Shown here one piece after another: positions 1 to 64,000 of a stretch of 64,000 bases of DNA. Both the position numbers and the translations under genes were made by a program. Location of the stretch: the UHGV virus genome UHGV-1366990, one strand, 5' to 3'. Source of the stretch: a virus. How positions within the stretch are numbered: the first letter of the stretch is position 1; the number at the start of each line of letters is the position of its first letter. Under the pieces are notes generated by a model, which saw nothing but the letters and a program-made list of their open reading frames with translations, had not been told where the DNA came from and made no database searches.

Positions 1-228
1 AGTGTCTCGTTGTTTAAGTTTGGCAATCAGAGCCTTGGTGTCCGGCATCTGTTCTAACTCGTCACAGATGATCATGCGCTCACCAGGCTCATTCCGACGC
101 TTCGGGATATCATCGGGGGTGATGTGCACAACCTCAACTCCCGGCAGCTTCTCTTCCAGTAGAACTTTGATCAACCGAGAACCCAGTCCGGCTCCAACAA
201 TCACGATCTTTCTTGGCTTGTCTGTCAT
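1..228 (-). CDS. hypothetical protein, N-terminal 76 codons only (gene runs off the window start); begins MTDKPRKIVIVGAGLGS, possible dinucleotide-binding start
   Basis: Open minus-strand frame from ATG at 228..226 to position 1; AGGA upstream; not in ORF track because no stop inside window. Confidence 0.4.
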   Translation of the reverse strand, partial: MTDKPRKIVIVGAGLGSRLIKVLLEEKLPGVEVVHITPDDIPKRRNEPGERMIICDELEQMPDTKALIAKLKQRDT

Positions 229-243
229 GTTCCTGTCCACGAA

Positions 244-280
244 AAAGGGATAGAGCAATAATACCCTATCCCCTTTTATT
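244..280. terminator. GC hairpin (gggatag/ctatccc) followed by T-run; putative intrinsic terminator
   Basis: Inverted repeat 247-253/266-272 with ttttatt after; sits between two minus-strand genes. Confidence 0.35.
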
Positions 281-289
281 GAAGAACGA

Positions 290-703
290 TTAGTCTTCAG
301 ATTCTACTTTGCCGCCTCGTAGATCCCGAACTGGTTTACCGTCCGGTGTCATCACATAAATGGTGTTGATTGTCTCAAACCAAGACAGCTGGTCAACACC
401 CTCGGTGTATGGAGTCACCGGAACAGAAGTCTTGACCTCTTTGCCTTTCGTGTTCGGATGTTCAACCACATCCAAGAACGCACATTTCCCGCTCGGAAGG
501 ATCACACCATCAGTAAACAGCACGATCTTCTTGCGAGGGTTGCTGGCCTCACCCAGGCACACCACCAGATGATGGATCATCTCGGGGCGGTCAATCAACA
601 TGTCGTCTTTGATAATCCCTTGCTTGATAGCAGAGATCACCACCTCATCCAACAGAGCCTGCTGTTGGTCCAGTGTCAGGGATTCAGTGAGTTTCACGCT
701 CAT
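290..703 (-). CDS. hypothetical protein (137 aa from internal ATG; ORF track extends to GTG at 772)
   Basis: ORF 290..772; ATG at 703 has AAGG upstream and avoids overlap with LemA gene. Confidence 0.5.
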   Translation of the reverse strand: MSVKLTESLTLDQQQALLDEVVISAIKQGIIKDDMLIDRPEMIHHLVVCLGEASNPRKKIVLFTDGVILPSGKCAFLDVVEHPNTKGKEVKTSVPVTPYTEGVDQLSWFETINTIYVMTPDGKPVRDLRGGKVESED

Positions 704-707
704 GACA

Positions 708-1277
708 TCAGCCTTTGAAGTTAATCGGTTTCTGAATACCAGCGTCGAACGCGGCCTGGGTACGGGTATCACTCACCACCTGGCAGGTCTTGTCAAGGTC
801 GATACGCGGGTAGCCGAACATGCCAGCAATCAACGAACCAGGGAACTGAGCCAGCTTGGTTTCGTATATTGTGCAGATATCCAGCTTCTTGGTCTGGCTG
901 ATGCGGAATTCATCACGCCCAGAACTGATCACCACCTGGATCTCTTTGTACAGGCTGGAATCGAACTGAATATTCTGCTCCTGGATCCACTGCATGACGG
1001 CCTTGGAACCATCAGCGCCATAACGCCCTTCGAACGTGCCTTTGATCACTTCCTTCAGGCCGTCTTTATACATGTCAGGAATCTGCGCCGTCTCCTGAAC
1101 TTTGAGCGTGTAGTTGCTCAGGTAGTTCTCGGAGTCTTTGTTGAACTTCTTGACCTGCTGCTCAGTGCGGTTGAAGTCGTTGAAGTAGCTGATGACTGTG
1201 CCAATGCCGAGAATCACTACGCCCAGCAAAGCCAAACCAACTATCCAACCTGTTGCGATACCCTTAGATTGAGACAT
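708..1277 (-). CDS. lemA: LemA-family membrane protein
   Basis: 189 aa; N-terminal TM helix, C-terminal ...YETKLAQFPGSLIAGMFGYPRID resembling LemA signature; AGAGGAAG RBS. Confidence 0.6.
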   Translation of the reverse strand: MSQSKGIATGWIVGLALLGVVILGIGTVISYFNDFNRTEQQVKKFNKDSENYLSNYTLKVQETAQIPDMYKDGLKEVIKGTFEGRYGADGSKAVMQWIQEQNIQFDSSLYKEIQVVISSGRDEFRISQTKKLDICTIYETKLAQFPGSLIAGMFGYPRIDLDKTCQVVSDTRTQAAFDAGIQKPINFKG

Positions 1278-1295
1278 TCTTACTTCCTCTTTTGA

Positions 1296-2411
1296 TTAAA
1301 AATTAAACGGATAACGACGACGGCCACCATTGTACTCCATTCGCTGTAATATGAAAATTGCGGTGAACGGCAGACAGCCTAGCAGAACAACAATCACAAC
1401 TTCCCAGGTCTTGAGTTCCCGCCACTTCAGGTACTCCATTTCCTTCATCTCAACGCGGTTGTAGCCTTTGGTGATGTTAGCGACAACATCAGCCATGACA
1501 CCGACACCCATGTCGTGGCCTGTGAGAGCCATGCCATTGCGAGAATGGAGTTCACGGTTGTGCATACCATCAGCGAACGAAGTGCTCTTGCCCCAGTTGA
1601 TCTTCAGGTCTTTGTTGATGTCGGTCACGACGATAACGTCGTTCTTTTTACCACCATCCCAAGCATAGACCAAGCCCTGGAAGTATTCAACTGGCTGGCC
1701 GGAAGTCACAACCCAGACGATGTTCACCTGCTTGGCTGCGCCCAGCTTCTTCAGGGCATCGTTCAGATAGTCGTTCCAGTATGTGGTCGGTAACGCCAGA
1801 CCAGACACATTCAGTACACGAGTGACGCGATAGTAGTCATAGACTTCGGGATACTTCGGAATCTTGTCTTTGAAGCGCTCAGCAAACTGCTGGTCTGAAC
1901 GAGAGAACAGAGAGTCCTTGTTACCCAGCACATAGTTCATGTAGGAATGCTCACGGGCTGCGGGTTCGCCGATCTGAACCTGCGCCCAGCGCGGGGGCTG
2001 ACCAAGGCCGCGACGATCAATGCGGTCAATCGTCAGATTACCGACAGTCGTCAACACATCCCAGTCCACGTCATATGAATGCTCATAACAGGTGCTGCAA
2101 TGGCGGGTACGGGTGCAGGACTTACTACTGCCGGAGCCAGAGCACGATGTGGTGTAGTAGCAGTTGCATTCATATGAATGCTCACAGCTCACCTTATTCC
2201 GCTCCTTTGCAGTGACGTACCCGTTCAGGATCTCAACATCCCCTGAACTGCCAAGGGAGAACGCAGCATAAGTCCCCGCCTGAATCAGACAGGATAGCAA
2301 CACTACAATCGCGGTCGCTATCAGAGTCTCTTTCGGCTCATGGGTCTTGCGGTGGTAGGTCACAAACAGGATAGCCAGTACCAATGGCACACCAAACAGG
2401 AGGTAGATCAT
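1296..2411 (-). CDS. Cys-rich membrane protein with TM helices at both ends (possible LemA partner)
   Basis: 371 aa; N- and C-terminal hydrophobic helices; cluster CEHSYECNCYY..CSGSGSSKSCTRTRHCSTCYEHSY; start overlaps upstream gene (ATGA). Confidence 0.55.
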   Translation of the reverse strand: MIYLLFGVPLVLAILFVTYHRKTHEPKETLIATAIVVLLSCLIQAGTYAAFSLGSSGDVEILNGYVTAKERNKVSCEHSYECNCYYTTSCSGSGSSKSCTRTRHCSTCYEHSYDVDWDVLTTVGNLTIDRIDRRGLGQPPRWAQVQIGEPAAREHSYMNYVLGNKDSLFSRSDQQFAERFKDKIPKYPEVYDYYRVTRVLNVSGLALPTTYWNDYLNDALKKLGAAKQVNIVWVVTSGQPVEYFQGLVYAWDGGKKNDVIVVTDINKDLKINWGKSTSFADGMHNRELHSRNGMALTGHDMGVGVMADVVANITKGYNRVEMKEMEYLKWRELKTWEVVIVVLLGCLPFTAIFILQRMEYNGGRRRYPFNF

Positions 2412-2626
2412 TTGGATTCACCGACGAGCTGCGCCTTGGTCATCCCAAGGAGTTGATCTTTATGCTCAGGATTGGCACCGTTCTTTAACAACAAATCCCA
2501 ACGCTCTTCATGGTACTGTGGGTCCAGTGCTTCATCAAATGTGATGTGGTGGCGGAACATAATAGTTGCCACTGAATGGACACAGTGAGCGATTGCGCGC
2601 TTCATTGTTCGGGTATTCTTGATCAT
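2408..2626 (-). CDS. hypothetical protein (72 aa)
   Basis: ORF with GGGGGA RBS; stop overlaps start of downstream gene. Confidence 0.45.
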   Translation of the reverse strand: MIKNTRTMKRAIAHCVHSVATIMFRHHITFDEALDPQYHEERWDLLLKNGANPEHKDQLLGMTKAQLVGESK

Positions 2627-2723
2627 TTGGATTCCCCCATGACGATAACGGAAGCACCAAAAGCCGCTTCCATGTTGAGTAGGGACATATCTTCAATTCG
2701 TTGCATTGCCATGATATAGGACC

Positions 2724-2915
2724 TCAGTATAATTTCGTGTAAACTTGTTTAACGCCAATATCGGCAGGAGCTGTGCTCTGTTGCATATTATAGAATGCCA
2801 AATCTGCTTGTTCTTTGGTTTCAAAATCAACTACAACTGTGTGTACTGATATTGCTTCACCCTGTCCATAAGCATAACAACGGCTGGTGACCAATATTTT
2901 GTATTGAGGTGTCAT
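2724..2915 (-). CDS. hypothetical protein (63 aa)
   Basis: ORF with AAGGA RBS 8 nt upstream of ATG. Confidence 0.45.
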   Translation of the reverse strand: MTPQYKILVTSRCYAYGQGEAISVHTVVVDFETKEQADLAFYNMQQSTAPADIGVKQVYTKLY

Positions 2916-2940
2916 AAAATCGATCCTTGCAAAAAGAAAG

Positions 2941-2980
2941 GGGAACGGGCTAATAATAACCCATTCCCCTTTATTGAAGG
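2941..2980 (-). terminator. intrinsic terminator hairpin (ggggaa..attcccc) with T-runs on both sides
   Basis: Stem-loop followed by ttcttttt on minus strand, tttatt on plus. Confidence 0.4.
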
Positions 2981-2997
2981 AAGCAACCCCAGTCAGA

Positions 2998-3165
2998 TTA
3001 CTTTTTCTTCAGCTCTTCCAGTTTGGCTTCGATTTGTTCTAAGATATCTTTACCCTTCTGAACAATCACTTCACCATCTTGCGCGTGTTTACGGAAGACC
3101 AGAGCGCCAGCGATGAAGCCGACAACCGCGCCAGGAAGCGCATAAACCAGCAGATCTTGTAACAT
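2998..3165 (-). CDS. small membrane protein (55 aa; MLQDLLVYALPGAVVGFIAGALVF...)
   Basis: Below ORF-track length cutoff; ATG at 3165 with GAGGA 8 nt upstream; one predicted TM helix then charged helix. Confidence 0.4.
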   Translation of the reverse strand: MLQDLLVYALPGAVVGFIAGALVFRKHAQDGEVIVQKGKDILEQIEAKLEELKKK

Positions 3166-3201
3166 GATAATATCCTCGCTTTATAGGCGAGGATATTTAT
3201 A

Positions 3202-4437
3202 TCAGCGTTTCAAGAGTGTCATGAGGTTGACGCTGCTGGACTTCGGCTTGTCCTCAACCTTGCGCACAGGCATCTTCAGGTTTGTGTAGACCTCGGACGG
3301 TTCCCAGCGCGTACCCTTTTGCAGGTGCCAGATATGTAGAGGAACACCAGTCTCAAAGAACACAGGCATCTTCCACTTCTGGACGCCTGGAACGTGCCCT
3401 GTAGGAGCCTTTTCACATAACAGGGTATCTGGCAGCCAGAGCGAACGGGCTTCCCAGAGCGCTGCGCAGGAGTATTCAGGCCAGACGCGTTCCATGTAGT
3501 CTATCTCATCCCAGGTACGCTCTGCGTCCCACCCGATGTAACGGGTATTCTTCAGTCGGAAGAATTTCTTCAGCCAACAAGCACCGGAGGTTTCAAAGTT
3601 CAGGCGGTTGATGAACGTCAGGTGCCCGAACTCAGCCACACAATCCTGGAACGCCTGCTCAAGGTCGGCCTCAAGGATGTCACACTCTTCATCCGTGATA
3701 GGACAACCGTTGATCTTTTTCTTCCCGTGTTTAGTCACCCAATCGTCACGGTTGGACAAGAACGCCGCGCCATTACGGTTGGACTCGCTTCCATCACGAT
3801 CACGCAGCATGAAGCCAGGGACGTCAATGGTGTATTCGTTCCCGAAGACCATGTTCAGGGCTTCCAGGAAGTTCCAGGCGCTCAGGCGACCGAAGTATTT
3901 CCAGGACATCGCCGTGTCCCACAGCTGGGTGAATTGTTCTGTCTTATCGATGCACACCAACATCCCACGGAAAGCGTCATATTGAGTACGGCCAGCCAGC
4001 CAGTCAATATAGGACTGAACACACGGGATCATCTTGGACTTGCGGTAGCGACAGTCGGTATCGAATCGCATGCGATCAAAGTTCAGATTATACCAATCAG
4101 AGAAGCGCTGCATCTCTTCTTTGGACTGGGGTGGTACAGGGAACTCACTGTAGATCGTCCACGGCCCGACAGCGTTATAGCAACAACCCCACAGGAATGC
4201 CATCCAGATCTTGCGCTCGACTTTCTGTTCGAGACTGATGCCTTCAGTGACTTCGATCGCATAGTCCATCAGACGCATCTGCTGGTTGTGCTCTTCTGTG
4301 TAGGACAGCGCCTCCACCCAAGCCTTGAGCAGGTACATACGATTCTCAGGCTTGCGATAATCAACAGCCAGGTCAATCGGGTACTTCCATTCAGTCGGAG
4401 GCTTATAGCCCGTCGGCATTTTAGATAAATGATGCAT
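3202..4437 (-). CDS. hypothetical protein (411 aa); candidate nucleic-acid modification enzyme
   Basis: Long ORF with GAGGAAG RBS; Trp/Cys-rich; no motif I can name with certainty. Confidence 0.6.
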   Translation of the reverse strand: MHHLSKMPTGYKPPTEWKYPIDLAVDYRKPENRMYLLKAWVEALSYTEEHNQQMRLMDYAIEVTEGISLEQKVERKIWMAFLWGCCYNAVGPWTIYSEFPVPPQSKEEMQRFSDWYNLNFDRMRFDTDCRYRKSKMIPCVQSYIDWLAGRTQYDAFRGMLVCIDKTEQFTQLWDTAMSWKYFGRLSAWNFLEALNMVFGNEYTIDVPGFMLRDRDGSESNRNGAAFLSNRDDWVTKHGKKKINGCPITDEECDILEADLEQAFQDCVAEFGHLTFINRLNFETSGACWLKKFFRLKNTRYIGWDAERTWDEIDYMERVWPEYSCAALWEARSLWLPDTLLCEKAPTGHVPGVQKWKMPVFFETGVPLHIWHLQKGTRWEPSEVYTNLKMPVRKVEDKPKSSSVNLMTLLKR

Positions 4438-4798
4438 CTTTCGCTTCCTCTTCAGGAGCCACAGCTTCAGGCTCAGGAGCCAGCTGAATATCTTCCGGCT
4501 TCACGAACCCCATCGGACGTTCCCACATATCGACAAAGCGACGGTCAGCGGTCACGAACCACAGACGGGCTGCAGTGTGGGTCTTACCCGAGATGAACAT
4601 CTGAGCATTCGTCTGGGTACGGAACGGAGCAGCCTGCAACCACTTGCCGAAGTCTTTGGACGACGGATTGGCATTCAGCTGGAACTGAGGGATGACGCAG
4701 TTCTTTTCAGGAATCAGGCGCACGGCAGTAATGTGCTTGGCGTTTCCAGTGTAGTCAATCGCAACAGCCACAGCATCGCGAGGGATTTGAATTTTCAT
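4421..4798 (-). CDS. hypothetical protein (126 aa from MKIQIPRD)
   Basis: ORF 4421..4933; internal ATG at 4798 overlaps upstream stop (ATGA coupling). Confidence 0.5.
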   Translation of the reverse strand: MKIQIPRDAVAVAIDYTGNAKHITAVRLIPEKNCVIPQFQLNANPSSKDFGKWLQAAPFRTQTNAQMFISGKTHTAARLWFVTADRRFVDMWERPMGFVKPEDIQLAPEPEAVAPEEEAKDASFI

Positions 4799-4992
4799 TT
4801 TGGTTCCTTGAATATTTTGTAACCAGCAGCGCCGATAGACATCACCGCGCCAATACAGTACATCACAGTCACGTTCAACTTCTCTGAGGTTGTTAAGTCC
4901 AGAGGGGTGAAATGATAGGCTAGGGCAGTACACATTGAAACGGCTGCCATAACCAGACCAATGAACAACAGATAATTAGACAACCGTTTCAT
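4795..4992 (-). CDS. small membrane protein (65 aa)
   Basis: Two hydrophobic helices; ATG at 4992 with AAGGGG upstream (track start is GTG 4998). Confidence 0.45.
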   Translation of the reverse strand: MKRLSNYLLFIGLVMAAVSMCTALAYHFTPLDLTTSEKLNVTVMYCIGAVMSIGAAGYKIFKEPK

Positions 4993-4994
4993 GA

Positions 4995-6593
4995 TCACCC
5001 CTTCTTCATCAGGTCAAGGAGAGAGCGCGACGCTGCCTTCGTTGCTTCTGGCTGGGCGCTCGCCTTGGTTTTAGTTTTGGATGCCTTCTGCGGCTTCTCA
5101 GGCACTCTGTGCGCCAAAGGGTTGCTACCCTTAATCTTGCGCAACATTGGTGTGGTGTCGCAATATTTTTGAAACTCTTCTTTGGACAACCCTCTCAATC
5201 CAACAAAATCTATAATAAAACTACCAATAAAGTGGAGAGGGGCATCGAAGAATTTCAGTATATTCCAACCAACTGCCTTTACACCATTTTCATTCGCTGC
5301 CTTTGCAATGAACAACTCATTCTGAGAGTCTGGTTCAAGTTCGTATCCGATGGAAGCGTACTCACCCATGATCTTGACGTGATCCTTGGTGTATTGTTCA
5401 TTTCTTCCCCAGCCAGTGTCCTTCGCCGCCTTACCAGAACGACCGATGATACGTTTGTCGTAATCTTCCCGCGCTTGGTAAATAAAGGAGATGAATGCCA
5501 TGTTGTTGAACCCCAAGTCCTGGTGTACGAACTCGGGACGCCATCGATGACTCTGCATCATAGGTTCCCCCTCCAAGATGATAGTTGCATCTTTGAACTT
5601 TATTTTGAGATACTTCAACAACGAATTGGCCATCTCAGAAGACTTGAGAGTGGAGTGTATGAAATCCATGGAAGTCCATGATGCTAGACCTGATTTGTTG
5701 GACACTGTATACTTGCCGATGAACACCAGATTGATTTCCTTGAACCAAAACCCAACCTGGATCATCTTCTTGTCGAATTCGTATTCTATGAGTTCTGGCT
5801 CATATTTGGTTCTCAACCACTCAAGGAATTGAACGACACGAGTCCCCTTTCCCGTTCCACTTGTCCCGCGAATAACGACAATACCCGGCGTCACGCTAGA
5901 ATTTATCATAGTCATAAAACGTTTGTCCTCTTTGGGAATCCAACCATCTTTAAACATGGCGATCATATTACGAAAGACGCTCTCATCGCCCTTTAGATTA
6001 CGATACTCTGTGTCCAGTAGTTTAGAATACCACAATCCGATAGATTTGTAACCACATCCTCGTTTTGGCATACTGGTAGGATTCACAGTACCGCCGTTGT
6101 TCACCCATCTATCATAGATCCTACGGGCGTCCTTCCAAACCCACCAATAACCATTTGAAACCATGAATGGGTAGGGAGAATTACCCCTGTTCTCCTTTAT
6201 TGATTTTATTACACGTTCCCGGTATTCTGGATCATCCCAAGGATTTATACCAGATTTGTATTTCTTGCCAGTCCTAGCCAACGCCGCCTTAAATTGGTTT
6301 GGTATGATAGAATTGTCTCCTCCCAATTTCAGGTTCAGACATAACGGGTCCGACAGCAACTCATCCGTAACAATAATAGACTCCAGGTCGGATGCTTCCA
6401 ACCTGGTTTCAAACTTTTCTATTATCGTCTTTGAAAATTCAGAAGCGGGATGGGATTCCAACAACCTTTTGATGATCACACCAGAACCCATATAGGGGTC
6501 TTGTTCAGGAGCACATGAACAAGACCGAATCCCGACGTAGAATCTACCTGTGGGAACATGAGTTATCCTATAGGTGTAATGGTAACGAATCAC
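4995..6593 (-). CDS. GIY-YIG nuclease-like N-terminal domain fused to P-loop NMP-kinase-like domain
   Basis: 532 aa; N-term YTYRITHVPTGRFYVGIRS (GIY-YIG-like); later GTSGTGKGT (GxxGxGKGT P-loop); GTG start overlapping upstream stop. Confidence 0.6.
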   Translation of the reverse strand: MIRYHYTYRITHVPTGRFYVGIRSCSCAPEQDPYMGSGVIIKRLLESHPASEFSKTIIEKFETRLEASDLESIIVTDELLSDPLCLNLKLGGDNSIIPNQFKAALARTGKKYKSGINPWDDPEYRERVIKSIKENRGNSPYPFMVSNGYWWVWKDARRIYDRWVNNGGTVNPTSMPKRGCGYKSIGLWYSKLLDTEYRNLKGDESVFRNMIAMFKDGWIPKEDKRFMTMINSSVTPGIVVIRGTSGTGKGTRVVQFLEWLRTKYEPELIEYEFDKKMIQVGFWFKEINLVFIGKYTVSNKSGLASWTSMDFIHSTLKSSEMANSLLKYLKIKFKDATIILEGEPMMQSHRWRPEFVHQDLGFNNMAFISFIYQAREDYDKRIIGRSGKAAKDTGWGRNEQYTKDHVKIMGEYASIGYELEPDSQNELFIAKAANENGVKAVGWNILKFFDAPLHFIGSFIIDFVGLRGLSKEEFQKYCDTTPMLRKIKGSNPLAHRVPEKPQKASKTKTKASAQPEATKAASRSLLDLMKKG

Positions 6594-6895
6594 ACAGCAT
6601 CCTCAATACGCCAGCTCACGCCGCCCAGCCAAGGTGCCCAGAACACAGCAACCTGTGGGCGGCCATTCTCTTCAAACTTAACTTTATACTGGTCGTCGAA
6701 GTTATAGAAGATTTCATCTGCTTCAGAGCGCTGGCCGATCTTCACCAGTACATCATGAAGAGCCTTGGCTGCACCGATAGGAGTTGGAGTCTCCTGCTGA
6801 CGAATGAAGTTGTTCACATAGATAATCACACCATCCATGTCGCTATCACCGGAATGCTTGTCTGGGGTTTCCCCAAACTTGGATTGTTCTTGCAC
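6590..6895 (-). CDS. hypothetical protein (101 aa)
   Basis: ORF with AGGAGGA RBS before GTG start. Confidence 0.45.
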   Translation of the reverse strand: MQEQSKFGETPDKHSGDSDMDGVIIYVNNFIRQQETPTPIGAAKALHDVLVKIGQRSEADEIFYNFDDQYKVKFEENGRPQVAVFWAPWLGGVSWRIEDAV

Positions 6896-6904
6896 GATGT
6901 CCTC

Positions 6905-7684
6905 CTATCGGACGTATTGATAATGACTAATCAGGCGGTTAACCACTTCAACAATATTGTGGTTCAGGAAGTCGAAGTGATTCTGGCCTTCTACTGGTTT
7001 AATATAAAGCATGTCTTCCGAATTCGAAAGATCCAGTTTTTCATAATTGCCCTGAGGAACAAAGATGACAAAGATGTTGTTCAGGCCGCACGGCTCGACA
7101 TACTTCGGATTGTCATCAATCAGGACATCGCCAGCCAGCAGATGCTTTTCGTCGGTGCTGACAAACCCGTTGAAGATACCAGGGAACTTATCATAGACAA
7201 ACTGACGCTTGCTGCGCTCGTGTTCCGGCTCGCACTTCGACACCGCGATGAATTCAACATTGTCGAAATCTTCAAGCAAGATATCCTTCAGATTTACCAG
7301 GAACTCGTAAGCGCCGGGGAGCGGGTTCATCTTGGCGTACAAGTCAGGGCGACGCCACCAGTCCATAGGATCGTTACCGCTTGGCACACGTTGTTTGTGC
7401 ATCCCCAATTGGACTTCATGGTATAGCCACGCCGGATGCGCACGTTCACGCATCAGAATAGCCAGGTCGCCAGCATGGGACATATAACACTCTTTAGTGA
7501 TCGGCTGGAACTGGTATGACTTATGTTCCCCCGTAGCGATAGCAGCGGCGGCGATGTTCTCTTCGTTAAACCACTGCACCCAAGGGGAGAGGCTGTCGAC
7601 CAACGTCAGGTCAACATCCACGAGGACGCGATACAGGCCACCGACCTTTGATTTCATATCATAGATACAAACCAGGTTGTTCAT
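6905..7684 (-). CDS. HAD-superfamily hydrolase-like protein (putative nucleotidase/phosphatase)
   Basis: 259 aa; N-terminal VLVDVDLTLVD matches HAD motif I (DxDx[TV]L); GAGGA RBS. Confidence 0.5.
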   Translation of the reverse strand: MNNLVCIYDMKSKVGGLYRVLVDVDLTLVDSLSPWVQWFNEENIAAAAIATGEHKSYQFQPITKECYMSHAGDLAILMRERAHPAWLYHEVQLGMHKQRVPSGNDPMDWWRRPDLYAKMNPLPGAYEFLVNLKDILLEDFDNVEFIAVSKCEPEHERSKRQFVYDKFPGIFNGFVSTDEKHLLAGDVLIDDNPKYVEPCGLNNIFVIFVPQGNYEKLDLSNSEDMLYIKPVEGQNHFDFLNHNIVEVVNRLISHYQYVR

Positions 7685-8022
7685 TTGTCTTCCTCAACTT
7701 TATCGTAGCCTGTAGCAACACACTGTTCTTCGGTACAATCTGCATACAGAACGACGGAGGCCTGCTTCACGTAGGTGATGCAGTGGTAAGTTTCGTCTTC
7801 CTGGACGGAATCGTCATAGTTGCAGACAGTTTGGAGCGGACCTGGGGTAGTGTTGTCCAGTGCTGCATGCGCCTTGATGGTGTCTTCCATCTTGGACACG
7901 GCCTGTTCATTGGTGAACGTCGGCGCGTCAAGGTCTACAGTAGACGCAACGTCCAGAAGGGTGGAACACGCAGTGGTAGAGAAAGCCAGAGCGCACACCA
8001 GAAGAATCTTATTGAGTTTCAT
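7681..8022 (-). CDS. putative secreted lipoprotein
   Basis: Signal peptide MKLNKILLVCALAFSTTAC with lipobox-like Cys; AGGTGA RBS before ATG at 8022. Confidence 0.5.
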   Translation of the reverse strand: MKLNKILLVCALAFSTTACSTLLDVASTVDLDAPTFTNEQAVSKMEDTIKAHAALDNTTPGPLQTVCNYDDSVQEDETYHCITYVKQASVVLYADCTEEQCVATGYDKVEEDK

Positions 8023-8084
8023 TTCAATCACCTGTTTGTCAAAGGGTTAACAGGGGGAATTATATCCCCCTTTGGTTTATTGAA

Positions 8085-11084
8085 TCAACCTTTCTTCTTT
8101 TGCATCATGGCAAGAAGGTTCACACGGCGCTTGTGTGACCAGCCGACCACGTCGAGGATAGACTGAATCGGATCAATGAAGGACTTCTCAAAGGCCGCCT
8201 GATAATCCACCCATTTGCCCAGACCAAGCTCCTCAGGGAAGAACTCAGGATATGCAAAGTAGTTCTGCCCAAACGGGTTGCCCGGCTTCAACAACACCAT
8301 CTGTACCTTATCACCCGACTCGATCATCGGTAGACCCAGATCTTCGTTCTTCTCAACCAGACGGTTGTAGCCCACACACGCCTTGGCAGCAAAATGAGCA
8401 CCAGAGATGAACGATCCGTCAGCAGCCACACACTTCTCTATGTCGGACACGCCGGAAGCCTTGGCGATATCGTCTACAGAGAGTTTCATGTACTCCTCTT
8501 TGTACTGGGAGATGAGCGCCTGTACTTCCTCTTCGGTGCCGAGTAGGATCTTCTCATAACACTTGACAAGACGCTCACGACACCATTCCGGCGTGGTGGA
8601 CTTGCGGGCTTCCAGACCTTTGAACTTGATCTTCGGCTTCTCGTACTTGATACCCTCACTGTCGTACACGGCCATGGCATACATCTTCTTGGCTCGCCAT
8701 ACAGCGGCTGACGCAATGACCTCACGCTCCCATACCATACGCTGTTCAAATCCGTTCATGGTGTTACACAGAAGCTGTGCCCACTCATTGGTCTTCGGCT
8801 GGTAGTTGTCTTTGATCCATTGGTCGATATTATCAACCATAGCATGATGGTCAGTAACATCAGGCCACAACTGCTTGACAAGACGCTCAATGCAGATGTA
8901 GTTGGAGTCGGTATCCCCTGCGATGACGAAGTCCTGGCCTGTTGTACCACACAGCTTGTTCAGATAGTCATCAGTGTAACGCTTGTTCCACTTGTTGATC
9001 AGCTGACCGGATGTGGTGATGGCTTCGGCAATGTTGAGGTTGAAGTACTCTTTGAACCAGACGTTCGAGATAGCGCCATAACCTGCGTTCATCAAGATCT
9101 TCAGACCTTGCTGTAGGGTATCTTGAGCGACGCCCAGGTCTTCCCACTTCTTCATCACTTCGGTCAGGGCATCAAGATCAATGTTCTTGTGCTCTTCATA
9201 CCACTCTGGGTCATAATAGCGAGACTTCATGGCAGACTCAAGATGGAAGTCACCCTTCGACATCTCTTTACACCAGCCAGCCCACTGCTCATACTTCAGA
9301 CCCTTAGCTTTCTCTACTTTACGGTCGCTGTAGATACCACGCATGATTTCAGACAGGAACGACATCTTCTCGTTGCTGAAGAATTGAACGTTCGGCGTGA
9401 ACGACACGTTGTAGCGGCGCAGGGTTTCAAAGTGGAACTCACCCAGGGCAACCAACTCATCAACAACCTGCAGGCGTTCGTCAACCGCACGCAACAGCTT
9501 GTCGTGAAGGGCTTTCATCAACCGACGTTTGTGCATCGGCGTTGCCATGTTATTCATCTGAGCAGCCAGCTCTTCACACATAGCCTCAATAATCTCACGG
9601 CGCTGGTGTTTGTCGCCAACGATAGTCTCAGGACCGAGGTTGTATTGCTGAATGATGTGAGGATACAGGGAGTTCAAATCTTCCGAGAAGACCCAGAAGT
9701 AGATTCCTGGTGTCACATCCATGACGTATGCACCCTCAAAGTCGGTCGGACCATCGTATACACGCTGGATCTTAGGCACTATGCCCTTCTCATACAGACG
9801 ATAGTAGCACATGGCCAGCCACGGAGCCACAGTGCCCAGACCGTCTTCATAGTTGGACTTGGTGCGGTAGGCCAGGACGAACATCAGCTGGAGCAGGCGC
9901 AGCTTCTGTTCAAGTCGCCATACCAGCTTAACGTCTTTGATACCATATCGGGTGTGTTTACAGTAGTCGTTGAAGTACAGATCAAAGAGCGACTTTCTCT
10001 CACTGTAGTCCATCTTCTTCTCACCCAGCTCACAATACGCAATCCAGTCAAGAGAGTAGCGTTCACGGGTGGTGTACGTGTGTTTCTTGTAGATCTGCAT
10101 ATAATCGAGCATAGGGCAACCCACGAACTGATACGTCGTGATATCGCCCTTCTTATCGCGAATGATACGCTTCTTAATGATACCCCAAGGACTGAGGCGC
10201 GACGTTTCAGCCTCACCCAGAACCTGATTCATGCGCTCAACGAGATAAGGGCTATCGAACGTCTCAATGTTCCAGCCTGTCCAGCCATCAAACTGACGCT
10301 GTGACCAGAAGTCTAGGAAAGATCGCAGCAGATCTTGTTCGGTGGTGAACTCCTGATAAACAACCTCAAGACCGCCGATCTCTTTGTCTTCGGTGTCATA
10401 GGCGAATTTGTTACGATCTTTGGCACAGGGCATACCCCAGACCATGAACTTATTGGTCGCCATATCCTGAAGCTGGATCAGGGTAATGGGGAACGCCGCA
10501 TTCATGTCTTGGGTGATCTTGCCGTTGCTGTCAATGATAGGGAACTGATCAGTGACGTTGTTGCTGATGAAAGAACCAGGGAAGTGCTCACGGATGAAGT
10601 CATGGTTGGCCAGTACCTGCTGATGGAAGCGGCGAATGCGCGCCTCATTCCCTTTGAACGTCTGCTGCTCAATGGTTGGGTGAGGGAATGGACCTTTGGT
10701 CATCTTTCCATCTTTCCACCCGGCGGAGAACACTTCGATATCGAGGTTAGCAATATGGATGTTGGAATAATCCGGCTCAATCTTTCCAGGAAAGCTATGG
10801 GCGATGAACTGGTATGCATAATCGGTCTGCCCGTAAATGGCAGCACCCTGGACTTCCTTGTACTCTTCAAGATAGTTGTCAGCGTCACGCATGGAAGGGA
10901 ACTGCTTGGCTACCAGGGGTTCATTGAGAAGGCCGACCTTTTCAACATTTGAATAGTCAGCCGTGGGTAAATAGAGAGTGGGTTCGAATTTCTTTTTCAA
11001 CAGACGGCGATTACCCATGTCATCTGCAATTCGAATCAACAGGTCATTGCCCCTGCGGGCAACGTTCGTATAGAAAACGGTCAT
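8085..11084 (-). CDS. gp43: DNA polymerase, family B (T4 gp43-like)
   Basis: 999 aa; N-terminus and overall layout parallel T4 gp43 (exonuclease then polymerase region); GGAG RBS. Confidence 0.93.
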   Translation of the reverse strand: MTVFYTNVARRGNDLLIRIADDMGNRRLLKKKFEPTLYLPTADYSNVEKVGLLNEPLVAKQFPSMRDADNYLEEYKEVQGAAIYGQTDYAYQFIAHSFPGKIEPDYSNIHIANLDIEVFSAGWKDGKMTKGPFPHPTIEQQTFKGNEARIRRFHQQVLANHDFIREHFPGSFISNNVTDQFPIIDSNGKITQDMNAAFPITLIQLQDMATNKFMVWGMPCAKDRNKFAYDTEDKEIGGLEVVYQEFTTEQDLLRSFLDFWSQRQFDGWTGWNIETFDSPYLVERMNQVLGEAETSRLSPWGIIKKRIIRDKKGDITTYQFVGCPMLDYMQIYKKHTYTTRERYSLDWIAYCELGEKKMDYSERKSLFDLYFNDYCKHTRYGIKDVKLVWRLEQKLRLLQLMFVLAYRTKSNYEDGLGTVAPWLAMCYYRLYEKGIVPKIQRVYDGPTDFEGAYVMDVTPGIYFWVFSEDLNSLYPHIIQQYNLGPETIVGDKHQRREIIEAMCEELAAQMNNMATPMHKRRLMKALHDKLLRAVDERLQVVDELVALGEFHFETLRRYNVSFTPNVQFFSNEKMSFLSEIMRGIYSDRKVEKAKGLKYEQWAGWCKEMSKGDFHLESAMKSRYYDPEWYEEHKNIDLDALTEVMKKWEDLGVAQDTLQQGLKILMNAGYGAISNVWFKEYFNLNIAEAITTSGQLINKWNKRYTDDYLNKLCGTTGQDFVIAGDTDSNYICIERLVKQLWPDVTDHHAMVDNIDQWIKDNYQPKTNEWAQLLCNTMNGFEQRMVWEREVIASAAVWRAKKMYAMAVYDSEGIKYEKPKIKFKGLEARKSTTPEWCRERLVKCYEKILLGTEEEVQALISQYKEEYMKLSVDDIAKASGVSDIEKCVAADGSFISGAHFAAKACVGYNRLVEKNEDLGLPMIESGDKVQMVLLKPGNPFGQNYFAYPEFFPEELGLGKWVDYQAAFEKSFIDPIQSILDVVGWSHKRRVNLLAMMQKKKG

Positions 11085-11163
11085 GTAATTCTCCAGGTTA
11101 TCCGTGCCGTTAGCACGTGGGCATATTTAACCATAGAGCCATTCATTGACCAAGGAGTTTATT

Positions 11164-11736
11164 ATGGCAATCCCCCTCGTTGGTATGATCCCAGGGGTGC
11201 TCAAGCAACTCTGGAACCTCGGGACTGATTTGATCCAATATAAGCGGGAAGTTGTACAGGCCAAACACGACGTCAAGCTGGAGGCCATCAAGTCCTCCTC
11301 AGATTGGGAGCTGTCTAAGATTACCGAAGTCGGCGGGTCTTGGAAAGACGAATTTTGGACTATCGTGTTGGCCATACCCGCCATCCTCGTCATGACTGCT
11401 CCGGTTGTGGAACTGATTCTGTTCCCTGGTGAGTATCATAAAGGGGATTTCATCAAAGCAGTAATCGGTGGCCTTCAGGCACTAGATACCGCACCTGAAT
11501 GGTATACCTATTCGTTATTGACAGCAATTAGTGCATCATTCGGTATCAAAGGCTACAACCACTACAAAAGCAACAGGCGAAAAGCCCAAGCTATGGATGC
11601 TCTCAAGCAATTTGGGGTTCGGGTCGTACAGAAAGATCCCACTGTTGTTACTCAGTCGGGTTCTCCCGATCTTGAGTCTGCTCCCCCAGCTGGGTCTACT
11701 GCGACCTCTGGTGCGTGGCCTGATCTGAAGAAATAA
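11164..11736 (+). CDS. membrane protein, unknown function
   Basis: ORF 11146..11736; ATG at 11164 with AAGGAG RBS; central TM helix; divergent from polymerase gene. Confidence 0.5.
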   Translation: MAIPLVGMIPGVLKQLWNLGTDLIQYKREVVQAKHDVKLEAIKSSSDWELSKITEVGGSWKDEFWTIVLAIPAILVMTAPVVELILFPGEYHKGDFIKAVIGGLQALDTAPEWYTYSLLTAISASFGIKGYNHYKSNRRKAQAMDALKQFGVRVVQKDPTVVTQSGSPDLESAPPAGSTATSGAWPDLKK

Positions 11737-11778
11737 GTTCAAGGGGAGGAAACTCCCCTTTCTTTTGGTGTTTAGGGA

Positions 11779-11991
11779 ATGAATGTGGTAAACAAGAGAT
11801 TGCTCGTCACCCAGGGCGGGGCGACGATAGTACGCGGAAGGATCTATGAACAAACACAGCTGGGAGATCATAAGACGCGCCTGACTGTTAAGGCTCCAGA
11901 TGGTGGTTGGCCGACAAAGGTGATTGTCCCAGACGGTCTCATAGAACGAGGATCGGCAACGTACAAGGGAGCAGAGTTCAAAATTTATTAA
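11779..11991 (+). CDS. hypothetical protein (70 aa)
   Basis: ORF only; weak RBS. Confidence 0.35.
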   Translation: MNVVNKRLLVTQGGATIVRGRIYEQTQLGDHKTRLTVKAPDGGWPTKVIVPDGLIERGSATYKGAEFKIY

Positions 11992-12009
11992 AATATTTAT
12001 TGAATAAAG

Positions 12010-12038
12010 TTTACTTCTTCAATAACTGGTGTATACTT
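12010..12038 (+). promoter_or_regulatory. sigma70-type early promoter (-35 TTTACT, 17 nt, -10 TATACT) with conserved leader
   Basis: One of three near-identical ~90-nt elements (also ~47132 and ~56394) ending in GAAGGAnCTATATCATG. Confidence 0.4.
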
Positions 12039-12081
12039 CTAATTGTAGTACGAACAACAATCTGAAGAGAAGGACTATATC

Positions 12082-12633
12082 ATGACAATGCCAAAAACTG
12101 CTGTCCGTATCGCTGTTGAGCCTCTGTTGTCGCAGGCCGAAGAAGCTGCCGAGCAGTACGCGAACAAAATCATCAAGAACGTGATGGACGATCTAGCCGC
12201 CAACGGCTGGGATCTTCAGAAGTGCGCCCCTTGGCCATCAACTGTTGGCGTCAGAATGGGACATCACGATTACCATCGGATGAAGGCAAAGCAGTCTTTG
12301 TATATGAGCCTGACCGCCGACAATAACCCGCCGAACCGCTCTTATCAAGTGGGTGCGCCTAACATCGTCAAGGCCGATCCAGAGCGCCAGCGTCTGTTCA
12401 TCAAGGAAGCCCGTTGCAACGCTGCCCATCAGTATGAATCTTTCATTTGCAAACTGGAAGACAAGATTGGTAGCCACAGCGCGGCTGTGCTGGACGGTTC
12501 TCACATTTGGGGGCATTCAATCCTGACCGTGACTACCCCGGAAGGGATCCAGCGCTGGAAGACCCAGACGATCATCAACGTCTCTAAGCTGGGCAAACTC
12601 TTTAACCAATATCCAACTCGCAAGGTGAAATGA
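12082..12633 (+). CDS. hypothetical protein (183 aa)
   Basis: ORF downstream of conserved promoter/leader; GAAGGA RBS. Confidence 0.55.
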   Translation: MTMPKTAVRIAVEPLLSQAEEAAEQYANKIIKNVMDDLAANGWDLQKCAPWPSTVGVRMGHHDYHRMKAKQSLYMSLTADNNPPNRSYQVGAPNIVKADPERQRLFIKEARCNAAHQYESFICKLEDKIGSHSAAVLDGSHIWGHSILTVTTPEGIQRWKTQTIINVSKLGKLFNQYPTRKVK

Positions 12634-12658
12634 AGAAAGGGGCGTTAAGCCCCTTTTC
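12634..12658. terminator. bidirectional intrinsic terminator (aaaggggcgttaagcccctttt)
   Basis: Perfect GC stem flanked by A-run and T-run between convergent genes. Confidence 0.5.
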
Positions 12659-13117
12659 TTATTCTTCCCAGAAGTCTTCGTCGTCCCCGACAGCAGCCAG
12701 TTCCGTGTCCAGTTCTTCATCGGTAAACGGTGGCAGCACCCCGTTCTGAATCAGATAATCCATCTCATCGTCTTCCAGCTGCAGGTCGGTGGCAATATAC
12801 AGCGCTCCACTGCCTTCTTCGTCCGTCTCGATGCTGTATGAAGTGTATGGCACCCCATTCACTGTAATGATGATAGAGGTCGGATCCTTGGGATCTACGT
12901 GCGCCTCGAACGGCACACCATCAATCGGTGCATCTTCCAGGAAGGTGGCAAGAGCTACGGCGGCGCGGACAACATCAGTGCCTTCAACGCCCGCATAGAT
13001 CTCTTCCGCGCCTGTCTCTTCACGATCAAACAGCTCAATCGTGATACCGTCTTGAACACCAGTCCATACAGGGATGTCATTGGTGTATTCTGATTCAAAC
13101 AATTTGGAGGTTGGCAT
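12659..13117 (-). CDS. highly acidic protein (152 aa)
   Basis: ORF with GAGGAAC RBS; preceded on minus strand by two CTAAATACCCC late-promoter-like motifs. Confidence 0.55.
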   Translation of the reverse strand: MPTSKLFESEYTNDIPVWTGVQDGITIELFDREETGAEEIYAGVEGTDVVRAAVALATFLEDAPIDGVPFEAHVDPKDPTSIIITVNGVPYTSYSIETDEEGSGALYIATDLQLEDDEMDYLIQNGVLPPFTDEELDTELAAVGDDEDFWEE

Positions 13118-13145
13118 GTTAGGTTCCTCAGTGGGTTAGCCATAT

Positions 13146-13239
13146 GGGGTATTTAGGCAGGCCTGGTTTGTACAGGACGCCTCTAGGAAATATTGGAGGA
13201 AGGTTTCATAGATACCCCACACTGGTTGTATGGGGTATT
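13146..13239 (-). promoter_or_regulatory. two tandem late-promoter-like CTAAATACCCC motifs (minus strand), one with GGGGTAT inverted partner
   Basis: Reverse complement of ggggtatttag at 13146-13156 and 13229-13239; hairpin 13212-13238. Confidence 0.35.
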
Positions 13240-13248
13240 TAGGAGGGA

Positions 13249-14442
13249 TCAGGAAGGGGTGAATTCGTTTACAGGTATTGCTTCGGGGATAGCCAGTTCA
13301 GGGCATGCTGCCTTCATCGGATCGATGTATGGCTTGCTACCCACAATCCAGAACAGAGTGTTCTCGTTGAGCAACTCGGGCTTGTGTTGCTGAACCCAGG
13401 TCATGACCTTGCCTTCATAGCGAGGATGCAACTCAATATCGCCCCACTGATATTCCATCAGGTCATTGTAACGAACCCAATTAGTAGTATGAAGATCCCA
13501 ATGGTGTACCTCAAAGCGAGGAAGCACGACCTCTGGCTCTTCCTTCTGCCTGATACCACTTAGGAGGCCAGCCAGCGAAACGCTCTTAGAGGCATGCTGA
13601 AGCTCCTTCTTGCCGTGTACATAGTCTGGGTTGTCGTGATAGCGACGGGTGAAGTCGACAATGTGCGGCAGATTGGCATGTTTGCCGATGATGCGCAGAC
13701 GGCTCTCGATAAAGTCAAGGCGGTTAGGACCGATGCCGATCAGATACACGCGCTTCAGATTAGGCTTCGGGTGCATTGCCAGCCCGGTCAGGATGCTTGT
13801 GCAAGAGTTGCACGATCCGGCTGGGATGATCAGGTCGGTAATGTGATCAGGAATGTTGGCAACCTGCTCGCCACCCAGCATATGGAAGCCAGCGATGCGC
13901 TCAGGAGAATGCGCTGTATGGTCGAGGGTGATACCATACTCCAGATAATACGCCTTTGGATTCTGTTGTTCGATCAACTTCTTACAGCGCGGCTGGATCG
14001 TGCTGTTGTAACCCGATCCGACGAAGTTGAACTCACTACCAAACCAGGCTGACATTGCCACCATTTCATGGTTCATACAGGTGGTGGGTTTGGTCGCTCC
14101 GAGTACAGTGGTTGTCTTACCACCGAAGTGTCGAGAGACTGCTGTCGCCATAGGGGACTGCGGACTACCAACGACAGTACCATGGATGATGTCAGGGGAG
14201 CCTCCGGCCTTGAGGTGCTCAACCATCAACCAGATGGCCTGGCGGAGTTTGCTGCCGTTGATGCCCTGCTGTCCATTTGCATAATTGGACAGCGGCGCAA
14301 AATAATCTTCACGCTTGAACCAGACCTGCTGATTGGTTTCGGGGTTGACGACAAGTTCGCACGGGGTGTGCTTGTAGAGATAATCTTCCCAATGGACCAG
14401 GTTGCGGTCGAGGGAAAGGGTATCGAAGATGGTCATGTTCAT
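13249..14442 (-). CDS. PLP-dependent enzyme, fold-type II (ACC deaminase / D-cysteine desulfhydrase-like)
   Basis: 397 aa; KREDYFAPLSNYANGQQGINGSKLRQ resembles KREDL..GGNKxRKLE PLP-lysine motif; AGGAGA RBS. Confidence 0.6.
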   Translation of the reverse strand: MNMTIFDTLSLDRNLVHWEDYLYKHTPCELVVNPETNQQVWFKREDYFAPLSNYANGQQGINGSKLRQAIWLMVEHLKAGGSPDIIHGTVVGSPQSPMATAVSRHFGGKTTTVLGATKPTTCMNHEMVAMSAWFGSEFNFVGSGYNSTIQPRCKKLIEQQNPKAYYLEYGITLDHTAHSPERIAGFHMLGGEQVANIPDHITDLIIPAGSCNSCTSILTGLAMHPKPNLKRVYLIGIGPNRLDFIESRLRIIGKHANLPHIVDFTRRYHDNPDYVHGKKELQHASKSVSLAGLLSGIRQKEEPEVVLPRFEVHHWDLHTTNWVRYNDLMEYQWGDIELHPRYEGKVMTWVQQHKPELLNENTLFWIVGSKPYIDPMKAACPELAIPEAIPVNEFTPS

Positions 14443-14511
14443 TCTATTTCTCCTGTAGACATTGGCTTATCATAGCGTATCTACAGGAATATAGAAAAGG
14501 AGAATCTCGGA

Positions 14512-15168
14512 TTACTTCTTGAACAGACGAAGGAACTTCATCATGTTTTCCATGAAAGTCGGCTTCTTGACCTTTTGTTTTACCGGAGCGCCCTGATCAT
14601 TCAGAACACGACTGACCGGAGGAGTAGGTGGTGTCGGCGCTTTCGTTTCACAGGCCGGAACGATGTTCACGTCATGATGAGAAGACTCAGATGTAGTGTT
14701 AACAACATTGTTCTCCTGGGCGACAGGCTTGACGAGATTCTTTTCATACTCGCGAGCCATGGCCTGGTACATCAGATTCAAATCCATCAGATCAACAGAC
14801 TTGACCTTGCGACGACGCCAATTGGCGCTTTCTTCGCCATAGAAATCATATCCGTTTCTGATCAGCCAGTGCACGGCTTGTTCAAACGAACCGAAGACCA
14901 TAAGTGGAGCGCCCTGGCCTTTCTCAGATTGTTCCAGGCTACCATAACCCATCAGCACAACCTGGCCTTTGATACTCAAATCAAACGTCATACCAAGGTT
15001 CGGGATGTTTTTATCGCGGCGGAAGAACCCGCCATCACGGTAGACGTAAACAGGCGACAGGAACTCATTCAGAGTGCGCTTGACACCCTTGTATTGGAAG
15101 AGTCTGGCAATTGGAGGGGTGTCATGGGAAATCACTTCGTTCAATTCCCAGATAGAAACATTACGCAT
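14512..15168 (-). CDS. hypothetical protein (218 aa)
   Basis: ORF with GAGGA RBS; first gene after tRNA-cluster terminator. Confidence 0.5.
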   Translation of the reverse strand: MRNVSIWELNEVISHDTPPIARLFQYKGVKRTLNEFLSPVYVYRDGGFFRRDKNIPNLGMTFDLSIKGQVVLMGYGSLEQSEKGQGAPLMVFGSFEQAVHWLIRNGYDFYGEESANWRRRKVKSVDLMDLNLMYQAMAREYEKNLVKPVAQENNVVNTTSESSHHDVNIVPACETKAPTPPTPPVSRVLNDQGAPVKQKVKKPTFMENMMKFLRLFKK

Positions 15169-15290
15169 TAGTGTATCCTCAAATCTATGATAGGGGGTTA
15201 ACGGTTAAATTTTAAACCCCCTTTGTATCATTGAACAAACTACGATAAAGGAGGACATGCTTGGGTCGATAAGAAGATAATAAGACAGGG

Positions 15291-15322
15291 ATAAAAAGAA
15301 AGCCGGATAGGATATCCGGCTA
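15291..15322 (-). terminator. intrinsic terminator closing the minus-strand tRNA cluster
   Basis: Hairpin agccggatag/gatatccggct followed on minus strand by ttcttttt. Confidence 0.5.
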
Positions 15323-15377
15323 TACCACATCGATGGGATGGGTTGAAAGACTACACGCTTGCACTGGTACTACCCTA

Positions 15378-15406
15378 TGGGAGAGCGCGTCAGGAGTCGA
15401 ACCTGA
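15378..15406 (-). other. tRNA-like T-arm hairpin (perfect TCAGG-TTCGACT-CCTGA) without a foldable cloverleaf; possible degenerate tRNA
   Basis: Canonical T-loop on minus strand but no matching acceptor 5' strand found by hand. Confidence 0.25.
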
Positions 15407-15537
15407 AGTCGTCGACGTAGAGAAAGCTATTTGCATTTCACTATCCTCGTCGCGATTTTCTTAACTTCCTAAACACCCGATTACGAGAGAGTCGACATGC
15501 ACATCTTCTAACTCTTCAGGAAGTCACGCCCGTAATT

Positions 15538-15626
15538 TGGCGGAAGGTGAAGGATTCGAACCTTCGGGGGCTAAAAGCCCCACTCGATTAGCAGTCGAGT
15601 CCCTTAAACCTCTCGGGCAACCTTCC
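15538..15626 (-). tRNA. tRNA-Ser (anticodon GCU), type II with long variable arm, CCA encoded
   Basis: Hand-folded: acceptor GGAAGGT/ACCTTCC, anticodon stem CTCGA/TCGAG, loop CTGCTAA, variable stem GGGGC/GCCCC, T-arm GAAGG-TTCGAAT-CCTTC. Confidence 0.85.
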
Positions 15627-15847
15627 AATTTGGACGGGCTTCACACCCGATTGAGCATTTGATCTGCCGTAGCCCAACTCCCCGCGCTTCTCAGCGCCGA
15701 TTGGTTAACTGGCGACCAGTGCCTTCTGGTTCGATCTCCTGGAACTTTACAGGCTTTGCGCCCGACCATTTCTGGAAGTTGGGGCATCGTTTCCGATGCG
15801 GAGTCATCCCCATTTTATACACAGCTGGCTGCAACGCTTACTGTGTT

Positions 15848-15891
15848 TGGTGTGAGTGGATGGATTCGAACCACCGCGCTGTTACACTCAC
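15848..15891 (-). other. tRNA-like minihelix: acceptor-like stem plus canonical T-arm and encoded CCA, no D or anticodon arm
   Basis: GTGAGTG...GGTGG-TTCGAAT-CCATC-CACTCAC-A-CCA on minus strand. Confidence 0.25.
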
Positions 15892-16148
15892 ATTTGGTCT
15901 GCCGCTGTGTGCTGGGCCACGCTCGAGGACATCGGCCATCCTTCCTCAGCTAATCCACGCAGCGGTAGATTTGTATCAGAGTGTCCGGTGTAGCAACCCG
16001 TGAGGTGCGCACTACTGTAGCCTCTACACTCTGAATTTGGTGGGCGCTACTATCGTCGTCTTCGGATTCCGTTCGGCTATTGGACAGAGGCTTGGAGCTT
16101 GTCGGTCGCGTACTTTATGCCTATTCACTTTCGTTCACACCCATTGTC

Positions 16149-16224
16149 TGGCGACGATGGCAGGACTTGAACCTGCGACATACGGTTTAACAGACCGCCG
16201 TTCTACCGACTGAACTACATCGTC
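16149..16224 (-). tRNA. tRNA-Asn (anticodon GUU), CCA encoded
   Basis: Hand-folded: acceptor GACGATG/CATCGTC, D-arm GTTC-AGTCGGTA-GAAC, anticodon loop CTGTTAA, T-arm GCAGG-TTCAAGT-CCTGC. Confidence 0.85.
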
Positions 16225-16395
16225 TTGCAAATCACTATACCATATAAAGTTTATTGAACAAACATTTATTTTACAACAAACTGTATTGGCGGGGTCTGAG
16301 GCTTTTCACCTCACCTGCTGGGTTTGGCCGCCCAGCCGTTCTCTATGAGGATTCACTGTCCGGACAGCTATCCATTAAACTATCGCCCCTCAATA

Positions 16396-16472
16396 TGGTG
16401 ATCCTGATTGGGTTTGAACCAATGACCAATGAATTATGAGTTCACTGCTCTAACCGACTGAGCTACAGGACC
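16396..16472 (-). tRNA. tRNA-Met (anticodon CAU; initiator/elongator/Ile-lysidine not distinguished), CCA encoded
   Basis: Hand-folded: acceptor GGTCCTG/CAGGATC, D-arm GCTC-AGTCGGTTA-GAGC, anticodon loop CTCATAA, T-arm ATTGG-TTCAAAC-CCAAT. Confidence 0.85.
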
Positions 16473-16684
16473 AAATTATTGTGTACCAACCAAGGACTGT
16501 CAACCCTTTATCCCGTTTGTGTATGATCAGTTCATGCATGCCTCTTTGTGCTGCCTCACGGCATGCGCTTCTGTGGGTCTTTGGCTTGCACCATAGCCTC
16601 GCCACAGGCGTTTATTTTTCCAGGGCTTTCCACTTACAAGTCTTAACCAGACCGGGATACGGGCTTGTAAGATCGGGTTGGACA

Positions 16685-16762
16685 CAACTTTGATAGCTCT
16701 GGTACTAAAGATCCCGCGTCACCCATAGACATGGTTTATAAAATCCAGAGCTATCAAAGTTG
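16685..16762. repeat. perfect 18-bp inverted repeat (caactttgatagctctgg / ccagagctatcaaagttg) around a 42-nt loop
   Basis: Read directly from sequence: 16685-16702 pairs with 16745-16762. Confidence 0.6.
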
Positions 16763-16783
16763 CACCCAATGCTCTCTCAAGTT

Positions 16784-16909
16784 CACAAATCGAAGTGCCC
16801 TGACTCAACAGTATGGCCCAATATGCTGTTATCGTCCACCGGATTGGCCGCCCAATTTGTAGATCAACCTTTGGGTTTAAGATAAATTGTCAAGACACTT
16901 CGATTTGTG
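16784..16909. repeat. perfect 14-bp inverted repeat (cacaaatcgaagtg / cacttcgatttgtg) spanning ~100 nt
   Basis: 16784-16797 pairs with 16896-16909; both arms followed by CCC. Confidence 0.5.
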
Positions 16910-16994
16910 TGCCCTTCACCTGCCAGGGATCAGGGCTGATGGCAAGACTTCGCTCACATCTTTCAAGATACTCGTGAGAATATCCTCAAAGATG

Positions 16995-17022
16995 TGGAGC
17001 CGTTTTTAGGAGTCGAACCCAA
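16995..17022 (-). other. tRNA-like 3' end (CCA, acceptor-like strand, T-arm TTGGG-TTCGACT-CCTAA) without complete cloverleaf
   Basis: T-loop consensus on minus strand; no 5' acceptor partner found. Confidence 0.2.
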
Positions 17023-17905
17023 ATGCTTGGCCAGCGCTGACCTTACATCCCATCTGACTTAGGCAACCCACCTCTGCTTACTCAGGAGCTTATCCCCTTT
17101 GGACAGTCAGATATAACGGCATTGTCGACGGGAGATTATTAATCACACCCTCCCGTCTATTTTAGTGCGCCGAATTTGGTGATGAGGAATCGGAAGACCT
17201 CACTGACTTATAGGCTGTTACGCCGCCATCAGAACTTCGGAATCATTAGCAGTTATTTGCTTGGTCAGTTTCTAAAAACCCGCAAAGTCACTCACAACGA
17301 AAACGAAAACCTGTTTGAGCACAAGACGCCATGTCCTGGGTTCACATCGAAGTGTTTGTCTAATGCCCAAACAGCTTTTCGCTTCAGTGGGTTAACTATA
17401 CTTTGTAACCCGTTATTGATAAAACCTTTTATTTTTGTTGGCGAGGGTATCACCATCGATTTACCGGAACTTACGCATCCGGCCTCGCCTGTTGGTGATC
17501 CTTCGAATCCGGGAAGATCAGTAGGAACTATGAATCAAGTTAATTCAACCAACAGGAACCTTGTTGCCCTTTGACGCAACATTATGAACCCTCTATGGAA
17601 GACTCATAATGTTGTCGGCGTGATGGAGATTAGCGCCCCCGACCTCCCCTTGTGTTGGTGTCGACTTGCCAACGGGGTGCTCTCTATTTCTGAGCTAATC
17701 ACGCTACAACAGGGAGTTTCGTTCTCCGACGGTCAAGTGCGTCCACTGACACCATGCAAGGTGGATATTGACTTATGAAGCCGGAGTCCTCGTCCTAGGA
17801 CTGTGCTTGGCCTCAGCCTTTACACCGCTGGTCGCCCGACTCTTTACACCATAAAATTTACTATACTACAGCCAAGCTAATTTGAAAAGTCCTCTCCTCT
17901 TTGTG

Positions 17906-18052
17906 CTACACTGCCCACAGCAGTGCGGACGAACCTTCACACAAAACCGGATGCGCCGAAGTGGGCGACTGTTTACCGGACTGATCGGGTAGACCCAGGA
18001 GAGAGCAGGTAATCCCGATCAGGAGGATGAGGAGTAACATCATGTAAAACAT
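17906..18052 (-). CDS. small ORF (48 aa) with signal-peptide-like N-terminus MFYMMLLLILLIGITCSLLG
   Basis: Below ORF-track cutoff; GGAGGG RBS 6 nt upstream of ATG; coordinates from manual reading. Confidence 0.25.
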   Translation of the reverse strand: MFYMMLLLILLIGITCSLLGLPDQSGKQSPTSAHPVLCEGSSALLWAV

Positions 18053-18108
18053 AGTGTTCCCTCCTTCCATGCAACTAACTTTACTGCAATTATTTATTGA
18101 ATAAAGCG

Positions 18109-18678
18109 TTATTTTAACACTTCTAACTTCACAACACGACGCAGAAGGTAAACATATTCGCCAGCAGCTTCATGCGTCATATAATGGGTAGAAGGTGTGG
18201 AATGAGTGTTCTGGGTTTCTTTTAATCCAACGCGTTCAGCCCAACCATTAATAGAGTTCCCATAGAAACCGATAATCGCGCCAAAATAAATGCGCCCGCT
18301 TTCTGGCTCTAAAACGTAGTTGACAGTGAAGCAAATGTCAGAACGAATAGACTCCAGTTTCATACCAACACGACCTTCAGAGAATTCGTTACGAACATAT
18401 AAATGACGGAAGCGATCGCGCCGTGCTTGTGATGATTCTTCCAATTCTTGTCGAAGTGAAGAAGTTATGTCAATATTAAATGAAAATGTTGGATTTCGTA
18501 AATCAGAACGGGCCAACTCTAACGCAGATTCAATAACGCGACGGAAATTGATACTTTTACCTGTCAGGCGTTTCACTTCATCGGTGATTGTTTCAAAAGG
18601 GATTTTCGGGGCGCGTTCCCCTTCGTATTTTGCTAACAAAGGAATAATGTGTTTCATGATTGCTGTGTTAATGTGCAT
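18109..18678 (-). CDS. hypothetical protein (189 aa), isolated gene between tRNA region and late module
   Basis: ORF with GAGG RBS; flanked by ~1 kb and ~0.3 kb ORF-poor DNA. Confidence 0.55.
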   Translation of the reverse strand: MHINTAIMKHIIPLLAKYEGERAPKIPFETITDEVKRLTGKSINFRRVIESALELARSDLRNPTFSFNIDITSSLRQELEESSQARRDRFRHLYVRNEFSEGRVGMKLESIRSDICFTVNYVLEPESGRIYFGAIIGFYGNSINGWAERVGLKETQNTHSTPSTHYMTHEAAGEYVYLLRRVVKLEVLK

Positions 18679-18996
18679 TCCGGAGCCTCACTGGATTGAT
18701 TAAATGTCTCCGTTATTATATTGGGAGTATGTTTATTGAATATAAACACAGGAATGACCAATAAAATAATGACAGTGATTATTAATAGGTAAAAACTACT
18801 TTTCTACAACATCAAGAAACTGTATCCTAACGCAGTGCCCTTCGAGTTGTGAGTGTCAACGAACAACGAGAAGCAGCCTCCATGGCTGTGGAATGGTGCT
18901 GCCCGCATAGGGCGGTGTTACGAGCGAGGGCGTCAGCCCCCTCGCGAGTTATATTCGAATAAATTAAACGCGCGCGAGCGTTTTGATTCCCGTTGG

Positions 18997-19004
18997 CTAA
19001 ATAT
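18997..19004 (+). promoter_or_regulatory. late-promoter-like motif CTAAATAT (T4 TATAAATA analogue) upstream of baseplate gene
   Basis: Motif 40 nt upstream of ATG 19044; same core recurs before other virion genes. Confidence 0.4.
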
Positions 19005-19043
19005 CTTCAACACCATATTCAAACTCAGGTGATGGAGATTATC

Positions 19044-20822
19044 ATGGCCACGCAAACAGTCCCTTCACTCGATGTCAGGGCTTTCGAGTATCTTATCAAG
19101 AAGCGCATGAAAGCTGATCCAACTTTCAAGGATTATGACTTTGAAGGTTCTGGTCTCAGTGCAATCGTGCGTATCTTGGCCTCGGATGCCAACTCTATCG
19201 GGTTTATGCAGAACATGCTGAATGGCGAAAGCCATCTTCACTCTGCTCAACAGCGTTCTAATGTCGGTCTGGCGGCGGGGTTCTTATCTTACACCCCTCA
19301 CAACTACCAGGCAGCGTACCTGTACGCAAACGTCACAGTCACTCCATATGACGCCAGCACGGCTCCAGACACGATTGTAATGGATCGCCGCGCGATGTTC
19401 ATTGGGGTGAAGGATGGCAAATCTTATAACTTCACGGTTGACCAACCTGTGAGCGCCTCTCTTGTAGACGGCTCTTACAAGTTCGAGAACATCAAACTCA
19501 TACAGGGTAACTGGCTGTACAAGTCCTATGATGTGGAAGGCAGCGCGATCTCTACCTATGTGATCCCATCTTCTTCCGTGGACATCGACCATATGGTGGT
19601 ACAGGTACAGGAATCTGAGACATCTGACGTGCGATCTACCTTCTCACGATATGTCAGCCCGTTCGATTTGAGCCAGTATGCGCAACTTTACTTCGTTGAG
19701 CTGGGGTTGGACGGGATGTACACGTTCGAATTCGGTGATGGGTATATCTGTAAGCGAGTAGAAGACGGGAACGTCGTGTACCTCCAGTATCTGGAGACAG
19801 CTGGTGCAGACGGCAATGACATCACTACCTTGTCCTCCGCGTCTTCCATCGGGGGATTCAACCTTGTAGATGTTGAGCTGGTGTCAGAACGTTCTTCCGG
19901 TGGTAAGGACCCAGAGAGCATTGAGGACATCAAGCGCCTTGCTCCGCTGGCTTATCAGGCTGAGGGTGCGGCGGTAGCCGAAGTCGATTATGCTGTGTTG
20001 ACCGAGCGTCTGTTCTCTAACGTCTCCCGCGCCAAAGCATATGGTGGCGACACGCTCTCTCCGCCCGACTCCGGATACGTTTACATTGCTGTGATACCTT
20101 CTGTTGGTGAGGCGCTCTCGGACGCTGAGAAGGCAGATATCGTGGCGACGTTAGACAAGTACAATGTGGGCACGATCACACCCAAGATTGTCGACGCTGA
20201 ACTGACTTATGTTGATGTCACCACCCGCGTGTTCTGGGATCCGACTTCCACGTCCTATACCGAAGAGCAGTTGAAGACAGTCGTGAAGAACGGTGTTGTC
20301 AACTGGGGCTTGGGGAACCTAGAAGGATTCGACGAACTGTTCGATAAAGAGCAGTTACAGTCGGCCATCACCGACATGGACAGATCGATAGTGTCAAACA
20401 TCACTTCTGTGAAGTATAAGCGCCATTTCAAGCCAGACTATGGGGTACTGGACAGCTTCACATTCGATTTTGGGCGCTCGATTGCGTCTGGTTCTGTGCG
20501 TATCAGTGGGTTTAAGCCGCTTCCGGCCGAGGTCGAATTCACTTACTACATACGCGACGTCAGTGGTGTCCTGAATATGTACAAGGTGAGTACAACAGAC
20601 ACGACCAAGGAATATCTGGTACAATCTGTTGGAACGGTTGATTATATGACTGGCGTTGTTGAACTCCAGCGTATCATAGTATCCAACTACAACACTGAGG
20701 GTGTGACAATAATTGTGTCTCCAGACGGTCTTGACCAGAACATTCAGGCCACACAGAATCAGGTGCTCCGCATCGGTGCTGTAACTGTGGAGCCGGAGGT
20801 GCGTTATGTCCAAAGATCTTAA
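19044..20822 (+). CDS. baseplate wedge protein (gp6-like)
   Basis: 592 aa from ATG with GGAG RBS (track start 18993 is TTG); first gene of late module, size and position fit T4 gp6. Confidence 0.6.
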   Translation: MATQTVPSLDVRAFEYLIKKRMKADPTFKDYDFEGSGLSAIVRILASDANSIGFMQNMLNGESHLHSAQQRSNVGLAAGFLSYTPHNYQAAYLYANVTVTPYDASTAPDTIVMDRRAMFIGVKDGKSYNFTVDQPVSASLVDGSYKFENIKLIQGNWLYKSYDVEGSAISTYVIPSSSVDIDHMVVQVQESETSDVRSTFSRYVSPFDLSQYAQLYFVELGLDGMYTFEFGDGYICKRVEDGNVVYLQYLETAGADGNDITTLSSASSIGGFNLVDVELVSERSSGGKDPESIEDIKRLAPLAYQAEGAAVAEVDYAVLTERLFSNVSRAKAYGGDTLSPPDSGYVYIAVIPSVGEALSDAEKADIVATLDKYNVGTITPKIVDAELTYVDVTTRVFWDPTSTSYTEEQLKTVVKNGVVNWGLGNLEGFDELFDKEQLQSAITDMDRSIVSNITSVKYKRHFKPDYGVLDSFTFDFGRSIASGSVRISGFKPLPAEVEFTYYIRDVSGVLNMYKVSTTDTTKEYLVQSVGTVDYMTGVVELQRIIVSNYNTEGVTIIVSPDGLDQNIQATQNQVLRIGAVTVEPEVRYVQRS

Positions 20823-21660
20823 TAACGGACACAATGGGGTGAAATATGAAACCCCATTGTTTTACCAGAATGAATTCCCAGTATTCATCGAGTTTATGGA
20901 TACGTTCTTCAACTGGTTGTATCGCCAGCAGGGATTCACCGAAGAGGAGATCTTGGCGTATCTGGCAGACACTGGTGGTTGGGTGAACCCAAATACGGAT
21001 CAGTCTCCTATTGAGCAGTTGATTGACATCAAGAAGCGCAAGACGCCAGGTGCTGAGGCCAAAGACTTCTTGGAAGACAAGTTCCTGACGCGCACGTTTG
21101 AGAACATGATGGCGCTAGACTTCGAAGATTTGCTGGACGTGGACGGTCGGCCATTAATCTCAATGGAAGACAAGAACGAACGCATCGACGATTGGTATGC
21201 TGATTTTGGATTCCAGAGAACGGTTGATAAGTCCTTCCTAGAGTTCGGGAAGTTTGTGCCAGTTGGTTCGGACAGTTTGGTGACTTCAGACGGAGACACT
21301 CTCTCTGTGTATGTCGAGGGAACTGAACGCCGGACACTGGACCATGTACGCTGGTTGAAGTTACTTAAACACATTTATCGCATTCGCGGGACGAAGAAAG
21401 CGATTGAATTGTTCTTCTGGATTTACTTTGGTTGCCCAGTGAGTGTGTATTATCCCAAGGAAGAAATTGGTGGCCTGGATGACAACTTTGAATGTGACGG
21501 CGCGACAGGAATGCGTGACGATTACTACTATGATGAATTCACGTATGTGATAAGAGTTCCTGGCAACGTATCTGATTTTGAAGGTGTGTTTGATCGCGTC
21601 TTCCGTCAGCATTTCCATCCTGCTGGGTTTACTGTATTCCTAGAAAGTTCAAGGAGTTAA
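20806..21660 (+). CDS. putative baseplate protein
   Basis: 284 aa; GGAGG RBS; overlaps upstream gene, inside baseplate/tail-fibre block. Confidence 0.5.
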   Translation: MSKDLNNGHNGVKYETPLFYQNEFPVFIEFMDTFFNWLYRQQGFTEEEILAYLADTGGWVNPNTDQSPIEQLIDIKKRKTPGAEAKDFLEDKFLTRTFENMMALDFEDLLDVDGRPLISMEDKNERIDDWYADFGFQRTVDKSFLEFGKFVPVGSDSLVTSDGDTLSVYVEGTERRTLDHVRWLKLLKHIYRIRGTKKAIELFFWIYFGCPVSVYYPKEEIGGLDDNFECDGATGMRDDYYYDEFTYVIRVPGNVSDFEGVFDRVFRQHFHPAGFTVFLESSRS

Positions 21661-21662
21661 AA

Positions 21663-22874
21663 ATGGCCGATTTTCTGAGTCGATACACAGGTCAGCAGAT
21701 TGATGCAATCCTTTCTTCTGTTGACGATAAAATAAGCAAGACTGATGTTGTCAACGATTTCTCTGTTGATGATCCGTTGTTCCCTCCGTCAGCTCATTTG
21801 ACATACGAGCTGAAGCGTTCTGTGGATAATATCTACGACACACTGGAAAACAAAGTGATCCGCACCGACGGTGGTGAACAAACGATCAACGGGCGGAAGA
21901 CTTTTGCCGCAGAAATCCGAGCCAATGCTGGTGTCAGTATCCCTACGGGGAAGAAACTTACCATCGCAGATGAGCCAGTTGATTCCACTGATGGCGTCAA
22001 TCTGTCTATGCTGCGCAAGCACGGCGTGAGTGAAGACACTGCCGGGGTTAACTCTGGTCTGAAAATCGAGTTGTTACCTGGCGGCTACAACAAACTCACT
22101 TTCGATGGCACAAATCTGGCCAATTACTCTGGTACTGGTGTGCCAACTACCATGTTACTGGTGAGTGGAACCGACACTGTCAAGTACGACACATCTGCGT
22201 TTGTGACTTCTATCTTCAATGATACGCGTTTCAACGCTTATCTGAAGGTTGTTGATTATGATGCCGATATGTTGGATATCCAGTCTCAGTTCAACACTGT
22301 CAACACCACTCTGGCTGCGAAGGTCAACACGTCGACTTACAACTCCAAGATGTCTAGCCTGGACACCAGTATACTGGATCTGACGAACAACAAAGTGAAC
22401 GTCAGTACGTATAACACGAAGATGGCGGCGTTGGACGGTTCCATCAGCGGCATTCAGAGTGATATCGGCACGATCAATACCACGTTGTCTGGAAAGGTCA
22501 ACACATCGACCTACAACGCCAAAATGACAAGCCTGGACGCCGACATTGCTGCCCGTGTGAAGATCGGGAAGACCAACCCAAGCGGTATCACTGTCTCTGC
22601 TTCTGGGAACTCTGCGTTGCCCGACTTCGATTTGGTGAACCTTTGCCAGGTGTTGATCAGTGCACAATGGGGTACAGGCAACGTCGTGGATACGTACCGC
22701 GTGACGATCACCCGTGACGGGACTATCAAGTCTGAGCTGTTGGTACAGAAGTCCACTTCCGGTACGGTGACATTCGCGGGTTCTGTAGTGTCTTCAAAAC
22801 TTCGTTTGACGATAACAAATGCGAACACGACGACTGCTTGCTCCGTTGACTACAATCTAGTCGCTTCTTTCTAA
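21663..22874 (+). CDS. tail fibre protein with internal tandem repeats
   Basis: 403 aa; three copies of KVNTSTYN.KM.SLD units; AAGGAG RBS. Confidence 0.6.
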   Translation: MADFLSRYTGQQIDAILSSVDDKISKTDVVNDFSVDDPLFPPSAHLTYELKRSVDNIYDTLENKVIRTDGGEQTINGRKTFAAEIRANAGVSIPTGKKLTIADEPVDSTDGVNLSMLRKHGVSEDTAGVNSGLKIELLPGGYNKLTFDGTNLANYSGTGVPTTMLLVSGTDTVKYDTSAFVTSIFNDTRFNAYLKVVDYDADMLDIQSQFNTVNTTLAAKVNTSTYNSKMSSLDTSILDLTNNKVNVSTYNTKMAALDGSISGIQSDIGTINTTLSGKVNTSTYNAKMTSLDADIAARVKIGKTNPSGITVSASGNSALPDFDLVNLCQVLISAQWGTGNVVDTYRVTITRDGTIKSELLVQKSTSGTVTFAGSVVSSKLRLTITNANTTTACSVDYNLVASF

Positions 22875-22882
22875 AGTGAAAA

Positions 22883-22925
22883 CTAAATACCCCTAGATGA
22901 AACGAACACATTTAGGGGTATTTGA
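22883..22925 (+). promoter_or_regulatory. late promoter CTAAATACCCC plus inverted partner GGGGTATTT just before start codon
   Basis: aactaaatacccctag...tttaggggtatttgaaATG; GGGG lies 9 nt before ATG. Confidence 0.45.
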
Positions 22926-22926
22926 A

Positions 22927-25900
22927 ATGGCTAATAAACCAACACAGCCTGTTTTCCCTCTCGGTCTGGCGGCTGAAGAGCAGTCTACTTTGGCTGGTGT
23001 CCTCAACACGGGTACGATTGAGCATGGACCAGATGCTGTCCTGACTTTACCCGAGGGTAATGCCAGCGCAGGACTCCCGTCTTCCGTTCGCTACAATGCC
23101 GACTCCGACGAATTTGAGGGCTTCTATGAAAATGGTGGATGGTTGCCGCTGGGTGGCGGTGGTATCCGCTGGGAAGTCCTTCCGCATGCCTCTACGACAA
23201 CACTCACTGAAGGGCGAGGCTATCTCATTAATAATACCACAGGGGCGTCTACAGTGGTTCTCCCGCTCCCTACGCGCATTGGTGATTCTGTTACTGTCTG
23301 TGACATGTATGGGAAGTTCTCTGTCTATCCACTGACCATTGACCCGAATGGAAAGGCTATGTATGGGAATGTGGAGGCCATGACGATCTCCACAGACAGC
23401 GCGACCGCAACGTTCACCTGGACTGGAGATGCTCGTGGCTGGATTATCACAGCAGGCGTCGGCCTGGGCCAGGGGCGTGTCTACAGCCGAAACATCTATA
23501 CCGATACTCTGGGCTTCCCAACCTCCGAAGTCACCCTGACAACCCAGCCACTTATCGTTGATGTCTATGTTGATGGTAAGCGCCTGGTGGAGTCCAAATA
23601 CTCCCTGAGTGGTTATGAAGTTCGCTTCAGCCCATCTCTTCCGGCTGGTGTTGAATTGCAGGTTGTTCAGTACGTTCCGATCCAATTGGGTCTCGGGTCT
23701 GGCGGGTCTGACAGCGGTATCACTCCTTGGGTCTACAACGGCGGTGCTGCAGTTGGCGGCGAAACCACTATCTCTGTTCCAGACTTGGCGCTGGGTGTTC
23801 CGTTCATCACCATCAACGGATATGCCAACTACCCTGGATTTGCGTACAGCTATGATGCAGGTGCCCACGTCCTCACCTTTGGTACTCCACTGGAAGCAGG
23901 CGACATGGTTGTCCTTATGCTGTCTGGTGAAGTTGCTGGGAATATCCCGGTCAACACCAGCGCAGGCTTCCTGGCGATAGAGGCACTGCGTCGCACCTAT
24001 GCCGAAGCGGGTTACAACCTGGTCGGAGGGAGTTTCGGTCGTGGTGGCACTGTCAACACAGCAACTGATGTTCTGCTCAATGAAGTGGATGGAAAGGCTT
24101 ATTCCTGGGGTGGAACTTTGCCTAAGACTGTGCCAGCTGATAGTACTCCCATCAGTAGTGGCGGGCTTGGAATTAGTGCGTGGGTGGATAGATCTGCTGC
24201 ACCTAATAGCTTTACTCAGACCGGAGCAGGAGCGGTTACAAGACCCGCTCAAGACAAAATGCGTGAAGAGTATAGCGTTCAGGACTTTGGGGCCAAAGTG
24301 AATAGTGGAGTGGATGAGACAGACAATATTAAGAAATGCCTTGCTCATGTAAAAGCGAAAGGCGGGAGAGCTAAAATTAACTTCCAGCCTGGGGAGTATA
24401 TGGTTCGTGGAACGGAGCTAATTGTCGATTTTTCTAATGTCATGTTGGAAGGTTATGGGGCCATACTTAAGCTTGTTGATAGCCCGACGGCGATTCAAGG
24501 CCCTGTGCTCAAGATTGCCCAGTACGGTGATCCAACTGTAAGGGGGACAGTTGAGAACGTCATAGTCAAAGGGTTCACGATTTATGGTAATAAGCTGAAT
24601 CAAATTCAAACCATGAACGCAGGTGGGGATGCGAACAATCCCGGATTTGTGTCTGAGGATGTCGTTAATTTGCATGTAGAGGACGTTATTGTCTATGATT
24701 GTGACGGTTATGGATTCCTCTTTGCTGGTTCAAACCTCCCCCATCGCAAGGGTGCGTACTTCAAGAACTGCTGGGCATTCGGTAACAACGTTGACGGATT
24801 TGATATCAAGGCAGGGTTTAACCATGTCACTCTCGACAGTTGCAGGTCGTGGGGTAACGGCTACGCGCCCATAGTTGCCCTACGCTCCGGAATGGGGTTC
24901 GATACCCGTGGCAAAGACGTTACCTTGATTAACTGCGTAGGTGGGGATGAGGGTAGCAACTATGCTGGCAACTTCCGCGTGCGCGAAAACGCAGAGGCGG
25001 GAATCTCATTCCTGGGGTGCCATAGCTATAACTCGCCTAATGGTACTTACGGCTTTATGTGCATAGGTGGTGGAAATACCAACGTGTCACTGATAGGCTG
25101 TACGTCTTCCAATGACGGAACCTCTATTAAGCATGAGCGAGGACACCTTACAGTAGTAGGGTTCAGGTCATGGAAGCCGAAGCTTCTGAGTATCCTGCAA
25201 TACCCGTCACAGTTTGTGTTGAGCACACTGACAGAAGCAGCTACATTCAGTTCCTATGGCGAATCGGTTACTATTTATCCTAGTGATTATCTCAGCGCTA
25301 CCGTAGGTTCTGAAATCAAGATCCCAACCGATGCTGGGACGATTTACCTCCTGGTTACACAGGCAGTTGCATCTACGCTGGTGTGTACGGTTCTGCGTGG
25401 AAATCTGGGGACGGCTGCGGCAGGAGCGAGTATCACTACTGTATCGACGGGAAGCCTGACGGTACATGGCGGAATATCTTATCAGTCTGCTGGTGATGCT
25501 GTTCAGTTTGCGTCTACCTTACAAACCCTTACTGATAGTTCAATGCCTGCAACTTTTAACGGGTTCGTTATAGAGGCACCAACCCGTTACGGAGTGAATT
25601 TTCAGGGTGGCGATGTGAGTTTTTATGGTGGCGCAATTCGAAACTGTGGCAAAGGGTCATCCTCCCCTGGATTTTTCGTCGGCAATGCAGCTACTGCTGA
25701 ATCGACATTCCGGTTGGACAGTGTATTCATGGGTAATGACGACAAATCTTTCACGCAGTCAGCTGGCATTCAGTTCCAGTCAACAAGCCTGGCGAAAGGG
25801 AGCGTTAGAGCGTGTAAATTCGCCGATAATGCCAACTCGCCAGTCATTGGCTCGCCATCTTCTGGTGTGCGGTTTGCAGACAATATCGGCTACACCAACG

Positions 25901-26166
25901 AGGGCACATTCTCTACAACAATTGATGTGACAACTGTTGGGGTGAAAACATTCTCAATTCCGCATGGGCTAAGCAAAGCACCTTCTGGTAAAGATGTGCA
26001 ACTGACCATCCAGCGGTCTGGGGCGGCGAATGACTACGTTCTCTCCACTCCGATGATTACCGGAGCAAGTTCTACAATTATTTCTGGGAGGGTGTCCGTA
26101 CTCACGGCTAGCGCAACCGCAGGTGAAGTCGCAACAGTAAACGCATTCATCAGCGCCAACCCATAG
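22927..26166 (+). CDS. tailspike protein 1 (beta-helix depolymerase-like)
   Basis: 1080 aa; Gly/Asn/Thr-rich repeats typical of right-handed beta-helix; internal YSWGGTLPKTV..STPISSGG module shared with tailspikes 2 and 4. Confidence 0.8.
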   Translation: MANKPTQPVFPLGLAAEEQSTLAGVLNTGTIEHGPDAVLTLPEGNASAGLPSSVRYNADSDEFEGFYENGGWLPLGGGGIRWEVLPHASTTTLTEGRGYLINNTTGASTVVLPLPTRIGDSVTVCDMYGKFSVYPLTIDPNGKAMYGNVEAMTISTDSATATFTWTGDARGWIITAGVGLGQGRVYSRNIYTDTLGFPTSEVTLTTQPLIVDVYVDGKRLVESKYSLSGYEVRFSPSLPAGVELQVVQYVPIQLGLGSGGSDSGITPWVYNGGAAVGGETTISVPDLALGVPFITINGYANYPGFAYSYDAGAHVLTFGTPLEAGDMVVLMLSGEVAGNIPVNTSAGFLAIEALRRTYAEAGYNLVGGSFGRGGTVNTATDVLLNEVDGKAYSWGGTLPKTVPADSTPISSGGLGISAWVDRSAAPNSFTQTGAGAVTRPAQDKMREEYSVQDFGAKVNSGVDETDNIKKCLAHVKAKGGRAKINFQPGEYMVRGTELIVDFSNVMLEGYGAILKLVDSPTAIQGPVLKIAQYGDPTVRGTVENVIVKGFTIYGNKLNQIQTMNAGGDANNPGFVSEDVVNLHVEDVIVYDCDGYGFLFAGSNLPHRKGAYFKNCWAFGNNVDGFDIKAGFNHVTLDSCRSWGNGYAPIVALRSGMGFDTRGKDVTLINCVGGDEGSNYAGNFRVRENAEAGISFLGCHSYNSPNGTYGFMCIGGGNTNVSLIGCTSSNDGTSIKHERGHLTVVGFRSWKPKLLSILQYPSQFVLSTLTEAATFSSYGESVTIYPSDYLSATVGSEIKIPTDAGTIYLLVTQAVASTLVCTVLRGNLGTAAAGASITTVSTGSLTVHGGISYQSAGDAVQFASTLQTLTDSSMPATFNGFVIEAPTRYGVNFQGGDVSFYGGAIRNCGKGSSSPGFFVGNAATAESTFRLDSVFMGNDDKSFTQSAGIQFQSTSLAKGSVRACKFADNANSPVIGSPSSGVRFADNIGYTNEGTFSTTIDVTTVGVKTFSIPHGLSKAPSGKDVQLTIQRSGAANDYVLSTPMITGASSTIISGRVSVLTASATAGEVATVNAFISANP

Positions 26167-26346
26167 GGCGCAGGAGGAAGTGGAACGGGATCGAACCAGC
26201 GCATGAAAAGCTGGTAGCTGAGTCATATGTTATTGGTGAGAAATATGGCATCCGGTATGAAGAAGCGTTGGTGATGGAAGCCGCTCTTCAGAGACGCAAT
26301 TACCAACGCCTTCTGAATCGTATTGAAGCGCTGGAGAATAAGTAAC

Positions 26347-26375
26347 AAACACCCCCATCTACGGATGGGGTTATT
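26347..26375 (+). terminator. intrinsic terminator after tailspike 1 (cccccatctacggatgggg + T-rich)
   Basis: 7-bp GC stem followed by ttattact. Confidence 0.45.
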
Positions 26376-26398
26376 ACTAGAATAATCAGAGGTAAATC

Positions 26399-28480
26399 AT
26401 GAGAACTCAATTTGATCAGGGTGGCGGTTCTACCGGGATCCTCACCAACAAAATGGCGATTGCTCGCCAGTTCGGCGTCAAACAGTCTGAAGTCATCTAT
26501 TTCTCTGCTGGAGTTGATTTATATGGGTACAAGGTCATCTACGACAAAACCACGCAGAGAGCTTACTCCTTACCTTCTGACATTACTGCTGGTACTACTG
26601 CCGTCAGTCTTAGTGTGGCTGCTGTACTCGTCCATTCAAAAGGCTCTGTAGACCTGGGGGCATTGGCCGTAACCCGTGGGGAATTTGTGACAGTTCCTGG
26701 TTCGTTTGCTCTGGGTGCGACGATCAATGTGAAGAACGAACTCCTCGAACGCAACGGTGTTCTCTATTATTGGGGAGGAGCGTTACCGAAGGTTGTTGCT
26801 CCTGGTTCCACTCCGGAAAGTGCGGGTGGTGTCGGGTCGGGCAAGTGGGTGGGTGTCGGGGATGCATCATTAAGGCAGCAGTTAGAGAGTGTCGCCATTT
26901 ATGACAAAGATTACCCAACTATTGCTGAGGCTTTCGGTCGTGCATATTACCTAGGGGCTGCTCTGGTTCTTACTTCGTCTAGAACCATCCGCATTCCAAG
27001 TGATGCACCTAGCCTGCAGTCGGTAGTCGATATCTGCGCAAGAATTAAATCTGACGTTTATCTTACTATTATTCTTGATGCTGGTTTTATCTTTACCGAG
27101 GAAACTTTAGTTGAAAAGCGTGATTGCTCATGGATGACTATTCAGTCAGATGATTCAGTGGTTAAGGTGTCTCCATCATTCTCTGGCATTAACTTAATTC
27201 ATGTTGTTAATTCGTTTGGACCCATCTGGGATATTCTTGCTGATATGGCGGGATCATCAGCAGGTAATGGCATTTATGTAAGACGAAACTCCGACATTGA
27301 AGTGCGCCCGGGAAAGGGAGTTATAAATGCCGTTAACACAGCAGTGGTATCTCTTCCATGCGGTATAGCTATTGTGGAAAGCTCCCGAGGGCATATTCCT
27401 TCCTCAAATTTTTCAGGAAATTACCGAAACCTTTGGGTATCGAAGTCCTCTCAGTGTAATGCGGAGGGGGGTAATTTTGATAATGCAACTGGGGACTTTG
27501 CAACCTATATTGTGCGAAACTCGCTGTGTCATCTCTCTTTGGCTACGGTAAACAACGCCGCACATAATGCTGTCTATGCAAACAACAGTCGCATTACCTT
27601 CCTGGAAGGGGAGGCAATTAATGCTGATACTGCACTTTATGCTGAATTTGCAGGTGTAATTTATACAAGGCCGCGTGATGGCAACATAACCAATATCTCA
27701 GGCTCTCGAATCAATGCAATTTCCGCCTCTAATGGTGGTGTTATTATTGCTGAGGGAATGACAATCTCTACAGCTTCTGGGTTTGGAATTACTGCCCGCG
27801 ACGGTGGGAAGGTCAGTGCGGTAGGGACGTCTGTTTTAGCTACCGGCACGGCGCTGAATGTTTATAACGAAGGGGAGGTAAATATAGCGGGGGATGGTAA
27901 CGTGATTTCCTCTTCTTCTACCGGGGTTAATGTAGTCAAGGCATACCAGGGAGGGAGAATTAACCTTGACGGAGCCGTAGTGACAGGTGGAACTAATGGC
28001 TTGCTCGCCGAGTCTGGTGGAACAATCCACGCGCGAGGTGTTAATATGTCTGGGCAGGCAGCAAACACAATACAAGCAACTGGTGGATACGTTAACGCTG
28101 ATAATTCCGTGCTTTCAAAATCTTCCTTTAATGTCGATGTTGTTTATGCTCGTCGCGGAGGCATTATTGATGCCAACTTTTCAACAATCACCGGAGGGAG
28201 AATCGGGGTGCATGCAGACGTTGGTGGAAGAGTATGTGTAAATAATTCCACTATTAATGGTGCATCAACTGGTGGTGTGCGGGCTACTGGCGGTGAGGTA
28301 TACGCGCAGTCAGCAATAATTCAAAACAACACCGGTAAGGATCTGACAGTTCTATCAGGGGGAGCACTACGCGCAGGCGGTGTAACGACAACTAATTCAT
28401 CTCCAGCCGGAACACCGAACCCCTCAGATGCAAATGCTGCTTTTAATACATTTGCTTCAGTGGGTTTTATTTTTGCATAA
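26399..28480 (+). CDS. tailspike protein 2
   Basis: 693 aa; N-terminal ~150 aa homologous to tailspike 4 N-terminus; beta-helix-like repeats; GAGG RBS. Confidence 0.8.
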   Translation: MRTQFDQGGGSTGILTNKMAIARQFGVKQSEVIYFSAGVDLYGYKVIYDKTTQRAYSLPSDITAGTTAVSLSVAAVLVHSKGSVDLGALAVTRGEFVTVPGSFALGATINVKNELLERNGVLYYWGGALPKVVAPGSTPESAGGVGSGKWVGVGDASLRQQLESVAIYDKDYPTIAEAFGRAYYLGAALVLTSSRTIRIPSDAPSLQSVVDICARIKSDVYLTIILDAGFIFTEETLVEKRDCSWMTIQSDDSVVKVSPSFSGINLIHVVNSFGPIWDILADMAGSSAGNGIYVRRNSDIEVRPGKGVINAVNTAVVSLPCGIAIVESSRGHIPSSNFSGNYRNLWVSKSSQCNAEGGNFDNATGDFATYIVRNSLCHLSLATVNNAAHNAVYANNSRITFLEGEAINADTALYAEFAGVIYTRPRDGNITNISGSRINAISASNGGVIIAEGMTISTASGFGITARDGGKVSAVGTSVLATGTALNVYNEGEVNIAGDGNVISSSSTGVNVVKAYQGGRINLDGAVVTGGTNGLLAESGGTIHARGVNMSGQAANTIQATGGYVNADNSVLSKSSFNVDVVYARRGGIIDANFSTITGGRIGVHADVGGRVCVNNSTINGASTGGVRATGGEVYAQSAIIQNNTGKDLTVLSGGALRAGGVTTTNSSPAGTPNPSDANAAFNTFASVGFIFA

Positions 28481-28494
28481 ATGGAATATTGAAT

Positions 28495-28788
28495 ATGAAA
28501 GATTTATCCCCTTTATCTCATGCAGTTTCAGTTATTACATTGCAGTGTTTATTCGGCATGCTTGCGGGGAAATGGCTTGAAGGAGGCGTAATGGGTTGCA
28601 TGTGGTTTATCGCCCGTGAGCACACCCAGGCTGAGTATCGCTGGCTCGCTCAGTTCGGCGCAGGGAAGCGCGCCAATATGCCGTGGTGGGGAGGGTTCTC
28701 CTGGCGCGCATGGAATGTGCCCAGTCTGCTCGACTGGCTTGTGCCGGTGCTGGCGTGCACTGTCGTTTATTTCGTAGCCACACTTTAA
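28495..28788 (+). CDS. small 3-TM membrane protein, paralog A (conserved AREHTQAEYRW..MPWxGGF..LLDWLVPV)
   Basis: 97 aa from ATG (track start 28489 is TTG); about 60% identical to 31525..31818. Confidence 0.55.
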   Translation: MKDLSPLSHAVSVITLQCLFGMLAGKWLEGGVMGCMWFIAREHTQAEYRWLAQFGAGKRANMPWWGGFSWRAWNVPSLLDWLVPVLACTVVYFVATL

Positions 28789-29040
28789 CTCCTGGCGGGA
28801 TTATTGATAGGTATCACCGCATTGATCTGCACTGCCTTTAAAACTACTGTGTATAAAACAGTAAAAGGAGTGCAGATCATGCCCCGCCGTCACGACATTC
28901 ACGCCGCATTTGTGGCCGCAATACAGCTAAACACAAAGGGCTGCCGATGCTTACGCACAGAAGACTTTATCCGCGAACTGGCAAAGGTCCACTGGTATTT
29001 CAAATAAATGACGAACCTTGATAGGAACAGAAGCCCTTCA

Positions 29041-29080
29041 CTAAATACCCCATATTGGCAAATCCTTTATGGGGTATTTT
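29041..29080 (+). promoter_or_regulatory. late promoter CTAAATACCCC with inverted partner GGGGTATTT
   Basis: cactaaataccccatattggcaaatcctttatggggtattttcatATG. Confidence 0.45.
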
Positions 29081-29083
29081 CAT

Positions 29084-31513
29084 ATGTCCAGACCAGTCGA
29101 AAGCATCTTTGGAGCCGTGGTCACCGCTCCTCACCAGATTCCATACACATACACAGCCGTAGGTGGCGAAACGTCCATCTCTCTCCCCGTATTCCCTGTC
29201 ACAGGCCTGGTCACTATCGGTGGCGGCGTACAAGTCCCACTCGACAACTATGAGATAGAAGGGAACGTCCTTCATCTTGGTGGACCTCTTGAACCGGGCG
29301 ACGTTGTGTACTGTCTGTTTGACAAGGTACTGTCTCCAGAAGGTCAGAACTCTACCACTCGCATCTACAAATTCAAATCAGTGGGTGGAGAAACTTCATT
29401 CACTCCAGACTTCACTTCCTATGGCGTGCAGTCGCTGTACATTGATGGGAAATACCAGACGCCGATTGATGACTACACCTACAACAAAGAGACTGGCGTT
29501 GTCAGCCTGAAGACCGCAATTGTCGGGGCTGGGAAATGGGTTGTGGCTGAACTGTATGTACAACAGAATTACCCGGCGCTGGCAGCTCCTGATGGTGCCG
29601 ATATGATCGGGGTTCCAACAACAGAAACTTCTTTGGGGGAATTGCTTTCATCTGATGATATGGCCATCAAATATGGTTATGTCAACCCAACAATCAGTGA
29701 AAGGCTTGGGCGTGAAGGGGCGAAGGTTGTTTTGGTCGGCGACAGTCTGAGCAGTTTCTTCAACATAGATTCTGTGAACACAGCGTCTATCTTTGAGTCT
29801 TACCTGCGCCGCAAGATCAGAGAATTCAATGGTACGGCGAAGTTCTACAACAGAGCCATCGGTGGCAAGCGTTACTATGACTTGGGTAGAAATGAACCGC
29901 CTCTTGATACTCTGACGAGCGGATACCCTTGGTATACAGACACGTCCAAGCGTTGGATGACTTACTTGGACGATCTTAAACCAGATGTGATCTTCTTAGC
30001 CTTTGGTATGAACGATGGTCCGGGATGGGACGTAGGTAACTTTCAGCAAGATAACTTCTTCAAGATGATGGAAGAACTTAAGTCCATCAGTTCAAGCCCT
30101 GAGTTGGTGTTCTGTACCAATATTCTTCCTTCTACAACACATGTTGATACCGCAGCAGAAGACCAGCAGCAGGGGCGTGATGCGATGGCTGGCTGGACAA
30201 GAAGTTTTGCCAGAAAGGCGGGATATAGCTTCCTTGATCTTCATAGACGTTTCAAATGCTTACGTGATGGTGTAGACCCGTGCATGGCTAGTTATGCCCG
30301 TAAAACCATTCAGAAAGTGGTGTCGCTTCCGTATGTACACACCGCCCAGTGTGATATGTATTCGGCTCGGGTAATTTTGATCGATCCAGCCGTCGCGACC
30401 ACAGGTATTAGATTCCAGTTGTCGAAGTATTCTAACAACTTCATGACCTTGAAATACGATACCACGACATCTCGCTGGATAACGACCGCATATACAGCTT
30501 CTTCGTCTTCCGTTGGCGTCGCTGACCAGAGTTCTATGCCTGGCCCAGCCCCGGCTGAGGGAACAGAGATATACTTCACCATGAACGGTGACGTTGTCGT
30601 AATAACCATCGGCATCAACACATATCCGGTGTTCAGCCGTAATATTGTGCGCTTCGGTGGTAAATTCTTCCCTGAAATCGGCGGAACTGGTGATATTCGG
30701 ATTGACATGATTGAGGGTACGCCCATCCCTGTTAAATCAGAGCTGACGGATTATGATTGCTACAACACCGACGGCGATGGCGGGAATGGCATCAACCACC
30801 CAACAGCCAAAGCGAGTTCCCGAATTTATACTCGCGTTGTTGACGACTGGTTCAGTATGCTTGCTGGGTCTGTGAGTTCCAGAAAGCAGGTGCTGGACAT
30901 TGACTTTGTCAACGGCACTGTTGTGGTGAGAAACCCGTATAGCCCAGAACTATCTTGTGAAGCCAAAATCAGCGCCGCCCTGACTTTTATCAACGGATCA
31001 CTCGCATACCAACGCGACGCTCAGGGACGTGTCATTGGAGCGGTATTTGGGGCTACGAACAGAGCATATGTTGACCAGGCGTTCTTCAATGCTTATGCGG
31101 GGAATTACAGCCAGCTCACATTTGAAGTAGAGTTCGTTGCCCCGGGCGCCCAGGCATACATCTGCACGTTCGGGGAAAACACCACAAGTGACCGAATCAT
31201 GGCTCAGGTCACAAGTGATTTACGCCCAAGAATCACGGCAGCCGTGGCATCACAAGCCAGTGACCTTTTCGGTTCGGCTTCGTTCCCATTTGTTGCTGGC
31301 CGGAAATACGCTTTGAAATTCTCTTTAGATTGTGAGAATTCGGTCGCGCGAATGTGGGGGCAGGACAACTCCGCGCGAGGTAACATCAACGTTACCCCTA
31401 TAACCGCCATATCTCCGGCGACATTATCCAAGCTGAAGTTGGGTTATGCGTCAACTGGAACATTTGGTGTTGATGTCGTGGTTTCAAGAATCAGAGTCTG
31501 GTTCTCCAACTGA
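29084..31513 (+). CDS. tailspike protein 3 with SGNH/GDSL-hydrolase-like motifs (putative glycan esterase)
   Basis: 810 aa; VVLVGDSLSSFFN (GDSL block I) and FLAFGMNDG (GxND block III) in central region. Confidence 0.8.
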   Translation: MSRPVESIFGAVVTAPHQIPYTYTAVGGETSISLPVFPVTGLVTIGGGVQVPLDNYEIEGNVLHLGGPLEPGDVVYCLFDKVLSPEGQNSTTRIYKFKSVGGETSFTPDFTSYGVQSLYIDGKYQTPIDDYTYNKETGVVSLKTAIVGAGKWVVAELYVQQNYPALAAPDGADMIGVPTTETSLGELLSSDDMAIKYGYVNPTISERLGREGAKVVLVGDSLSSFFNIDSVNTASIFESYLRRKIREFNGTAKFYNRAIGGKRYYDLGRNEPPLDTLTSGYPWYTDTSKRWMTYLDDLKPDVIFLAFGMNDGPGWDVGNFQQDNFFKMMEELKSISSSPELVFCTNILPSTTHVDTAAEDQQQGRDAMAGWTRSFARKAGYSFLDLHRRFKCLRDGVDPCMASYARKTIQKVVSLPYVHTAQCDMYSARVILIDPAVATTGIRFQLSKYSNNFMTLKYDTTTSRWITTAYTASSSSVGVADQSSMPGPAPAEGTEIYFTMNGDVVVITIGINTYPVFSRNIVRFGGKFFPEIGGTGDIRIDMIEGTPIPVKSELTDYDCYNTDGDGGNGINHPTAKASSRIYTRVVDDWFSMLAGSVSSRKQVLDIDFVNGTVVVRNPYSPELSCEAKISAALTFINGSLAYQRDAQGRVIGAVFGATNRAYVDQAFFNAYAGNYSQLTFEVEFVAPGAQAYICTFGENTTSDRIMAQVTSDLRPRITAAVASQASDLFGSASFPFVAGRKYALKFSLDCENSVARMWGQDNSARGNINVTPITAISPATLSKLKLGYASTGTFGVDVVVSRIRVWFSN

Positions 31514-31524
31514 CGGAGTCTTTA

Positions 31525-31818
31525 ATGAACATTGACATATCTCCTATTCTTCACGCCCTGGTCGCTACCGCCCTGCAAGCAATTGCGGGGTTACTCTTGG
31601 GGGACTGGGTAATCGGAGCAGTAATGGGCTGCACGTTCTTCGCCGCCCGTGAGCACACTCAGGCTGAATACAGATGGATCTCCCAGTCCGGTAAGGGTAA
31701 GCGATCCAACATGCCTTGGTATGGCGGGTTTGACTACCGGGCGTGGGATATCCCGAGCCTCCTGGACTGGTTGGTTCCTGTAGTTGGATGTACAGCGTTG
31801 TATTTCATAGCAGCATAA
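31525..31818 (+). CDS. small 3-TM membrane protein, paralog B
   Basis: 97 aa; GGAG RBS; same conserved core as 28495..28788. Confidence 0.55.
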   Translation: MNIDISPILHALVATALQAIAGLLLGDWVIGAVMGCTFFAAREHTQAEYRWISQSGKGKRSNMPWYGGFDYRAWDIPSLLDWLVPVVGCTALYFIAA

Positions 31819-31855
31819 GGCATTTGCCTGATTTATAAGAATATCAGAGGTGATT

Positions 31856-33541
31856 ATGAAACAGTTATTCAATCAAGGCGGGCAGGGTTCTACGGGAATC
31901 ATGTCCAACAAACAGGCGATTGCTCGGCGCTTCGGTGTCAAGCAATCAGAGGTCGTATACTTCTCCAGCGGTCAGGCGCTGACCGGGTTTAAGGTTATCT
32001 ACGATAAGCCATCTCAACGTGCCTATGCGCTGCCCTCTAACCTGGGGTCTGTAACTGCCACCACTTTGGTGGACGGCCTGCTCACGCACTCTGGAGGCAC
32101 TGTTGACCTGGGTGCACTGGCGGTACTGCGAGAAGAATTCGTTACTCTGGTGGAGAACTTCACGTCTGGGTTCACTATCCGTGTTAAGAATGAACTGGTG
32201 AGCGACGGTCAGTCTCTGTACCGCTGGGATGGGGCGTTACCAAAGACAGTGAATGCGGGTGGTTCGGTTTCTGCGGATGGGGTTGGCAAGGGTAAATGGG
32301 TTGAAACGAGCACAAGTAATCTCAGTTATTTTCCTAAACCGATAACTTGGGCCGGGTTTGCTGGAGGCGCAGCCTGGGATGGAGTAACTAATGACAGCAT
32401 CCCCTATCAGGCCGCCGCGCAATCTGGGCGAAAGTTTTTAATGCCTTATGGTGTGGGGAACATACCGGATTATTCTGTAGGCTTGTATTCTCCCAACTTC
32501 TCCGTTCTGGGTGAGGCTGAGCAGTTGGGTTCGTTACAAAATCCAGTTGACGATTTTCGACCGTCACACACAGACACAAAATATTCAAAGTATCACGAAA
32601 CGGATCCAGCATCTAATCGGTGGGATTCCTGTTCTATACATACAATTGTTAAATGTCCTCAGGGCGATGCTAATCCAAAAGGAAATGCGGCAGCTGTAAC
32701 TGGGTATGTAAGAGCAATTAGCAGCGAGGGTGGTGATCATGTTGGCGTACATGGTAGAGCAGAAGGTGATACCAGTTACGACTTCGGTACTGGGATGGGG
32801 TTGTGGGGTGGATGGCTGTCAGCCGTTTACAGACCTAATACAGGCTCAGCTGGGAAGCTAATAAAGTCTATTATTGGTTGTGAGATTGACGTGCAAAATG
32901 ATGGACCACATGCACAAAACCCCAATCCGGCTGGTGTTGGTGAGCTGCGTGGTCTCGCGGTAGGGAATACTGGCACCGGCCATCTTAATCAAGGCGTTGA
33001 TGTATTCTCTAGCAATAGCGGTGCGCGTGGAAGGTGGTGGATGGGCGTTCACGTGCGTGCTAATTCCATTGTAGGAAGACATCTGGTATCATCAGAGGAG
33101 GAAGTTGGTAATGCAATGGTGATTGCTGGAGCGGCATCGTCAGGGACGCGTTACGGCGGATTAAAATTTAGTAAATATCCCTACACAGCGGTAGGACAAG
33201 GAGGTCATCTTTCTTATGGAATTGATTTCAGGGAGGCAACAATTCGCTTACAAAACGCGATTGTAATGGGTCCTCAGCACCGGATTACATGGGATCCTGA
33301 CACTGCAAAGGGTGTTGCGGTAGAGACAGAGGGAGGGGATGTAATTACTTTCCGGGGATATAATATAGCCATAAATAACTCCAAAGTTTTGGGGGCTAGA
33401 CAAACTGGTATCTTTAATATGTCGGGGATAGCAGATGGAACCTCATACAATACAGAAACCGTTACACTTGTAAATCTTGCCAGATACCTAAAGAAGGTAA
33501 CTGATGCATTAATATTTCATGGCCTTATTGGCCCAACTTGA
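31856..33541 (+). CDS. tailspike protein 4
   Basis: 562 aa; N-terminus MKQLFNQGGQGSTGIMSNKQAIARRFGVKQSEV parallels tailspike 2; AGAGG RBS. Confidence 0.75.
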   Translation: MKQLFNQGGQGSTGIMSNKQAIARRFGVKQSEVVYFSSGQALTGFKVIYDKPSQRAYALPSNLGSVTATTLVDGLLTHSGGTVDLGALAVLREEFVTLVENFTSGFTIRVKNELVSDGQSLYRWDGALPKTVNAGGSVSADGVGKGKWVETSTSNLSYFPKPITWAGFAGGAAWDGVTNDSIPYQAAAQSGRKFLMPYGVGNIPDYSVGLYSPNFSVLGEAEQLGSLQNPVDDFRPSHTDTKYSKYHETDPASNRWDSCSIHTIVKCPQGDANPKGNAAAVTGYVRAISSEGGDHVGVHGRAEGDTSYDFGTGMGLWGGWLSAVYRPNTGSAGKLIKSIIGCEIDVQNDGPHAQNPNPAGVGELRGLAVGNTGTGHLNQGVDVFSSNSGARGRWWMGVHVRANSIVGRHLVSSEEEVGNAMVIAGAASSGTRYGGLKFSKYPYTAVGQGGHLSYGIDFREATIRLQNAIVMGPQHRITWDPDTAKGVAVETEGGDVITFRGYNIAINNSKVLGARQTGIFNMSGIADGTSYNTETVTLVNLARYLKKVTDALIFHGLIGPT

Positions 33542-33552
33542 TAGAGGTATCT

Positions 33553-33708
33553 ATGAATCAACAAACAATTCGCAACATCATGGAGTTCATGATGCGTGTT
33601 CAGTTAACTGGGCAAGAGGTTCCTGCATTCAACGTTGCAATGAACGCCTTGCAAGCCGAATTAGATAGCCAAGACAAATCCATTACTGAGGTAGAAGATG
33701 GCTCTAAA
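33553..33708 (+). CDS. small ORF (51 aa)
   Basis: Below ORF-track cutoff; AGAGG RBS before ATG; manual coordinates. Confidence 0.3.
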
Positions 33709-33942
33709 AAATGAGAATACTGGTGGGCTATATATCCGAGTAGAACTTCCGCGAGCACATGGTAAGTACCGCGTGCAGTTCGATCTAATTCAGTATGTAG
33801 GCCATCCCATTACTGGAGAAAGGTAGAGGTGGGTCGCGAAACCATGGAATGCGACTACGACCTTGATGGTCCTAACGTGTTCGAGCAATGCTACAATTAC
33901 ACCAAGACCCAAGTCCCGTATCAAACTGTTGACTGTTAACAG

Positions 33943-33970
33943 AATGCCTCCACGGAGGCATTTTTATTTC
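33943..33970 (+). terminator. intrinsic terminator (gcctccacggaggc + tttttattt)
   Basis: Perfect hairpin followed by T-run. Confidence 0.5.
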
Positions 33971-33991
33971 TATCTGCCCACCAGTCGTATA

Positions 33992-33999
33992 CTAAATAT
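33992..33999 (+). promoter_or_regulatory. late-promoter-like motif CTAAATAT
   Basis: 35 nt upstream of ATG 34034; shows the 33863 ORF-track start is not the real start. Confidence 0.4.
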
Positions 34000-34033
34000 C
34001 TCTATAAACGGCACCTTATCGTGGAGCACTAAA

Positions 34034-37000
34034 ATGCAAGAAATGAACCTCAACCGCCGCCCATATTGGGATGACTGGAATCCAGAGAAGCGTTTTTCGC
34101 GCATCCTATTCCGTCCGGCACCTATCAAAGTTCAGACGCGTGAACTGAACCAGATACAGACCATCTTCCAGGATCAACTGGAGAAACTTGGCAACCATCT
34201 GTTCAAAGACGGTTCAATGGTTATCCCCGGCGGTCTAACGATCACCAACACTGCTGTGTCCATGAAGTTCACTCTGGCTGGTGGTAGTGAGTTCACTGAT
34301 CTGGAAGGTATCTCCGAACTCTATGTTCTGGGCAAGGACAACAATGCGAAAGCACGCGTCCTGTCCTTGGAACGTTATCCAGCTGAGCCGGATACAATGT
34401 ATGCCATCTTAGAGATTACTGAAAGTGGTAGTTCAGACGGTTTCGAAGCTGGTGACAATCTATATTTCAACACCTATGACGTGAACGATAACTTCATCCG
34501 TGTCGGCTATGGTGTGGCCGATACTGTTGGCGGTTCGATTGTCGCTCGCATGACAAAGGGTGTTTATTTCGTTCGTGGTATGTTCCTGGATGTTGAACCA
34601 ACCACTTTGATCGTAGACAACGCATCGAACTCTACATCTCACCGCATTGGCTTCAAAGTTACAGAAACAATCGTGACCGAAGCAGAAGATGAAAGTCTGT
34701 TCTCCAATGCTCAGGGTACTCCGAACTCTAAAGCCCCTGGTGCGCATCGCCTGCGCGTCGACCTCGTGTTGTCTCGCTACGGTTATGATGAAGAAGTGGC
34801 CGACTTCGTTGAACTGGCGAAGGTGAAAGACGGTCGTGTTCAGTCCATGGTCACCCAGTCAACGTACAACATCCTCGAAGACGCCATGGCTCAGCGTACC
34901 TATGAGACCAACGGGGATTACAACGTCTCTACTCACCAGATCGACCTACGCGAACATCTGAAACAGAACAACAACGGTGGCGTATACACTCCGGCCGAAG
35001 GTGGCGACGAAAGCAAATTCGTGGCGGTTATGAAGCCAGGCATTTCCTACGTTCGTGGTCGTCGTATCGAAAACCTCGGCGAAGAGCTGGTCATAATTGA
35101 CAAAGCCCGTGACACTGATATCCTGAACAACAACCCTGTGGCTGTTTCGACTGGCAACTATCTGGTGTCCAAGAACTCCAAAGGGGTTCCGGTTGTCTCC
35201 CGCACAATCCGCTACAAGTTCCTGAACGCATCCAGCGATGTGCAGGCCACCGCCCTGCTGATTTCGGCAGAGCGCTCTGGTACTGAATTCCGTCTGTATA
35301 TGCGCGACCTGGTTGTGACTGGGGACATGGGTACGGTGACCAAAGTCGCTTATGAAGAAAGCGGTACAACGATGTTCTCTTGCGAACTGGAGTCCAATCA
35401 GTTCAGCCAGAGTTCAGCAATTGACCTGATCTTCCCTCTGCCTGTATTTGGTGTGAAGACTCTAGCACCTACAGGCACCATCGACATCAACTACACCGTC
35501 CTGCGGTCAAACAAGATCACGTTGAACGCCGCTGGTGCAGGCTCAATCTCTGCTCCTCTGGGTTACAGCTTCAGCCCTGAGTTTTCACTGTACTCCGCAG
35601 CGAAGGCAGATGGCACTGCAGCTCAGTTTGATATCTCTTCGGGACTGTCCCTGGCTGGTACTCCGGTTGGTTCAGCACTACAGATTTCCCTGGGCGCGGG
35701 GTACGCCAACCAGTCTATCAACCTGTTGACATTGATGGTCCGCACCACAGCGACGATCAAGACCAAGACTGTTACCGAAGCCACCGAGACTGTGACGTTT
35801 ACTGCGGCGGCCAGCGCACAACTTGGGAACCATGATGGTTACAAGCTGATCAGCGTGAAGAACGCAAATGGCGCTGATGTCACCTCTAACTTCACTCTGG
35901 ACGGCGGCCAGCGTGATGCTGCATACTACCTTTCTAACCTCATATCGTCCGCTGGAGCCATTTCAGGGACGTTCACAGTGGTGTACCAGTACTTCGCTCA
36001 CAGTTCTGGTGATTTCTTCACAGCGGACTCCTATTCGTCCATCAACTACCCAGACATCCCGAACTATGTTTCATCCAGTTCTGGTACTGTGTATGGGTTG
36101 GCCGACAGTCTGGACTTCCGTCCCAAGATCACCAGCGGAGCGTCTGACACGGACATGGTTCGCCCGAACACCGCGATCATCCTAGATGCAGAGTACTATC
36201 TGCCTCGTATTGATGCTGTGTATCTGGCAGACAACGGTGTGTTCAACGTTGCTCGTGGTGTGAGTTCCAACAACCTGGCTTCCCCTGCGATTCCAGACAA
36301 CGGTATGCGTCTGTATGAATTGATGATCCCACCATACACGGCCAACATTGACGACATCCAGATTCGTACTATCGACAACCGCCGCTACACGATGCGCGAT
36401 ATCGGTAAACTGGAGACCCGTATCTCCAATGTCGAATATTACACCTCACTGTCTCAGCTGGAATCCTCGGCGATGTCACAACAGGTATTCGATCCAATTA
36501 CTGGCAACCCGCGCTTCAAGAACGGTATCGCAGCAGACCCGTTCAAAGACTTCCGTCTGATCGACGATTTGTCTGCAGACTGGGTGGGTTCAATCGACAC
36601 TGACAATGGTCGCCTACGCCCGTTTGTTCAGCAGAACGCGATTGACCTGACGCCAGTCGGTTGGAACAACGTTCAGGATGGCATGGTTGTATGCAACTAC
36701 ACCCGTGAGATCTCTGTCCGCCAGGACTATGCAACCACGACCATCAACGTGAACCCGTATGCAGTATTCAACTGGGAAGGTTTCCTGAAACTGAACCCGA
36801 CTACTGATTACTGGTTTGAGAACTACTATGTTACTCCACGTGTGATCAACGAAACGATCAACACCCGTGGTGCGATCAAAGAAGGTTCTGTGTATGGCAC
36901 ATGGCGTACTGTGTCCGTGTCTGAGCGTGTGTGGGAACCACATGGCGCAGGTGGTGTATGGTGGGGCTATCGCTACCGCACGACTGTGTCCACCCGTGAC

Positions 37001-38872
37001 ATTACCACGTACACGTACACCGACAGGACGACCACCACCATGACTGGTGAGCAGATCGTTGAAACGCAGGTAATCCCATACATGCGCAAAACGAACATCA
37101 ACTTCGAAGCCACAGGTCTGCGTCCGTTCACTCGTGTGTATCCGTTCTTCTCTGGACGTGATGTGAGCGCGTACTGTACCCCAAACGGTGGTGTACTGGG
37201 TGGTGCGTTGAACACTGACGCCAACGGTAACATCAAAGGTGTGTTTGCGGTTCCTCAGAACGAGACTATCAAGTTTAACACGGGTGACAACGTTTTCCGT
37301 CTGACTGACAGTCCTGTGGATAGCAAGTCTGCTGATGATACCCTGACCAATGCTGAGGCTGTTCATAAGTCCTTCGGCAAGAAACAGGGCATCCAGAAGA
37401 CTTATGTCAATACTCGCGTCCTGGGATACACTGCGACCAAGTCTACGGAAAACAAAACAGAGACGGTTGAAGTCGCGAAGTGGAAAGATCCTATCGCCCA
37501 GTCCTTCATGGTTGCCACCAATATCGGCGGCGAATACATCGAAGGGATTGAAGTCTTCTTCTCCACCAAGTCCCGTGATATCCCGATCACTCTGGAAATC
37601 CGTGAGATGAGCAATGGTCTGCCAGCGACGACTGTCGTCACTCGTAAGACTCTGAATCCATCAGAAGTTTCCACCTCCACAGACTCTTCTGTGCCGACGA
37701 TGTTCAAGTTTGATTATCCTGTGTATCTGCAGGCGCAGACTGAGTTCGCGATCGTACTCCTGGCCAACACTCAGGACTACAACGCATACATCGCAGAGAT
37801 GGGCAAGAAGAACTTGCTGACCAACGAGTTCATTGCCAAACAGCCGTACACTGGCGTGTTCTTCACATCTTCAAATGGTACGACCTGGACTCCAAACCAG
37901 ACTGCCGATATGAAGTTCCGTGTATATCGCTGTAACTTCTCCGCTGGTTCAAACATCGTGACCTTCGATGCTAAAGTCGGTCCGAAGATCCGCCCTCTGG
38001 GTCTGAATACCGTGAAATGTGTCAACGGTTCTTCAACTGTTACTGTGTACGCTCCGGGGCATGGCCTGACTGCGGGTGAAAGTGTTACTCTGTCTGGGTT
38101 GACAGGTGGTTGCGGTTTCACTCCTGAGCAACTGAACGCTCAACACACTGTGACTGATGCGACGTTCACGACATTCAAATTCGTTCTGAGTTCCAACGCC
38201 GACTCCGACGGTCAGATTGGTGGTGAGGCGGCTTCTTTCCTAGGCAACTACTTGGTAGACATGTTCTACGCAAGCGTCACCAATTCAGCCCTGGAAGGAT
38301 CTGTGTTGAAACTGGAATACCGCTATCGCGATGCGACCTCCAACTCATTCTCTGATTGGGTTGAGTTCGAATCCGATACGGACGTGTCTCTGCCGACGGA
38401 AGGTATCTATCGTCAGGTGGGCGACTTCCAGGTTCGTGCAACCATGACTCGCAACGAGAGTAATGTCTACACGGCTCCAATGATCGACGGTGATGATTTC
38501 ACTATCATCTTCAACACCTACGGTGTGGATCCGTTTGAAGATGTGTTCAGCTATGTGACCAAGGATATCGGATTCGATAACCCTTGCACCACTCTGAAGC
38601 AATACTTCGGCGCGATGCTACCTTCTCAGTCTTCAATGACTGTGCAGGTTAAACTGCTACGCGCAGGTCAGGAGATGGATAACGTGGCATGGGAAACTGT
38701 GACACCGACATCCCCTCTGGTCAATGACGGTTCTGCATTCTTCGAATATGAGTATGACAAGACTGTAGACAGCACCAATCCTTTCGTTGGCCTGAAGATC
38801 CGCCTGCTGGTCAGAGGCAACCGCATAGCACCGCCGTCATTCAAAGATTTCCGTTTGATTGCTCTGGCATAA
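34034..38872 (+). CDS. large virion structural protein (1612 aa; tail fibre / baseplate-associated)
   Basis: Very long ORF under late-type promoter; Thr/Ser/Gly/Asn/Val-rich, beta-rich composition. Confidence 0.7.
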   Translation: MQEMNLNRRPYWDDWNPEKRFSRILFRPAPIKVQTRELNQIQTIFQDQLEKLGNHLFKDGSMVIPGGLTITNTAVSMKFTLAGGSEFTDLEGISELYVLGKDNNAKARVLSLERYPAEPDTMYAILEITESGSSDGFEAGDNLYFNTYDVNDNFIRVGYGVADTVGGSIVARMTKGVYFVRGMFLDVEPTTLIVDNASNSTSHRIGFKVTETIVTEAEDESLFSNAQGTPNSKAPGAHRLRVDLVLSRYGYDEEVADFVELAKVKDGRVQSMVTQSTYNILEDAMAQRTYETNGDYNVSTHQIDLREHLKQNNNGGVYTPAEGGDESKFVAVMKPGISYVRGRRIENLGEELVIIDKARDTDILNNNPVAVSTGNYLVSKNSKGVPVVSRTIRYKFLNASSDVQATALLISAERSGTEFRLYMRDLVVTGDMGTVTKVAYEESGTTMFSCELESNQFSQSSAIDLIFPLPVFGVKTLAPTGTIDINYTVLRSNKITLNAAGAGSISAPLGYSFSPEFSLYSAAKADGTAAQFDISSGLSLAGTPVGSALQISLGAGYANQSINLLTLMVRTTATIKTKTVTEATETVTFTAAASAQLGNHDGYKLISVKNANGADVTSNFTLDGGQRDAAYYLSNLISSAGAISGTFTVVYQYFAHSSGDFFTADSYSSINYPDIPNYVSSSSGTVYGLADSLDFRPKITSGASDTDMVRPNTAIILDAEYYLPRIDAVYLADNGVFNVARGVSSNNLASPAIPDNGMRLYELMIPPYTANIDDIQIRTIDNRRYTMRDIGKLETRISNVEYYTSLSQLESSAMSQQVFDPITGNPRFKNGIAADPFKDFRLIDDLSADWVGSIDTDNGRLRPFVQQNAIDLTPVGWNNVQDGMVVCNYTREISVRQDYATTTINVNPYAVFNWEGFLKLNPTTDYWFENYYVTPRVINETINTRGAIKEGSVYGTWRTVSVSERVWEPHGAGGVWWGYRYRTTVSTRDITTYTYTDRTTTTMTGEQIVETQVIPYMRKTNINFEATGLRPFTRVYPFFSGRDVSAYCTPNGGVLGGALNTDANGNIKGVFAVPQNETIKFNTGDNVFRLTDSPVDSKSADDTLTNAEAVHKSFGKKQGIQKTYVNTRVLGYTATKSTENKTETVEVAKWKDPIAQSFMVATNIGGEYIEGIEVFFSTKSRDIPITLEIREMSNGLPATTVVTRKTLNPSEVSTSTDSSVPTMFKFDYPVYLQAQTEFAIVLLANTQDYNAYIAEMGKKNLLTNEFIAKQPYTGVFFTSSNGTTWTPNQTADMKFRVYRCNFSAGSNIVTFDAKVGPKIRPLGLNTVKCVNGSSTVTVYAPGHGLTAGESVTLSGLTGGCGFTPEQLNAQHTVTDATFTTFKFVLSSNADSDGQIGGEAASFLGNYLVDMFYASVTNSALEGSVLKLEYRYRDATSNSFSDWVEFESDTDVSLPTEGIYRQVGDFQVRATMTRNESNVYTAPMIDGDDFTIIFNTYGVDPFEDVFSYVTKDIGFDNPCTTLKQYFGAMLPSQSSMTVQVKLLRAGQEMDNVAWETVTPTSPLVNDGSAFFEYEYDKTVDSTNPFVGLKIRLLVRGNRIAPPSFKDFRLIALA

Positions 38873-38921
38873 GTAGTATTAACAAGGCGGGGTTGCCCCG
38901 CCATTAACAGAGGATATTATC

Positions 38922-39170
38922 ATGCGTGGTGTAAAAGTACAAGGGCATGCATCGATGATGAGAAGTAGCTCTTGCCCTGGGGCTATCATCTGCACAGACA
39001 ATGCTGCCGGTTTGGCAGCACTGAACGCTCGTCGAAATCAGGAAGAAAAGGACAGAACTATTGCAGCGCAGGCAGCGCAAATAGATCAACTGACAGCGAT
39101 GGTACAACTCATGGCGGAACACCTCGGGATTGAACTCCCGTCAGGAGGCCAAGATGGCAACCCAAACTGA
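38922..39170 (+). CDS. hypothetical protein (82 aa)
   Basis: GAGGA RBS 8 nt upstream. Confidence 0.45.
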   Translation: MRGVKVQGHASMMRSSSCPGAIICTDNAAGLAALNARRNQEEKDRTIAAQAAQIDQLTAMVQLMAEHLGIELPSGGQDGNPN

Positions 39171-39492
39171 CACTGTGATCGATGTTAAAGCGATCCTCAC
39201 CGGGGTGCTGACGGCGACGATAGTCTCTGTTGGCTCGGTTGTTTGGATGATGGGTAAATTTGAGAATCGCCTTGATGTGGTTGAGCGTGACTCCAACAAG
39301 GTCGACCTGATCCTCACCAAGGTGAACGATATGAATGAGAAGATTGCTGTGTTAAACACAGACGTTAACTACGTCAAGCAGAACGTTGCTGAGTTGAAAC
39401 TCAATAGCAACAGTCTATCCGACGACGTTCGCACTTTACGTATCACCGTCGCTGATATCCAGAGCAACAAGGGGAATGGCAATGGCCGTTAA
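39154..39492 (+). CDS. single-pass membrane protein with coiled-coil C-terminus
   Basis: 112 aa from ATG with GGAGG RBS; TM ILTGVLTATIVSVGSVVWMMG. Confidence 0.5.
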   Translation: MATQTDTVIDVKAILTGVLTATIVSVGSVVWMMGKFENRLDVVERDSNKVDLILTKVNDMNEKIAVLNTDVNYVKQNVAELKLNSNSLSDDVRTLRITVADIQSNKGNGNGR

Positions 39493-40234
39493 TTCTATTG
39501 TTGATCGTAAAGGATTTATGAATTACATTCTCAAGAAATTGGGGGCACCTGTAATTCAGATCAACCTTGACCCAACGCAAGTTTCGGATGCTGTAGACGA
39601 TGCTCTACAGAAGTTTTGGGAGTATCATCGTGATGGCAGTCAGGACGCATTCTTTGTTCACCAGGTGACTGAAGAAACTATCACCAACGGTTACATCGAA
39701 TTCCCCAAAGACATCGACGACGTGGTTGAAGTCATCGTTGGCCCTCCGATTGAATCGATCGGTAACTGGGCAACCCCTCAATGGCAGATGGCCCAAGCCA
39801 TGTTGGTACCAAAGGCCGCCCTCGTTTCCATCCGCTTGGTCGACTATGTTTCAATGCAACAGCGTTTGTCTGACATCACCAGTGTGCTGAACGTGAAGCG
39901 CACCTTCGTTTACAAGAAATTCCAGCGCAAACTCTACCCACAATTCGCCCTGATAAAGGACGAGGTGTTGGCGTTCAAATGCTTCCAGAACATCGACCCA
40001 GAGGTTGAGGGTAATGAAGAAGCATGGAATGATATGTGGCTGAAGGCATATGCAACTGCGTTGGTCAAGCGCCGCTGGGCAGAAGTGCTCAAGAAGGCAA
40101 GAGGCATCCGTCTCCCTGGCGGTATCGAGCTGGATGGCGATAGTATGTTCAGTGAGGCTGAAGCGGAGATCGAGCGTTTAGAGGAAGAATTGCGTACTGG
40201 TCAGCAGTACCCTATCGACTTCTACATGGGATAA
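39476..40234 (+). CDS. gp13: neck protein (gp13-like)
   Basis: N-terminal ..LKKLGAPVIQINLDPTQVSDAVDDAL..YHRDG and C-terminal RLPGGIELDG parallel T4 gp13. Confidence 0.7.
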   Translation: MAMAVNSIVDRKGFMNYILKKLGAPVIQINLDPTQVSDAVDDALQKFWEYHRDGSQDAFFVHQVTEETITNGYIEFPKDIDDVVEVIVGPPIESIGNWATPQWQMAQAMLVPKAALVSIRLVDYVSMQQRLSDITSVLNVKRTFVYKKFQRKLYPQFALIKDEVLAFKCFQNIDPEVEGNEEAWNDMWLKAYATALVKRRWAEVLKKARGIRLPGGIELDGDSMFSEAEAEIERLEEELRTGQQYPIDFYMG

Positions 40235-40240
40235 GGAAAG

Positions 40241-40266
40241 GCGGGATTACCCGCCCTTCTTTTAGA
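40241..40266. terminator. intrinsic terminator hairpin (ggcgggattacccgcc + T-run) between convergent genes
   Basis: GC stem then cttcttttag. Confidence 0.45.
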
Positions 40267-40474
40267 TTTTCAAATCCAGGTTTCCGTCGCCACTACCACG
40301 CAGCAGACCGTCTTCTGTCTTGTCTTTGGAGTTCCACCACTCAATGAAGTCTGTGCCATCTACTTCTTTCACCAGACCGACGATGTCGTAATCACCACCT
40401 CCAATCTTGGCGTCCACACAGATGATTCGGACGCGACGACCGCTGCGAACTTCTTTGATGTCTTCCACTTGCAT
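40262..40474 (-). CDS. hypothetical protein (70 aa) in reverse orientation inside the neck module
   Basis: GAGGA RBS 7 nt upstream of ATG. Confidence 0.5.
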   Translation of the reverse strand: MQVEDIKEVRSGRRVRIICVDAKIGGGDYDIVGLVKEVDGTDFIEWWNSKDKTEDGLLRGSGDGNLDLKI

Positions 40475-40503
40475 GAGCTATTCCTCAAAAGAATAAACTT
40501 CGA

Positions 40504-40511
40504 CTAAATAC
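40504..40511 (+). promoter_or_regulatory. late-promoter-like motif CTAAATAC
   Basis: 23 nt upstream of ATG 40534. Confidence 0.4.
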
Positions 40512-40533
40512 CTTCAAAATTGAGGGTATCGAT

Positions 40534-41184
40534 ATGGCCACTTCTAAATATTTCAACGCCACCAATCACCAAGGCACACAGAAGCTGATTGAAGATTTGG
40601 TACAGGAAATGATTGAGTTGCGCGGGATAGACATCAAGTATATACCCCGTTCCATCGTTGAAAAATTTCCTATCACCAACGATGCCAACCACAGGTTCGA
40701 CCAGGCGTTCGACATCGAAGCGTACATGCAGGATTATCAGGGCTTCAACACCCAGATGTGGGAGAAGTTTGGGGGTATCCAATTGCAAGACGAAGTGACG
40801 TTCTCTATCTCGCGCCGCCGATTTGCCGAGGTGATAGGCAACGGTGTTGGGATTGAACAACAACCTCAGGAAGGTGACCTGATCTATCTACCACTGGCGA
40901 ACAAGATCTTCAAGGTCAACAACCCGAACAACGATGAAGACTTCATGCAATTTGGCAAATGGTATACGTTCTCTCTGCCGTGCACGTTGTTCCAGTACGG
41001 CAACGAAAACTTCGATACGGGCGTTCCGGAGATCGACGATATCGACAAACGTCTGTCCATCTTGGACGAAGAGAACGAACCGGACGTGTACAAGGATTCT
41101 TCTCTACAGACCGACAATGCTTTAGCAGATGATCTTGAGAAGGGGCTTGCAACAGACAAGATGAAGATCGACTTTGGAGAATAA
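40534..41184 (+). CDS. neck protein (gp14-like)
   Basis: 216 aa; GAGGG RBS; position between gp13-like and gp15-like genes. Confidence 0.55.
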   Translation: MATSKYFNATNHQGTQKLIEDLVQEMIELRGIDIKYIPRSIVEKFPITNDANHRFDQAFDIEAYMQDYQGFNTQMWEKFGGIQLQDEVTFSISRRRFAEVIGNGVGIEQQPQEGDLIYLPLANKIFKVNNPNNDEDFMQFGKWYTFSLPCTLFQYGNENFDTGVPEIDDIDKRLSILDEENEPDVYKDSSLQTDNALADDLEKGLATDKMKIDFGE

Positions 41185-41186
41185 TC

Positions 41187-41882
41187 ATGGCCAGACCATT
41201 TGAAAATTACTTCTACCATGATTCATTGATGAAATACATCAATCTGTTTGCCACCATTATGTCTGATCTGAAGGTGAACACAGAGCGTGGTCTTATGGAA
41301 GTCCCATTACACATGGCCATCGGGAGACGCAATGACCTCAACAGGAACGTGCCGTCCAACATGCTTCCATTTGCGACCTTCTCTTTTGGTCAGTTTGAGA
41401 TCAACAAACAGGTGACGAAGACGTACCACAATCGACAATCGACACCAACAGCAGGGGCGAAGCAGCGAATCCCCCTGATTATCGATTTTGAGTACAATAT
41501 CCGAACCAAGAAATTGGTTGAGATGTTACAGGTGCTAGAGCAGGTTTATTCGGTATTCACTCCCTCTCTAGACTGTGGTATCAAGGACAACGATACACTA
41601 CAGCAAGACCAGAAGATCAAGATCCAACTGGTCAGCCACCAGATGTCCGATAACTGGGAAGGGGATGCTTCTGATTCACCACACGTCGACTGCTCCTTCA
41701 TGTTCCAGCTGAGCGGCTTCATCTACGGATATGACTATTGGGTGGACAACGAGGGAGGCGGGGATCCTAACGGGATCAAAGAGATAATTATCGAAATGTC
41801 TAATGATTTGAAAACACCGTGGACGGAACTGCCGGAGTGGTTCCGTGTTGACAAAGACGGTGTACATCATCCTGGAGATTGA
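41187..41882 (+). CDS. gp15: tail completion / sheath stabiliser (gp15-like)
   Basis: N-terminus FYHDSLMKYINLFATIMSDL resembles T4 gp15 FYNSSFRRYATLMGDLFS; GGAGA RBS. Confidence 0.65.
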   Translation: MARPFENYFYHDSLMKYINLFATIMSDLKVNTERGLMEVPLHMAIGRRNDLNRNVPSNMLPFATFSFGQFEINKQVTKTYHNRQSTPTAGAKQRIPLIIDFEYNIRTKKLVEMLQVLEQVYSVFTPSLDCGIKDNDTLQQDQKIKIQLVSHQMSDNWEGDASDSPHVDCSFMFQLSGFIYGYDYWVDNEGGGDPNGIKEIIIEMSNDLKTPWTELPEWFRVDKDGVHHPGD

Positions 41883-41884
41883 TT

Positions 41885-42592
41885 ATGAGTGCTATGTCAG
41901 AACGCCTATTATCCACCCTCAGTGCTATCCAAGCGCGGGATGAGGTCGCTCAAGAAGTCATGGAGAAGACCTCGCCTATGGCCAGAAAAGATTACGATCC
42001 GGATACAGGCGAATGGTTGGGTGAAAAGCCTGCGGGGTATGAGCCTGTGGTGTTTCCTCCTTCATTGGACCCAGAAGAGCTGAAGCCCAAGGAGTCTAAG
42101 GTTCCAGACTTCGAAGACACTGATGCCACCACCGACTACAAACGCATCCGTGACACGACTTATGCCATGCAGGAAGCCACGATGTTCATGATGGGACAGG
42201 CAGCCAAACTTGCGACGACGACTGAAGCACCCCGTGCCTTCACAGTCTTCAAAGAGTTGGGTGAACTCATGCGCGGCCTGAACAAAGACCTGATGGAGAA
42301 CCAGAAAACTATCAAGGCGGTCACGGGCGACAGAGAGCCACCTCCTGGAGATGAAACAACCGTCGAGGTCACCACGTCCCCTGATGGCACAACCACGGTC
42401 AACGTCGGTAAACAGGCCAGGTCTTCCCGTGATCTACTGAAGACCATCGAAGACGCCCGTAAACGTGCTGAAGAACGTGCTGCAGCGAAAGCTGCGTCCA
42501 AAGGACCTGATCCCGAAGAAGATGTAATCGACGTTCAGGCCGAGCCGCAGCCGAAGGAAGAAGGTGAAGACAATGGCGTATCAGAAGCGTGA
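41885..42592 (+). CDS. terminase small subunit (gp16-like)
   Basis: 236 aa directly upstream of and overlapping terminase large subunit; charged C-terminus; GGAG RBS. Confidence 0.55.
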   Translation: MSAMSERLLSTLSAIQARDEVAQEVMEKTSPMARKDYDPDTGEWLGEKPAGYEPVVFPPSLDPEELKPKESKVPDFEDTDATTDYKRIRDTTYAMQEATMFMMGQAAKLATTTEAPRAFTVFKELGELMRGLNKDLMENQKTIKAVTGDREPPPGDETTVEVTTSPDGTTTVNVGKQARSSRDLLKTIEDARKRAEERAAAKAASKGPDPEEDVIDVQAEPQPKEEGEDNGVSEA

Positions 42593-44783
42593 TGTAGAAT
42601 ACGCCCCACTCAAGACGGGGTTTAAGACAGAAGACGTCAGACTGCGTATGGACCAAACGTTCATGCGCAAGCCGTCTGTGCGCGCTCCTCGTGTGGAGTT
42701 GATGCTAACAGATGAGCAGGAATCGGAGTTCGTCGAGTGCGCGATGGACGCCCATTACTTCGCCGCCAACTACTACAAGATCACGACCATCGATAAAGGC
42801 TTCATCCTCTTTGACATGCACGATTACCAGAAGCAGTTGTTCCATGACTTCCAGGACTATCGATTCAATGCGGTCGTCCAGGCTCGTCAGTCTGGGAAAT
42901 GTGTAAAAGGTGACACGCTTGTCACAGTTTACGATACTCTCAGCCAAGAGCAGTTGCTCCTGACCATAGGGGAGCTTCACAGCCGCTTCGAGGACGTCAA
43001 TCACGCTGTGCCGCTGAATACCATTGGCAACCATGACAAGTTCGTGGACAGCCGCTTCGGCAAACGTTACTTTGTGCAATCCGATAGTGGCTGGGTTCCG
43101 GTTATCGCAGCGCATAAGACGAAGAAATATGCGGAATTCGTTATTGTGACTGTTACTGGGCGGCGAATTAACGTGGCCGACGAACATATATTCTTCACTC
43201 CGGAAATGAAGGAGATATTTGCCAAAGACCTGAATGCTGGGTCATACATCATGACGTCAGAAGGTCCAGAAGAAATCCGTGAGGTTTGGCAGACTGGTGA
43301 GACGCATCACATGTATGACCTACAGGTGAAATCTAGTGATCAGCGCTACTACACCAACGGCTTCCTCAGCCACAACACGACAGTCGTGGCAGCGTTCCTG
43401 CTCTGGTATGCGATGTTCCACTCCGACAAAGAGATCGCAGTACTGGCGAACAAAGAGAAGCAGGCGATTGAAATCCTAGATCGTATTCGCAAAGCATATC
43501 AAGATTTGCCATTCTTCCTCCAACAGGGTTGTGAGAAGTTCGGTTCCACGCTGATAGAGTTCGAAAACGGATCAAAGATCTACGCCTATGCGACATCTTC
43601 CGACTCCATCCGTGGTCGATCTGTATCGCTCCTGTATGTGGACGAAGTGGCGTTCATTGAAAACGACTTTGAATTCTGGGAGTCTACATTCCCGGCGATT
43701 GCATCTGCAGAGACTTCACGTTGTATTCTGACCAGTACGCCGAAAGGTCAGCGCGGGTTGTTCTACGACATCGTCACCAAGGCGAACCCAGAACACCCAC
43801 AATACAACGACTTCAAACTCACCGAGGTCCCATGGTATCGTGTTCCAACGTACACCAAAGATCCAGACTGGGAATCCAAACAGAGGGCGAAGCTGGGTGA
43901 TGCACGTTTCGATCAAGAATTTGGCATTAAGTTCCGTGGTTCTGTGGGATCACTGATACCTGCCAAGTGTCTGGACAAGATGACCTCGAAGCTGTATCAG
44001 GAGCCGAACGAGTTCACCAAGATTTATCACGACTACGATCCCAAACGCATCTATATGGGTATCGCAGATACAGGCAAGGGTGTCGAAGGGGATTATTCTG
44101 TACTGACCATTATCGACATCACAGACTATCCTCACAAGATCGCAGCCAAGTATCGAAATAACACGATACCTCCAATGATGTACGCGTACACAATCGCCGA
44201 TATGGGCGAGAAGTATGGAACGTGCCCGATGCTAGTCGAGACTAACAACGACGTGGGTGGTCAGGTAATCACAATTCTATACCAGGAAATTGAATATCCA
44301 GAGATCATCTTCACTACAACAGATACCAAGGGTACAGGCAAAAGAATCGGTGGTCGCCGCCCTGAGCCTGGTATCAATACCAACAAGAAGGTGCGCACAA
44401 ACGGCTGTGCCAACCTGAAAGCCCTGATTGAACGTGAAATGCTGGTGATAGATGACCAGGACACGATAGATGAACTCAGTACATTCGTATGGACTGGAAC
44501 AAGGTATGAAGCCGATGATGGTTGTCATGATGACTGTGTAATGCCCCTCGTGTTGTATGCATGGGCGGTGAAACAAGAATGGTTTAGTGATCTCACCAAT
44601 TCAAATATCTCTGTGGACATGAGAGGACGGTTGTCTGCGATGGAAGAATCTCAGATGCTACCATTTGGGGGTATGATGTCGACGCCAGATCCTCACTCTG
44701 TGGAGAACATCCCAGGGTTCGGTGGAATTCAGGTTTATGATGAACGCTCTGGTGTGTCTATGGAAGAATGGCTGAGACGGTGA
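42573..44783 (+). CDS. gp17: terminase large subunit (gp17-like), interrupted by a mini-intein
   Basis: Walker A QARQSGK|..intein..|TTVVAAFLLWYAMF; ATPase then nuclease region; overlaps small subunit gene. Confidence 0.9.
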   Translation: MAYQKRDVEYAPLKTGFKTEDVRLRMDQTFMRKPSVRAPRVELMLTDEQESEFVECAMDAHYFAANYYKITTIDKGFILFDMHDYQKQLFHDFQDYRFNAVVQARQSGKCVKGDTLVTVYDTLSQEQLLLTIGELHSRFEDVNHAVPLNTIGNHDKFVDSRFGKRYFVQSDSGWVPVIAAHKTKKYAEFVIVTVTGRRINVADEHIFFTPEMKEIFAKDLNAGSYIMTSEGPEEIREVWQTGETHHMYDLQVKSSDQRYYTNGFLSHNTTVVAAFLLWYAMFHSDKEIAVLANKEKQAIEILDRIRKAYQDLPFFLQQGCEKFGSTLIEFENGSKIYAYATSSDSIRGRSVSLLYVDEVAFIENDFEFWESTFPAIASAETSRCILTSTPKGQRGLFYDIVTKANPEHPQYNDFKLTEVPWYRVPTYTKDPDWESKQRAKLGDARFDQEFGIKFRGSVGSLIPAKCLDKMTSKLYQEPNEFTKIYHDYDPKRIYMGIADTGKGVEGDYSVLTIIDITDYPHKIAAKYRNNTIPPMMYAYTIADMGEKYGTCPMLVETNNDVGGQVITILYQEIEYPEIIFTTTDTKGTGKRIGGRRPEPGINTNKKVRTNGCANLKALIEREMLVIDDQDTIDELSTFVWTGTRYEADDGCHDDCVMPLVLYAWAVKQEWFSDLTNSNISVDMRGRLSAMEESQMLPFGGMMSTPDPHSVENIPGFGGIQVYDERSGVSMEEWLRR
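42900..43376 (+). other. mini-intein (159 aa) inserted in terminase P-loop: starts Cys, ends His-Asn, +1 residue Thr
   Basis: CVKGDTLVTV...YYTNGFLSHN|T; excision restores GKT; coordinates from residue count (C113-N271). Confidence 0.75.
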
Positions 44784-44786
44784 TCA

Positions 44787-44794
44787 CTAAATAT
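44787..44794 (+). promoter_or_regulatory. late-promoter-like motif CTAAATAT
   Basis: Upstream of sheath gene start. Confidence 0.4.
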
Positions 44795-44835
44795 CTTTCA
44801 AATTGAGCGAAACTCTACAGAGAAGGAATAAGATT

Positions 44836-46731
44836 ATGGCAACTCAAAGCTTCAGCGTTGCGCCGTCCGTACAGTGGACTGAGCGTGATGCCACGCTTCA
44901 GACGTCTCCATCCGTTGTTGTTCAGGGTGCGACTGTCGGCAAATTCCAATGGGGTGAAGCAGAACTCCCTGTGTTGGTCACTGGTGGCGAAACTGGTCTG
45001 GTGAAGAAATTCTTCAAGCCAAACGATGCAACTGCCACCGACTTCTTGGTGATTGCTGACTTCCTGTCTTACAGCTCTGTTGCATGGGTGACCCGTGTGG
45101 TCGGTCCGGCGGCACGCAACGCTGTAACCAAAGGTCAGACTGCAATCCTTATCCGCAACAAACTAGACTTCGAAACTGCGTCCCCATCTGCGTCTATTAC
45201 TTGGACAGGCCGCTATGCTGGCTCTCTGGGTAACGACATTGCTGTGAACATCTGTGATGCTGCGCTGTTCCCGACCTGGGAATTTCGTAACAACTTCGCA
45301 TATGCTCCGCAGGCTGGCGAGTACCACATCGCCATCGTTGACAAAGTAGGTCGTATTACCGACTCTTCTGGCGCTGTTAGTCAGGTTGACCGTATCTCTG
45401 TATCCGGTACTGCCACCGCTGCTGGTTCCATCTCTGTTGCTGGTGAAGCCGTGGCGTACACTGACGCTGACACCCCGGCGACTCTGGCGACAAAGATCGG
45501 AACCGCGCTGACGTCTCTGTCTGACGTGTATTCTTCTGTTGTCGTGAAGTCCAACACCGTCACCGTCACCCACAAAGCAATCGGTCCTCAGGCTGCGACT
45601 GCGATTGTTCCAGACGCGAATGGTCTGACTGCTACCGCTGCCGTCACCACTGTTGGTGCTTCCGGTACGATCATCGAGAAGTATGAACTGGTGCAGACCG
45701 CTCAGGGTTCTAAGAAATCTGATGGATCCAATGCGTACTTCAAAGACGTGATCAACGGCACCTCAAATTGGGTGTACACCTTCGCCACTACCCTGGCTGC
45801 TGGTGTCATTGAACTCGAAGGTGGTGTAGACGATTACACTGGGAACCGTGTTGCGGCTATCCAGGCACTGAACAACGCCGAAGCGTATGATGCCAAGCCA
45901 GTGTTCGGTTTCTGTGAAGAACTGATTGAGCAGCAGGCACTGATCGACCTGTCCACCGAGCGTAAAGACACAGTGTCCTTTGTGTCTCCTCTTCGCGATA
46001 CGGTCGTCGGAAACCGTGGCCGTGAGATGGATGATGTTGTGGCCTGGCGTGAAAGCCTTGTTCGCGACTCCTCCTACTTCTTCATGGATGACAACTGGGC
46101 GTATGTGTACGACAAGTACAACGACAAAATGCGTTGGATTCCGGCTTGTGGCGGCACCGCAGGTGTTTGGGCGCGAAGCATTGAAATCGCGGGTATCTAC
46201 AAGTCTCCAGCGTTCCATAACCGTGGTAAATACAACAACTATAATCGAATGGCGTGGTCTGCGTCTTCTGATGAGCGTGCTGTGCTGTATCGCAACCAGA
46301 TCAACAGCATCGTCACCTTCTCCAACGAAGGCATCGTGTTGTACGGCGACAAGACTGGCCTGACCCGCCCATCGGCGTTCGACCGCATCAACGTTCGTGG
46401 TCTGTTCATTATGGCAGAGCAGAATATCGCAGCCATCGCCAAATACTACCTTGGTGAGAACAACGATGCATTCACTCGTGGGTTGTTCAGCAACGCTGTC
46501 CGCCCATATATCCGCCAGTTGGCCAACATGGGCGCGATCTATGACGGGATGGTGAAGTGTGACGAGGACAACAACACCGCTGATGTTATCGCTGCGAACC
46601 AGATGGTCGCGGGTATCTGGCTGAAACCAGAATACTCCATCAACTGGGTGTATCTGGACTTTGCTGCGGTACGTCCGGACATGGAGTTCAGCGAGATCGA
46701 AACTGGCGGTGGCATCGTAGCCGCTTCTTAA
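44836..46731 (+). CDS. gp18: tail sheath protein (gp18-like)
   Basis: 631 aa; N-terminus MATQSFSVAPSVQWTERDATLQTSP typical of contractile sheath; GAAGGA RBS; follows terminase as in T4. Confidence 0.9.
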   Translation: MATQSFSVAPSVQWTERDATLQTSPSVVVQGATVGKFQWGEAELPVLVTGGETGLVKKFFKPNDATATDFLVIADFLSYSSVAWVTRVVGPAARNAVTKGQTAILIRNKLDFETASPSASITWTGRYAGSLGNDIAVNICDAALFPTWEFRNNFAYAPQAGEYHIAIVDKVGRITDSSGAVSQVDRISVSGTATAAGSISVAGEAVAYTDADTPATLATKIGTALTSLSDVYSSVVVKSNTVTVTHKAIGPQAATAIVPDANGLTATAAVTTVGASGTIIEKYELVQTAQGSKKSDGSNAYFKDVINGTSNWVYTFATTLAAGVIELEGGVDDYTGNRVAAIQALNNAEAYDAKPVFGFCEELIEQQALIDLSTERKDTVSFVSPLRDTVVGNRGREMDDVVAWRESLVRDSSYFFMDDNWAYVYDKYNDKMRWIPACGGTAGVWARSIEIAGIYKSPAFHNRGKYNNYNRMAWSASSDERAVLYRNQINSIVTFSNEGIVLYGDKTGLTRPSAFDRINVRGLFIMAEQNIAAIAKYYLGENNDAFTRGLFSNAVRPYIRQLANMGAIYDGMVKCDEDNNTADVIAANQMVAGIWLKPEYSINWVYLDFAAVRPDMEFSEIETGGGIVAAS

Positions 46732-46773
46732 TTTACTCCATGCCCTCTTCGGAGGGCATATTGAGGTATTGTT

Positions 46774-47076
46774 ATGAAAAGTTTTTCTCAATTTTTAGCA
46801 GAAGCAGGTCTAAAAGGTGACCTTCAGAAAGTTAAAGACTCCGTGATTGAATGGTTGGAAGACCAAGATGTAAGGCTCAAAAAGGGTGATATCGAAAATG
46901 GAGTATTTGGAGATTTCTTCCGCATAACCATTGATGATTTTGAATATACATATAATGGCAAAGAGATTAAAGTATTCGACCTGAAGAAAGATAAACAGGT
47001 TGTTAGCAAGGCTGCTGGAACTCGAGAAGCCCCAGGTGAACTCGGTAAATTGTTTAAGAAATACAGCAAAGTGTAA
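46774..47076 (+). CDS. hypothetical protein (100 aa)
   Basis: GAGG RBS; followed by strong terminator. Confidence 0.5.
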   Translation: MKSFSQFLAEAGLKGDLQKVKDSVIEWLEDQDVRLKKGDIENGVFGDFFRITIDDFEYTYNGKEIKVFDLKKDKQVVSKAAGTREAPGELGKLFKKYSKV

Positions 47077-47080
47077 CAAG

Positions 47081-47110
47081 ACCCCGCTTCGGCGGGGTTT
47101 TAAATTTTTC
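47081..47110 (+). terminator. intrinsic terminator ACCCCGCTTCGGCGGGGTTTT
   Basis: Perfect GC hairpin with TTCG loop and T-run. Confidence 0.6.
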
Positions 47111-47131
47111 CAGATTATTTTATTGAATTAC

Positions 47132-47159
47132 TTTACTTCTTCAATAACTCACGTATAAT
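47132..47159 (+). promoter_or_regulatory. sigma70-type early promoter (-35 TTTACT, 16 nt, -10 TATAAT) with conserved leader
   Basis: Second copy of the conserved promoter/leader element. Confidence 0.4.
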
Positions 47160-47207
47160 TCTAAACATAAGCAGTACGACACCAACTTGAAACGAAGGAT
47201 CTATATC

Positions 47208-47564
47208 ATGACCAAGACCGAAATTAACGCTATCCTGAAAGAAATCGGCCTCTGTAACCTGAAACGCCGCATCAATCCTTACCAGCCTGCAAAGCCAGTA
47301 CGCGACAGCCAGGGAAAGATGATAAAAGGGATCTACTGTGCAGATGTTGGTCCAATGACGGTGACCAGTCCACACATTGACAGATTTAACGCTATTGTTG
47401 GGGAGTTTTGTGGTAAGGTTCTGGGTAAACTGTCTAATGATTTATGCTCCCCAGATACCAAAGTTGTAGCTTTCGGGAGCCACCTCGTCACCTTCCACCT
47501 CACCACCTTCCGTACCCACGGTGATTATCATGTGTATTATGCTCAGGTTAGCATTCGCAAATAG
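47208..47564 (+). CDS. hypothetical protein (118 aa)
   Basis: ATG inside conserved GAAGGATCTATATCATG context (track start 47187 is TTG). Confidence 0.5.
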   Translation: MTKTEINAILKEIGLCNLKRRINPYQPAKPVRDSQGKMIKGIYCADVGPMTVTSPHIDRFNAIVGEFCGKVLGKLSNDLCSPDTKVVAFGSHLVTFHLTTFRTHGDYHVYYAQVSIRK

Positions 47565-47570
47565 TAGTTT

Positions 47571-47598
47571 ACCCCGCTGAGGCGGGGTTTTAGTTTTC
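47571..47598 (+). terminator. intrinsic terminator ACCCCGCTGAGGCGGGGTTTT
   Basis: GC hairpin and T-run. Confidence 0.55.
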
Positions 47599-47602
47599 CA
47601 GT

Positions 47603-47878
47603 TCATACCGGATAAGACCACACCCCCCCCCAGATACACCCCAACCCGGTTTCTATCGCCAGTATATCCTCTGTTTTACCTTCTACATTGTATCCAAGTT
47701 TAAGGAATTTCTCTTTCCTGAGTTTACTATCAACCCAAGATCGGCATTCAGTTTCGGTCGTCGGGTTGTTATCCAACAAACCCGGATTGCGTTTCATCGT
47801 CCCCAGCATGAATGATTTACATTCGTCACTACAATACAACGCAGCCTTCCTGGTTGGGTGAACGGTTTGTGACAGCAT
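47603..47878 (-). pseudogene. internally deleted remnant of a homing-endonuclease-like gene (inverted paralog of 53901..55373)
   Basis: N-term RKAALYCSDECKSF and C-term GYNVEGKTEDILAIETGLGCIWG match both ends of the 490-aa protein; no RBS; contains G9 tract. Confidence 0.45.
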
Positions 47879-47952
47879 GAACAATTTTTATCGGGGAATG
47901 GCATAATAAATATCCTCACTTTGGAGTATTTTAACCCCCATTTATTTCAAAA

Positions 47953-47960
47953 CTAAATAT
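47953..47960 (+). promoter_or_regulatory. late-promoter-like motif CTAAATAT
   Basis: 26 nt upstream of tail tube ATG. Confidence 0.4.
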
Positions 47961-47985
47961 TTACACTATTCAGAGGAGAACGACC

Positions 47986-48519
47986 ATGGCTACAGTTAAT
48001 GAATTCAGAGCAGCTATGTCACGCGGGGGCGGCGTTCAGCGCCAACACCGTTGGCGTGTGACTGTTAACTTCCCTTCCTTCGTGGCTGGAAGCGATACTA
48101 TCCGTGATGTTTCGCTGTTGGCGGTGACCACAAATACCCCAACAGGCCAGCTCGGGGAAATACTCGTCCCATGGGGTGGTCGTGAACTTCCATTCCCAGG
48201 CGACCGTCGTTTCGAGGCTCTGCCTGTGACGTTCATCAACGTCGTGGACAACGCTCCGTACAACGCATTCGAAGTCTGGCAGCAGTATATCAACGGCAGC
48301 AACAACAACCGTGCGTCTGCTAACCCAGATGATTATTTCCGTGATGTAATCATGGAACTGCTGGATGCTAACGACAACGTCACCAAGACCTGGACCCTTC
48401 AGGGCACCTGGCCTCAGAACCTCGGTCAGCTGGAACTGGACATGTCTGCAATGGACTCTTATACTCAGTTCACTGTTGACCTGCGTTACTTCCAGGCCAT
48501 TTCAGACAAGTCTCTCTAA
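47986..48519 (+). CDS. gp19: tail tube protein (gp19-like)
   Basis: 177 aa; AGAGGAGAA RBS; follows sheath as in T4. Confidence 0.8.
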   Translation: MATVNEFRAAMSRGGGVQRQHRWRVTVNFPSFVAGSDTIRDVSLLAVTTNTPTGQLGEILVPWGGRELPFPGDRRFEALPVTFINVVDNAPYNAFEVWQQYINGSNNNRASANPDDYFRDVIMELLDANDNVTKTWTLQGTWPQNLGQLELDMSAMDSYTQFTVDLRYFQAISDKSL

Positions 48520-48585
48520 TGTCCTCAGTGCTGGGGGATCTTTATTCCCCCTCACTAATTACAAGAAAATGTTGAGGACTTAATC

Positions 48586-50280
48586 ATGGCATTCGGTAAT
48601 GGTGCATTCGGAAATGGGTTCTTCGGCTTGTTCGGCAGAGGCGGCAAAGTAGAAGCGCCGATTGATACCGACAAGATGGTCACGAACCAAGAAGAGAAGT
48701 TGCTTTCAAAAGCGACTGTTGTTGCGCTGGACGATTCTCAGGATGGTTCCATCATCCTCCAGGGCGGCGCGAACACATTCAATTTCGTTGGTGTTGAGAA
48801 TGAGTTGCTCAACGTCAAACAGCTGGTCGAAGAGTACCAGTCTATGGCTCAGCAGCCTGAGATTCGTAAGGCTGTGGATATCATTGTCAACGACATCGTC
48901 ACCTGTGAAGAGGAAGAGACTCCTGTAACCATCAACCTGGAAAAGGTGGATGGCGTCACAAACGAAGTCAAAGAGAAGATCACTGACGCATTCAAAGAGA
49001 TCATGCATCTCCTTGACTTTGACAACACGGCGTATCAGAAGATCCGCAAATGGTATATTGAAGGCCGTCAGGCATTCCACGTTGTGGTGGACCCGAAGAA
49101 CAAGAAAGCGGGTATCGCCAAACTCATCATGATGGACTCACGCTGTATCCGTCCTGTATACATCGTTCAAAAGGCGATGCGCGACGGTATCGAAGTCATC
49201 AATGACGTAAAACTTCAATACTACTACAACCCGAACTACAACCGCAACCAATTCACTGGCCAGTCCGGAACGTCTCAGAACTTCCAACCGTCACAGCAAG
49301 AGCTGGTGTTTGATGATGAGAGCATAGTGTATCTGGACAGTGGTGAAGAGCCTCTGGCGAATGGGGTTGTGCCAAGCCTGCTGAACCCAGCTATCCGTCC
49401 CCTGAACAACCTTGTTACAACTGAAGATGCAACGGTGATCTATGCGATCACACGTGCTCCTGAGAAGCGAGCGTTCTATCTCGACGTGGGTACGCTGGGT
49501 AAGAAGTCGGCCGAAGAATACATGCAAGCCATGATGGGCAAATTCAAGAACCGTCTGGCGTATGATCGCACCACTGGTAAGGTGGCTGGTAACACTCATT
49601 TGATGGGCATCGCTGAGGACTACTGGTTACCACGTCGCGAAGGGCAGAACGCAACCGAGATCTCCAACGTAGGCGGTGGCGATCAACTGGGTCAAATGGA
49701 TCATGTGGTATACTTCCGCGAGAAGCTCTACGAGGCTCTGATGATCCCTAAGAGCCGCCTGCAAGAGGAAGGTTCCATCAACATCGGTGGTTCCAATCTT
49801 GCTGAAATCACACAGGAAGAACTGCGCTTCAACAAGTTCTGTGCGAGCCTGCGCCGTCGTTATTCTTCTGGTATCTTCCTGGAACTTCTGCGCCGTCAAC
49901 TGATATTGAAAGGCATTACAGATCAGGCTGACTGGAATGAGAAGATCAAGCCGTTCGTCAAGTTCGAATTCACTTCTGACAGCTTCATCCGTGAACAACA
50001 AGAGAACGAAATCTTGTCACAGCGTATGGCGGCTCTCGGTCAGATCGAACCATATATCGGCACTCTCTTCTCTATCGATTTTGCTCAACGCAATTTGCTG
50101 CGTATGTCCGATGAAGACATCAAAGACCAGCAAGAGAAGATCGCGAAAGAGAAGAAAGAAGGCAAATACCCTGAAGTGCAGGCAGATGAGTCCGGCGGCT
50201 TCGGCAGCGGGGAAGTCAGTCCACTGAAATTCAGACCTAACGTCATCCCAGCGACTAACCCTCCTGGTGGTGAAGAATAA
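48586..50280 (+). CDS. gp20: portal vertex protein (gp20-like)
   Basis: 564 aa; GAGGA RBS; position between tube and prohead core genes as in T4. Confidence 0.9.
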   Translation: MAFGNGAFGNGFFGLFGRGGKVEAPIDTDKMVTNQEEKLLSKATVVALDDSQDGSIILQGGANTFNFVGVENELLNVKQLVEEYQSMAQQPEIRKAVDIIVNDIVTCEEEETPVTINLEKVDGVTNEVKEKITDAFKEIMHLLDFDNTAYQKIRKWYIEGRQAFHVVVDPKNKKAGIAKLIMMDSRCIRPVYIVQKAMRDGIEVINDVKLQYYYNPNYNRNQFTGQSGTSQNFQPSQQELVFDDESIVYLDSGEEPLANGVVPSLLNPAIRPLNNLVTTEDATVIYAITRAPEKRAFYLDVGTLGKKSAEEYMQAMMGKFKNRLAYDRTTGKVAGNTHLMGIAEDYWLPRREGQNATEISNVGGGDQLGQMDHVVYFREKLYEALMIPKSRLQEEGSINIGGSNLAEITQEELRFNKFCASLRRRYSSGIFLELLRRQLILKGITDQADWNEKIKPFVKFEFTSDSFIREQQENEILSQRMAALGQIEPYIGTLFSIDFAQRNLLRMSDEDIKDQQEKIAKEKKEGKYPEVQADESGGFGSGEVSPLKFRPNVIPATNPPGGEE

Positions 50281-50317
50281 TTCGACTAAGTATAGAAAAC
50301 ATTTAGAGGATATGAAC

Positions 50318-50488
50318 ATGGCTGCTATCGATCTGGTAAAAGCAATCATCGCTGGTGATACTGATGCCGCTGCTGCTGAATGCGAAATGGAGCTATCCGC
50401 TCGCGCCCAAGAACTGGTCCAGCAGGGTACTGAATATGTCTTGAACTCCCTGAGCCAAGACATGGGTCCTTTCGGCGACGACCAGTAA
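50318..50488 (+). CDS. small acidic prohead core protein (gp67-like)
   Basis: 56 aa from ATG with AGAGGA RBS; track start 50267 would overlap portal gene. Confidence 0.45.
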   Translation: MAAIDLVKAIIAGDTDAAAAECEMELSARAQELVQQGTEYVLNSLSQDMGPFGDDQ

Positions 50489-50500
50489 GAGGAATGTATC

Positions 50501-50806
50501 ATGGAAATCGAAGAAGTTGCAACGTTCGCTGATTTCCTGGCTTCCCGCATGGATGAGCAGAAAGTCATTGACAAGGTGAACGCAAAAGGCAAACGCCGTC
50601 GCCGTCTGCAGTGTGCTCCTGGTTTCAAACTGTCTGCGGATGGTTCCCGTTGTGAGGTGATGGTCGCCAGTGAGCGCCGTACTCGCAAGCTGGGCAACCG
50701 CAAGGCGATCCGAGCCAAGAAACGCATGGGTATGGGATACCAACGCAAAATCGAGCGTCGTAAGAAAAAAGCAATGAAGTTCCGTCGTATGATGGGACTG
50801 AGTTAA
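50501..50806 (+). CDS. basic prohead core / internal protein (gp68-like)
   Basis: 101 aa; Arg/Lys-rich C-terminal half; AAGAGGA RBS. Confidence 0.5.
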   Translation: MEIEEVATFADFLASRMDEQKVIDKVNAKGKRRRRLQCAPGFKLSADGSRCEVMVASERRTRKLGNRKAIRAKKRMGMGYQRKIERRKKKAMKFRRMMGLS

Positions 50807-50813
50807 GGAGCGA

Positions 50814-51482
50814 ATGATGAAACTGTTGCGTGAGATCACTGCGATAGGGAAAGACCTTCAGATTGGTGAAGCGGCCACGGCTACTGGCGGCAAAGCCATG
50901 TACATCGAAGGTCCATTCGTGATGTGTAACCAGGTGAACCGTAATGGTCGCAACTACGATCTCCAAAAGGTGGGTATCCCTGCTGTCGAAGCATACGACA
51001 AAGAGTATATCCAGGATCGTCGTGCAATCGGTGAACTCAAGCATCCGGATTATCCTTTCCCCGATATCGAACACGCTGCACTCAAAACCGAATCTTTGCG
51101 CTGGGAAGGCACCAACGCTATCGGTCGAGCGCGGATCCTGAATACACCGAAAGGTCAGATCATTCGTGCTCTGGCTGAAGCAGACTTCAACCTGGCCGTG
51201 TCTACACGTGGCCTTGGTGAGACCAAGTCAGTGAACGGCTATGATGACGTTCAACCCGGCTTTATGCTCACTGCTGTTGATGCAGTCGACCGTCCTTCTG
51301 GACAAGTTTGTTATGTAAAGGCTGTGAGCGAATCTGTGGAATGGCAGCTTGATGAATCTTCAGGAATTTGGGTTCCTAAGGACATTAAGGGGCATGTGGT
51401 CGATTCATTGGTGAAAACCAATATTCAGTTAGAAGACGACTTCCTGCGCCGCCTCGATATCGCATTGAAACATCTGGGCTGA
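50814..51482 (+). CDS. gp21: prohead core protease (gp21-like)
   Basis: YIEGPFVMCNQVNRNGRNY...AIGELKHPDYP parallels T4 gp21 YIEGIFMQAEVVNRNKRLY...ALGELNHPPR. Confidence 0.85.
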   Translation: MMKLLREITAIGKDLQIGEAATATGGKAMYIEGPFVMCNQVNRNGRNYDLQKVGIPAVEAYDKEYIQDRRAIGELKHPDYPFPDIEHAALKTESLRWEGTNAIGRARILNTPKGQIIRALAEADFNLAVSTRGLGETKSVNGYDDVQPGFMLTAVDAVDRPSGQVCYVKAVSESVEWQLDESSGIWVPKDIKGHVVDSLVKTNIQLEDDFLRRLDIALKHLG

Positions 51483-51493
51483 ATTCAGCCTCA

Positions 51494-51501
51494 CTAAATA
51501 C
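51494..51501 (+). promoter_or_regulatory. late-promoter-like motif CTAAATAC
   Basis: 27 nt upstream of scaffold gene ATG. Confidence 0.4.
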
Positions 51502-51527
51502 TGAAAATCGTTCAGAAGGAAACAATC

Positions 51528-52382
51528 ATGAAACCTGAATTGCAAAAACTGTTTGAGGGCGTTAACGGCCTCAGCACCGACTTCCTGGATAAAGTGTCTG
51601 GTCTGCTGGAATCTAAAGTAGAAGCCGCTCGCCTGACCGCTATTCAAGAAACCGAAAACGCTGCCAATATTGAGCGCCTGCGTCTGGTTGAAGCTCATCA
51701 GGCTGAGATTGCTCAGCTGAAAGAGTCTCACTTGATGGAAATCGCGACCAAAGTCGATGGCTTCCTGAATGCTGTTGTAGAAGAGTGGGCTAACAAGAAC
51801 GCTCCTGCAATCGATGCTCAGATCAAACGTGAAGCGGCTGAAAATCTGCTGACTGGCCTGACTGGTGTTCTGAAAGAAGCTGGTATCAACTTTGCCACCG
51901 ACGAAAACGGCCAGATCGCTGCGCTGACTGCCCGCCTGACCGAAGCAGAACGACGTGCTGCGATTGCCGAAAGCGAAAACCGTCAAATCAAAGAAGCCGC
52001 GAATGCGACTCTGCGTGACTCTGTGATCGCCCGTATCTGTGAAGGTATGGTCGACACCAAGAAAGCAACGGTTGTCAATCTGCTGGAAGCTGTGCAGTTC
52101 ACCACCGAAAGCGAATTCGCTTCCCGCGTACACACCTTCCGCAACCTGGTAGAAGGTAAGTCCGTGAAGAAAGAAGGCGATGACGATGACGATGACTTCC
52201 AGGACAAAGTCGGCGGAAAAGACGGCGATGACGACAACAAAGATGTTAAAGTCGAAGAAGGCAAAAAGTCTAAGAAAGAAGGCGATGAAGATGACGATGA
52301 AGATGAAACAGACAAAGAGCTGAAAGAATCTATCAAGCGTCAGTTAGCCGACTATAATCGTCGCTTCGGCATCAACGGCTAA
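51528..52382 (+). CDS. gp22: prohead scaffolding protein (gp22-like)
   Basis: 284 aa; helical Ala/Glu/Leu-rich with highly acidic C-terminal region; between protease and capsid genes. Confidence 0.8.
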   Translation: MKPELQKLFEGVNGLSTDFLDKVSGLLESKVEAARLTAIQETENAANIERLRLVEAHQAEIAQLKESHLMEIATKVDGFLNAVVEEWANKNAPAIDAQIKREAAENLLTGLTGVLKEAGINFATDENGQIAALTARLTEAERRAAIAESENRQIKEAANATLRDSVIARICEGMVDTKKATVVNLLEAVQFTTESEFASRVHTFRNLVEGKSVKKEGDDDDDDFQDKVGGKDGDDDNKDVKVEEGKKSKKEGDEDDDEDETDKELKESIKRQLADYNRRFGING

Positions 52383-52473
52383 TTTTAGCAGCCACAGCCC
52401 TCGAAAGGGGGCTTGATTTTGAACTACTAAGTAATTTCAACTTAACTGAATATCAATGTAAGGAATGACCATC

Positions 52474-53796
52474 ATGGCTAAGAAACTTGTTACCGAACAA
52501 ATGCGCGAGCAGTGGCTGCCAGTTCTTCAGAAAGAATCTGAAAGCATCCAGCCGCTTTCTGCCGAAAACGTTGCCGTCCGTCTGCTGCAAAACCAGGCTG
52601 AGTGGAACGCCAAAAACCTGGGCGAATCCGACGCTCCTGGCTCCGTGAACGCCTCTGTGGGCAAATGGCAGCCAGTCCTGATCGACATGGCCAAACGTCT
52701 GGCTCCGGTCAACATCGCGATGGACTTCTTCGGTGTTCAGCCGCTGTCTGGTCCTGACGGTCAGATCTTCGCACTGCGTGCTCGCCAGGGCGTTGCAGAC
52801 GGCTCCAACACTGCCCAGTCCCGCGCTGAGCTGTTCATGAACGAAGCCAACTCCGGTTACTCCGGTGACGACACTGCACAGGCTGGCGACCCATCTGGCT
52901 TCTCCCAGACTGAGATCGAAGGTTCCGGCGCTGCTACCACCACCATCGGTAAAGGTATGTCAACTGCCGACGCTGAACTGCTGGGCACCACCACCAACCC
53001 ATGGGCACGTGTTGGTATCACCGTTCAGAAAGCAACCGTGACTGCGAAGTCTCGCGGCCTGTACGCTGACTACAGCCACGAACTGCGCCAGGACATGATG
53101 GCGATCCACGGCGAAGACGTTGACAGCATCCTGTCCGACGTGATGGTAACTGAAATTCAGGCAGAGATGAACCGTGAGTTTATCCGCACCATGAACTTCA
53201 GCGCAGTACGCTTCAAAAAATTCGGCACCAACGGTATCGTAGACATCTCCACTGACATCTCCGGTCGTTGGGCGCTGGAAAAATGGAAGTACATGACTTT
53301 CATGCTGGAAGTTGAAGCGAACGGCATCGGTGTTGACACCCGTCGTGGTAAAGGCAACCGTGTTCTGTGTTCTCCGAACGTAGCGTCTGCCCTGGCGATG
53401 TCCGGCATGCTGGATTATGCTCCGGCACTGCAGGAAAACACCAAGCTGGCGATTGATCCGACTGGCCAGACCTTCGCTGGTGTGCTGTCTAACGGTATGC
53501 GTGTCTACATCGACCCGTATGCAGTAGCAGAATACATCACCCTGGCATACAAAGGCGCAACCGCGCTGGACGCTGGTATCTTCTTCGCACCGTATGTGCC
53601 GCTGGAAATGTACCGCACCCAGGGTGAAACCACCTTCGCACCACGTATGGCGTTCAAGACCCGCTACGGGATTTGTGCTAACCCATTCGTTCAGATCCCA
53701 GCGAACCAGGATCCACAGGTCTATGTGACTGCGGATGGTATCGCCAAGGACACCAACGTGTACTTCCGTAAAGGGCTGATCAAAGGCCTGTTCTAA
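52474..53796 (+). CDS. gp23: major capsid protein (gp23-like)
   Basis: PVNIAMDFFGVQPLSGPDGQIFALRARQG and C-terminal KTRYGICANPFV..YFRKGLIKGLF match T4 gp23; AGGA 9 nt before ATG 52474. Confidence 0.93.
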   Translation: MAKKLVTEQMREQWLPVLQKESESIQPLSAENVAVRLLQNQAEWNAKNLGESDAPGSVNASVGKWQPVLIDMAKRLAPVNIAMDFFGVQPLSGPDGQIFALRARQGVADGSNTAQSRAELFMNEANSGYSGDDTAQAGDPSGFSQTEIEGSGAATTTIGKGMSTADAELLGTTTNPWARVGITVQKATVTAKSRGLYADYSHELRQDMMAIHGEDVDSILSDVMVTEIQAEMNREFIRTMNFSAVRFKKFGTNGIVDISTDISGRWALEKWKYMTFMLEVEANGIGVDTRRGKGNRVLCSPNVASALAMSGMLDYAPALQENTKLAIDPTGQTFAGVLSNGMRVYIDPYAVAEYITLAYKGATALDAGIFFAPYVPLEMYRTQGETTFAPRMAFKTRYGICANPFVQIPANQDPQVYVTADGIAKDTNVYFRKGLIKGLF

Positions 53797-53822
53797 TCGA
53801 ACAGTTGTCCTTAACCCTGACA

Positions 53823-53848
53823 AACCCCGCTTCGGCGGGGTTTTTATT
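53823..53848 (+). terminator. intrinsic terminator AACCCCGCTTCGGCGGGGTTTTTATTT after capsid gene
   Basis: Perfect hairpin and T-run. Confidence 0.6.
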
Positions 53849-53900
53849 TGTTCATATTATCGAACAGGTTATACTAGATACCATATGGAGGAGAATAATT

Positions 53901-55373
53901 ATGTATCAGGTAATCTGTAGTGTCTGCCATGAACAGTTCAAAGCATCCAGGAAAGATAAGAAATTTTGTTCAGATGCTTGCAAGACCTTCGCATCGAACA
54001 CCCTAAAGAACCTCCCGGAAGGTTTCCTTGAAGCAGTGAATGAATTGTCTGACGAGGAATCATATCGCCAATTTTTCTACAAATATATGTTTACCAAGAA
54101 CAACAAATTGGATATCCAAAAATGCAAATCTGAACTGCTTATGAAGCACATCAATGTAGACCTTTTAGCGTTCGCCAATACCCACAACACCCTACAAGAT
54201 TTGGCTTGTAAAGTCACAGCTTGGCTGTACAATAGAACCGTGAAAATATGCCCGGTGTGTTCCAAGGAAACCAACTTTTATATCAATAATAAAGATTACA
54301 GAACATATTGTTCTGAAGAATGTTATCAGGTTTCTATGTGTAAAGGTGGGATTGGTCGGAAAGCCATAGAGACTTCGAATATATCCAAATACGGGAGCTG
54401 CTCCACACTACAATTACCTGGTGTGAGGGAGAAGGCGTTGGCAACGTTACAAGAACGTTATGGTGTTGACAACCCTATGAAAAACTCGAACATACTAAAA
54501 CGTGCGTTGTTCAGCAATGGTTCTATCAGGAACAAGAAATCTTCTTATGAAAAGGAAATATCCGAGTTTCTCACCTCAATGGGAGTTGTAAACACTGTTT
54601 CTGATTACAGTATATTATCCGGTAAACAACTGGATATCTATTGCCCTGAACACAAATTGGCGATTGAATTTAATGGTCTGTACTGGCATTCAGAAGTTTT
54701 TAAAGAGAAACATTATCACCTGGAAAAGACTGAAATATGTGAATCTCAGGGTATCCAGTTGGTCCACATCTGGGAAGATGAATGGGTTGAGAAACAGGAA
54801 GTGGTCAAATCTCTTCTGAAAGCTAAACTTGGCATTAAAACGCCTGCGTCATATGCTCGCCAACACAAAGTCGTTTGGGGGAATATAAGCGGCTTGAGGG
54901 AGTTTTTAGACAACCACCACATACAAGGTTCCGTTTCTTCCACCCACCATTTATCGTTAATTGACAAGAGTGGGGTCATACAAGCCGTGATGCTATTCAC
55001 TAAAAGGAAAGATGGCCTGGAATTAGTCAGATTTGCCTCTAATGATTGCCACGGAGCATTCAGTAAACTTCTTTCACACTTCAGAAGAAAATTTGCCGGC
55101 ACCAAAATCTATTCCTTTGGGGATAGGTGTGTTGTAAGCAGGTTGTCCAACATTTACCTATCCCACGGATTCGTAGAAGAGGAAGTACAGAAGCCAGACT
55201 ACAAATATCACAAGCCTGGCACATTTATGCGTGAGCACAAATTCGGTTTCAGAAAAGGTTCATTTGCTCGCATGGGGTATGACGTAGAAGGCAAAACAGA
55301 AAGCCAGTTAGCAACCGAAGCCGGGCTGGTCAGGATTTGGAATTGTGGACTGATCAAATATGTCTTGAACTAA
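53901..55373 (+). CDS. free-standing homing-endonuclease-like protein (Zn-ribbon N-terminus plus Vsr/DUF559-like nuclease core)
   Basis: 490 aa from ATG with GGAGGAG RBS; CxxC..C motifs; LAIEFNGLYWHSE resembles Vsr FVDGCFWH; inserted right after capsid gene. Confidence 0.6.
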   Translation: MYQVICSVCHEQFKASRKDKKFCSDACKTFASNTLKNLPEGFLEAVNELSDEESYRQFFYKYMFTKNNKLDIQKCKSELLMKHINVDLLAFANTHNTLQDLACKVTAWLYNRTVKICPVCSKETNFYINNKDYRTYCSEECYQVSMCKGGIGRKAIETSNISKYGSCSTLQLPGVREKALATLQERYGVDNPMKNSNILKRALFSNGSIRNKKSSYEKEISEFLTSMGVVNTVSDYSILSGKQLDIYCPEHKLAIEFNGLYWHSEVFKEKHYHLEKTEICESQGIQLVHIWEDEWVEKQEVVKSLLKAKLGIKTPASYARQHKVVWGNISGLREFLDNHHIQGSVSSTHHLSLIDKSGVIQAVMLFTKRKDGLELVRFASNDCHGAFSKLLSHFRRKFAGTKIYSFGDRCVVSRLSNIYLSHGFVEEEVQKPDYKYHKPGTFMREHKFGFRKGSFARMGYDVEGKTESQLATEAGLVRIWNCGLIKYVLN

Positions 55374-55436
55374 AAGAACATTTCAATAACGGGGCGAGAG
55401 GTATTATTGCCCCGTCTACTATCCGAGGGTTGTACC

Positions 55437-55661
55437 ATGTACCTGAAAAAGACTGTGAAGAAGCCGAAAGGTGATGTTGTCGAGGTGTGCCTTATTGAGG
55501 CTTATGTTGACTCCTGGAATAACGAGCAGCGCTACTTCATGGTCAACACATTGGTGTATGTGCCAGCCTCTCACTTGAACCGTGATTTCATCACAACCGA
55601 GAACATCGTCCGCTGGGAGATTGCAACGCAGTCCGATATCGACGAACACAACATTCTTTGA
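55437..55661 (+). CDS. hypothetical protein (74 aa)
   Basis: ATG with GAGGG RBS (track start is TTG). Confidence 0.4.
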   Translation: MYLKKTVKKPKGDVVEVCLIEAYVDSWNNEQRYFMVNTLVYVPASHLNRDFITTENIVRWEIATQSDIDEHNIL

Positions 55662-55678
55662 AAGGAAGAATCTATATC

Positions 55679-56122
55679 ATGTGTGATAAGAATTTCATTT
55701 TCATTAGTCCCGCCAAGAAACAGTTCTTCCATAGCTCCGTTGGGGACAAGGTGGAAGGTTTCCGTAAACTCAAAGATTATCGCCTGGCATGCGGTGATGT
55801 TGATTTTCAGAGCTTCGACAATGATCGCCAGGATTTGAACGATGAGGGTTGGACAGAAGTTCCATCCCCACAGTTTATCGACGTCAAGCTGTACTACATG
55901 AAGGACAGTGGGAAGTATTATTCAGAGGGTGTGATCAAAATCAACCGTGGGGAGGCCGAGGCCGAACCTGCTAAGTCCTGGATGGAGACTATGGATAAAA
56001 TCCGCTATCTGCTTGACTCAGGCAATTTGCCTGGTTTGGTTAAAGGTGCCCGGTATGAGGTCTTCGTGACCGGAGAAGGGCATCCAGGTGGGTATCCGGC
56101 GGTATTCCGCGTTAACAACTGA
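55679..56122 (+). CDS. hypothetical protein (147 aa)
   Basis: ATG in conserved GAAGGAAGAATCTATATCATG context. Confidence 0.5.
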   Translation: MCDKNFIFISPAKKQFFHSSVGDKVEGFRKLKDYRLACGDVDFQSFDNDRQDLNDEGWTEVPSPQFIDVKLYYMKDSGKYYSEGVIKINRGEAEAEPAKSWMETMDKIRYLLDSGNLPGLVKGARYEVFVTGEGHPGGYPAVFRVNN

Positions 56123-56130
56123 GGTCAAAC

Positions 56131-56367
56131 ATGATTATCAAAAAGATCGGCGCAAGTCCTCTCACTGGTACTATATTCCAGGGCAGGTTGAACACCAAAA
56201 CCAGCATGTGGGTTGGTGAGAAGACCGACGTGACAGATGACTGCGTGGCAGCTGTAGCTGAACACTTGCGTCACATCAAGAAAGACTATTGCTTCCCAAC
56301 AACGGATGGTAAGTTTCTGGTGCTGAGCGCCGAGGTTCACGACACCCTTCCTGATCGCTTCAAATAA
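56131..56367 (+). CDS. hypothetical protein (78 aa)
   Basis: GAGG RBS. Confidence 0.45.
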   Translation: MIIKKIGASPLTGTIFQGRLNTKTSMWVGEKTDVTDDCVAAVAEHLRHIKKDYCFPTTDGKFLVLSAEVHDTLPDRFK

Positions 56368-56393
56368 ATTTTAAATTTATTCAATAAACGGGG

Positions 56394-56421
56394 TTTACTT
56401 CTTCAATAAACCCCGTATACT
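56394..56421 (+). promoter_or_regulatory. sigma70-type early promoter (-35 TTTACT, 16 nt, -10 TATACT) with conserved leader
   Basis: Third copy of the conserved promoter/leader; -35 embedded in a GC hairpin. Confidence 0.4.
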
Positions 56422-56470
56422 TCATTCCATAAGCAGCACAACACTGACTCTGAAATGAAGGAACTATATC

Positions 56471-56788
56471 ATGAACACTCCAAAAATCTCTATCTGGGCT
56501 TTCGACGAATTCACCGCATTTGACGCTCTGATTGCTACTCTGGGTTGTGCTCCTCAGGAAGCGGAAGACGATTACTCCCGCACTAACAAAGTCAAGATGG
56601 TGAACACCACTCACGATTTCAAACACGACCTGAACTCCTTCTTGGACGTTTTGGCTACCACCCTGCCAGAAGCTGACATGGCAACTGTGCGCGGCTCTAT
56701 CTTTAAGAAGAACGGCGAAATGCGCAAGTTAGCGGGTAAAGAAGTGAAATTCGCCGCCGACGGTTTCTTCATCACCATTGAATTCTGA
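56471..56788 (+). CDS. hypothetical protein (105 aa)
   Basis: ATG in GAAGGAACTATATCATG context. Confidence 0.5.
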   Translation: MNTPKISIWAFDEFTAFDALIATLGCAPQEAEDDYSRTNKVKMVNTTHDFKHDLNSFLDVLATTLPEADMATVRGSIFKKNGEMRKLAGKEVKFAADGFFITIEF

Positions 56789-56802
56789 TTGAGGTGCACA
56801 CC

Positions 56803-57132
56803 ATGACTTTTAAAGGCTTTGTAGCATTCGACGCAACCAAAACCAACGTGCTGAGCAATCCGCAGCTGGAAACCATCTCTGAAATGCGCCAGTGGGTGAT
56901 GGGGATCACTGGCCATCAAACCCGCAAAGATCTTGAAGCGGAGTTCTATATCGAACCTGCTGAAGTCTTCTTCAATCGCCCTGAAGATGAACCGTTCATC
57001 CGTCAAGACTTGGATGACAATGATATCACTCTCGCGATCTTCTCTGAAGCAAAAGCGGCTATGATCGTGGACGGCCTGTGTGATGAGTCCTTCACATACG
57101 ATGAATACTGCGATCAGTGTCAGGATCTGTGA
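56803..57132 (+). CDS. hypothetical acidic protein (109 aa)
   Basis: ATG with GAGG RBS (track start is GTG). Confidence 0.5.
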   Translation: MTFKGFVAFDATKTNVLSNPQLETISEMRQWVMGITGHQTRKDLEAEFYIEPAEVFFNRPEDEPFIRQDLDDNDITLAIFSEAKAAMIVDGLCDESFTYDEYCDQCQDL

Positions 57133-57201
57133 TTTGTTCTAAACCTTTGAACAGGGTATGTTAACCGCATACCCTATCCCCTACAAATAGAGGACTTTAC
57201 C

Positions 57202-57546
57202 ATGGCAGCAGACACCAAACTGAACAAATCCGTGGAGATCCCCCACATCGTCAAATTCGAAAAGCCGAGTGAGCGCAAGCCACGCAAAACGCGCCGCCTG
57301 ACCACCAAACTGGATATTCTGAAACAGAAGTTCGGCGACCACAGCGTGTTCACTCGCATTCGCAATGCAATAAAGGAAGGGCGAACTGAGCTGGAGCTGT
57401 ACCGTCCGAACGGTTCGACACGTGCGTATCAGACCACCGACGGCTTACTGGAACTGATCCGCCTGAGCGGGATGACGATCGAACCTCGTTCGTCAGGCAC
57501 TCCTCTGTGCTCCCTGTACGTAATCGGCAATCTTGGGGCGCTGTGA
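57202..57546 (+). CDS. hypothetical basic protein (114 aa)
   Basis: AGAGGA RBS. Confidence 0.5.
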   Translation: MAADTKLNKSVEIPHIVKFEKPSERKPRKTRRLTTKLDILKQKFGDHSVFTRIRNAIKEGRTELELYRPNGSTRAYQTTDGLLELIRLSGMTIEPRSSGTPLCSLYVIGNLGAL

Positions 57547-57551
57547 GTTCT

Positions 57552-57974
57552 ATGAAGAAGTATATCGTTCTCATTACGGGTTCCCGCTCAATCACCGAGC
57601 GGGATAAGGTATTCGCCAAGCTGGACGAACTCCTCGATCCTCATGAAGTCTATACGTTGATCGAGGGTGAGGCCACGGGTGTCGACACGATTTGCCGTGA
57701 TTGGGCTGAAATCAATTATGTTCATATCACTCCTATGCCAATACCTCCGAGCTATTATGAAAAGTATGGGAAAGGGATGGGCAACAAACGCAATCAGGAC
57801 ATGTTAGACAAGGCATTGGATCTCGTCAGACAGACCAAGCTGGAAGTGTATCCGATTGCGATGTGGGATGGTTCGTCCACTGGCACCCTGGACATGATCA
57901 ACCGTTGCAAGAAAGCTGGCCTCCCTGTGGATATCACTCTAATGGGTAAGCCGAAGACCAAGCGCCTTTTGTAA
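57552..57974 (+). CDS. Rossmann-like protein (possible SLOG/DprA-like nucleotide-binding fold)
   Basis: 140 aa; IVLITGSRSITERD...GEATGVDTICRDWA pattern; assignment tentative. Confidence 0.4.
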   Translation: MKKYIVLITGSRSITERDKVFAKLDELLDPHEVYTLIEGEATGVDTICRDWAEINYVHITPMPIPPSYYEKYGKGMGNKRNQDMLDKALDLVRQTKLEVYPIAMWDGSSTGTLDMINRCKKAGLPVDITLMGKPKTKRLL

Positions 57975-58189
57975 CATATCATAAATAATTTGAGTACACA
58001 CAGCGGAGATACATCATGTTTGTCGTCATCAATCTGTTCTGTTACATCTTCACGGCGTACTTCTTGGGCGCGGTAGGGATCGAGACATACAATGATCTGA
58101 AGGATGGGGAATACGCCAACCGAATGGTTTATGTCAAGAAGTTTGTTCGTAAGTTCTGGTCCAACTTCGTTTACAAACTACCATGATCC

Positions 58190-58222
58190 CTAAATACCCC
58201 CATCATACATGGGGGTATTTTC
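58190..58222 (+). promoter_or_regulatory. late promoter CTAAATACCCCC with inverted partner GGGGGTATTT
   Basis: ccctaaatacccccatcatacatgggggtattttcttATG. Confidence 0.45.
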
Positions 58223-58224
58223 TT

Positions 58225-58953
58225 ATGAACGCACAGATCTATGACGCCCTATCACAGGGCAACGCCTTTACCAATCCTCTCCCGTCCCTCAGCAGCGCCT
58301 CACAGGGGTTAATCACCAGTGGTAAGGCGACTACAGCGTCACTGGCTAACACCGGAAATGCGCAGATTCAGGAAGCGCTGACGGCAGGTGGGTTGACTAC
58401 AGCCAAACTCAACGAATCTACAGCAATGTTCAACTCAGCCAACAACAGCATCACTACTTTGAACAACTATGGCGACCAGTCAGTGAACGAGGCATATTCC
58501 CGCATCGGTACATCTGTGTCGTATAAGTCCGCCCTGAAGTCTATAGGTCGAGAACCGAACAACTGTGATCTGATCAATAATGCATTTGGGATTATTCAGA
58601 ACCTCGGCAAACAGTGGATCAACACCATGCAAAGTGTTCTCACAACTATCACAAACAAGATGAATGAGCTGGCTGAGTTGGTAGCTCAGGGTGTCAGTGC
58701 TGGTCTTGATGCTATTCGGGCACTGGCTGCTGAAGTTACTCAGGCCATCGACACTGCTGTCGCATCAGTAGCCTCTATTGCTCAGGACATCACGAACGGT
58801 ATTGCAGCAGAGTTAGCCCATATCCAAGACATGGTTGGTAAGTGTCTTAACTTCTCTTTTGCCAACGTGATATCAGAGTGGGCGAAAGATATCTGCGCCG
58901 GAGGTGTCATCAACAGCATCGGTTCCGATAATCTGAAGAACGCACTGAAGTAA
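58225..58953 (+). CDS. putative virion-associated protein (243 aa)
   Basis: Late-type promoter; Ala/Ser/Asn/Thr-rich; track start 58183 lies inside the promoter. Confidence 0.55.
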   Translation: MNAQIYDALSQGNAFTNPLPSLSSASQGLITSGKATTASLANTGNAQIQEALTAGGLTTAKLNESTAMFNSANNSITTLNNYGDQSVNEAYSRIGTSVSYKSALKSIGREPNNCDLINNAFGIIQNLGKQWINTMQSVLTTITNKMNELAELVAQGVSAGLDAIRALAAEVTQAIDTAVASVASIAQDITNGIAAELAHIQDMVGKCLNFSFANVISEWAKDICAGGVINSIGSDNLKNALK

Positions 58954-59433
58954 TCAGTGCTCCCGCGCCGGAAGAACTCCCAATGGTTCGATGCCATCCA
59001 ACAGCAGGGAGTTCACACCCGCATTACTCAGTCTGATCAAGATTGTTCCCCCTGGGTTAACTTCAAAGATGCTCATCCCATTTCCAACCGCGTCGTTGTT
59101 AACGAACACACCCTGAGTTGCGATTCGTACTGGTTTATCTGTGTCATTCATGATCTTGAACGTCACGATTATATCCGATGTTGTACCCAGTCGTCCAACC
59201 ATGCGTTGCTTCAGCTTGGTATAGAATGATGGATTAAAAGTGATAATGATGCTGTTGTTCTGAGAGTAATAAATACTGGCTGAAAGGTATGGAATCTTCC
59301 CTTCATCGCCACGCCGCAGGAGAGGAATTGTGGTCCTCCAGTATGGCTTGAGGGTGCTCATGTTCTCATCAAAGCAACCTAAAGGTACGAGCTTCTGGAA
59401 GGGCTGGAACTCTTGCACGATGATGTCCAGCAT
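58954..59433 (-). CDS. hypothetical beta-rich protein (about 160 aa; start uncertain)
   Basis: C-terminal two-thirds of 271-aa minus ORF is protein-like, N-terminal third looks antisense-like. Confidence 0.35.
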   Translation of the reverse strand: MLDIIVQEFQPFQKLVPLGCFDENMSTLKPYWRTTIPLLRRGDEGKIPYLSASIYYSQNNSIIITFNPSFYTKLKQRMVGRLGTTSDIIVTFKIMNDTDKPVRIATQGVFVNNDAVGNGMSIFEVNPGGTILIRLSNAGVNSLLLDGIEPLGVLPAREH

Positions 59434-59632
59434 ACCCTTGTTACAAGTGGGAACGCTGGCCGACAACATCACAGGTACGGTGCGCACTTCTGGGGTCCAG
59501 AGTTCGGAAACAGAAATTATTGGCGTGACAAAGATGCGACAGCTCGTAAACAAGAGCATCGAGCATGCCAACAACAATCTACTGATCCCGCGCATCAGGG
59601 TCACAACATATCTCCACAGCAAAGGTGCTATT

Positions 59633-60145
59633 ATGTCCAACGTACAATTTAAGAACGAAAACCCTAATTTCGCGGCGTCCGATAAGTGGCGTCTGACTAT
59701 CGGAGACCTTGTACTCCTAACCCGTAACATCCACGACTTCAGTATACCAGGGGTGTACTCCGAAGGCATCGATGGTCCGTCTCCTGGTGACGTGTTGGTT
59801 TCTATACCTTCAGAGCGTTTAACCTATGATCCCGTCGTATTTACTTTCGTTATAGACGAGGACTGGAAATCATGGTTACAGATCCACCAATGGATTACCA
59901 GCAACGTCGGCAAGGATTTGCCTGTCAGCAAGGACATTACCATTGAATTGCTGGATAACCTCAACCGACCGATTGGCCTCACTCTCGTGCTGGAGGAAGC
60001 CCGCCCGACTGCTTTGGACAACGTACTGGTGGACGTAGACGCGGCTGTACCTCAGCTAGTGACGACAGTGACCTTCAAGTTCCAACAGCTGGTTCCACTA
60101 TCTGGTGGGAAGGCGATTGATTCTAATCCGCAAAATGTGGTATAA
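59633..60145 (+). CDS. hypothetical protein (170 aa)
   Basis: ATG with AAAGG RBS inside ORF 59330..60145; upstream part overlaps minus-strand ORF. Confidence 0.45.
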   Translation: MSNVQFKNENPNFAASDKWRLTIGDLVLLTRNIHDFSIPGVYSEGIDGPSPGDVLVSIPSERLTYDPVVFTFVIDEDWKSWLQIHQWITSNVGKDLPVSKDITIELLDNLNRPIGLTLVLEEARPTALDNVLVDVDAAVPQLVTTVTFKFQQLVPLSGGKAIDSNPQNVV

Positions 60146-60175
60146 TTTTATGACATTGACAAGCTGGGATATTTT

Positions 60176-60628
60176 ATGAAAGAACAACTACAGACAATGG
60201 CTACCGAGGACATCATGAACGAACTGGAGCCGCTGATCACAGTGGACCCAGAAGACATGAACCTTGACCAGATCTCACTGAAAATCGGGCGCTCTTGGAT
60301 GGCTGTACAGCGGCATTATCTGCGCGAGGGACGTTATCTTGAATTTCTCAACGGGCGCTTCCGCCAGATCGACCTCTATCTGCGCCGCTACTATGCAGGG
60401 GAGTTACCCCCTAACATCTACGCAGAGCGCCCCCTGAAGGTTCGCCCCCTGAAGTCTGACCTAGATACATGGGTCAAAGCAGACGATGACTATGTGGAGT
60501 TGTCTGTTCTGTTACAAGAACAAAAAGCAAAAGTCAAGTTCATAGAGACTTGTTTGGATCGCCTGAACAAACTGGGATACGAAGTGAAAAATGCTATTGA
60601 GTGGAGAAAATATATTGATGGTGTATAA
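60176..60628 (+). CDS. uvsY: UvsY-like recombination mediator (tentative)
   Basis: 150 aa; weak N- and C-terminal pattern similarity to T4 UvsY; lies next to UvsW-like gene as in T4. Confidence 0.45.
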   Translation: MKEQLQTMATEDIMNELEPLITVDPEDMNLDQISLKIGRSWMAVQRHYLREGRYLEFLNGRFRQIDLYLRRYYAGELPPNIYAERPLKVRPLKSDLDTWVKADDDYVELSVLLQEQKAKVKFIETCLDRLNKLGYEVKNAIEWRKYIDGV

Positions 60629-60643
60629 CGAGGATCACACATA

Positions 60644-61390
60644 ATGGCATCTCTCCAAGATCTACGCAAGCTGAATGACTTCGAAAACCGTCATTACACA
60701 TTCCAGCAATACGAACTTCCTCATAAGGAACTGGAGTGTGTTACGACGGAGAATGGTCGTCATTACGTTTCACCGTCTGGTGTAAAACTGACATCCGTCA
60801 CGACTATGCTGGGACGCACTGGAGATCATGAATGGCTTGAGTCTTGGAGGAAGAAGCTGGGCGCAGAGGCCGCTGATCTTGAGACCATGCGCTGTGCTGA
60901 CCGAGGGGAGAAGCTGCACCTTGCTTGTGAACTGTATCTAAAGAACCGCCCAATGAAAGAAGTGTTGGAAGCGGCTGGCGAATACATGTTCATGTTCAAG
61001 CAGCTGTTCCCTTACCTGAACAAGATGACAAAGATCTATGCTCAGGAGATCCCATTATATAGCGAGGTGCTTGGTCTTGCAGGTCGTGTAGACCTTATCG
61101 GGGTTTATGAGGGTAAACCTGCTGTCATCGACTTCAAGACATCGAACACCATGAAGACGCGGGGCATGATCGAGGATTACAGTATTCAGCTGTGCTTATA
61201 TTCGGTCATGTTCCAGCAGATGTTCGGCGTCAAGATCACCCGCCTCATCAACGTGATTGCCAACGAGTCTTCCCCTCTACCAACCGTCATTGAGTTCAAC
61301 CGTGATGACATTCTGACTAAGATGTTTGAGCGTGTTCGTCTGTATCATCGCATGGATAAAGAACAAAACGGAGTCTGGCCGGATCACTAA
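60644..61390 (+). CDS. PD-(D/E)xK nuclease, RecB/Cas4/lambda-exonuclease-like
   Basis: GRVDLIGVYEGKPAVIDFKTS matches RecB-type GxxD...(D/E)xKT motif. Confidence 0.6.
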   Translation: MASLQDLRKLNDFENRHYTFQQYELPHKELECVTTENGRHYVSPSGVKLTSVTTMLGRTGDHEWLESWRKKLGAEAADLETMRCADRGEKLHLACELYLKNRPMKEVLEAAGEYMFMFKQLFPYLNKMTKIYAQEIPLYSEVLGLAGRVDLIGVYEGKPAVIDFKTSNTMKTRGMIEDYSIQLCLYSVMFQQMFGVKITRLINVIANESSPLPTVIEFNRDDILTKMFERVRLYHRMDKEQNGVWPDH

Positions 61391-61394
61391 ATAC
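61387..61394 (+). promoter_or_regulatory. late-promoter-like motif CTAAATACCCC
   Basis: 25 nt upstream of UvsW ATG. Confidence 0.4.
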
Positions 61395-61418
61395 CCCATA
61401 ATCCTTGGGAGATTTTGT

Positions 61419-62927
61419 ATGGCAGACATTCAGATTGTTAAGGTTAACGAAGTCCGCATGCGTTGCATCGCAGATCTTTCTATCAGGGAAGAACTTAATG
61501 ACTACTTCAAATTCGAAGACCCGAACTTCGTTCCCAACCCCTTCTCTAAATGGGACGGGGTTGTCCGCCTATTTACCAAGTCATCTGGTCTAATCGATAT
61601 CGGTCTGCTGTTTGAGGTATTTAAGTTCTGTAAGAACAACGGATACACCATTGAACTGGATCCGGCACTGAAGTACATTCAGGACATCCCAGATGAAGAA
61701 ATCCGTGAATTCATCGACAGCCTGCATCCAAAGATCCGTACCGAAAATCACGAATATATCGATGCCGAGACTCGTGACTACCAGTACGACACCATCGCCA
61801 AGGCTATGCGTCAAACCAGATGCGTCTGTGAACTGGCTACGAGTGCCGGTAAGTCCTTTATTCTGTATGTCATGGCGCGGTACTACAGGCGGCGCAGAGA
61901 AGCTCTCGAAAGTCCTCTGAAGACGCTTATCGTGGTGCCGTCAATCCACCTAGTCACTCAGCTGTACGACAACTTCGAAGAGTATGCGCATGGCAGTGAT
62001 TGGAAGCCCGTTGTTAACACCCAGCTGATTTTTGAGGGCGCGACAAAGGAGATCAGTAAACCAATCGTCATCAGCACATGGCAGGGCATTCAAGACCAGT
62101 CGAAGGAATGGTTCCACCAGTTCGGCGATATCGTGGTGGATGAAGTGCACACCTCCAAGTCTGAGAAACTGTCTTACATCCTGAACAACTGCATCTATGC
62201 CGACCAGCGCCTGGGGGTTACAGGTACGCTGGCGAACACCAAAGTTGCCGGGCTTCAGGTGGTGGCTCACTTCGGGGCGTACCATAAGATCATCACGGCT
62301 CGCGATCTTATCAATCTCGGGTACGCCACTGACATCAAAGTGAAGATGATTCAGCTGAAGCACACTCCGGCGGATGCTGTTGGTCTAGACGGGGATTATT
62401 CCAAGGAAATAGAATACCTTATTACACACCAGTCCCGCAACGAACTGATCGCCAAGATGGCACTGAATCTGAAAGGGAACGTGGCCATCATGTTCGAGCG
62501 TATTGACGCCCACATGATGGTTGTGTACGATATGCTGAGCGCAGTCAAGCCCAACGTGTTTGTCATCAACGGGGAAGTGAAGATCGAAGACCGCCGCCGC
62601 ATACAGAAAGCGATGGAGGATGGAGAAGATATCACGTTGTTGGCTTCATACGGGACAATGCAACAGGGTGTGTCAATCAAGAAGCTACACCACCTTGTAC
62701 TGGCACACCCGAGCAAGTCATATATCCGTGTCATACAGACATTGGGTCGTCTGATGCGTCAGCACTCCTCTAAGGACGTCGCGTGGATATGGGACTTAGT
62801 GGATGATGCATCGTACAACGCCAGCACGAACCACGCTCTCAGGCACTCTCATGAACGTTACAAGTTTTACCTGGCAGAGCGCCACCCCGTGGAGTTCATG
62901 AAGGTGGCGCTGGGCAATCACGATTAA
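61419..62927 (+). CDS. uvsW: UvsW-like SF2 DNA helicase
   Basis: GVVRLFTKSSGLIDIGLLFEVFKFCKNNGYTIELDP parallels T4 UvsW N-domain; Walker A ATSAGKSF and DEVH box. Confidence 0.85.
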   Translation: MADIQIVKVNEVRMRCIADLSIREELNDYFKFEDPNFVPNPFSKWDGVVRLFTKSSGLIDIGLLFEVFKFCKNNGYTIELDPALKYIQDIPDEEIREFIDSLHPKIRTENHEYIDAETRDYQYDTIAKAMRQTRCVCELATSAGKSFILYVMARYYRRRREALESPLKTLIVVPSIHLVTQLYDNFEEYAHGSDWKPVVNTQLIFEGATKEISKPIVISTWQGIQDQSKEWFHQFGDIVVDEVHTSKSEKLSYILNNCIYADQRLGVTGTLANTKVAGLQVVAHFGAYHKIITARDLINLGYATDIKVKMIQLKHTPADAVGLDGDYSKEIEYLITHQSRNELIAKMALNLKGNVAIMFERIDAHMMVVYDMLSAVKPNVFVINGEVKIEDRRRIQKAMEDGEDITLLASYGTMQQGVSIKKLHHLVLAHPSKSYIRVIQTLGRLMRQHSSKDVAWIWDLVDDASYNASTNHALRHSHERYKFYLAERHPVEFMKVALGNHD

Positions 62928-63295
62928 TCTTGATTCACATAGGCGGGGGTGGCCTCGCCTTCATCAGTTACTACGCCGAACAATTTATCCAGAGAAGCCA
63001 GACATTGTGAGTTTAGGTGTTCACTGATCGTATCCTTCAGCATTTCTTCGCTGCCCAATTTGAATGGCAGAACTTTCGCTTCGATGCCGTTTTCAAACGT
63101 CACCACACCGACATACAGACCAACTTTCAGACCTGTCATCAAACCCAGAGGGACAAATCGCGGCTCCGATGGTAAGTTCTTGTCTGACGCCAGCTGTGTC
63201 AGATAAACCGGGGTGCCTGTGATAAATTGACCTGTGGTGAGGTTGGCGTCTGGCTTACTACACCCGACTGCGTATAATCCTACGAACTGTTTCAT
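62924..63295 (-). CDS. hypothetical protein (123 aa)
   Basis: GAGAG RBS 7 nt upstream; convergent with UvsW. Confidence 0.5.
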   Translation of the reverse strand: MKQFVGLYAVGCSKPDANLTTGQFITGTPVYLTQLASDKNLPSEPRFVPLGLMTGLKVGLYVGVVTFENGIEAKVLPFKLGSEEMLKDTISEHLNSQCLASLDKLFGVVTDEGEATPAYVNQD

Positions 63296-63299
63296 ATAT

Positions 63300-63656
63300 T
63301 ACTCTCGTGTGTTGGTTAACATGACATACATATTATTTCGCGTGCATGTTTAGACCAAATAAATTAATTTTGCTGTTGAATAAAAACTGCTTTCTTGTTG
63401 AACAACGGCGTGGTATTATACGAGTTGTGAGCGTTAGCGAACAACGAGTATTTGTTTTATGAGCGAAGCGAATAGGATTAATAAAGATTATTATCTTTAA
63501 TAAAGGTTATTATCTTTAATAAAGTCCATAAATGCCGAAGGCATTTATTAATAACGCGTAGCGCAATTTGCCACTTGTTCTATAAGCAAAACACAGCGAT
63601 ACTAGATTTCGTCAAACATGACTTGAACCCCCACTATATTTTGAGGATACATACAA
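63300..63656. promoter_or_regulatory. AT-rich divergent regulatory region upstream of gp45-like gene, with conserved 28-nt motif and tandem repeat
   Basis: cgagttgtgagcgttagcgaacaacgag at 63421-63448; two 18-nt direct repeats at 63488-63524; hairpin ccataaatgccgaaggcatttatt. Confidence 0.4.
63488..63524. repeat. tandem direct repeat, 2 x ttattatctttaataaag
   Basis: Copies at 63488-63505 and 63507-63524. Confidence 0.5.
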
Positions 63657-64000
63657 ATGCAAGAGATCACTCTCTCCGAACGTACACTTCAGTTGCTGGC
63701 CAACTTTGAGACCATCAACCCATCTATCGTTCTGACACCGGGCAAGATGCTGCGCAGTATTAATGATTCTTCTACTGTGATCGCCGTGGCGCAGATCGAA
63801 GAAGACTTCCCGTTTGAGTTCCCGATTCTGGACCTGACCAAACTTCTGGCCATCCAGCGCCTACCTTCCTTCAAAGGTGCCAAAGCCGAATTCCATCAGG
63901 ACTACATCCTGTTGAAAGGCGAAAGCTCTCAGCTGCAATTCTGGCGTTCTGCTAAAGAACTCACTGTTGTTCCGGCTGACACCATTGAACTGCCGTCTGT
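63657..64000 (+). CDS. gp45: sliding clamp (gp45-like), N-terminal part; gene continues past window end
   Basis: MQEITLSERTLQLLANFETINPSIVL parallels T4 gp45 MKLSKDTTALLKNFATINSGIML; GAGGA RBS. Confidence 0.75.
   Translation, partial: MQEITLSERTLQLLANFETINPSIVLTPGKMLRSINDSSTVIAVAQIEEDFPFEFPILDLTKLLAIQRLPSFKGAKAEFHQDYILLKGESSQLQFWRSAKELTVVPADTIELPS

Follow-up and report, generated by a model that had tools for sequence, protein, structure and literature searches.

A four-tailspike gene cluster with mosaic receptor-binding bodies in a probable Agtrevirus-type phage of Escherichia coli

While four consecutive large tailspike genes are readily recognised in the viral genome UHGV-1366990, they leave the question of whether their products would join into one branched adsorption apparatus, and of where the receptor-binding ends have come from. 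An earlier note on this DNA described four beta-helix-type tailspikes replacing the long-tail-fibre region of a T4-like core, with shared N-terminal modules implying, as described for Ackermannviridae, a branched multi-spike apparatus whose receptor-binding domains can be swapped. Here, we follow up that reading in the whole stretch of 64,000 nucleotides (the window). The four ORFs are intact and lie on the + strand in a conserved setting, namely a gp6-like wedge, a 284-aa wedge, a ~400-aa protein, the four tailspikes (TSPs) and a VriC-like protein, a synteny also found in Kuttervirus CBA120 and in AV101 (Agtrevirus). As the gene order is that of CBA120 orf213-210, ORF1-4 are named TSP4, TSP3, TSP2 and TSP1, an assignment with which reciprocal blastp against TSP1-4 of CBA120 and AV101 agrees; the earlier tailspike numbering 1-4 runs opposite to that of the field. 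At a probability of about 0.9, we read the region as the TSP genes of an E. coli phage of Agtrevirus type (Ackermannviridae), specifying a branched four-spike complex like that of CBA120. Its features are:

22927-33541, +, tailspike cluster, four intact ORFs in the reading order TSP4-TSP3-TSP2-TSP1
22927-26166, +, ORF1, TSP4 (earlier tailspike 1), 1079 aa from the ATG chosen by the earlier reader
22927-23166, +, TSP4 anchor domain (AD), aa 1-80, 100% identical to AV101 TSP4 1-80
23167-23931, +, TSP4 XD1-XD2-XD3, about aa 81-335, gp10-like branching/docking domains, 7REJ match
23959-24201, +, TSP4 D2 head domain (Tail_spike_N), the 'internal copy' of the earlier note; PF18668 E 1.8e-14, aa 366-421
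24217-26163, +, TSP4 receptor-binding body, probable right-handed beta-helix depolymerase
26353-26370, +, terminator-like hairpin between TSP4 and TSP3, from a consensus scan only
26399-28480, +, ORF2, TSP3 (earlier tailspike 2), 693 aa
26399-26872, +, TSP3 D1-D2 head, aa 1-158, matching 4OJ5 and 5W6F
26891-28477, +, TSP3 body, beta-helix by PF13229 family matches
28495-28788, +, s99, small membrane-protein gene after TSP3 (phrog_1443 E 2e-37); 97 aa from ATG 28495, 99 aa from TTG 28489
28879-29007, +, 42-aa ORF, truncated copy of a 79-aa prophage ORF (phrog_3893 E 3e-15)
29069 or 29084 to 31513, +, ORF3, TSP2 (earlier tailspike 3), 814 or 809 aa, the start at 29084 (809 aa) agreeing with TSP2 homologues
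29084-29566, +, TSP2 XD2-XD3, residues 1-162 matching CBA120 TSP2 structure 6W4Q, E 9e-65
29735-30259, +, TSP2 GDSL/SGNH esterase, PF13472 E 1.6e-12
31525-31818, +, s97, small membrane-protein gene (97 aa) after TSP2, phrog_1443 E 2e-41
31850 or 31856 to 33541, +, ORF4, TSP1 (earlier tailspike 4), 563 or 561 aa
31856-32323, +, TSP1 D1-D2 head, 4QNL E 2.5e-49, 4OJ5 E 4e-48
32327-33538, +, TSP1 body, no fold assignable by Pfam or PDB matching

Four things are read directly from the DNA: the genes present, their domain homologies, the family assignment and the mosaic junctions. Across window positions 1-22000 and 34000-58000, Aglimvirinae phages of E. coli match at 96-98% nucleotide identity over 90-97%, among them vB_EcoM-ZQ1, LHE287, AV101 and YX22 (Agtrevirus-type/Aglimvirinae), with Shigella phage Ag3 at ~91%, so that the flanks group with Ackermannviridae as the earlier note had proposed. 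The backbone of AV101 is 95-97% identical in nucleotides on either side of the locus, its 403-aa upstream protein is 99% identical and its four-TSP layout is alike; in contrast, identity collapses after about nt 23660 (backbone-level identity stops at about 23606-23663, within TSP4) and resumes at 33984, none of the TSP bodies is shared, and no phrog_1443 gene is annotated in the AV101 locus. The four TSPs of AV101 recognise four E. coli O-antigens (PMC10791037).

Two kinds of module recur among the four proteins. The first 158 aa of ORF2 and ORF4 are 57% identical (blastp E 6e-47), far beyond chance, which bears out the shared N-terminal domain of about 150 aa noted earlier. The internal copy of this module in ORF1 is likewise real (ORF1 345-420 against ORF2 80-151, 43% identity, blastp E 3e-11) but amounts to no more than the D2 half: aligned with CBA120 TSP4, ORF1 shows a ~60-aa deletion in the place of D1. 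All three carry PF18668 (Tail_spike_N) above its cut-off (ORF1 366-421, ORF2 91-155, ORF4 94-154; E 2e-14 to 1e-18), and the first part of the proposed motif YxWxGxLPKxV..STPxSxGG stands at residues 392, 123 and 124, respectively, while STPxSxGG is degenerate in ORF4. A second similarity, overlooked earlier, joins ORF1 267-328 to ORF3 25-80 (40%, E 1e-5) and is that of the XD domains. In CBA120, TSP4 and TSP2 branch through their XD2/XD3 domains (PMC8825819, PMC11721090); in the present phage, too, these gp10-like domains common to TSP4 and TSP2 are the predicted branching modules proper, the TSP1 and TSP3 heads being the predicted docking ends.

By its domains, TSP4 is the predicted baseplate-anchored scaffold spike. 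Residues 1-334 match the CBA120 TSP4-N structures 7REJ/7RFO (E 7e-135) with 62.6% identity to CBA120 TSP4 and 71% to AV101 TSP4, and a GGGG linker closes the anchor domain at aa 76-79, the position of Gly76-79 in CBA120 TSP4 (PMC8825819). Identity to AV101 then drops by domain, from 75% in XD1 to 68% in XD2 and 40% in XD3 (boundaries borrowed from the CBA120 constructs N181/N253/N335), XD3 being just as distant from CBA120. The N-terminus of TSP2 is 67% identical to that of CBA120 TSP2 over 162 aa, and for the TSP1 and TSP3 heads the matching structures are 4OJ5, 5W6F and 4QNL, with E between 1e-44 and 1e-66 (TSP3 at 1.5e-66 for 4OJ5 and 1.6e-62 for 5W6F), TSP3 having a GTTAVSL motif at aa 65. 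All domains that define the CBA120 complex (orf210-213; PDB 7REJ, 6W4Q, 4OJ5, 5W6F, 5W6H) are therefore present in this locus, in the same gene order and between the same flanking genes: AD-XD1-XD2-XD3 on TSP4, XD2-XD3 on TSP2, and D1-D2 heads on TSP1 and TSP3 (57-73%). CBA120 differs in that all four of its receptor-binding bodies are unrelated to those here, its TSP2 has a D1 head and a beta-helix where ours lacks the former and has an esterase in place of the latter, and its locus has no annotated counterpart of the two small membrane-protein genes and the truncated ORF found here between TSP genes. Counting against the CBA120-like reading, TSP4 is without D1, a head domain present in its CBA120 counterpart.

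The physical order of assembly, like the enzymatic activities, receptors and host, is inferred, and this order would follow the CBA120 pattern. Each TSP would be a trimer by homology; the N-terminal anchor domain of TSP4 would plug into the baseplate, TSP4 and TSP2 would bind one another through XD2, the TSP1 head would dock on TSP4 XD3 and, once the TSP4:TSP2 pair had formed, the TSP3 head would dock on TSP2 XD3, giving a four-branched complex per baseplate corner. Each branch would then bear a different polysaccharide-directed body, namely the beta-helix depolymerases of TSP4 and TSP3, the TSP2 esterase and the TSP1 body, and so would give access to a different serotype.

The bodies themselves fit the earlier description of four beta-helices only in part, this type being supported for two of them. 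That of TSP3 is predicted to be a beta-helix by family, PF13229 being matched by 27 of the 40 sequences aligned with it. That of TSP4 is probably a right-handed beta-helix depolymerase: its Beta_helix, Pel9A-like and Pect-lyase Pfam matches are all sub-threshold, and its prophage homologues P0133-P0135 bear precomputed PF13229/PF22842 matches flagged as 'faint'. TSP2, by contrast with the earlier claim, is a predicted GDSL/SGNH esterase rather than a beta-helix (PF13472 at 48.8 bits against a cut-off of 32.9), with GDSL at aa 224, GGKR at aa 265 and GMNDG at aa 313; for the block V histidine, DLH (aa 390) and INHP (aa 575) are both candidates, neither placed confidently, and the C-terminal ~415 aa have no assignable family. 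An esterase as tailspike body on a branched adaptor is akin to G7C gp63.1 (PDB 4QNL, with gp66 as partner) and the Vi01 spike, and like gp63.1 it would deacetylate, rather than cut, an O-antigen or capsule receptor. The D1-D2 head of gp63.1 matches those of TSP3 (E 6e-58) and TSP1 (2.5e-49), whereas the esterase here sits on the TSP2 XD2-XD3 scaffold; its catalytic region has no detectable sequence similarity to the gp63.1 catalytic domain, and TSP2 has no match to Vi01-type phages at E 1e-5. The TSP1 body has neither a Pfam nor a PDB match, 11 homologues among 5.8 billion proteins and an AF2 model of pLDDT 32.

Swapping of these bodies is directly visible against a metagenome relative, a prophage and a Phapecoctavirus. 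The metagenome contig (ENA ERZ27275920 k141_111955, 157,634 bp; locus L005) is 90% identical in nucleotides over 20935-29610, carrying TSP4 (body 99% in amino acids), TSP3, the small ORF, the spacer and the TSP2 N-terminus as here, and 95% over 31525-32370, with the second small ORF and the TSP1 head, but has other TSP2 (586 aa) and TSP1 (534 aa) bodies; its VriC-like gene is at 75% nucleotide identity and its backbone therefore differs. The TSP4 body is 99% identical to that of the metagenome TSP4 P0132 and 83-86% identical to E. coli prophage side tailspikes (P0133-P0135, 779-814 aa), nt 24336-26306 being 80.5% identical to the tailspike of an E. coli lambdoid prophage (L016). In Phapecoctavirus anhysbys, a phage of another family (Stephanstirmvirinae), residues 48-691 of gene product 262 equal TSP2 171-814 at 96.9% behind an adaptor of its own, of 47 N-terminal residues; there follow the first 41 codons of s97 (263, 95%) and a 102-aa fragment of a TSP1/TSP3-type head (264, 67% to TSP3), truncated vestiges that point to capture from an Ackermannviridae donor. 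The receptor-binding bodies are mosaics shared with tailspikes of E. coli prophages and with a Phapecoctavirus fibre. They would be exchanged as cassettes, with the upstream junction where the conserved docking/XD modules end and the downstream one in or at conserved sequence past the gene, among donors or recipients that would include temperate E. coli phages and the unrelated Phapecoctavirus. In 50,697 phage records, three of the four bodies lack a close counterpart: that of TSP4 has no match, that of TSP3 only an Alcaligenes phage at 32%, and that of TSP1 at best Phapecoctavirus 'tail spike' proteins at 35%; the TSP2 body is also 52% identical to a Kayfunavirus protein. While the kind of system is already known, this combination of receptor-binding heads, as judged by sequence, is absent from every deposited phage genome searched.

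How far the complex follows CBA120 depends on the docking heads. The TSP3 head is nearer to CBA120 TSP1 (73%) than to CBA120 TSP3 (58%), and a basic pI is found in both free heads (TSP3 9.1, TSP1 10.2) but, in CBA120, in the TSP1 head alone (9.1, against 5.1 for TSP3; AV101 TSP3 has 6.1), so the assignment of head to dock is not secure. Two such TSP1-type heads might compete for TSP4 XD3, or one be left out, and virions would then fall short of four functional branches or be of mixed make-up; the less acidic TSP2 XD3 (pI 6.3 against 4.6) and the low conservation of TSP4 XD3 lean the same way. Such rewiring is nevertheless unlikely, as all four genes are intact, the TSP4-TSP3 pair is retained at 90% in the independent metagenome contig, and the closest relative of the TSP3 head within the genus is AV101 TSP3 (64% over 162 aa; the TSP1 head is 58% identical to AV101 TSP1), pI being in any case a crude proxy for a docking surface. 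A shade less probable again is that ORF3, ORF4 or both serve as accessory virion enzymes or non-enzymatic fibres on TSP docking modules rather than in receptor recognition, as the unassigned C-terminus of ORF3, its lack of a beta-helix, and the scarcity of ORF4 homologues and of Pfam or PDB matches to the ORF4 body might suggest; the same bodies terminate tail fibres or spikes of Phapecoctavirus, Kayfunavirus and N4-like Pectobacterium phages, and adsorption by esterase spikes is documented for G7C gp63.1 (Prokhorov 2017) and the Vi01 acetyl-esterase (Pickard 2010), both cited in PMC11721090 and PMC6336734.

The sharp identity breaks at 29610, 31525, 31648 and about 28580 could also be taken as assembly chimerism rather than recombination, which is very improbable given that reading frames are intact across the junctions, that these fall at domain borders as expected of modular exchange, that GC content varies little along the locus (0.48-0.52) and that the independently assembled 157.6-kb contig repeats the layout from TSP3 to the TSP2 N-terminus. 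Least credible, to the point of being negligible, is a T4-like phage (Straboviridae) with long tail fibres exchanged for tailspikes. T4-type names and domains do occur on structural genes (the gp6-like wedge here; gp13/gp15 neck and gp43 polymerase in relatives), but the nucleotide relatives contradict it: those listed at 85-98% are all Ackermannviridae or same-type E. coli, Salmonella and Enterobacter phages, with no Straboviridae among the matches listed. The 'T4-like core' of the earlier note accordingly falls, and its replaced long-tail-fibre region was loosely put, since by the literature the N-termini of TSP4 and TSP2 correspond to the baseplate protein gp10 and not to the long tail fibres, gp34-37 (PMC8825819, PMC11721090). 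T4 gp10 shares its fold with TSP4 XD1-XD3 and TSP2 XD2-XD3 and a like role in docking trimeric fibres, a likeness drawn from those papers and involving no long-tail-fibre homology. The CBA120-like reading, with its branched, swappable spikes, is by contrast supported by family, synteny, assembly domains and visible exchange.

Two small paralogous genes inside the locus, s99 and s97 (62% amino acid identity, E 4.5e-49), had been passed over earlier. They are hitch-hiking membrane-protein genes of the tailspike locus, and phrog_1443 genes lie directly 3' of tailspike genes in four other enterobacterial phage lineages too. The 3' 200 nt of s99 are 90-100% identical to prophage copies, and s97 (255 homologues), which is preceded by a GGAG ribosome-binding site and is 95% identical in nucleotides to the second small ORF of the metagenome contig, has an AF2 model (pLDDT 79) with helices at 6-25, 28-55 and 76-96. 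The 42-aa ORF covers positions 1-41 of the 79 in the phrog_3893 profile and is near-identical to the first 38 aa of a 79-aa ORF in another locus (L006).

The window, which covers 64 kb of the ~150-160 kb genome, belongs to an Agtrevirus-type phage of the Aglimvirinae, as both nucleotide identity in the flanks and synteny indicate. Over 90-97% of positions 1-22000 and 34000-58000 it shares 96-98% nucleotide identity with phages ZQ1, LHE287, AV101, YX22 and RPN242, while the locus flanks are ~91% identical to Shigella phage Ag3; the records of AV101 and ZQ1 are themselves classified in the Ackermannviridae, Aglimvirinae. The order of two wedge genes, the gene for a 403-aa protein, the tailspike (TSP) cluster and the gene for a VriC-like protein is identical in AV101 and in the Kuttervirus CBA120, whose TSP1-4 complex has been characterised. 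The genome had been described as having a T4-like core, but a T4-like phage (Straboviridae) with long tail fibre genes is contradicted, all close relatives listed being Ackermannviridae-type phages; the accompanying comparison with the Ackermannviridae is upheld by flank identity, synteny and the match of the TSP domains to those of CBA120. Backbone-level identity to AV101 and ZQ1 ends at ~23606-23663 and returns at 33984, and among phage records none was found that singly covers at least 80% of the tailspike locus. The genes concerned are as follows.

Genes of the tailspike locus and its borders
18993-20822, gp6-like wedge gene, syntenic with AV101 and CBA120
20806-21660, gene for a 284-aa wedge protein, syntenic with AV101 and CBA120
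21663-22874, + strand, gene for the 403-aa protein (phrog_3838), with 99% identity to its AV101 counterpart and 63% to CBA120 orf215
22927-26166, + strand, ORF A, TSP4, 1079 aa, intact
26399-28480, + strand, ORF B, TSP3, 693 aa, intact
28495-28788, + strand, s99, small membrane-protein gene directly after TSP3, ~97 aa (phrog_1443, E 2e-37)
28879-29007, 42-aa ORF, a shortened copy of a 79-aa prophage ORF (phrog_3893), with a good AAAGGAG ribosome-binding site
29069/29084-31513, + strand, ORF C, TSP2, 814/809 aa, intact
31525-31818, + strand, s97, small membrane-protein gene directly after TSP2, ~97 aa (phrog_1443, E 2e-41)
31850/31856-33541, + strand, ORF D, TSP1, 563/561 aa, intact
from 33863, gene for the VriC-like 1669-aa protein, after the four spikes

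Position and reciprocal blastp identify ORFs A, B, C and D as TSP4, TSP3, TSP2 and TSP1; the count of four spikes in the earlier note stands, while its numbering runs in the reverse of the order used in the field. The number of TSPs appears to vary among near-identical backbones, as ZQ1, the closest backbone relative, seems to have just a pair of spike genes, for proteins of 1040 and 631 aa, between its 403-aa protein gene and the end of the record (MW650886, 14-5131). In the window, the 403-aa protein contains repeated KVNTSTYNxKMxxLD-type segments, which suggest a coiled-coil or fibrous protein.

The four spikes are connected by shared N-terminal modules, whose similarity is well above what chance would give. 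Pairwise alignment confirms the proposed common N-terminus of TSP3 and TSP1 (first 158 residues, 57% identity, E 6e-47), and both the YxWxGxLPKxV motif and Tail_spike_N (PF18668, above the Pfam threshold) are present in TSP4, TSP3 and TSP1. An internal copy of this module had also been reported in TSP4 and is indeed found (residues 345-420 against 80-151 of TSP3, 43%, E 3e-11), but it consists of the D2 half only, since D1 is missing from this protein. A further similarity, overlooked previously, joins XD3 of TSP4 to the N-terminus of TSP2 (residues 267-328 against 25-80, 40% identity, E 1e-5).

These modules correspond to those from which CBA120 builds its branched complex. In that phage, the XD domains, which have the fold of the T4 baseplate protein gp10, mediate assembly: XD2 of TSP4 binds XD2 of TSP2, XD3 of TSP4 docks the TSP1 head and XD3 of TSP2 docks the TSP3 head (PMC8825819, PMC11721090). 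Here, TSP4 residues 1-334 (AD, XD1, XD2 and XD3) resemble the N-terminal fragment of CBA120 TSP4 (7REJ/7RFO, E 7e-135), with a tetra-glycine (GGGG) linker at residues 76-79, in the same place as in CBA120 (PMC8825819); against TSP4 of AV101, identity falls from 100% in the anchor to 75% in XD1, 68% in XD2 and only 40% in XD3. TSP2 residues 1-162 (XD2 and XD3) resemble CBA120 TSP2 (6W4Q, E 9e-65), and this N-terminus is 67-70% identical to those of CBA120 and AV101 TSP2, while the D1-D2 heads of TSP3 and TSP1 resemble CBA120 TSP1 (4OJ5), CBA120 TSP3 (5W6F) and G7C gp63.1 (4QNL) at E 1e-44 to 1e-66. With AD-XD1-XD2-XD3 in TSP4, XD2-XD3 in TSP2 and heads on TSP1 and TSP3, the locus thus holds all the sequence features for a branched complex, and we infer that the four TSP trimers would assemble as one such complex on the baseplate. 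This architecture is textbook for the Ackermannviridae and adds no new principle; the earlier observation on the locus was largely correct, and the system belongs to a well-described type.

There are, however, a few departures from that type: TSP4 lacks D1, the TSP2 scaffold bears a predicted esterase, and two heads are basic. Unlike in TSP4 of CBA120 and AV101, XD3 leads nearly straight into D2 (residues 336-425, window 23932-24201), and ~60 aa are missing in the alignment to CBA120; in TSP2, XD3 likewise passes directly to the body with no D1, again a departure from CBA120. The two free heads have basic pI values (9.1 for TSP3 and 10.2 for TSP1; D1 at 26399-26608 and 31856-32065, respectively), whereas CBA120 has a basic head on TSP1 alone; the TSP3 head is acidic or neutral in CBA120 (pI 5.1) and AV101 (6.1). 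XD3 of TSP2 is also less acidic than its CBA120 counterpart. Two basic heads leave some doubt as to which head docks where, and docking specificity may differ from that of CBA120.

The receptor-binding bodies are more diverse than the earlier note proposed: its description of four beta-helix proteins holds for two spikes, TSP4 and TSP3, which are consistent with this fold, and fails for one, TSP2, while TSP1 is not assigned, so the CBA120-type arrangement of a beta-helix body in each TSP is not found. The TSP4 body matches three beta-helix Pfam families, all below threshold, and is 83-86% identical to three homologues (779-814 aa) with PF13229 and PF22842. For the TSP3 body, 197 distant relatives were recovered among 1.84 billion representative proteins, and 27 of 40 aligned sequences match Pfam Beta_helix, while relaxed Pfam scans of this body and of the TSP2 C-terminus gave no meaningful match. 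Single-sequence PDB searches with the TSP4, TSP3 and TSP2 bodies returned marginal matches only, and hydrophobic autocorrelation gave no information as a beta-helix test. The TSP1 body has just 11 homologues; nothing meaningful was returned by Pfam, including a relaxed scan, or by a PDB profile search at E 10, comparison of its family with that of TSP3 by hhalign gave a probability of 0.1%, and an AlphaFold2 model of full-length TSP1 from the 11-sequence alignment had a mean pLDDT of 32. The last ~50 residues of TSP1 (33389-33538) stay conserved in relatives whose overall identity is as low as 33-35%, with the motif NSKVLGxRxTGIFxMTGTADGTSxNTETVTLxxLARYxKKVTDALIxHGLIGPT, and may form a trimerisation or chaperone-like module.

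From its sequence, the TSP2 body is predicted to be of the GDSL/SGNH esterase type rather than a beta-helix. It scores 48.8 bits against PF13472 (cut-off 32.9) and 25.6 against PF00657 (cut-off 23.6), and contains block I (GDSL, residue 224), block II (GG, residue 265) and block III (GMNDG, residue 313); candidates for the Asp/His of block V are DLH at residue 390 and INHP at residue 575, the Pfam alignment ending at profile position 155 of 178. Beyond the predicted esterase domain lie ~415 residues with no family match. Esterase spikes are already known from phage G7C (gp63.1) and, within the Ackermannviridae, from Vi01 (cited in PMC11721090, PMC6336734), but TSP2 has no detectable similarity to either, a search against the gp63.1 catalytic domain failing to match 4QNL even at E 10, and this esterase type was found in no other Ackermannviridae record.

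Comparison with a 157.6-kb metagenome contig illustrates how such bodies are exchanged. The contig shares TSP4 (body 99% identical), TSP3, the small ORF after it, the spacer and the N-terminal part of TSP2 (90% nucleotide identity over 20935-29610), as well as the second small ORF and TSP1 head (95% over 31525-32370), but carries other TSP2 and TSP1 bodies, and identity in the VriC gene reaches only 75%. The TSP2 body recurs instead in Phapecoctavirus anhysbys, where residues 48-691 of gene 262 are 96.9% identical to TSP2 residues 171-814; in this region (MN850648, 8848-11445) the gene is followed by a 42-aa stump, which holds codons 1-41 of the small membrane-protein gene, and then by a head remnant of the TSP1/TSP3 type, 102 aa long. 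As these stumps have no evident role in anhysbys, they suggest that the esterase cassette was captured from a phage of the Ackermannviridae. A version of the TSP4 body also occurs in an E. coli lambdoid prophage, in which its homologue P0134 (84% identical) is the side tailspike gene directly after gpJ: nucleotides 24336-26306 are 80.5% identical, including 140 nt beyond the TSP4 stop codon. This ~140-nt stretch (26167-26306, 80% like the prophage) is followed by a terminator-like hairpin at 26353-26370.

The upstream swap junctions are the ends of the docking or XD modules, positions that agree with a recombination model for TSP exchange, and the GTTAVSL motif discussed in the same work (PMC8432352) is at residue 65 of TSP3. 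Among phage records, the TSP4 body has zero matches in 50,697, the only match to the TSP3 body is 32% identical, from an Alcaligenes phage, and the best relatives of the TSP1 body are Phapecoctavirus 'tail spike' proteins at 35% identity; the combination of bodies is therefore new, and the phage should reach serotypes beyond those of characterised Agtrevirus phages. The junctions are clean natural examples of body-swap sites that spare the complex, useful to phage engineers, and the exchange partners, which are prophages of temperate phages in E. coli and Klebsiella and a Phapecoctavirus, document that genes pass between virulent and temperate phages.

Two of the spike genes are followed by small membrane-protein genes, s99 and s97, both full-length matches to phrog_1443 (profile positions 1-94 of 97). 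These paralogues share 62% of their amino acids (E 4.5e-49) and 71% of their nucleotides, and many of the changes are at third codon positions. The family has a nearly invariant loop, AREHTQAEYRW...R..MPW.GG, and an AlphaFold2 model contains three helices (pLDDT 79). Neither gene matched Pfam, NCBIfam or PADLOC, a profile search against PDB found nothing, Foldseek of the model against PDB and BFVD returned, apart from the anhysbys fragment, only single helices of a generic kind, and literature searches for a tailspike-linked small membrane protein gave nothing specific. The position of the gene is recurrent: in the P22-like phage Gally (Lederbergvirus) the order is tailspike, phrog_1443 ORF, integrase; in Uetakevirus phiv142-3 and phage 21 it is directly 3' of a tailspike or side-fibre gene, and likewise in E. 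coli and Klebsiella prophages; and it adjoins the 3' end of a spike in two more Ackermannviridae-like contigs. No Ackermannviridae phage is among the 60 phage-record matches listed, and AV101 and CBA120 have no phrog_1443 gene annotated. Distant homologues in Aeromonas phages are not adjacent to tail genes.

The safest reading is that s99 and s97 are moron-type genes of temperate-phage origin, brought into the virulent phage with the spike bodies; the last 200 nt of s99 and the next 220 nt are 83-100% identical to prophage DNA. A broader proposal, which we regard as rather doubtful, is that phrog_1443 is an unrecognised tailspike-linked accessory family, found directly 3' of the tailspike gene in at least four unrelated enterobacterial phage lineages (Lederbergvirus, Uetakevirus, lambdoid siphophages and Ackermannviridae, with a vestige in Phapecoctavirus). 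Its product may influence the polysaccharide receptor pathway or superinfection, as the temperate-phage copies occupy the classical position of lysogenic-conversion genes. Alternatively, the invariant core encoding REHTQAEYRW may serve as a downstream homology arm for cassette exchange between virulent and temperate phages. A conserved small gene that travels with tailspikes in this way invites tests for a so far uncharacterised accessory role.

The spacer after s99 (28789-29068) is 83-100% like E. coli lambdoid prophage DNA. A palindrome upstream of its 42-aa ORF, TACTGTGTATAAAACAGTA, was considered as a LexA box and rejected because the gap between CTGT and ACAG is 7 nt, not 8. An Ackermannviridae-like genome is also present inside a bacterial assembly (ABBGAK010000009.1, 160,376 bp; Salmonella enterica GCA_019193935.1), and its TSP locus has two full spikes only (845 and 807 aa), which flank a phrog_1443 gene; a head fragment of 159 aa is also present.

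What the first reader, a model, noticed from the sequence alone, without database searches (positions are those of the whole stretch)
28495..31818. Two paralogous small 3-TM membrane proteins, each directly downstream of a tailspike gene
ORFs 28495..28788 and 31525..31818 (97 aa each) share a conserved core (AREHTQAEYRW, MPWxGGF, LLDWLVPV) and three predicted TM helices. One follows tailspike 2, the other tailspike 3. Tailspike-adjacent genes are usually soluble chaperones, not membrane proteins. The repeated tailspike-plus-membrane-protein unit suggests a coupled function such as receptor masking, superinfection exclusion or spike maturation. I cannot assign them to any family I know.
Basis: partly seen in the sequence, partly recalled or inferred. 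Interest (0 to 1): 0.7.

Follow-up and report, generated by a model that had tools for sequence, protein, structure and literature searches.

The report
Small membrane gene travelling with tailspike heads
Two old copies of an uncharacterised 97-residue inner-membrane protein each sit just after a tailspike gene in this virulent phage; the same family follows receptor-binding genes in hundreds of unrelated phages and lies in capsule/polysaccharide loci of some bacteria, so it probably acts on the host's surface-sugar assembly, although no experiment has shown what it does.

Summary
ORFs 28495..28788 and 31525..31818 are real, intact paralogues (62% identity, E 9e-49). Each lies 11-14 nt after a tailspike gene in an Agtrevirus-like Ackermannviridae phage.

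They belong to phrog_1443, an unnamed family with no Pfam, NCBIfam, PADLOC, PDB or fold relative. It has 427 clusters at 50% identity and occurs in 35% of complete E. coli genomes.

The AF2 model (pLDDT 96) shows three helices. Charge statistics give N-out/C-in, which puts the invariant motif (H10, R42-E43, Q46, E48, W74, D81) at the periplasmic face.

The two copies are not a recent duplication (synonymous sites are saturated). ORF A arrived with the TSP2 head as a 2.15-kb cassette shared at 88% with a siphovirus prophage. ORF B is backbone in a sister phage whose TSP3 head differs, and it is under strong purifying selection (dN/dS 0.057, p 5e-7).

Homologues trail fibres or spikes in sipho-, podo- and myoviruses. 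Cellular homologues lie in Kdo/capsule/EPS loci in 5 of 7 sampled Sphingomonadales contexts.

Best reading (confidence about 0.35): a periplasm-facing modulator of host surface-glycan assembly that travels with receptor-binding heads. A spike chaperone is disfavoured by topology. Function is unproven.

The parts
28495..28788 (+). ORF A, 97-aa three-helix inner-membrane protein (phrog_1443 family)
   Evidence: ORF; phrog_1443 E 2e-37; 62% identical to ORF B; dN/dS 0.154 against the prophage copy in L025
31525..31818 (+). ORF B, 97-aa paralogue (phrog_1443 family)
   Evidence: ORF; phrog_1443 E 2e-41; AF2 pLDDT 95.9; dN/dS 0.057 against the sister phage L168, p 5e-7
26399..28480 (+). Tailspike (693 aa) directly upstream of ORF A
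   Evidence: Pfam Tail_spike_N E 1e-18; PHROG tail-spike families
26855..29002 (+). Mobile cassette: TSP2 receptor-binding head, ORF A and the truncated next gene, shared with a siphovirus-type prophage
   Evidence: 88.2% nucleotide identity over 2,152 bp to IMG/VR locus L025. The match starts after the N-terminal anchor (aa ~108) and ends just before TSP3. L025 carries a J-like tail protein, the RBP, the small gene, phrog_3893 and a UmuD-like gene.
28879..29007 (+). 42-codon remnant (N-terminal half) of a conserved 79-aa gene (phrog_3893) that follows the membrane gene in prophages
   Evidence: tblastn finds it about 95 nt downstream of the membrane gene in 21 loci. It is 79 aa in prophages and 42 aa here and in L168.
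29069..31513 (+). Tailspike (814 aa) with an SGNH/GDSL esterase head, directly upstream of ORF B
   Evidence: Pfam Lipase_GDSL_2 E 1.6e-12; PHROG tail-spike N-terminus
29591..31648 (+). Segment (TSP3 esterase head plus the first 41 codons of ORF B) shared at 96.9% with the unrelated Phapecoctavirus anhysbys
   Evidence: megablast H6. In anhysbys the small gene is a 42-aa truncated remnant, anhysbys_263.
31525..32370 (+). Backbone segment (ORF B plus the TSP4 N-terminal anchor) conserved with sister phage L168, although the TSP3 and TSP4 heads differ
   Evidence: blastn 94.8% over 846 bp, starting exactly at the ORF B start codon. Window 29611-31524 has no match in L168.
31850..33541 (+). Tailspike (563 aa) immediately downstream of ORF B
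   Evidence: Pfam Tail_spike_N E 5e-13
26353..26370 (+). Terminator-like hairpin before TSP2; one of two that bracket the TSP2..TSP4 unit
   Evidence: consensus scan only
33941..33964 (+). Terminator-like hairpin after TSP4; the second of the two that bracket the unit. No sigma-70-like site lies next to either small ORF.
   Evidence: consensus scan only

Best explanation
SHOWN. ORF A and ORF B are functional members of a large, unnamed family of about 97-residue membrane proteins with three helices. The family has an invariant polar cluster: His10 at one end of helix 1, Arg42-Glu43 and Gln46/Glu48 where helix 2 leaves the membrane, a Trp-rich loop (MPWWGGF..R.W), and Asp81/Pro85 at the start of helix 3. 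In phages the gene is the last gene of the receptor-binding module. It often overlaps the stop codon of the fibre or spike gene, and it moves between unrelated phage families on the same DNA segment as the receptor-binding head. In this phage it is co-oriented with, and tightly packed inside, the tailspike gene block.

INFERRED, topology. The N-terminus is in the periplasm and the C-terminus in the cytoplasm, so the conserved cluster and the Trp-rich loop face the periplasmic surface of the inner membrane.

INFERRED, mechanism. The protein binds or processes a lipid-linked glycan intermediate, or a membrane enzyme that handles one (polymerase, ligase, flippase or exporter), at the periplasmic face. 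This changes or lowers production of the surface polysaccharide (O-antigen or capsule) that the linked spike recognises. It would then be the 'remodel' half of a recognise-and-remodel cassette. The benefits would be exclusion of competitors that use the same glycan, and fewer progeny lost on debris or on already-infected cells. Cellular relatives would do the ordinary version of this job inside capsule/EPS/Kdo loci. No experiment supports the mechanism.
For: Family reality and selection: 255 and 355 clusters at 90% identity for the enteric and Sphingomonadales branches, and 427 representatives at 50%. Median dN/dS is 0.145 over 720 pairs. ORF B has dN/dS 0.057, p 5e-7.

Structure: AF2 pLDDT 95.9.

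Invariant residues across 95 diverse members: R42, E43, Q46, E48, W74; at least 90% conserved: H10, A47, R60, P85.

Topology: over 369 members the N-tail has 65 K/R against 154 D/E and the C-tail has 626 K/R against 199 D/E. A lipobox extension (P0208) and a signal-peptide-like extension (P0216) sit in front of helix 1.

Linkage to receptor-binding genes: every upstream gene sampled from the 80 IMG/VR loci was a tail fibre or tailspike. The types found were lambdoid stf (phage_tail_N), P22 Head_binding spikes, pectate-lyase spikes and Peptidase_S74 fibres. The same position holds in phage 21, phiHAP-1, Vreelandella P2-like prophages, a K1 endosialidase siphovirus and Kuttervirus KFSST3.

Co-mobility: when RBP C-termini are at least 90% alike, the small proteins are never below 75% identical. 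Cassettes are documented and 6/11.

Cellular homologues in surface-glycan loci, 5 of 7 sampled Sphingomonadales contexts in at least 4 arrangements: Capsule_synth (KpsC/S-type) directly upstream with overlapping stop and start; KdsA/KpsF/KdsB; Wzx plus glycosyltransferases; a Wzz-like plus PEP-CTERM EPS locus.
Against: No functional data exist and there is no detectable homology to any characterised protein, so the mechanism rests on context only.

The Sphingomonadales contexts are phylogenetically clustered: 11 of the 44 loci share one arrangement. Two of the seven sampled contexts are not glycan loci (PPIase/DsbA-like; PilZ/SecA).

The small protein stays about 60% identical behind receptor-binding heads of unrelated specificity, and 58 of 220 near-identical pairs follow unrelated heads. 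It therefore cannot be specific for the particular glycan its neighbour recognises; any target must be generic.

It seems to be expressed with late tail genes (tight coupling, no promoter-like site). That is late for changing a surface already covered with glycan, and it differs from classical conversion genes, which are expressed from the prophage.

Several virulent phages carry only decayed copies, and most Ackermannviridae lack the gene, so it is dispensable for spike-bearing virulent phages in general.

The topology comes from charge bias, not from an experiment.
Confidence: 0.35

Rival explanations
1. Superinfection exclusion at the inner membrane. The protein sits in the inner membrane and blocks genome entry of incoming phages at the periplasmic face, as P22 SieA or T4 Imm do, without touching surface glycans.
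For: It is a small three-helix inner-membrane protein whose conserved surface probably faces the periplasm, which is the compartment where SieA and Imm act (SieA: PMC10883804). It lies at the border between the tail module and the accessory region in prophages, and at the P2 Z/fun position in P2-like prophages (the Z/fun position is from my own knowledge). It is very common in E. coli prophages (35% of genomes).
Against: The same conserved protein occurs in sipho-, podo- and myoviruses, whose genome-delivery machines are unrelated. Known exclusion proteins of this kind are machine-specific. Many copies are translationally coupled to late tail genes and not to a prophage-expressed promoter. Non-prophage cellular homologues conserved in Sphingomonadales glycan loci are hard to explain. 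Pfam families for Imm and other exclusion proteins do not match, and PADLOC is negative.
Confidence: 0.2
2. Passenger. The gene has a role in temperate phages only. In this virulent phage it came along with spike heads captured from prophages and contributes nothing. It may persist partly because its conserved sequence serves as the 3' homology arm for spike-head exchange.
For: ORF A came in on a cassette whose far end cuts the next prophage gene in half. Recombination end points fall at or inside the small gene: anhysbys, 124 nt into ORF B; L168, exactly at the ORF B start; and the chimera P0264. Decayed copies follow spikes in anhysbys, ZCEC08-type siphoviruses and Kuttervirus KFSST3. Conserved flanks of receptor-binding domains have been proposed as cross-taxon recombination hotspots (PMC10408124).
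Against: Since the split of two Ackermannviridae genomes, ORF B has accumulated 14 synonymous but only 3 non-synonymous changes (dN/dS 0.057, p 5e-7). That is protein-level selection, not DNA-level conservation. Both copies are intact in both phages. ORF A evolves under the same constraint as the spike head beside it (0.154 against 0.162). The longest exact A/B match is only 15 nt, which is poor as a homology arm between the two copies.
Confidence: 0.12
3. Lysis-related membrane protein (holin- or antiholin-like, or another late membrane-permeabilising factor).
For: The size (about 100 aa), three transmembrane helices, inferred N-out/C-in topology and short basic C-tail are those of class I holins such as lambda S105 (comparison from my own knowledge; topology). 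Expression appears to be late.
Against: No holin family in Pfam or PHROGs matches; there is one noise-level hit (E 0.0036) in 95 members. The gene never lies in the lysis cassette, and carriers have their own lysis genes elsewhere (BL21 remnant prophage: essD, rrrQ). A 35-residue, highly conserved, Trp-rich periplasmic loop with invariant charged residues is atypical for holins. Chromosomal homologues sit in glycan loci without lysis genes.
Confidence: 0.07
4. Assembly or maturation factor (chaperone or membrane platform) for the neighbouring tailspike or fibre.
For: The position immediately after, and often translationally coupled to, the receptor-binding gene is the classical position of tail-fibre assembly proteins. 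The protein co-varies with the upstream head (Spearman 0.45).
Against: The conserved part is inferred to be periplasmic, whereas spikes and fibres fold in the cytoplasm. The upstream heads have unrelated folds (esterase, pectate lyase, S74-chaperoned fibres, Laminin_G), and some already carry their own chaperone (Peptidase_S74, or a separate Tfa in phiHAP-1). Sister phage L168 keeps a 97%-identical ORF B behind a different TSP3 head. More than 200 Ackermannviridae assemble four spikes without the gene. Cellular homologues exist without any fibre gene.
Confidence: 0.05

Closest known systems
Receptor-blocking genes linked to the receptor-binding gene (T5 llp next to pb5; cor of phi80/N15/T1 next to tail-fibre genes)
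   Same: A small envelope protein encoded next to the receptor-binding gene, so that recognition and protection can be inherited and exchanged together. Such genes occur in virulent as well as temperate phages. Llp: PMC9586334 and the bioRxiv 2026 Llp:FhuA paper listed; the gene positions are from my own knowledge.
   Different: Llp and Cor are outer-membrane lipoproteins that plug a specific protein receptor (FhuA). The present family is an integral inner-membrane protein with no lipobox in the phage copies and no sequence or fold similarity. It accompanies glycan-specific spikes of many different specificities.
Small hydrophobic O-antigen polymerase inhibitors beside tailspike genes (epsilon15 gp22 'alpha polymerase inhibitor'; Pseudomonas D3 Iap)
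   Same: A tiny membrane protein encoded next to a tailspike gene that interferes with O-antigen assembly at the inner membrane (epsilon15 annotation; Iap from my own knowledge). This is the closest analogue of the proposed mechanism.
   Different: There is no homology (hhalign probability 0.04% to gp22, 0.35% to gp23). epsilon15 gp22 has two TM segments and 66 aa, lies on the opposite strand with a polymerase partner, and is expressed from the prophage. The present gene is co-directional and coupled to the spike gene, has no partner polymerase, and has cellular homologues.
Inner-membrane superinfection-exclusion proteins (P22 SieA, T4 Imm)
   Same: Small multi-pass inner-membrane proteins of phages. 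SieA has three predicted TM segments (PMC10883804).
   Different: SieA is 162 aa with a conserved cytoplasmic motif (FxRYPxEAxxFNK) and its own promoter, and it is restricted to P22-like phages. The present family is 97 aa, its conserved motif is probably periplasmic, and it spans all tail morphotypes. There is no sequence match.
Class I holins (lambda S105 type)
   Same: About 100 residues, three TM helices, N-out/C-in, basic C-terminal tail (comparison from my own knowledge).
   Different: Not in a lysis cassette. It has a long conserved periplasmic loop with invariant charged and aromatic residues. No holin profile matches. Cellular homologues lie in polysaccharide loci.
PHROG 1443 (and fragment family PHROG 34165)
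   Same: Both ORFs are full-length members (E 2e-37 and 2e-41). PHROG 34165 corresponds to the C-terminal half that survives as remnants.
   Different: The PHROG carries no annotation ('unknown function'). Its link to receptor-binding genes, its topology and its cellular relatives are not recorded there.

Membership tests
PHROG 1443 (unnamed phage protein family) | Full-length match to the family profile | tested here: met
   ORF A E 2e-37 (residues 3-95 on profile 2-94 of 97); ORF B E 2e-41
Holins (any Pfam/PHROG holin family; class I type) | Sequence match to a holin profile | tested here: not met
   No Pfam hit for either ORF. Of 95 diverse members, one matches Phage_holin_8 at E 0.0036, below any cut-off. 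The PHROG hits are only 1443 and 34165.
Holins (any Pfam/PHROG holin family; class I type) | Location in a lysis cassette next to endolysin and spanin genes | tested here: not met
   The gene always follows a fibre or spike gene. The lysis genes of the BL21 remnant prophage lie elsewhere.
Holins (any Pfam/PHROG holin family; class I type) | Membrane hole formation / lysis timing | not testable with these tools
   Requires expression and lysis assays
Tail-fibre assembly / spike chaperones (Tfa, Peptidase_S74-type) | Soluble cytoplasmic protein or C-terminal domain matching Tfa or S74 profiles | tested here: not met
   No Pfam or PHROG chaperone hit. It is an integral membrane protein. Separate Tfa or S74 chaperones are present in the same loci.
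O-antigen polymerase inhibitors (epsilon15 gp22 type) | Homology to gp22 | tested here: not met
   hhalign probability 0.04%
O-antigen polymerase inhibitors (epsilon15 gp22 type) | Inhibition of host Wzy / altered O-antigen | not testable with these tools
   Needs LPS profiling of expressing cells
Gtr / Oac serotype-conversion proteins | Match to GtrA, GtrB or acyltransferase profiles | tested here: not met
   No Pfam or NCBIfam hit at E <= 0.1 to 1
Inner-membrane superinfection exclusion proteins (SieA, Imm) | Sequence match to the family or its conserved motif (SieA: FxRYPxEAxxFNK) | tested here: not met
   No Pfam hit. The motif is absent from the alignment. Motif taken from PMC10883804.
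Inner-membrane superinfection exclusion proteins (SieA, Imm) | Block of incoming phage DNA entry | not testable with these tools
   Needs infection assays
Known anti-phage defence systems (PADLOC) | Match to a defence-system protein model | tested here: not met
   0 families at E <= 1
RBP-linked receptor-modifying or receptor-blocking accessory genes (functional class, not a homology family) | Encoded adjacent to, and exchanged together with, the receptor-binding gene | tested here: met
   Synteny in the sampled IMG/VR loci and in named phages; cassette co-transfer
RBP-linked receptor-modifying or receptor-blocking accessory genes (functional class, not a homology family) | Acts on the receptor, or on its biosynthesis, used by the linked RBP | tested here: inconclusive
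   Only indirect evidence: cellular homologues in capsule/Kdo/EPS loci. The conservation of the protein behind unrelated heads argues against receptor-specific action.

The most novel reading that the evidence does not exclude
A widespread, so far unrecognised family of periplasm-facing mini membrane proteins, which originated in bacterial capsule/EPS/glycolipid loci, has been captured by phages. It is exchanged together with receptor-binding heads as a two-part 'recognise and remodel' cassette across siphoviruses, podoviruses and myoviruses, temperate and virulent alike. It would be a generic, small modulator of lipid-linked glycan assembly. It is present in a third of E. coli genomes and could affect serotype expression, phage susceptibility and the outcome of spike swapping in engineered phages.
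Probability: 0.3. Interest if true: 0.8.

Novelty: new variant of a known kind. Interest (0 to 1): 0.55.

Why it matters
Receptor-binding modules are the main target of host-range engineering and of comparative work on O-antigen- and capsule-specific phages. If a conserved membrane protein travels with spike heads and acts on the host's glycan assembly line, three things follow. Spike swaps that leave it out or bring it in may behave differently. A third of E. coli genomes would carry one to seven copies of an unrecognised modulator of surface polysaccharide or phage susceptibility. The Sphingomonadales homologues would point to a missing small component of Kdo-capsule or glycolipid biogenesis.

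Even if the mechanism proves different, the family is well suited to experiment. It is 97 residues long, has a near-perfect structural model, a handful of invariant residues to mutate, a copy in BL21, and clean genetic contexts.

The boundaries mapped here also document direct exchange of receptor-binding heads between a temperate siphovirus pool, an Ackermannviridae phage and a Phapecoctavirus.

Tried and rejected
- **Family libraries.** Pfam, NCBIfam and PADLOC scans of both ORFs gave nothing, and a Pfam scan of 95 diverse members gave only noise.
- **Solved structures by sequence.** A profile search of PDB sequences gave only a chance match to a NatA subunit (E 0.57).
- **epsilon15 comparison.** hhalign against gp22 and gp23 was negative.
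- **Literature.** Searches by topic, by motif string, by PHROG number and by protein accession found no paper on the family.
- **First dN/dS of A against B.** It was out of register by one codon and was redone.
- **First genome scan.** The 95-member alignment had no stretch conserved enough to search with. A narrower alignment worked.
- **Recent tandem duplication.** Rejected, because synonymous sites are saturated and the two copies have different cassette histories.
- **Capsule link by raw count.** I considered presenting '11 of 44 upstream genes are Capsule_synth' as strong evidence. I down-weighted it because those 11 loci share a single arrangement in related genera, and I sampled further independent contexts instead.
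- **Donor phage.** A megablast of the donor-type locus L025 against GenBank phages found no relative, so the donor phage type remains an uncultured prophage.

Full report
**1. The observation**

The window region 21.6-39 kb is the tailspike block of an Ackermannviridae phage. Its closest GenBank relatives are Agtrevirus-type phages (Shigella phages MK-13 and Ag3, Escherichia phage AV101) at 89-95% identity over the conserved flank. The block reads, all on the + strand:
- a 403-aa protein (21663..22874)
- a 1089-aa spike (22897..26166)
- a 693-aa spike (26399..28480)
- ORF A (28495..28788)
- a 42-codon ORF (28879..29007)
- an 814-aa spike with an SGNH/GDSL esterase head (29069..31513)
- ORF B (31525..31818)
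- a 563-aa spike (31850..33541)
- a 1669-aa protein

ORF A and ORF B are both 97 aa and align without gaps at 62% identity (E 9e-49).

**2. What kind of protein**

Both ORFs are full-length members of PHROG 1443, 'unknown function'. Nothing else matches:
- Pfam, NCBIfam and PADLOC are empty.
- A 95-member profile finds no Pfam family and no solved structure.

An exhaustive profile search finds 427 representatives at 50% identity (198 at E <= 1e-10). Nearly all are stand-alone proteins of 90-110 residues.

Across 95 diverse members, R42, E43, Q46, E48 and W74 are invariant. H10, A47, R60 and P85 are at least 90% conserved. Within the enteric branch D81, Y49, R50, W65, G68, R72 and S78 are invariant too. 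That is a very polar signature for so small a membrane protein. Helices 1 and 2 form a hairpin in the model, so H10 should lie next to E43, with D81 at the same end of helix 3. This last point is an inference from the helix boundaries, because I could not read coordinates.

**3. Topology**

Over 369 family members:

| Segment | K/R | D/E |
|---|---|---|
| N-terminal tail (short) | 65 | 154 |
| C-terminal tail | 626 | 199 |
| Central loop (mean per protein) | 5.0 | 4.1 |

Two members carry N-terminal extensions that look like a lipoprotein signal (lipobox LVGC) and a Sec signal peptide in front of helix 1. The consistent reading is N-out/C-in with three spans. That places the REHxQAEYRW / MPWWGGF / R.W loop and the H10-E43-D81 cluster at the periplasmic face of the inner membrane. 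This is an inference, not a measurement.

**4. History of the two copies**

They are not a recent duplication. In register, synonymous sites are saturated (pS 0.77) and dN is 0.30.

*ORF A.* Window 26855-29002 is 88.2% identical over 2,152 bp to an IMG/VR prophage locus, L025. The shared segment starts right after the spike's N-terminal anchor (aa ~108). It covers the receptor-binding head, ORF A and the first half of the next gene, and it ends just before TSP3. In prophages that next gene encodes a conserved 79-aa protein (phrog_3893). Here and in the sister phage it is cut to 42 codons. The donor type is a siphovirus prophage: J-like tail protein, RBP, small gene, phrog_3893, UmuD-like gene. 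The truncation implies transfer from the temperate pool into the Ackermannviridae genome.

*ORF B.* A 157.6-kb metagenomic sister phage (L168) has the same layout. Homology with the window runs at 90.5% up to position 29610. It is absent over the TSP3 head. It resumes exactly at the ORF B start codon and continues at 94.8% through ORF B and the TSP4 anchor. It then stops again over the TSP4 head. In this lineage ORF B therefore belongs to the backbone, not to the swapped head. It has collected 14 synonymous and 3 non-synonymous changes (dN/dS 0.057, binomial p 5e-7).

Conversely, the window's TSP3 esterase head plus the first 41 codons of ORF B is 96.9% identical to a segment of the unrelated Phapecoctavirus anhysbys. 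There the small gene is a 42-aa stump.

ORF A against the prophage copy has dN/dS 0.154, the same as the spike head beside it (0.162). Family-wide, the median dN/dS is 0.145.

**5. Synteny elsewhere**

IMG/VR holds 406 relatives, of which the best 80 were examined. In nearly all, a co-directional ORF ends within about 160 nt upstream, and in many the gap is 0-40 nt or the start overlaps the stop. Every representative of the recurring upstream types that I annotated was a receptor-binding protein:
- lambdoid side tail fibres (phage_tail_N)
- P22-type spikes (Head_binding)
- pectate-lyase spikes
- Peptidase_S74 fibres

In the phage 21 type of locus, a 92-aa phrog_1361 protein lies between the fibre gene and the small gene.

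Named examples:
- phage 21 CPT_21_24, annotated 'putative membrane protein'
- phiHAP-1 ORF19, between the tail-fibre assembly gene and the sheath gene
- P2-like prophages of Vreelandella

Decayed copies lie directly after the endosialidase spike of K1-specific virulent siphoviruses and after the last spike of Kuttervirus KFSST3. One database protein is a fusion of an Ackermannviridae spike N-terminus with the C-terminal half of this protein.

Sequence type tracks the upstream head: when heads are at least 90% alike, the small proteins are never below 75% identical. The tracking is not strict, because 58 of 220 near-identical pairs follow unrelated heads.

In complete E. coli genomes, 1,892 of 5,426 carry the gene, with a median of two copies. 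All are annotated 'hypothetical'. BL21-lineage strains have one in a Rac/Qin-like remnant.

**6. Cellular relatives**

The family extends into Beta- and Alphaproteobacteria. In Sphingomonadales it is a chromosomal gene with 355 clusters of its own.

In 11 of 44 loci the co-directional upstream gene is a Capsule_synth (KpsC/KpsS-type) protein. These loci share one arrangement, so I sampled called gene neighbourhoods:

| Protein | Organism or source | Context |
|---|---|---|
| P0304 | Porphyrobacter AAP60 | KdsA, fatty-acid hydroxylase, SDR, sulfatase-family, Capsule_synth, GENE, epimerase, UDP-glucose dehydrogenase, PhyH |
| P0367 | metagenome contig | same arrangement as Porphyrobacter; the Capsule_synth stop overlaps the GENE start |
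| P0399 | N. pentaromativorans | Wzx-type flippase, two glycosyltransferases, OMP, GENE, CsgG-like lipoproteins, PhyH, KdsA, KpsF, KdsB |
| P0410 | N. chloroacetimidivorans | GT4, Capsule_synth, KdsB, KpsF, KdsA, PhyH, GENE |
| P0372 | not named in the record | Wzz-like / BY-kinase-like plus PEP-CTERM proteins, GENE |
| P0403 | Novosphingobium SL115 | PPIase, GENE, DsbA-like |
| P0422 | not named in the record | PilZ, GENE; SecA nearby |

Five of the seven contexts, in at least four arrangements, are surface-glycan loci.

**7. Interpretation**

The well-supported part is this: a conserved, selected, three-helix inner-membrane protein whose gene is the trailing member of receptor-binding modules, and which moves with receptor-binding heads between phage families.

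The mechanistic proposal (confidence about 0.35) is that it acts at the periplasmic face on lipid-linked glycan assembly or export, which changes the polysaccharide that spikes use. The supports are the cellular contexts, the periplasmic Trp-rich and charged surface, and the precedent of conversion or exclusion genes placed beside receptor-binding genes.

The weaknesses are:
- There are no functional data.
- The cellular evidence is phylogenetically clustered.
- The protein is too conserved behind unrelated heads to be receptor-specific.
- Expression is apparently late: there is tight coupling, no promoter-like site, and terminator-like hairpins at 26353 and 33941 bracket the unit.
- The gene has decayed in several virulent phages.

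Rivals:
- **Exclusion at the inner membrane (0.2).** The spread across all tail morphotypes and the cellular homologues argue against it.
- **Passenger or recombination arm (0.12).** The selection on ORF B argues against it.
- **Holin-like (0.07).** The topology class fits, but position, loop conservation and profile searches do not.
- **Spike chaperone (0.05).** Topology, the diversity of heads, and its absence from most Ackermannviridae argue against it.

**8. Comparison with known systems**

Functionally, the nearest analogues are T5 Llp and phi80/T1 Cor (receptor blockers linked to the receptor-binding gene) and the small O-antigen-polymerase inhibitors beside tailspike genes (epsilon15 gp22, D3 Iap). 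No homology exists to any of them; gp22 and gp23 were tested. The family is catalogued only as PHROG 1443. I found no paper that mentions it. A 2023 study proposed that conserved sequences flanking receptor-binding domains act as recombination hotspots (PMC10408124). The boundaries mapped here fit that idea, and they add that one such flank is a protein-coding gene under selection.

**9. Verdict**

The family has no known function. The link to spikes is general. The chaperone idea is unlikely. A host-envelope (glycan-pathway) role is the best guess, but it is unproven.

Novelty: a new, unrelated protein family in the known category of accessory genes linked to receptor-binding genes.

Interest: moderate to good (0.55). 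It is a clean and very common target for experiments, but it is not yet a demonstrated new mechanism.

Noticed in passing
window 28879..29007: A 42-codon ORF with a good ribosome-binding site is the truncated N-terminal half of a conserved 79-aa soluble protein (phrog_3893, unknown function). In at least 21 prophage loci that gene follows the small membrane gene by about 95 nt. It marks the 3' end of the imported TSP2 cassette.
   Followed up: yes
window 29591..31648; locus L004 (Escherichia phage anhysbys MN850648, 135677-137734): The SGNH-esterase receptor-binding head of the third spike is 96.9% identical at DNA level to a fibre gene of a Phapecoctavirus (Stephanstirmvirinae). This is a recent exchange of a head between two unrelated myovirus families. 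The junction lies 124 nt inside ORF B.
   Followed up: yes
protein P0264: A 67-aa database protein fuses the conserved Ackermannviridae spike N-terminus (MRTQFDQGGGSTGI...) in frame to the C-terminal half of the small membrane protein. This is evidently a deletion or recombination product in another phage of this family.
   Followed up: partly
locus L182 (Salmonella phage vB_SalA_KFSST3 PP994976, about 106486-106674); locus L171 (vB_Eco_ZCEC08 PP213477, about 34165-34367): Unannotated, decayed copies of the gene lie directly after the last tailspike of a Kuttervirus and 40 nt after the endosialidase spike of K1-specific virulent siphoviruses. GenBank shows no feature at either place.
   Followed up: partly
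loci L001 (phage 21, 5710-5988), L040, L181 and many IMG/VR loci: In lambdoid prophages a second small conserved protein (phrog_1361, 89-93 aa, unknown function, no Pfam hit) lies between the side tail fibre and the membrane gene or a second fibre. It may be a partner or a chaperone. It is absent from the window.
   Followed up: no
loci L165, L180 (Porphyrobacter-type), L172, L177 (Novosphingobium): Sphingomonadales clusters combine KdsA/KpsF/KdsB, a KpsC/S-type Capsule_synth protein, a sulfatase-family protein, a fatty-acid hydroxylase, an SDR, UDP-glucose dehydrogenase, an epimerase and a PhyH dioxygenase around the cellular homologue. This looks like a Kdo-capsule or glycosphingolipid pathway with several unassigned parts.
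   Followed up: partly
E. coli complete genomes; locus L181 (Rosetta2/BL21 chromosome NZ_CP083274, 2228354-2228647): The family is present in 35% of complete E. coli genomes, with up to 7 copies, 63 of the places on plasmids, and always annotated 'hypothetical protein'. The laboratory B strain carries a copy (WP_000355360.1) in a degraded prophage next to an rRNA/tRNA cluster.
   Followed up: partly
locus L170 (Aeromonas phage PS1 NC_070998, 10459-13827): The 1122-aa protein annotated 'DarB-like antirestriction' upstream of the jumbo-phage homologue matches terminase-large-subunit, primase and helicase-loader PHROGs instead. Here the small gene is not directly behind a fibre gene; the tail fibre lies two genes downstream.
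   Followed up: no
window 26353..26370 and 33941..33964: Two strong terminator-like hairpins bracket the TSP2 - ORF A - TSP3 - ORF B - TSP4 block, which suggests a single transcription unit separate from the first spike. This comes from a consensus scan only.
   Followed up: no

What the first reader, a model, noticed from the sequence alone, without database searches (positions are those of the whole stretch)
29041..29086. Late-promoter element CTAAATACCCC paired with inverted GGGGTATTT before start codons
A T4-late-like core (CTAAATA[CT]) precedes at least eleven virion genes. At five sites (22883-22925, 29041-29080, 58190-58222, 13205-13239 on the minus strand, and a degenerate copy at 61387) it extends to CTAAATACCCC and is followed 10-20 nt later by its inverted complement GGGGTATTT, whose GGGG sits 9 nt before the ATG. 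The second half therefore doubles as a ribosome-binding site and as the partner of a promoter-spanning palindrome. This could couple promoter structure to translation initiation or bind a dimeric late regulator.
Basis: partly seen in the sequence, partly recalled or inferred. Interest (0 to 1): 0.55.

Follow-up and report, generated by a model that had tools for sequence, protein, structure and literature searches.

The report
Late promoter hairpin that masks ribosome sites
In this Vi1-like (Ackermannviridae) phage, several late promoters are written into one arm of an RNA hairpin whose other arm is the gene's ribosome-binding site, so probably only transcripts started at that promoter can be translated. 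This is the trick phage T4 uses for its lysozyme gene, so it is real but not a new kind of mechanism.

Summary
CTAAATACCCC occurs six times exactly (about 0.6 expected). Four copies are followed by GGGGTAT(T/C)T within 10-21 nt (chance about 5e-9), one has a degenerate partner, and one has none.

The window is an Agtrevirus-like Ackermannviridae phage, where 'CTAAATAcCcc' is already a published regulatory motif. The family encodes gp55, gp33 and gp45 homologues.

RNA that includes the promoter folds into 11-16 bp hairpins (-18 to -22 kcal/mol) that bury the only Shine-Dalgarno-like bases. RNA started at the T4-rule start site, the 6th nt after the core, loses the hairpin (-3 to -5 kcal/mol).

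The same design with different arm sequences occurs in the window before gp6, the gp14 neck gene and a 55-aa membrane protein. In LIMEstone1 it precedes the endolysin, RuvC and an intron endonuclease. T4 gene e reads TATAAATACCTTC...AGGAGGTATTATG.

Hairpins are conserved across four genus-level groups. They contain G-U pairs but no A-C mismatches, and arm spacing varies from 19 to 30 bp. This argues for sense-strand RNA and against a dimeric DNA-binding regulator.

Best reading: T4 e/49/I-TevI-type translational gating, possibly with partial termination. No transcript ends were available. It is a new member of a known kind, of moderate-low interest.

The parts
22883..22889 (+). Late promoter core CTAAATA before the 1079-aa tailspike gene. 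Predicted start site is A22895.
   Evidence: The T4 rule places TATAAATA at -13..-6 and the Aeh1 core CTAAATA starts at -12 (PMC1524935).
22884..22924 (+). 16-bp hairpin. The 5' arm is 22884-22899 (promoter core plus CCCCTAGATG). The 3' arm is 22909-22924 (CATTTAGGGGTATTTG, containing the GGGG Shine-Dalgarno). ATG is at 22927.
   Evidence: -22.3 kcal/mol, z -7.0. RNA started at 22895 gives -3.2. Conserved in 15 related contigs with G-U to G-C changes.
29041..29079 (+). The flagged site: CTAAATA (29041-29047). 12-bp stem 29043-29054 / 29068-29079, plus an apical GG/CC mini-helix. GGGG is at 29071-29074. ATG is at 29084 (809-aa tailspike).
   Evidence: -18.8 versus -4.9 kcal/mol. The cassette is 85-100% identical in 14 contigs, while coding sequence is about 71% and upstream sequence is unrelated.
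58190..58220 (+). CTAAATA plus a 12-bp stem 58192-58203 / 58209-58220 (AAATACCCCCAT / ATGGGGGTATTT). ATG is at 58225. The 242-aa product is the orthologue of LIMEstone1 ORF129, a confirmed structural protein.
13207..13242 (-). CTAAATA (13242-13236) plus an 11-bp stem 13238-13228 / 13222-13212 (one G-U pair). It is followed by an 8-codon remnant ORF with ATG at 13209. This is a deletion scar of the ORF173-like gene.
   Evidence: (-18.1 kcal/mol).
13146..13156 (-). CTAAATACCCC promoter with no inverted partner. The RBS is GAGGA and ATG is at 13117 (152-aa structural protein, phrog_3852).
   Evidence: (z +0.3). The partner-less state is conserved in 7 contigs.
61387..61421 (+). CTAAATACCCC before uvsW, with a weak 4-5 bp pairing between CCCC and GGGAG (61407-61411). 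ATG is at 61419. The upstream gene's TAA stop lies inside the core.
   Evidence: z -0.4; 59/300 shuffles. Treated as not significant.
18995..19049 (+). gp6 baseplate promoter CTAAATA (18997-19003). Helix 19003-19009 / 19033-19039 (AUCUUCA / UGGAGAU) masks the Shine-Dalgarno. Outer helix 18995-18999 / 19045-19049 masks the start codon (ATG 19044).
   Evidence: -20.7 versus -7.2 kcal/mol; 1/300 shuffles; outer pair GC:4, AU:3, GU:1.
40504..40536 (+). gp14-like neck gene promoter CTAAATA. 8-bp stem 40509-40516 / 40521-40528 (UACCUUCA / UGAGGGUA). ATG is at 40534.
   Evidence: (-11.4 kcal/mol, z -3.5; late RNA -2.9). Present in most but not all relatives.
3163..3201 (-). T4-consensus TATAAATA (3201-3194) plus an 11-bp stem 3197-3187 / 3179-3169 (AATATCCTCGC / GCGAGGATATT). 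ATG is at 3165, opening a 55-aa predicted membrane protein.
   Evidence: I22; -20.5 versus -1.9 kcal/mol. The LIMEstone1 ORF191 orthologue has a G-U variant.
33992..33998 (+). Late promoter core without an RBS-masking hairpin (1612-aa structural protein). The cores at 44787 (sheath), 47953 (tube) and 51494 (scaffold) also lack one.
   Evidence: ddG is 0 to -7 kcal/mol and not different from shuffles.

Best explanation
Each element is a gp55-type late promoter built into the 5' arm of an RNA hairpin. The core is CTAAATA, followed by a pyrimidine tract (here CCCC). The 3' arm (GGGGUAUUU) is the downstream gene's Shine-Dalgarno region.

Proposed mechanism. Transcripts entering from the co-oriented upstream gene contain both arms. 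They fold a hairpin of -18 to -22 kcal/mol that buries the ribosome-binding site, so the gene is silent on read-through RNA and some polymerases may also terminate there. Transcripts initiated at the embedded promoter start about 6 nt after the core, just past CCCC. They lack the 5' arm, leave the RBS open and are translated. Expression of these genes therefore depends on their own late promoter. This is the gating shown experimentally for T4 e, soc, 49 and I-TevI.

Shown here: motif enrichment, complementarity, fold energies, conservation, and the same architecture at other genes and in T4.
Inferred: the position of the start site, the existence of read-through RNA, and the translational effect.
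For: - Enrichment and non-chance pairing.
- Fold contrast. Full RNA gives -18.1 to -22.3 kcal/mol (z -3.4 to -7.0). RNA from the predicted start site gives -3.2 to -5.6 (z about 0). The Shine-Dalgarno window's unpaired probability rises from 0.00-0.10 to 0.39-0.47.
- The hairpin is lost once the 5' end is at least 4 nt past the core.
- The T4 core lies at -13..-6 and the Aeh1 core CTAAATA starts at -12 (PMC1524935). In 7 of the 12 gene-proximal sites the 6th nt after the core is A.
- GGGG is the only Shine-Dalgarno-like sequence before these ATGs. Genes without a hairpin use GAGGA, GGAG or GAAGGA.
- The same architecture appears with unrelated arm sequences at gp6, gp14 and the 55-aa gene in the window. 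In LIMEstone1 it appears at the endolysin, RuvC resolvase, the intron endonuclease I-LimII and ORF078. These are functional counterparts of T4 e, 49 and I-TevI.
- T4 gene e reads TATAAATACCTTC...AGGAGGTATTATG and folds the same way. Reviews describe the mechanism (PMC3014915 and PMC2988022).
- Hairpins are conserved in Agtrevirus-, Limestonevirus-, Kuttervirus- and Taipeivirus-like contigs.
- There are 24 G-U pairs and no A-C mismatches in stems. One G-C / G-U / A-U covarying pair involves a synonymous codon change.
- gp55, gp33 and gp45 homologues are annotated in the family (PMC3184105).
Against: - No transcript 5' ends or translation data exist for any Ackermannviridae phage that I could find. 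The start site is extrapolated from T4 and Aeh1.
- If initiation were 3-5 nt closer to the core, late mRNA would keep a -9 to -14 kcal/mol hairpin.
- For the tailspike genes the upstream genes are themselves late. The classical rationale of silencing early read-through therefore does not obviously apply there.
- Covariation within orthologues is thin: one double change, likely a single event. The 5' arm is constrained by promoter function anyway.
- CCCC is conserved even where no partner exists (13156), so CCCC itself is not explained by pairing.
- The uvsW copy pairs no better than shuffles.
Confidence: 0.6

Rival explanations
1. The hairpin is primarily an intrinsic terminator for the upstream transcription unit. 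The next gene's late promoter overlaps its A-tract arm. RBS masking would be incidental.
For: - The form A-tract / C-run / loop / G-run / U-rich tail (AAATACCCCCAT..ATGGGGGTATTTTCTT) resembles a bidirectional terminator.
- All copies sit 0-33 nt after the stop codon of a co-oriented gene.
- A similar CCCCATC..GATGGGG+TTATTA hairpin at 26353-26370 has no promoter.
- The LIMEstone1 record annotates 28-nt 'terminators' about 30 nt from the late promoters of ORF129 and the endolysin. These may be the same hairpins with shifted coordinates.
Against: - The consensus scan did not call any of the four.
- This phage's clear terminators look different: G+C stems, TTCG loops and uninterrupted T runs, for example at 47078 and 53822.
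- Loops of 9 and 13 nt at two sites are atypical.
- The U-rich tail is simply the complement of TAAATA and is absent at 22883 beyond the stem.
- The gp6, gp14 and I-LimII hairpins have no U tract yet still mask the RBS. RBS masking is therefore the shared feature.
- This rival is compatible with the best explanation as an added function.
Confidence: 0.17
2. Late transcripts begin at or before CCCC and keep the stem. The hairpin would then be a 5'-terminal stabiliser or translational attenuator of the late mRNA itself, not a discriminator between transcripts.
For: - Starts at +1 to +2 after the core would leave hairpins of -11 to -14 kcal/mol.
- The C-rich segment after the core differs from the AT-rich one described for T4 late promoters (PMC2988020). 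Start-site spacing might therefore differ too.
Against: - Spacing in T4 and Aeh1 puts +1 six nt after the core.
- A conserved A occupies that position at most sites.
- In T4 gene e the equivalent CCTTC tract lies upstream of the mapped late 5' ends (PMC3014915; sequence).
- Abundant virion genes would then carry a permanently masked RBS.
Confidence: 0.1
3. The cassette serves mainly as a conserved recombination linker. This would be a late-promoter analogue of the promoter/stem-loop cassettes reported for T4-type phages, allowing tailspike modules to be exchanged together with their own expression signals.
For: - Before the 29084 tailspike, homology between genera starts exactly at CTAAATA. 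The cassette is 85-100% identical, upstream sequence is about 17-32% identical (random level), and coding sequence is about 71% identical.
- Two of the four strong copies flank tailspike genes, the most mosaic genes of this family.
Against: - The same cassettes precede non-mosaic genes (ORF129-like, ORF173-like), and analogous hairpins precede the endolysin and RuvC.
- A 40-nt identity tract is short for homologous recombination.
- The deletion at 13209(-) did not use the two promoter copies as end points.
- Conservation is equally explained by promoter plus RBS function.
Confidence: 0.08
4. The palindrome is a DNA operator for a dimeric late regulator.
For: Near-perfect inverted repeats overlap a promoter at four sites.
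Against: - Centre-to-centre spacing of the half-sites is 30, 28, 20 and 22 bp in the window and 19-29 bp in relatives.
- G-T positions break DNA symmetry while preserving RNA pairing.
- Other promoters pair with their RBS through different sequences.
- A CTAAATACCCC promoter exists without the second half-site.
Confidence: 0.05

Closest known systems
T4 gene e (lysozyme) leader, with the analogous soc, 49, I-TevI/II/III, segB and Aeh1 mobE leaders
   Same: - The late promoter box plus a pyrimidine tract forms the 5' strand of a hairpin.
- The 3' strand is the Shine-Dalgarno region with or without the AUG.
- Upstream-initiated RNA is masked, and late RNA lacks the 5' strand (PMC3014915 and PMC2988022).
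- T4 e reads TATAAATACCTTC..AGGAGGTATTATG. That compares with CTAAATACCCC..GGGGTATTT here and TTTAAATACCTTCGC..GCGGAGGTATTT at the LIMEstone1 endolysin.
   Different: - The phage family differs (Ackermannviridae, not Straboviridae).
- The core is CTAAATA, and a GGGG tract serves as the RBS.
- It is applied to tailspike, baseplate and neck genes whose upstream neighbours are also late genes.
- Nothing has been tested experimentally here.
Published Viunalikevirus/Ackermannviridae motif 'CTAAATAcCcc'
   Same: It is the identical sequence, listed as a family-specific regulatory motif (PMC7283392). LIMEstone1 late promoters are annotated at the orthologous sites.
   Different: The papers I could read list the motif only. 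None mentions the inverted partner, RBS masking or a hairpin.
Aeromonas phage Aeh1 late promoter CTAAATA
   Same: Same 7-nt core with C at -12, recognised by a diverged gp55 (PMC1524935).
   Different: That paper describes no CCCC extension and no systematic pairing with the RBS.
Intrinsic (Rho-independent) terminators
   Same: Stem-loop with a G/C core, an A-tract on the 5' side and a U-rich 3' side, placed directly after a stop codon.
   Different: - The U tract is interrupted.
- Loops reach 13 nt.
- The simple scan does not call them.
- They are unlike this phage's own strong terminators.

Membership tests
T4-type (gp55-dependent) late promoter | Short TATAAATA-like -10 box, with no -35 element, enriched upstream of late genes | tested here: met
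   CTAAATAY has 13 copies against 2.3 expected. Twelve lie 30-49 nt before start codons of virion or assembly genes, uvsW or the remnant.
T4-type (gp55-dependent) late promoter | The phage encodes gp55, gp33 and gp45 homologues | tested here: met
   They are annotated in LIMEstone1 as ORF091, ORF053 and ORF120. They are also stated for CBA120, ViI and AG3 (PMC3184105). I did not verify them in this window's own genome outside the window.
T4-type (gp55-dependent) late promoter | Transcripts start about 6 nt downstream of the box, late in infection | not testable with these tools
   No transcript data were found. The position is inferred from PMC1524935.
T4 e/soc/49/I-TevI-type promoter-embedded RBS-masking hairpin | A stable helix sequesters the Shine-Dalgarno region and/or AUG in RNA initiated upstream | tested here: met
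   -18 to -22 kcal/mol, z -3.4 to -7. Shine-Dalgarno unpaired probability is 0.00-0.10. This is a prediction only.
T4 e/soc/49/I-TevI-type promoter-embedded RBS-masking hairpin | The late promoter lies in the region encoding the 5' strand, so late RNA cannot form the helix | tested here: met
   The core and CCCC are the 5' arm. RNA from the predicted +1 folds at -3 to -5 kcal/mol. This depends on the inferred start site.
T4 e/soc/49/I-TevI-type promoter-embedded RBS-masking hairpin | The gene is also present on longer transcripts from upstream promoters | tested here: inconclusive
   Upstream genes are co-oriented, end 0-33 nt before the motif, and have no called terminator in between. No RNA data are available.
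T4 e/soc/49/I-TevI-type promoter-embedded RBS-masking hairpin | Long transcripts are poorly translated and late transcripts are well translated | not testable with these tools
   This needs toeprinting or reporter assays.
Intrinsic terminator | G+C-rich stem, loop of 3-8 nt, uninterrupted U run directly after the stem | tested here: inconclusive
   The scan did not call them. 58190 fits if the stem is shortened, whereas 22883 and 29041 have loops of 9 and 13 nt. The gp6 and gp14 hairpins lack U tracts.
Palindromic operator of a dimeric DNA-binding protein | Fixed spacing and duplex-level symmetry of the half-sites | tested here: not met
   Spacing is 19-30 bp. G-T positions occur in stems.
Promoter/stem-loop mobile regulatory cassettes of T4-type phages (recalled from memory, not read here) | Repeated promoter plus stem-loop units at the borders of shuffled gene modules | tested here: inconclusive
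   A homology breakpoint at CTAAATA was seen for one tailspike gene. The promoter class here is late, and other copies flank conserved genes.

The most novel reading that the evidence does not exclude
The CTAAATACCCC...GGGGTATTT unit may be a self-contained 'insulator cassette'. It would combine a partial terminator and RBS mask for incoming RNA, a late promoter, and a conserved recombination linker. Ackermannviridae could then swap tailspike modules while each module keeps autonomous, stoichiometry-setting expression, independent of whichever late operon it lands in.
Probability: 0.15. Interest if true: 0.55.

Novelty: new member of a known kind. Interest (0 to 1): 0.33.

Why it matters
- It gives a concrete, testable regulatory model for late genes of Ackermannviridae. 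These phages are widely used as biocontrol and therapy candidates, and their host range is set by the tailspikes. Late transcription signals were still undefined for the family in 2011 (PMC3184105).
- It suggests that T4's promoter-choice translational gating is an old, widely shared design among gp55-using phages. It also appears to extend from lysis, nuclease and homing genes to structural genes.
- Practical point for engineering: anyone swapping tailspike genes should carry the roughly 45-nt cassette along. A tailspike placed behind a foreign promoter with the full cassette would probably be translationally silent.
- Practical point for annotation: in-frame ATGs inside the stem (22897, 29069) can mislead gene callers.

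Tried and rejected
- Chimeric fold matrix, pairing each promoter half with every leader. It was confounded because the CCCC promoters are interchangeable and my split left the inner stem in the leader. Only gp6, the 55-aa gene and the 242-aa gene ranked their own promoter first. I used it only to show that masking is a property of particular leaders.
- Formal covariation on gp6 orthologues. It found one double change; 17-22 of 500 shuffles reached the observed covariation score, paired-cell percentage and double-change cell count. This is weak support, not proof.
- Consensus terminator scan. It did not call the hairpins, so the terminator reading could be neither confirmed nor excluded.
- Rfam search. 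It found only three tRNAs and no known RNA family at the hairpins.
- Literature searches for Ackermannviridae transcriptomes or mapped late start sites. Nothing was found.
- LIMEstone1 'terminator' features next to late promoters. Their coordinates fall on non-palindromic sequence about 30 nt away. They are possibly shifted annotations of these hairpins, and I did not rely on them.
- Divergent promoter on the opposite strand. Rejected because the reverse complement of the 3' arm reads CAAATA or AAAATA, not CTAAATA, and no gene lies there (listing).
Full report
**1. What the window is**

Megablast places the window in an Agtrevirus-like member of the Ackermannviridae. It is 97-99% identical to Escherichia phages vB_EcoM-ZQ1, LHE287, A221 and AV101. 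It is 87-91% identical to Shigella phage Ag3 and Dickeya phage LIMEstone1. The tailspike region is mosaic.

The window runs from the DNA polymerase region, through the tailspike, baseplate, neck, sheath, tube, portal and capsid genes, to uvsW.

**2. The observation**

Counts:
- CTAAATACCCC occurs six times exactly, against 0.57 expected even with one mismatch allowed.
- CTAAATAY occurs 13 times, against 2.3 expected.

Inverted partners:
- Exact AAATACCCC partners lie 20-30 nt downstream at 22883, 29041 and 58190.
- A one-mismatch partner follows 13242(-).
- A two-mismatch partner follows 61387.
- 13156(-) has no partner.
- From the background density of GGGGTAT, at least 4 of 6 having a partner within 40 nt has probability about 5e-9.

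GGGG lies 5-9 nt before the ATG and is the only Shine-Dalgarno-like sequence there.

Downstream genes:
- two tailspikes of 1079 and 809 aa;
- a 242-aa protein whose LIMEstone1 orthologue is a confirmed virion protein;
- uvsW;
- a 152-aa structural protein;
- at 13242(-), only an 8-codon remnant.

**3. The motif is already known**

'CTAAATAcCcc' is quoted as one of two family-specific regulatory motifs of these phages (PMC7283392). LIMEstone1's record annotates 'putative late promoter' -10 signals at the orthologous positions.

The family encodes gp55, gp33 and gp45 homologues (PMC3184105). CTAAATA is also the late core of Aeromonas phage Aeh1, starting at -12. T4's TATAAATA spans -13 to -6 (PMC1524935).

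None of the papers I could read mentions the inverted partner.

**4. Anatomy and folding**

| Site | RNA including the promoter (kcal/mol) | z-score | RNA from the 6th nt after the core (kcal/mol) |
|---|---|---|---|
| 22883 | -22.3 | -7.0 | -3.2 |
| 29041 | -18.8 | -3.4 | -4.9 |
| 58190 | -19.9 | -3.8 | -5.6 |
| 13242(-) | -18.1 | -4.4 | -3.8 |

- The hairpins have 11-16 base pairs. RNA beginning at the predicted start site has z-scores near zero.
- The unpaired probability of the Shine-Dalgarno window rises from 0.00-0.10 to 0.39-0.47.
- Scanning the 5' end shows the stem is essentially gone once the RNA starts 4 nt or more after the core.
- The 6th nt after the core is A at 7 of the 12 gene-proximal sites, preceded by a pyrimidine tract.

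**5. The design is general and not tied to the CCCC/GGGG sequence**

A scan of all TAAATA cores followed by ORFs found the same promoter-to-RBS pairing with other arm sequences in the window:
- gp6: AUCUUCA / UGGAGAU, plus an outer helix covering the AUG. -20.7 versus -7.2 kcal/mol; 1 of 300 shuffles.
- The gp14-like neck gene: UACCUUCA / UGAGGGUA. -11.4 versus -2.9 kcal/mol.
- A T4-consensus TATAAATA at 3201(-) before a 55-aa membrane protein: AAUAUCCUCGC / GCGAGGAUAUU. -20.5 versus -1.9 kcal/mol.

The sheath, tube, scaffold and 1612-aa protein promoters have no such pairing.

In the complete LIMEstone1 genome the strongest cases include:
- the endolysin (TTTAAATACCTTCGC..GCGGAGGTATTT, -18.0 kcal/mol);
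- the RuvC-like resolvase;
- the intron endonuclease I-LimII;
- ORF078, ORF173 and ORF191.

The endolysin, resolvase and intron endonuclease are the functional counterparts of T4 e, 49 and I-TevI.

**6. Comparison with T4**

The T4 gene e leader, fetched here, reads TATAAATACCTTCTATAAATACTTAGGAGGTATTATG. It folds so that the first late promoter plus CCUUC pairs with AGGAGGUAUUAU.

Reviews state that e, soc, 49 and I-TevI are masked on early and middle read-through RNA. They are translated from late transcripts that lack the 5' strand, and related phages keep a late promoter in the region encoding that strand (PMC3014915; PMC2988022). The Ackermannviridae elements match this architecture feature for feature.

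**7. Conservation**

Orthologous sites were recovered from 8-18 Ackermannviridae contigs per gene, spanning Agtrevirus-, Limestonevirus-, Kuttervirus- and Taipeivirus-like genomes.
- The 242-aa gene and both tailspike hairpins are present in every contig. Inner-stem or loop differences preserve pairing, such as G-U to G-C changes and a retained apical GG/CC mini-helix with a variable loop.
- Before the 809-aa tailspike, the cassette is 85-100% identical across genera. The coding sequence is about 71% identical and the sequence upstream of CTAAATA is unrelated.
- The gp6 outer helix shows G-C, G-U and A-U states linked to a synonymous GCC to GCU change. This is probably one evolutionary event.
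- Across all hairpins there are 24 G-U pairs and no A-C mismatches. That is expected for selection on the sense-strand RNA, and not for a DNA palindrome or antisense RNA.
- The partner-less 13156 promoter is partner-less in all relatives, so CCCC belongs to the promoter context itself.
- The uvsW pairing is weak everywhere.

**8. Rivals**

- *Terminator.* The CCCC-class hairpins have an A-tract and a U-rich tail and sit right after stop codons. However, the scan does not call them. The phage's clear terminators look different. Two loops are long. The non-CCCC hairpins have no U tract. Termination may be an added function.
- *5'-terminal hairpin on late mRNA.* This is possible only if initiation is 3-5 nt closer to the core than in T4.
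- *Dimeric regulator.* Disfavoured by half-site spacing of 19-30 bp, by G-T positions, and by the unrelated arms elsewhere.
- *Recombination linker.* Suggested by the homology breakpoint at one tailspike, but not required.

**9. Open point**

For the tailspikes the upstream genes are themselves late. The hairpin would therefore insulate each tailspike from polycistronic late RNA, which could allow independent dosage. This differs from the early read-through that T4 e is protected against. It is an inference.

**10. Verdict**

The feature is real and well conserved. The promoter motif is already published. The pairing with the RBS is best read as a new instance of a known T4 mechanism in another phage family, extended to structural genes. 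Everything rests on sequence and predicted folding. Transcript 5'-end mapping is the decisive missing datum.

Noticed in passing
window 13117-13249 (- strand): There are two CTAAATACCCC promoters 86 nt apart. The first (13242) keeps its hairpin but precedes only an 8-codon ORF. Relatives show either an intact 152-aa paralogue (LIMEstone1 ORF173) or a 23-codon in-frame fusion (L041). This is therefore a decaying deletion scar that left an orphan promoter/hairpin.
   Followed up: partly
window 2998-3201 (- strand): A T4-consensus TATAAATA promoter and RBS hairpin precede a 55-aa protein with one predicted transmembrane segment and a charged coiled tail (LIMEstone1 ORF191 orthologue). A bidirectional terminator-like palindrome follows at 2934-2975. 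The gene is a candidate lysis-timing gene, given that the LIMEstone1 endolysin has the same control.
   Followed up: partly
window 26346-26375: The hairpin CCCCCATCtacgGATGGGG+TTATTA resembles the promoter hairpins but has no CTAAATA core. It lies between a stop codon and the 693-aa tailspike gene (ATG 26399). That gene has its own AGAGG RBS and no recognisable late promoter.
   Followed up: no
window 22897 and 29069: In-frame ATGs inside the hairpins extend the mechanical ORFs by 10 and 5 codons. The ATGs at 22927 and 29084 match orthologue starts, so gene callers may mis-place these starts.
   Followed up: partly
L009-L022, compared with window 28980-29084: Sequence similarity between genera upstream of the 809-aa tailspike begins exactly at CTAAATA. 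The cassette, including its loop, is far more conserved than the coding sequence that follows it.
   Followed up: partly
L066-L071 (T4-type contigs, uvsW upstream): The late promoter TATAAATA is followed 4-6 nt later by its complement TATTTATA. This gives a 9-bp all-A/U hairpin within a structure of -8 to -9 kcal/mol that ends just before the RBS instead of covering it.
   Followed up: partly
HE600015.1 92858-92885 and 54223-54250 (L023, L109): The annotated 'factor-independent terminators' fall on non-palindromic coding sequence about 30 nt from the promoter hairpins of ORF129 and the endolysin. They have the hairpin's length of 28 nt. This is probably a coordinate shift in the record.
   Followed up: partly
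window: all CTAAATA sites, positions +1 to +5 after the core: The segment between the core and the predicted start is pyrimidine- and C-rich (CCCCA, CCTTC, TCTTC, TCTCT). T4 late promoters are described as AT-rich there (PMC2988020). CCCC is conserved even without a pairing partner.
   Followed up: no
window 40544-40551: A CTAAATAT copy lies inside the gp14-like gene, 10 nt after its ATG. It is probably fortuitous or a weak internal promoter.
   Followed up: no
window 61387-61393: The TAA stop codon of the upstream exonuclease-like gene (60644-61390) is part of the CTAAATA core of the uvsW promoter.
   Followed up: no
window 15538-16472 (- strand): There are three tRNA genes (Ser-GCT, Asn-GTT, Met-CAT), in opposite orientation to the adjacent baseplate and tailspike block.
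   Followed up: no
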